A DNA stretch of 15,874 nt from Zygophlyctis sp. KS116 (lineage: Eukaryota > Fungi > Chytridiomycota), in the NCBI GenBank assembly GCA_054661495.1, contig BAAFSQ010000230.1, positions 1 through 15,874 on the forward strand, in the 5' to 3' direction. Below, piece by piece: positions 1-15,874 of the stretch. The translations under genes and the position numbers were made by a program. The notes below the pieces were generated by a model, which made no database searches, had not been told where the DNA came from, and was given only the letters and a program-made list of their open reading frames with translations. How positions within the stretch are numbered: position 1 is the stretch's first letter; each line of letters opens with the position of its first letter.

Positions 1-252
1 AGCATGTGGGCAAACAAATTAGCGTATGGAATTCTAGATGATGTCTGTATCTATTGTGAAAACATTCAACAGACAATATATTTACACCTCCAGATATCTT
101 AAATCACAAGTCAAAGGATAGAAATGAAAGAACGCACAAAGAGCACGCTTGAGCATACTTGTTTTTTAAGTTGATTCCAAATTCTCATTGAAATTGGGCC
201 AATGTAAGACGACAATAAAATCATAAAGTTGAATATATTTTGTATGATAGTC

Positions 253-1714
253 TCATAGAGGAAGAGAGACTGGGCTGTGGTTATTGGGGGTTCTCTGTAT
301 AAATTGATACACCATACTTTTACAATATTTAGATTGATCCATTGCTGCTAAATGTCCGGCATTTCTTAATTCAACAAGTGAGAGATGATTATGAGATGTA
401 ATATATCCTATAATACTTGACCCATCCATCCATGCAACTCGAGAGGAATTTAAGAATTTTGGTAAAAGTGGCCATTTTAAATTGGAAATTAATGAATACT
501 GTCCTAGAATTAAATTTAATATTAATTACCTGGAATTCCATCACGAATATCAAATTGTCCAGCAAAGAGTAATACTGGGATTTCAGATTTTAACAAGAAA
601 TCGATTTTATCTAGACTAGATTTGAAAATGTCTCCATGTAATACTTTTTTTACAATTGGATTTCTAATTGAAAAATTAGAGTCAAGAGGTATATGTAGTG
701 ATTTCTTGGTAGAATCAAGTTGCATAAAATTTTGAATATGTTCCCAAGGATTTTCTACAGATTCTTTTCGAATATCATACCAACTAATTCCACCACTATA
801 CTCGTCTAATTTTTGAAAAAGTAAATTTCTAAAGTCTGCAGCTTCCAAGTATTTTGAGTCTCTTGCAGCATTAATCGCGTCTGAAGCGATTTCTCTCAAG
901 TTACTAGCCTGATTTGGTGAAATTAGACCATATTTCAATGCTTGATCAACAGATGAATGAATCTGAGAAGGAGGATCAATTAATCCATCTCCAATCATTA
1001 CTCCTTTCAAGTTTATAGTCTCTTCTTTTAGAAAGACAGAAGCAATATTAGGCAAATATTTCCCTGCATAAGACTCTCCAGCAAGAAATAAAGGAGACTC
1101 TTTTAATTCTGGAAATTTTAAGAAGAATTCTTGTAGAAATATGAGCATATCTGCAGCTACAGCCTTTTGGTTTACGGGAAATGATTCACAATATTGAGGT
1201 TTGATATCATCATAGACTTTGTTTAAGCAATTATTGAAATTATCATTAAAAGCTCTTGAAAATCCCGTTCCAATTGGATTGTCTACATAAATCACACCAT
1301 ATTTCTCATTCCAGCTGTGCACTCTCCTGTACAATTTCCCATTTTTAATTTCTAAAGGCCCATGTTCAGCAAACAATCCTATTGCCGATGATGATCCTGG
1401 TCCCCCCTGAATCCATAGTATTAGAGGTGTATCAGGGCCACTCTTTATAGCTGGAGGGAAATACCTGATTTATAAATCTAAAAAAGTTACCAAAAAAACA
1501 TATTCTGATCTGTATCATTATGATCAGGCCGATTAATAGGAATCTGTCCTGCATAGCTTTTTAGAGGGACACTGTTTACCAGAAACTCTTCATGATCTAA
1601 TCTGTACCATGATTTCATTGTTAAAACTGGTGCATTCATGATCAAACATAGTAAGCATAGAGCAAAAATCCAGACTTGTCTTTGCGATCGCTTGTAGAGA
1701 GTAAATTTTACCAT
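253..1714 (-). CDS. Serine carboxypeptidase, peptidase family S10 (CPVL/Kex1-like), ~469 aa, 3 exons
   Basis: Exons 1714-1491, 1464-530, 503-253 joined by two 26-nt GT-AG introns. Motifs: MFFWYF, LWIQGGPGSSS, YVDNPIGTGFS, catalytic GESYAG, GQFDIRD, NAGH. N-terminal hydrophobic segment (VWIFALCLLCLIM). An upstream in-frame ATG at 1762 is an alternative start. Confidence 0.93.
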
Positions 1715-1749
1715 TTCAAAGGTGTCAAACCTTGAATATTCTTGTCTAG

Positions 1750-3045
<1,296 letters not shown>

Positions 3046-3091
3046 ATTTCAAAATATATAAAACAATACAATTTATTCAAGGCTCTTTATC

Positions 3092-4204
3092 TTAATCAGT
3101 AGTTCCAGATATGTATTTGCTAAGTCCAGCCATTGATGCATTCCCAGCAAAAGCATTATTCCTAATTATTAAAACATGTAAAAGTACTCTTCAGAGTCAT
3201 CCTGAATTCTATAAATTGTAATTTCTTGCTGTTTAAAATATCTACGATTTTCTTCGTCTACTAAAACTAAATTAAGATAATAACGAGCCGAGAATTTCAT
3301 ATTAACATCTCTAAAAGTTGGAGTTAATTCAAATCCAGAAAGAAACAATCTTATAGGAATAGTTTCACCTAAAATAAGAAAATTAGATTTGTAATACCTT
3401 TTGCAGGCGCACCATCCATAATTTCAAATTTTGTAATTGTTTCTGATTCGTTATACTGATTATTAGACGCCCCAGTTGTTTCTCTTTTTATAATTGATAA
3501 TTCCATATTCCGAACTTTAATTCTAACCAATAAAAAGTAAATTTTCCCAACAATCACATCCCTTAGATGATACTTGCTCTTATTATATTCAAATTCAATA
3601 TGTAAACAATCTTCAATCCCTACTTCCATCTTTATAGAATTATTTATATCTGGAGGCATTTTATAAGAATAAACCCAAATTTCCTTTTCCTTTACTAAAT
3701 CTGACAACCTTTTAGAGAGAGTAACTCTAATAAAATATCTATTGTTTAAATTTCTCTTTAAATACCTTAATTTGGCATTAATCCCATGATAACTTTCAAA
3801 TTGTTTTTCCACATTTTTAAATTCAAAATCCAATGTAACAGTTCCTTTAGCTTCACCTGCTGGCAATAATTCCTGAGCCATTGATAGAAATTCAGAATGA
3901 TTTCCACGATCATAAAACAATTCTAGTAAATTTCAAAACAAGAAAAATACCAATATGCCCAATAAATTCTATCTTAACTCCTTGATGTTCCAACTTTTTG
4001 CCTTCTTTGACTCTAATCTGAACTTTTCCAGCAACCTTTTACTTATAATATTCAAAATACAGATTCCCCGTCCAAATACAATGGAACATTCTCCCTTCTC
4101 TCGACCTTATCAAAAGACATTATTCCAACTTGTTTCCTTTCATCCTGAGAATTCAAAACTATTTCAATGTCTGCAGAAGACGAACCAAGACCGAATATTG
4201 ACAT
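3092..4204 (-). CDS. VPS26: Retromer subunit Vps26, ~325 aa, 6 exons
   Basis: Exons 4204-4061, 4035-3951, 3922-3766, 3738-3398, 3368-3188, 3161-3092 (introns 25, 28, 27, 29, 26 nt). Motifs: [59 protein letters not shown]. Confidence 0.96.
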
Positions 4205-4280
4205 TTTAAGTTTTTACAAAATTTCCAGTTTTGACTTGAATTTTAGTTATGCATAGTCCGAATGACCATGTCTTACTCCA

Positions 4281-4371
4281 TCATTAATCATTAGTTATGC
4301 ATCATTAATCATTAATCATGCATCATGCATCATCAAGCAGTGCGCAGTGAGCAGTGAGCAGTGCGCAGTAA
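4281..4371. repeat. Compound heptamer tandem array, 13 x 7 nt (TCATTAA/TCATGCA-type units then GCAGTGM units)
   Basis: Parses as tcattaa tcattag ttatgca tcattaa tcattaa tcatgca tcatgca tcatcaa gcagtgc gcagtga gcagtga gcagtgc gcagtaa. Lies upstream of VPS26. Confidence 0.9.
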
Positions 4372-4467
4372 ATGCATGTCCGGATCTTGGATCGTTCGTG
4401 TCAACATCAAATATATAGTACAAATATACTGATCGAAAGGATTTATTATAAAAACAACATTATTGAA

Positions 4468-4698
4468 TCAACCACCAGAGACTGGAGGGATAAAAACTAG
4501 TTCGTCCTGCTCAGAAATCTCTCCATCATAAGAAAATGGAATAATATTGCAGTTTAAAGATAATAGACAATTATTCAACTTTAGTTTTGGGTATTTTGTA
4601 TAGAGATGTGATAATAGATCTTGTAATTTAGAAAATTTAAAGATTTCATTAGGGATTCCAGTAATCTCTTTCAATTGTGCAAAGTATAAAACAATCAT
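4468..4698 (-). CDS. MOCS2A: Molybdopterin synthase sulfur carrier subunit (MoaD/MOCS2A, ThiS family), 76 aa, intronless
   Basis: Starts MIVLYFAQLKEITG (VLYFA..E..G signature) at ATG 4698 and ends DELVFIPPVSGG. The PPVSGG terminus is MoaD-type, not URM1-type (TLHGG). Confidence 0.9.
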   Translation of the reverse strand: MIVLYFAQLKEITGIPNEIFKFSKLQDLLSHLYTKYPKLKLNNCLLSLNCNIIPFSYDGEISEQDELVFIPPVSGG

Positions 4699-4770
4699 AT
4701 TATACTTGTAGTAATGATCAGTTGTTGCAAAAGTAGATGCGTTCAACACTAATCCTTGGCCTGATACATT

Positions 4771-6206
4771 ATGAAGAGAGTTGCAAACATACAACTGACA
4801 CAGGAAAATCATTCAGATGAAGGAGAGGCAGAGTCTGGGTCTTTTAAAAGAGCTTCAGAGGACATTATTCAAAAGAGAATGTAGAATTATTAATCTAATT
4901 TAATAGAATTAAACCACTTAAGAAGAAATCAAGTGATTCAAATAGTTTTATTGCTCCATCGACTCCGCTATTCAGCACTTTTACTCCTCCTGTTAATTCT
5001 ACACCTTTGCAACCGATCGCCCCTTCTGCTCCAGTTCAATCTACCAGTGGATTTACTACAAGTGGATCTATAAGTAGATCTACTACAATTGGATCAGATG
5101 AAATGGCTAAAAAAGTCAGAGGTCTAAATACAGATTTTTTAAAATATATTTCAAAATGCGTAAAGGAAGATTGTTTTGCGGATTTATCAATGGTTTGTCA
5201 AGAATATACTCAATATTTATCAAAAATTGAAAAAGAGTATCCTAAAAAGAATGATGGGGAATTAGGGCCTCTGCCAAAAGATAATCAGATTTTACCATTA
5301 ACTATAAATTTTGGAGCTCAGAAAAAACAAGATGGTCCTGTTTTTTCTTTTTCTAAGCCAGTGATTGAAACTCCACAACAATCTTTAAAAGCTATAGAAC
5401 AAAAAGAGGAAAAGCCGGTATTTGGTTTTGGGAAAATGGGAGATACGCCGGCTTTTGGTGTTAAAAGTATGACACCGACAGATTCATCTAGTTTTAAGTT
5501 TGGGAGTAATACAAGCCTGGAAAAAACAGAGTTTAGCTTTGAAAAGGCGAAAGATGGAGATTCTCAAAAGTTTAGTTTTGGTGCAACTGTGCCTTCATTT
5601 AATTTTACTCAAAAATCTAACGGTTTGGATAAACCGTCTTTTGATTTTTCAAAGAATACTACAGAAACAAAATCTCTGTCATTGGCAACTCCATTCAATT
5701 TTCAAATGCCCAAACCCGATCAAAAAGGATCAATGTTTGGCACAATGCCCGCTCCTACTTTTCCTGTCATCAGTGCTCCTACCACGACTGATTCTACTGT
5801 TGTGGAAGATGAAGATAATGATATACAACCAGAAGAACAAGTCGGAGATGCATTAATGGTGGCAAAGGCTGGAGAAGAAGATGAAGTAACATTGTATTCT
5901 GTTAGATCAAAATTAAGAAAGTTTGTGGATAGCAAATGGGAGATTATAGGTCTTGGATTACTTAAAGTAAATCAAAATAAGTCAACCAAAAACTCAAGAA
6001 TAATTCTACGATCTGAATCAGGAAAGGTACTCCTCAACGTGTCGATATTTTCTGGAATGACTATAACTATAAAGGAAAATACTTCTGTTAATTTTGCAGC
6101 GTCCTTATCTCCAGGATCATTGACTACAATATCTGCAAAAGTAAAGGAAAAGAATGATGCAACGGCTTTGCAGGAAGCAATTGAAAGAGCCAAGTTGAAG
6201 ACTTAG
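4771..6206 (+). CDS. NUP2: Nucleoporin Nup2/Nup50-like (NUP50 N-terminal motif, FxFG-type repeats, C-terminal Ran-binding domain), ~469 aa
   Basis: Exon 1 4771-4880 encodes MKRVANIQLTQEN...SFKRASEDIIQKR, followed by a 26-nt intron (4881-4906). Then VRGLNTDF helix, FGFG/FKFG/FSFG repeats and a RanBD (GEEDEVTLYSVRSKL...W...GLGLLKVN...RIILRSESGKVLLN). Confidence 0.88.
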
Positions 6207-6223
6207 GGCCAAAGAATTAATAA

Positions 6224-7496
6224 ATGGAATTTGGATCGCTTTGTGTGCACGCTGGACAAGATCCAGACCCGACTACGGGTGCTGTTATCCCAGCTTTGAG
6301 TTTGTCAACAACTTTTGCTCAGTCGGAAGTTGGAGTTCATAAGGGATTTGAATACGCTAGATCTGGAAATCCAACTAGAGCAGGATTTGAGACTGCGATC
6401 GCTGCAGTGGAAGGAGCCAAATATGGTAAATTACTCATATAAATTATATAATAGGATTGGCATTTTCTTCTGGTAGCGTAACTACAGCGACCGTCGTGAA
6501 TCTACTTCAGAGTGGCTCTCATTTAATCTCTGTCAATGATGTTTATGGCGGGACTTTTAGATATTTTACCAAGGTGGCTGCTGGGCATGGAGTTCAGGTA
6601 AGATCAATATACTCATAGTAGACTGATTTTGTTGATTTGAAAGATCCCAATCATATTAAAAAATACATGAAACCCAACACTAAAATGGTCTGGTTGGAAA
6701 CTCCAAGTATTTAGATTTATTTTTAATTTTATTTTAGCAAATCCTACTCTAAGGTTGGTTGATATTGAAAAAGTTGCAGAGATTGTGCATTCATACCCAG
6801 ACGTGATTTTGGTTGTAGATAACACATTTATGACTCCTTATTTTCAGAATCCCTTAAAATTAGGAGCTGATATTGTAGTTCATTCAGTGACAAAGTTTAT
6901 TAATGGACACTCTGATGTTGTAATGGGGGCTGCAGTAACAAGCTCAAAAGAGATCTATGAAAAATTGAAATTTATGCAGAATTCTTTGGGAGGTGTTCCA
7001 TCACCATTTGATTGTTATTTGGCTCATAGAGGATTAAAAACATTACATCTACGTAAACTTTATATTATTAAATTAAGGGATGAAAAAGCATGAAGAGAAT
7101 GCAATAATATTGGCGAATCATTTGGAATCCTCAAAATATGTGGATTCAGTCATGTATCCTGGTTTGAAATCCCATCCTCAGCATGAATTAGCTGTCCGTC
7201 AGCAAAAAGGTTTTGGTGGTATGATTGCTTTTAGAATCAAAAACGGAACTCTAAAGTCCAGCAACAAATTTTTGTCTTCCTTAAAGGTGTTTGTATTGGC
7301 CGAGTCTCTTGGAGGCGTGGAATCTTTGGCAGAGTTACCCGTGATAATGACTCACGCCGCTGTTGAACCTGAATTAAGAAAAGAATTGGGAATTACAGAC
7401 TCTTTGATTCGTCTCTCGGTGGGAATTGAAGATTCTAAAGACTTGATTAATGATGTTGATCAAGCTCTGGTAGCAGCTACAGGCTTAATAGAATAA
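6224..7496 (+). CDS. CYS3: Cystathionine gamma-lyase, ~387 aa, 5 exons
   Basis: Exons 6224-6425, 6455-6597, 6622-6706, 6738-7052, 7078-7496 (introns 29, 24, 31, 25 nt). Motifs: FEYARSGNPTR, DVYGGT, WLETPTNP, VVDNTF, PLP lysine in HSVTKFINGHSDV, LAESLGGVESL. Confidence 0.95.
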
Positions 7497-7641
7497 TCAA
7501 TTATTCTTGATATATATTTTAAAATTCTGAGAACTGTTTCGACATGTTTGTTTTCCGGAAGTAAAAAATTATAAACATTCTACATAGTAAAATCTAACAG
7601 ATTTTTGTTTATAATAAAGTGCATTTTAACGATATACAACA

Positions 7642-7715
7642 GCTTCTCTAGCTCAGTTGGTTAGAGCGTGGTGCTAATAACGCCAAGGTCACAGGTTCGA
7701 TCCCTGTGAGAAGCA
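7642..7715 (+). tRNA. tRNA-Ile (anticodon AAT), intronless
   Basis: Acceptor stem GCTTCTC/GAGAAGC plus discriminator A; D arm GCTC..GAGC; anticodon arm TGGTG-CTAATAA-CGCCA; T arm ACAGG-TTCGATC-CCTGT. Confidence 0.96.
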
Positions 7716-7720
7716 TTTTT
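7716..7720 (+). terminator. RNA polymerase III oligo-T terminator of tRNA-Ile
   Basis: TTTTT immediately follows the discriminator base. Confidence 0.75.
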
Positions 7721-7975
7721 ACATTTTTGCCATTCAATCATCGTTAATTTTTTTGAGTCTGATTAATACTTTTCTTTTCAAGAAAAATTGACTGAAATTA
7801 TTTTTCTCGAATTTGAATGTGACTCCAAAATCTAATAATTTTAATCTTCCAATTCTTAATCACATGAATCACTCTGTCCGAGTTACAATTAGTTTGATAG
7901 GCGTCGGCGGATTGAGACGCCATTCGATATAACTTACATATTAATTGATCTGTTTATTTCCGATAATTGTTTCCG

Positions 7976-9190
7976 ATGTCATGTTTGCGATCTTTCTGTT
8001 CCTCTGCGATAATTTGTATGACATGATGTTTAATTTTAAGGCGGATTCTGCTCCAATATTCCTCCAAAGAATTTAGCAAAGGGCATCTACGCATTTGGAA
8101 TAATGATTGGAACGGCTCTTGCTATTCTTTTAAAAGTAAATGGTGGCGAATGGGTATATACTAAACTTGATGCATTACCAGATATCTCCCAGGAATGTTG
8201 GGAAATGTTGGCTGTGTATCGAACAGCTTTGAGCCTGATTTTATATCATTTCTTTTTAGCAACGACTTTGATTAAGCTGGGAGACGTTGAAGATGATTTT
8301 AGATGGATGCTACATTTTGATATCTGGCCAATAAAAGCTCTGATATGGATTGGAACGCTTATCGGCATGTTTTGGATTTCGAACGACGCAATGATAAAGT
8401 TTTGGATTCCTTCGTGTAAGAACCGCTTGGAATCATAACTCTACAGTGGTCGGTAGTTCCATTTTCCTCATTTTACAATCTATCATTTTAATTGATTTTA
8501 CAAGGTCATTCTCAGAGGATTGGATTGACAGATTCAATCAATCCCGTAGGATGGGGATTGCAGCGATGATGATATGTCTTACAATTATCGCTTACAGTCT
8601 TTCCATACTGGCTGCGGTTTGGATTTACATGTTTTATTCATCAGTACTATCAATATCTGCTGTTTCGATAAACATTTTTCTTTCAGTAGTTTTCTCTGCA
8701 ATATCGATTAATCATAAAGTGCAGAAAATGAATGCAAAGACTGGAATTCTACCGTCGGCGGTGTTAAGTTTATATAATTGTATGATTTATTCTATTAATT
8801 TTAGCGTATTTGACAAATTCTGCAGTTATCAATGCAACTGCTACCCCATCTTCATCTACAATTCAAATCATTGGTATCATCATCGTTGTTATTTCATTTG
8901 GATATGTTGTCGCGAGTTCTAGTGGCTCACCTAGTCAATTTCATCTGATTACGGCATTGACTTGTTTTTATATGGCTTCTATACTTACCAATTGGAATCC
9001 ACCAGACTATAATGATTTTTCGCTTGATAATGGTGGATTATTCATAGACAAGGGCATTCCAGCTTTTTGGGTAAAGATATCTATAACATGGATCAACTCA
9101 ATCTTATATATTTGGACTCTCTTGGGTAATTCATAATGTCTATAATATCTATTAGCGCCTGTTTTCTTTCCTGATCGAGATTTTTCGTGA
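7976..9190 (+). CDS. Serinc/TMS1-family membrane protein, compact and divergent, ~367 aa, 5 exons
   Basis: Exons 7976-8015, 8041-8415, 8447-8779, 8805-9125, 9156-9190 (introns 25, 31, 25, 30 nt). Cys-rich N-terminus, LAVYR, FLILQSIILIDF, GILPSAV, FHL...LTNW, FWVKI and the hallmark C-terminus WTLLAPVFFPDRDFS. Confidence 0.9.
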
Positions 9191-9211
9191 TTGCCGTTTC
9201 TTCCATGCATG

Positions 9212-10493
9212 TTATTTTTGTTTTTTGCAGCAGTGATTATGCGTTTGACCGTCATAGCCTAATAAGTCTTTGCAGACTAATAGTTAGTTTACTAGATGCA
9301 GGTTATACCGATAACACCTTGTAACCAGTCGGAATTTAGTATCTTATCGGCAGTAGATCGCTTTCTTGGATTAGGTTCAAGAATATTGTATAAAACATCC
9401 TGAGTATTTTCAGGTAAACAATCAATTGCCAAAAATCCGCGTTTCCTATGATTTAAATAAAATAAATAATGTGGATCATCCCTGACTGCATGTTTCCTGC
9501 CAAAAGTTAAAAATCAATTCATACCAAGGTAGACTAGAATGCTTCATTGCTAGATATATGACCCCACAAGCCCAAATATCTACTTCACGCCCATCATACT
9601 CCATTGATTCAAATTCTTCTGGCGCAATATATGGCTCTGACCCGCAAACACCACGTGATAAATGAGGTTGACTATCAAAAACAGTCTTAAAAACATCAGA
9701 TGCACCAAAATCTGAAATTTTCAAGTGACCCAACCCATCAAATAACAAATTTTCTGGTTTTAAATCACGATGTGCGACCCCCATTGAATGTAAATATTCA
9801 ATTCCTTTTAATAATTGTTTAAAACAACAGTTTATATCTTGATCTGTGAGCTTGTAATCCCTTAAAACCCCTAATAATGATCCGCCTAATGTTAATCATA
9901 TCGCGAGTGTACACCACCTGGACTCTAACCCTCTTTAAAGACTTTTAGACCTTTTAGGAGCCAGAGACAGGTAATAGTCTGTACAAGGATAAAATTTTTC
10001 CGTACCGGAACAATACTCCATGACTTCACACCACGTATGATTATCATCGACTACAAGATCAAGAGTTTCAACGACATTTTCATGATGTAAACTAGAAGAA
10101 ATACAAAATTCAGCCGCCATCTTTTTAATATATTCCTTTTCTGACTCTTGTTTTCTCCTTTTCCTAAATTCCTTGACAGCCAGTGTCTTTACAGAATTTG
10201 GATCATTTGAATTCTTCACAGTAACAACCTTTACACAAGAAGTTGCTCCTCGACCAATAATCTTTGAAAAGCAAACCCCATACTTTTCCTTTAAACAGCC
10301 TGAAGGCTCTTTATCTATTTTTTTTTCTTTTTTCTTGAAAATATTTAAAATTCTTTCCTTGAGCTTCCTCTTTGGAACATCTTCATCATCTCCAGACTCT
10401 GACGAGAAGATACTAGCCTTGCTTTTCTCTAGTCCCTTGACCCAGAGCTCTATCGGATTAGATTAAATGATTACCGCACTGAAAAGCAGTCAT
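9212..10493 (-). CDS. Ser/Thr protein kinase of the fungal HAL/NPR family (Hrk1/Rtk1/Oca2-like), ~358 aa, 5 exons
   Basis: Exons 10493-10475, 10449-10006, 9885-9525, 9496-9309, 9276-9212 (introns 25, 120, 28, 32 nt). Motifs: IGRGATSCV, AVKEFRKR, EFCISSSLHHENVVETLDL, WCEVMEYCSGGSL, AHRDLKPEN, KISDFG, GVCGSEPYIAPEE, DIWACG. The terminal exons are less certain than the core. Confidence 0.92.
9908..9985 (-). promoter_or_regulatory. 78-nt intronic RNA hairpin in kinase intron 2, enclosing a candidate poison exon (9978-9913)
   Basis: Sense-strand helices UGUAC/GUACA, AUUACCUG/CAGGUGGU, CUCUGGCUC/GGGUUAGAG, CU/AG and AAAGGU/GUCUUU, about 30 bp including 7 G-U pairs (folded by hand). Confidence 0.7.
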
Positions 10494-10500
10494 AAAACAA

Positions 10501-10528
10501 CGCCAGCCGCCACACGCCACACGCCATT
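10501..10528. repeat. Heptamer tandem array (CGCCANN x4) in the kinase/RPP0 divergent promoter
   Basis: cgccagc cgccaca cgccaca cgccatt, a GC-rich island in AT-rich DNA. Confidence 0.75.
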
Positions 10529-10650
10529 GAAAATCCTTTTTCTGCCCTGACTAAAAACCTCTGTAGTCCCTAGTTCCCCTGCGGATTAAAGACTCTAGTG
10601 GCGTAGTTTTTTTCGTCTTTAAATCAAAAGTGTACCTTGCATTAAAGAAA

Positions 10651-11745
10651 ATGTCAGCGGGAGACTCTACTAGATCAAAGAAGGAAGCTTATTTTACTAA
10701 ACTAAATGGATTATTAGAAGATTTTTCTACAATCTTTATTGTGACTGTCGATAATGTCGGATCTAATCAAATGCATCAGATTAGACATGCTCTTAGAGGT
10801 GAAGCAGTGGTCTTGATGGGGAAAAATACAATGGTTAGAAAAGTATTACGTTCATTGGCTCCAGAAAATCCTTCGTATGAAAGATTAATGGCTCAGGTTG
10901 TGGGGAATATTGGATTTGTTTTTACAAAGGGAGATTTAAAAGCTATAAAGAAACTTATACTTTCTAATAGAGTTGCTGCTCCTGCAAAGGCTGGTGCTAT
11001 TGCTCCTGTTGATGTTGTTATTCCTGCTGGTAATACTGGTATGGGTCCAGAAAAAACTTCTTTTTTCCAGGCTCTAGGTGTTGCTACAAAGATTGCTAGA
11101 GGTACTATTGAAATTATTTCAAATGTCGAGTTGATCAAGGCAGGGACAAAGGTAAGGTTTAGATTTTTAAGGTGTAGGTTGGAGCTTCTGAAGCTGCTCT
11201 TTTGAACATGTTAAACATTTCTCCTTTTACTTATGGAATGAATATTAAGGCTGTTTACGATCAAGGAGTTATCTTTTCTCCAGAGGTTTTGGATGTTGAA
11301 GATGAAACATTAATTGGACACTTTATGACTGGAATTAAGAATATTGCTTCTATTTCTTTGGCAGCAAATTTCCCAACTGTGGCTTCTGTTCCTCATTCTA
11401 TGGTCAATGGATACAAACGTGTTCTTGGTCTTGGATTGTCTTTGGATGAATACTCTTTTGAAGCAGTTGATAAGGTAAGATTTAAAAACTTTTATTGCAC
11501 AATGATTAAAACTAATTAAATGATCTACAGGATTTAAACAAGATCACTCTAATTTTTTCATGAGTGCATTAAACTCGCTAAAAAATTCTAATATATAGCT
11601 AAAGGAAATTTTGGCTGATCCATCACGATTTGCTGCTGCTGCTCCTGTTGCCGCTGCTGCTGCTCCTGCTGCAAAGGCTGAAGAGAAGAAGGAAGAAGCC
11701 AAGGAAGAGTCTGATGATGATATGGGCTTTGGTCTATTTGATTAG
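10651..11745 (+). CDS. RPP0: 60S acidic ribosomal protein P0 (uL10), ~314 aa, 3 exons
   Basis: Exons 10651-11151, 11178-11474, 11599-11745 (introns 26 and 124 nt). Motifs: [38 protein letters not shown], Ala-rich hinge, C-terminal [13 protein letters not shown]. Confidence 0.98.
11496..11568 (+). ncRNA. Intronic box C/D snoRNA, predicted 18S rRNA guide
   Basis: Terminal stem TGCAC/GTGCA; box C ATGATTA (11502-11508); box D ATGA (11560-11563); D'-like ATGA (11520-11523). CACTCTAATTTTTTC(A) just before box D is the exact reverse complement of the conserved 18S segment (T)GAAAAAATTAGAGTG (recalled from known 18S sequences). Confidence 0.85.
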
Positions 11746-11791
11746 GAATTTAAAAAAAAGATTTTTCATTTTGAGTGAAATTTTGACTGAA

Positions 11792-13373
11792 ATGCCAGAG
11801 ATTAAACAAGAGAAGCCAATCAAGGAGAAGAAGCACAGATCTAAAGAGGAGAAAATGATTAGAAAAGAAAAAAAGAGATTAGCGGCAGATTCGGATGCTA
11901 TCAAGAAAAAGTCAAAAAAGGAAAAGACAATGCATGATCAAGATGAGAAATCCATTGAAAAAGTCAATGCATCTCATCTAGAGGAGACTGACAATATTCC
12001 CGGTAAATGGGTCTATCATCCATCAAAGAAAAATTTAAATTTGGAAGATTCTGTCATCAATGATTTTCTTACTAGTAATGATATAACAATCAATCCCAAG
12101 AATGACTTTAAGCCGATCCTGCAGTTTGATCATGTCAAGTTTCCTAAAACAATATCTAATGCAATTTCAGGATTTGATAAGCCTACAGCGATACAGTCAG
12201 TTACCTGGCCTCCTATTTTAAGTGGAAGAGATTTGATTGGGATCGCTGCTACTGGTTCTGGTAAGACTTTGGCTTTTGGTATGCCAGCATTTTTGAGAAC
12301 ATATGCCGATAAAAAACCTAGAGTGCTCGTTCTATCCCCAACAAGAGAATTGGCAATGCAGATTCAAGATCAATTTATTTCTTTGGGTAAGAACATGGAT
12401 ATTGAATCTGTTGTTGTGTATGGAGGTGTTTCCAAGTATGAACAGAAGCATGCATTAAAATCTGCTTCTATAATTGTTGCTACCCCAGGAAGATTGCTTG
12501 ATTTGGTAGAAACAGATCGTGCTTGTGATTTGTCAATGATTGAGTATTTTGTACTTGATGAGGCAGATAGAATGTTGGATTTTGGGTTTGAGGAGGCTAT
12601 TCGTAAGATTGTCAGTTATCTACCGGTTGAAAATAGGCAGACTGTAATGTTCAGTGCTACATGGCCAGCAGTCATACAATCTATGGCTTCTTCTTTTTTG
12701 AAAAATCCTGTTCATGTTACAGTTGGATCTTTGGAACTTTCAGCAAACTCTTCAATTGAACAACGGGTTGAAGTCCTCGATCCTTATGCAAAAGAATCAA
12801 GGCTATTGGCATTATTAAAAACTTATCATTCATCCAGAAAAAATCGAATTCTTATTTTTGCCCTCTATAAAAAAGAGGCGGCCCGACTAGAAGCATTCTT
12901 GAAAAGAAATCAGTATAATGTGGCAGCCATACATGGTGATCTTGTGCAGACACAAAGAAGTGCAGCAATTGAAGGTTTCAAATCAGGGAAAATCCCTCTA
13001 TTAATTGCAACAGATGTTGCAGCCCGTGGAATAGATATTCCAAATGTTGGTAATTCCTTATTTTACTTATGCCAAAGAATATGTGATCAATGTCACTTTT
13101 CCGCTTACTATTGAAGATTACTGTCATCGTATTGGAAGGACTGGCAGAGCAGGAAAAACTGGAATTTCTCATACATTTTTTACAATGCATGATAAATCTC
13201 ATTCAGGCTCATTGATCAATGTTTTGAAACAAGCCAATCAAGTTGTTCCTAATGAATTATTTAAGTTTGGAACCACTGTTAAGAAAAAGTTGGATCCAAA
13301 CTATGGAGCATTCACAAAAGATATTGATCCAAATGCAAAACCTACGAAAATAACATTTGATGATTCAGACTAA
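11792..13373 (+). CDS. DBP3: DEAD-box RNA helicase Dbp3, ~517 aa, 2 exons
   Basis: Exons 11792-13049 and 13078-13373 (28-nt intron). Lys-rich N-terminus, Q motif, [34 protein letters not shown], and a Dbp3-type tail TVKKK...YGAFTKDID...TKITFD. Confidence 0.93.
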
Positions 13374-13377
13374 ACGT

Positions 13378-14687
13378 TTAATAAACATTTAAAAGCTTGA
13401 ACACAGTAAGTGTAATTATCATGGACATTAATCCACCATAAAAGTCCATGAGAGAAGGTGCATCTGAAGTTTTATCCTTTTTGGAATTAGCAGTGTCAGG
13501 CGAATTTGACTTTTCGGACCATATTATCATCGAATCAATCTCTGGAGTTTTCAAGTGATTTCTGAATGCATCTAAAACTTCACCATCTTTAGATCCTCCA
13601 TCATTTCCAAAAGGTGAATTGATTCCTGTTCCCGTGTCTCCTAATTGCGTGAAATCTCTCCATGTCGTTTCTTCATGTTTGATGAATTCAAAAGATCCAA
13701 TCGCTTTTATTTTTGGATACTTTTTCTTGAATGCAGGATTCAAGTACTGCTCCCACCAGCTTTTCTTGATAGCTAACCGACCTGGACCTGGATCTGGAAC
13801 TTGATTAGAACCATCAACAGCCAAATGAAATGTAGCAGCAGTCTCACTTATTATAAAAGGTTTGGCCGATCTACTTGATCCAGAAAACATATCATAAAGC
13901 GAGAAAGTTGGAGTAGACAGTAGATCCTCAAACTTATTTGTAATGGGTAAAACGTTTTGTTCCCAAGGCCATCTTTCTCCAAAATGATATACTGAGAATC
14001 CAACCCAATCAACCCATTCATCTCCTCTATTTATTAATTATTAAGAGTTTACGGGTAGTATGGAGTATATGGATCATCCCTTCCATCAATAATCCCATCT
14101 TTATTTGTATCTAATGGTTGCAGTGCTGGAGTTAAATTTGTAATGGTTCCACCCCACGGATATCCTGCACCTGCATTAGGAGCCCATATGATTGCTAAAT
14201 TTCTAGAATTCCCACTGGCTTGCCGAATAGCTCCTACAACCTTTTTCCATGATTCAATATATGCCACTGGTTGCCTTCCAAATACGAACCAATTGCCATT
14301 CATCTCCGGACCATATCGAAGAAATATTCGACGGCCTTTTGATATTTGCTGGCCGATAATACTTGAGATTTGTGAGATTGCGTTATCAGACACTTGGTCA
14401 ATGCCCAAGATTGGATACAAAGTTATTAATGCAATTGCATTTGTACCAGACTCATCCAATTGTTTGAAAAATGACTCAACTTCATTTGGCTGGCAATCCG
14501 ATGTAAGGTTAAAGTCTGATTGGAAGAATGAAAATGGCTTATGATTCACCCTTTGTATAATTGATGCTATAGTATCGCCATGCAATCTATCATACCAAGG
14601 ACCATAATACAATTTACTATCATCATCAAATTCAAGAGGAGATAATGCATTCAACAAGCCAAACAAGAGAATGATCATCAGCTTCAT
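13378..14687 (-). CDS. Glycoside hydrolase family 26-like secreted, possibly GPI-anchored protein, ~427 aa, 2 exons
   Basis: Exons 14687-14053 and 14026-13378 (26-nt intron restores YYPGDEWVDWVGFSVY). Signal peptide MKLMIILLFGLLNA; acid/base motif RYGPEMNGNWF; WAPN; nucleophile region KPFIISET; hydrophobic C-terminal tail. Confidence 0.85.
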
Positions 14688-14718
14688 TTCAGGGAGTTCG
14701 GACTTGTATTGTTGTTGA

Positions 14719-15805
14719 ATGACGTATGATACTGAATCTGTGATGTTGGCGAACAAACTCAAACTAGCCATAGAAACATGCGAGCCTGATATACTTAAAT
14801 TACTATATGTTATGGCTGAGTGTATCGGCTGTGTGGAATTACTATCAGGGGGGGACGTGAAAACGCATCAAATATTGGGATTTGATACTTTATTATGTAA
14901 ATTGAACTGTGTAGTAAGAGGAGAAACTTTTATTAGTAATTCTTATCTAAATAATGGTATTTCAAATGATAAAGCTAATGATAAAACTCAAATAAAAGGT
15001 ATCATAGAATGCTATTTATTAAAAAGATGCCATCACTCAAACAGATGAAAATTACGGCTTGAATGAAGAACTTCATCGGATTAAGATTATGATAGAGGAG
15101 CAACGGAATGAAATCATGTTGATGATTCAGGACTTGAATCATAAAATACTTAAATATCTACCGATAAAAAAGTCACTAGAAGAACTGGAAGAAGAATTAA
15201 GAGTTATTACAGAAAAACAAACGAAGCTAAATGACTACTTGGAATTTACTAAACATGATATCATTAAAAATCGTGTAAGACCAGGGAAAGAGAGAATTTC
15301 AATACTAAAGGAAGAACAGGAATTATTCAAGTTAAATTTGGCTGCATTTCAACAAGATTTTGTCAGAATTCATCAAGTTAAAGATGATCAAAGATACGCT
15401 ATATTGTGGGGAATGGTCCAAGAACAGGACTCGTTGAATCTTAAAATGCAATCTCTATTAGGAATACTGGATCAGGTTGTAAATCTTCAGGAAAATCAAA
15501 ATTCAATAGAGGCATGGATAAATAAAGCAAAAGATTCAGCCGATTATATAAGGGAATTACAGATAAGAATGAAGTGTTTTACTAGTCAGGAGAGACTAGA
15601 TAGACTTCAGGAAATTAAAGCTATCAAAGACTTTGAATATACCCTTTTTAAAAATCGGACACCGTTTGAAAGAGAATTGAAAAGTGCTATTCAGGGTAAA
15701 TCTAATTTTCTCATTGATTCAATTCGGAAAGTAGAAAAGCTCCAAGATGAAAAACTTCAAAACTACATACTTTTATTATGTAACCAAAGATCAAATGAAG
15801 ACTAA
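14719..15805 (+). CDS. Hypothetical coiled-coil protein, ~352 aa, 2 exons
   Basis: ORFs 14719-15048 and 15059-15805 join in frame through a 28-nt GT-AG intron (14999-15026). The C-terminal two-thirds is L/E/K/Q-rich and heptad-like. No family recognised, and the 5' exon structure is uncertain. Confidence 0.6.
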
Positions 15806-15874
15806 ACAAATGCAAAAACTTCCACTGTAAAAATTGTAAAATTGTTGGATTTATCGCCGGTGAGTGGGTCATTC

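Follow-up and report, generated by a model that had tools for sequence, protein, structure and literature searches.

A predicted hairpin that may compact a 120-nt intron in a HAL4/SAT4-like kinase gene of a chytrid with ~26-nt introns

How is a 120-nt intron accommodated in a genome whose predicted introns have a modal length of 26 nt, and could it harbour a switch between productive and unproductive splicing? The question arises from the window, the 15,874-nt stretch of DNA from the chytrid Zygophlyctis sp. KS116 that was analysed here, which contains a HAL4/SAT4-like Ser/Thr kinase gene on the minus strand (9212..10493; five exons, with a predicted ATG at 10493 and a stop ending at 9212). 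The gene finder places its introns at 10474-10450, 10005-9886, 9524-9497 and 9308-9277. Searching the kinase model exon by exon gave Pkinase matches in exons 2 and 3, that is, in both exons flanking the 120-nt intron, and the best named homologs were HAL4/sat4 kinases from Boothiomyces and Terramyces (Rhizophydiales chytrids). Near-identical kinase loci came from lake, river and estuary samples, and the gene order RPLP0 - kinase - Serinc is common to the syntenic orthologous loci. The kinase and RPLP0 are separated by a very short GC-rich divergent promoter with GGCGTGT repeats (10494-10630), the most variable stretch among strains (30 differences in 100 nt).

Intron base rates come from ~72 kb of the genome, on which the ab initio gene finder was trained; this program mis-parsed the 120-nt intron. 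The predictions, 130 of 150 of which measured 21-35 nt with a mode of 26, bear out the first-pass annotation's statement that typical introns here are short; the host genome has uniformly short introns. Ultra-short introns also reach cultured Terramycetaceae, since the ortholog in Boothiomyces sp. JEL0866 (L013:2900-4500) has introns of 19-20 nt.

Intron 2 (9886..10005, minus strand) is a 120-nt spliceosomal GT-AG intron of phase 1, lying within a Gly codon of MEYCSGG; skipping it restores the kinase frame, intron-less orthologs read straight through, and its position is shared with nine orthologous loci. Splice sites were scored as percentiles against position weight matrices built from the predicted short introns. 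The outer 5' splice site GTACGGA (9999..10005) is weak, at the 3rd percentile, and reads GTACGGAA in two synonymous-saturated orthologs; the outer acceptor TAG, with a branch-like TTAAC at 9895-9891 (9886..9895 together), is strong, at the 75th. Inside lie a cryptic acceptor CAG at +27 (9979..9981; 3rd percentile), a triplet that terminates just 7 of 130 short introns, the 66-nt middle segment proposed as a poison exon (9913..9978), an in-frame TAA (9935..9937) and a cryptic donor GTACACT (9906..9912; 8th percentile). These coordinates, the 27+66+27 split and the hairpin at 9985-9908 are as first annotated. Removal of the whole intron gives MEYCSGGSL and is, as claimed, the single productive outcome: the same TAA (9937-9935) ends the reading frame when the middle segment is included and when the intron is retained, in either part or in full. 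RNA contigs from four of five runs, all of them assembled, included none that spans intron 2. One contig ends at 10005, a G common to the spliced and unspliced forms, and is uninformative because it is of read length only (151 nt) with a depth of 2.

The predicted fold of the interior is a rod. The 78-nt hairpin (9908..9985, minus strand) has TGTACA bounding it at either side, contains 30 pairs, and folds at -27.5 kcal/mol (z -3.46), compared with -18.3 kcal/mol (z -1.18) for the opposite strand; the whole 120-nt intron folds at -31.5 kcal/mol (z -2.35). Seven G-U pairs had been counted for the hairpin; this number applies to the whole-intron fold, the hairpin itself having six. Folding at 21 °C with 7 bases at the intron start and 13 at its end kept unpaired, as in PMC6679479, gave intron 2 a spatial length of 29 nt (z -3.2); the length is ~42 nt when the 78-nt hairpin alone forms. 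The modelled spatial length is thus close to short-intron size. The basal UGUAC/GUACA helix, said to mask both internal sites, is predicted in the isolated intron, but adding 25 nt of exon to either end lowers its probability to 6-26% between 10 and 37 °C. The core rod is predicted to stay ~100% paired from 10 to 45 °C, which speaks against temperature as the unfolding trigger, and a thermosensor was rejected on the same grounds. Together with the allele and ortholog comparisons below, the strand asymmetry supports a hairpin that acts at the RNA level, masking or looping out the intron interior.

Comparison within the species was possible through five further assemblies carrying a 120-122-nt intron at this site (L016/L017, L020-L023). 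All five alleles retain an in-frame stop and the internal sites (TGA replaces TAA in L020 and L023, and TAA is kept at the same position in L016), and the hairpin energy lies between -27.0 and -31.0 kcal/mol in every allele. In the alignment, 98.7% of cells are paired, with four pairs changed to or from G-U, one double change and one pair broken. Equal numbers of random changes kept the hairpin energy in 27%, 16%, 23% and 4% of trials, figures to be read with L020 and L023 sharing changes and with L021 lying in a scaffold where the 5' part of the gene is replaced. Covariation across the five alleles was not significant (114 of 500 shuffles). We read the allele changes as suggesting selection on the fold, with the caveat that template-switch repair of palindromes could keep a hairpin too. 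The allele L016 is 97% identical over 5.9 kb and differs at none of the 54 flanking intron bases, while its middle segment has 12 changed columns and measures 68 nt, not a multiple of three. The flank conservation is not significant, as ~2 changes would be expected (the gene's three other introns have three changes). In L021 (L021:1-2080), unrelated sequence stands in place of RPLP0 and of the kinase gene's 5' third, the junction falling near window position 10200; a truncated duplicate, a rearrangement and a chimeric scaffold are the candidates.

Between species, the intron at exactly the same site measures 24 nt in L015, 50 in L024, 52 in L012 and L041, 64 in L019, 65 in L014 and 109 in L025. 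It is absent from the Boothiomyces ortholog and from the paralogous HAL kinases of this genome, and a scan of metagenome contigs found one distant homolog only, intron-less. Between these species and the window, four-fold sites have reached saturation (identity 0.33-0.50), and the exon 3 tree did not resolve the base of the clade. Strong hairpins are predicted in L019 and L025 (z -4.3 and -5.3), with constrained spatial lengths of 24 and 41 nt, and no sequence similarity to the window hairpin was found in either. The 109-nt intron (L025:27-135) contains a near-perfect 46-nt hairpin and a 7-bp hairpin covering +5 to +21 beside the donor. The 50-52-nt introns have neither internal site, and their stems are weak or absent (z -1.35, +0.91), so moderate over-length is tolerated without a hairpin. 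The internal donor was not found in L019, L025, L012 or L024, whose interiors are unrelated; moreover, both L019 and L025 lack any GT at 21-35 nt before the 3' end, which leaves a cassette undefinable there. Judged from these sequences, what recurs in the long introns is the fold and not its sequence; the anatomy of a poison exon is confined to one species, the 66-nt segment having no counterpart in the others. The interpretation put forward in the first-pass annotation stands in part: strand asymmetry, retention in all strain alleles and independent hairpins in two orthologs favour a role at the RNA level, and the cassette or switch attached to it is not supported. Some residual likeness is seen between introns, with TCGCG ~20 nt from the 3' end common to the window intron and L025 and TCC found at +13 to +19 of several orthologs; a similar degree of likeness exists among other orthologous tiny introns.

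We consider it probable that intron 2 is a structure-compacted long intron, whose hairpin would let a spliceosome tuned to ~26 nt treat the intron as short while hiding sites at the default distance. The spliceosome of this chytrid, judging from the predicted introns, works on introns of ~21-35 nt, and the hairpin would fold away the extra length so that intron 2 is handled as a short one. Both the internal sites and the stop would be by-products, since one TGTACA palindrome, at the base of the stem, gives rise to the two sites. Any mis-splicing would lead to a premature stop and, presumably, to clearance by NMD. Selection would act on the fold and not on the sequence, which is fully replaced between species. 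With the folds as modelled, intron 2 shows three testable features of structure-compacted long introns, and the fallback offered in the first-pass annotation, an intron-shortening structure, is the better fit.

Such introns are known from Giardia, Spironucleus and Trichomonas vaginalis, where introns measure ~25 nt (the figure for T. vaginalis) or exceed 50 nt, and stem-loops fold the rare long ones to 25-44 nt (Hudson et al. 2019, PMC6679479; restated in PMC12316389). The likeness lies in uniformly short introns and in stems that bring the splice sites close, here to a predicted 29, 24 and 41 nt. The present host differs in being a chytrid fungus with an intron-rich genome, in that the hairpin sequence is replaced between orthologs at one intron position, and in having cryptic default-distance sites at the stem base. 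In Saccharomyces cerevisiae, zipper stems occur widely between donor and branch point, for example in RPS17B (Rangan et al., PMC12350175); yeast introns, however, are hundreds of nucleotides long with linkers of 42-85 nt, as against ~20-40 here, and the yeast stems were shown by DMS probing, whereas the stem here is predicted. A limited literature search found no report of structure-compacted introns in chytrids.

Elsewhere in the genome, over-length predicted introns with long stems measure 151 nt (L037:1625-1775; G000:C70), 91 nt (L029, minus strand, in a tubulin gene; G000:C25) and 91 nt (L027:641-731; G000:C16), and only one of them has a z below -2.5. Against compaction, several introns of 50-62 nt in the ~72-kb sample have no significant fold. 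The predicted 62-nt intron at 2882-2943 (plus strand) of the window combines strong splice signals with a weak AU-rich stem (z +0.4) and, if real, would be a counter-example to strict compaction. Furthermore, three species keep the weak outer donor and an AG between +24 and +27, a persistence for which purely passive compaction has no need.

This persistence bears on the rival that survives best, regulated unproductive splicing without a cassette. Here the weak donor, a junction hairpin and the proximal acceptor would let structure or a protein shift productive splicing towards retention or use of the proximal acceptor, both of which lead to a premature stop. At a four-fold identity of 0.40, species still retain the donor shared by L019 and L025 and the TCC codon at the exon end; the weak donor and TCC are invariant in 7 of 7 intron-bearing close lineages, compared with 2 of 32 four-fold sites in exon 3. 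Each of the three hairpin lineages has a proximal AG, at +24 or +25 in L019 and L025 and at +27 in the window intron, and a 5-bp hairpin UUCCG/CGGAA with loop GUA (9998..10010), also possible in L019, is predicted to span the exon-intron boundary. However, other orthologous tiny introns likewise keep their donor regions between these species, and an AG at 24-32 nt occurs in 59% of shuffles. The proximal AG of L019 lacks a branch-like A, the 50-52-nt orthologs lack the AG altogether, and the donor accessibility of intron 2 (0.43) is ordinary beside the median of 0.37 in 129 short introns. We regard regulation of this kind as unlikely.

Compaction also has to be set against the possibility that an inverted repeat or small mobile element once inserted here, with TGTACA or TA as target duplication, and left the hairpin as a neutral relic, or that the hairpin is an intronic small RNA. 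TGTACA does flank the insert on both sides, with imperfect ends; no allele with an empty site appeared among those compared. Subtracting the insert and one TGTACA copy leaves a 48-nt intron, near the 50-52-nt orthologs. The middle segment of L016 varies faster than its flanks (12 columns against 0), and for the L025 hairpin the better fold is that of the non-transcribed strand. On the other hand, the hairpin is a single copy in the genome by BLAST and by a covariance model (150 of 3439 candidates scored), TGTACA pairs at such spacing number 24 against 24 in the control, and pairing is preserved through the allele changes. The Rfam search proposed in the first-pass annotation matched no known family over the hairpin at E <= 10, and the sequence is unconserved between species. 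A relic or small RNA of this sort seems improbable, and a dispersed MITE or introner-like family, which the first-pass annotation had itself named as an alternative, was rejected on the single copy.

The poison cassette originally proposed, in which the segment 9978-9913 would be included when the hairpin opens and would send the mRNA to NMD, fares worst. Unproductive splicing through poison exons coupled to NMD is a known mechanism, as are fungal TPP-riboswitch introns, and the likeness is that every alternative outcome here carries a premature stop and that predicted structure covers candidate splice sites; the cassette here, however, is unconserved and has no Rfam aptamer match. In its favour are two sub-introns of 27 nt and the retention of sites and stop in all five alleles. 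Furthermore, among 3000 shuffles of the interior of intron 2, 38% combined an AG at 24-32 nt after the start with a GT at 24-32 nt before the end, but just 3.7% did so with scores matching or exceeding those observed. A 4% event is nevertheless expected repeatedly, because the genome has many over-length introns, and the stop is uninformative, since 93% of chance subdivisions give a premature stop or frameshift. Subdivision and stop are close to chance expectation. The weakness of the internal sites, the missing donor in both long-hairpin orthologs, the core rod that is predicted to stay paired and the non-significant flanks of L016 tell further against inclusion. The argument that all parts are multiples of three is lost in the conspecific L016, and conservation of the internal sites, looked for in the orthologs, is absent, a result that the first-pass annotation had itself named as contrary to its cassette. 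We find the cassette very improbable.

Three known identities were also tried and rejected. Stwintrons, in which an inner intron sits inside the donor, branch point or acceptor of an outer one (PMC8469720, PMC9024468), likewise have two intron-like units within one intervening sequence; the units here lie side by side, 66 nt apart, and are not nested, no splice signal is split, and removing both fails to yield the reading frame. A TPP riboswitch-controlled intron was set aside for want of an Rfam aptamer match over the hairpin at E <= 10. An intronic snoRNA (C/D or H/ACA) was dismissed in view of the absent Rfam match and the unconserved interior, in contrast to that of the RPLP0 intron, which also lies in the window.

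Taken as a compacted intron, this locus would be ordinary by itself, another long intron folded to size, and its value is comparative. Compaction by structure, described for yeast and for protists poor in introns, would extend to a fungal lineage rich in introns of ~26 nt, and the ortholog series (24-122 nt at one site, with three unrelated hairpins) would amount to a natural experiment that sets a length-measuring spliceosome against intron growth. More speculatively, over-length hairpin introns might be a reusable regulatory device in tiny-intron chytrids, combining a weak donor and a fold-hidden default-distance acceptor with freely replaced fold sequence, so that unfolding by a helicase, an RNA-binding protein or stress diverts the mRNA of a transporter-regulating kinase to NMD. 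We hold this to be doubtful; regulated NMD diversion, if true, would represent protein-free-looking splicing control in an early-diverging fungus.

The 124-nt RPLP0 intron (11475-11598) probably contains a box C/D snoRNA (11496-11568, plus strand), with a GCAC/GTGC terminal stem and AUGAUUA and AUGA boxes. Its Rfam matches were weak C/D matches only (E 0.095). The boxes and the 3' guide are conserved in L019, and the guide may be complementary to a conserved 18S stretch.
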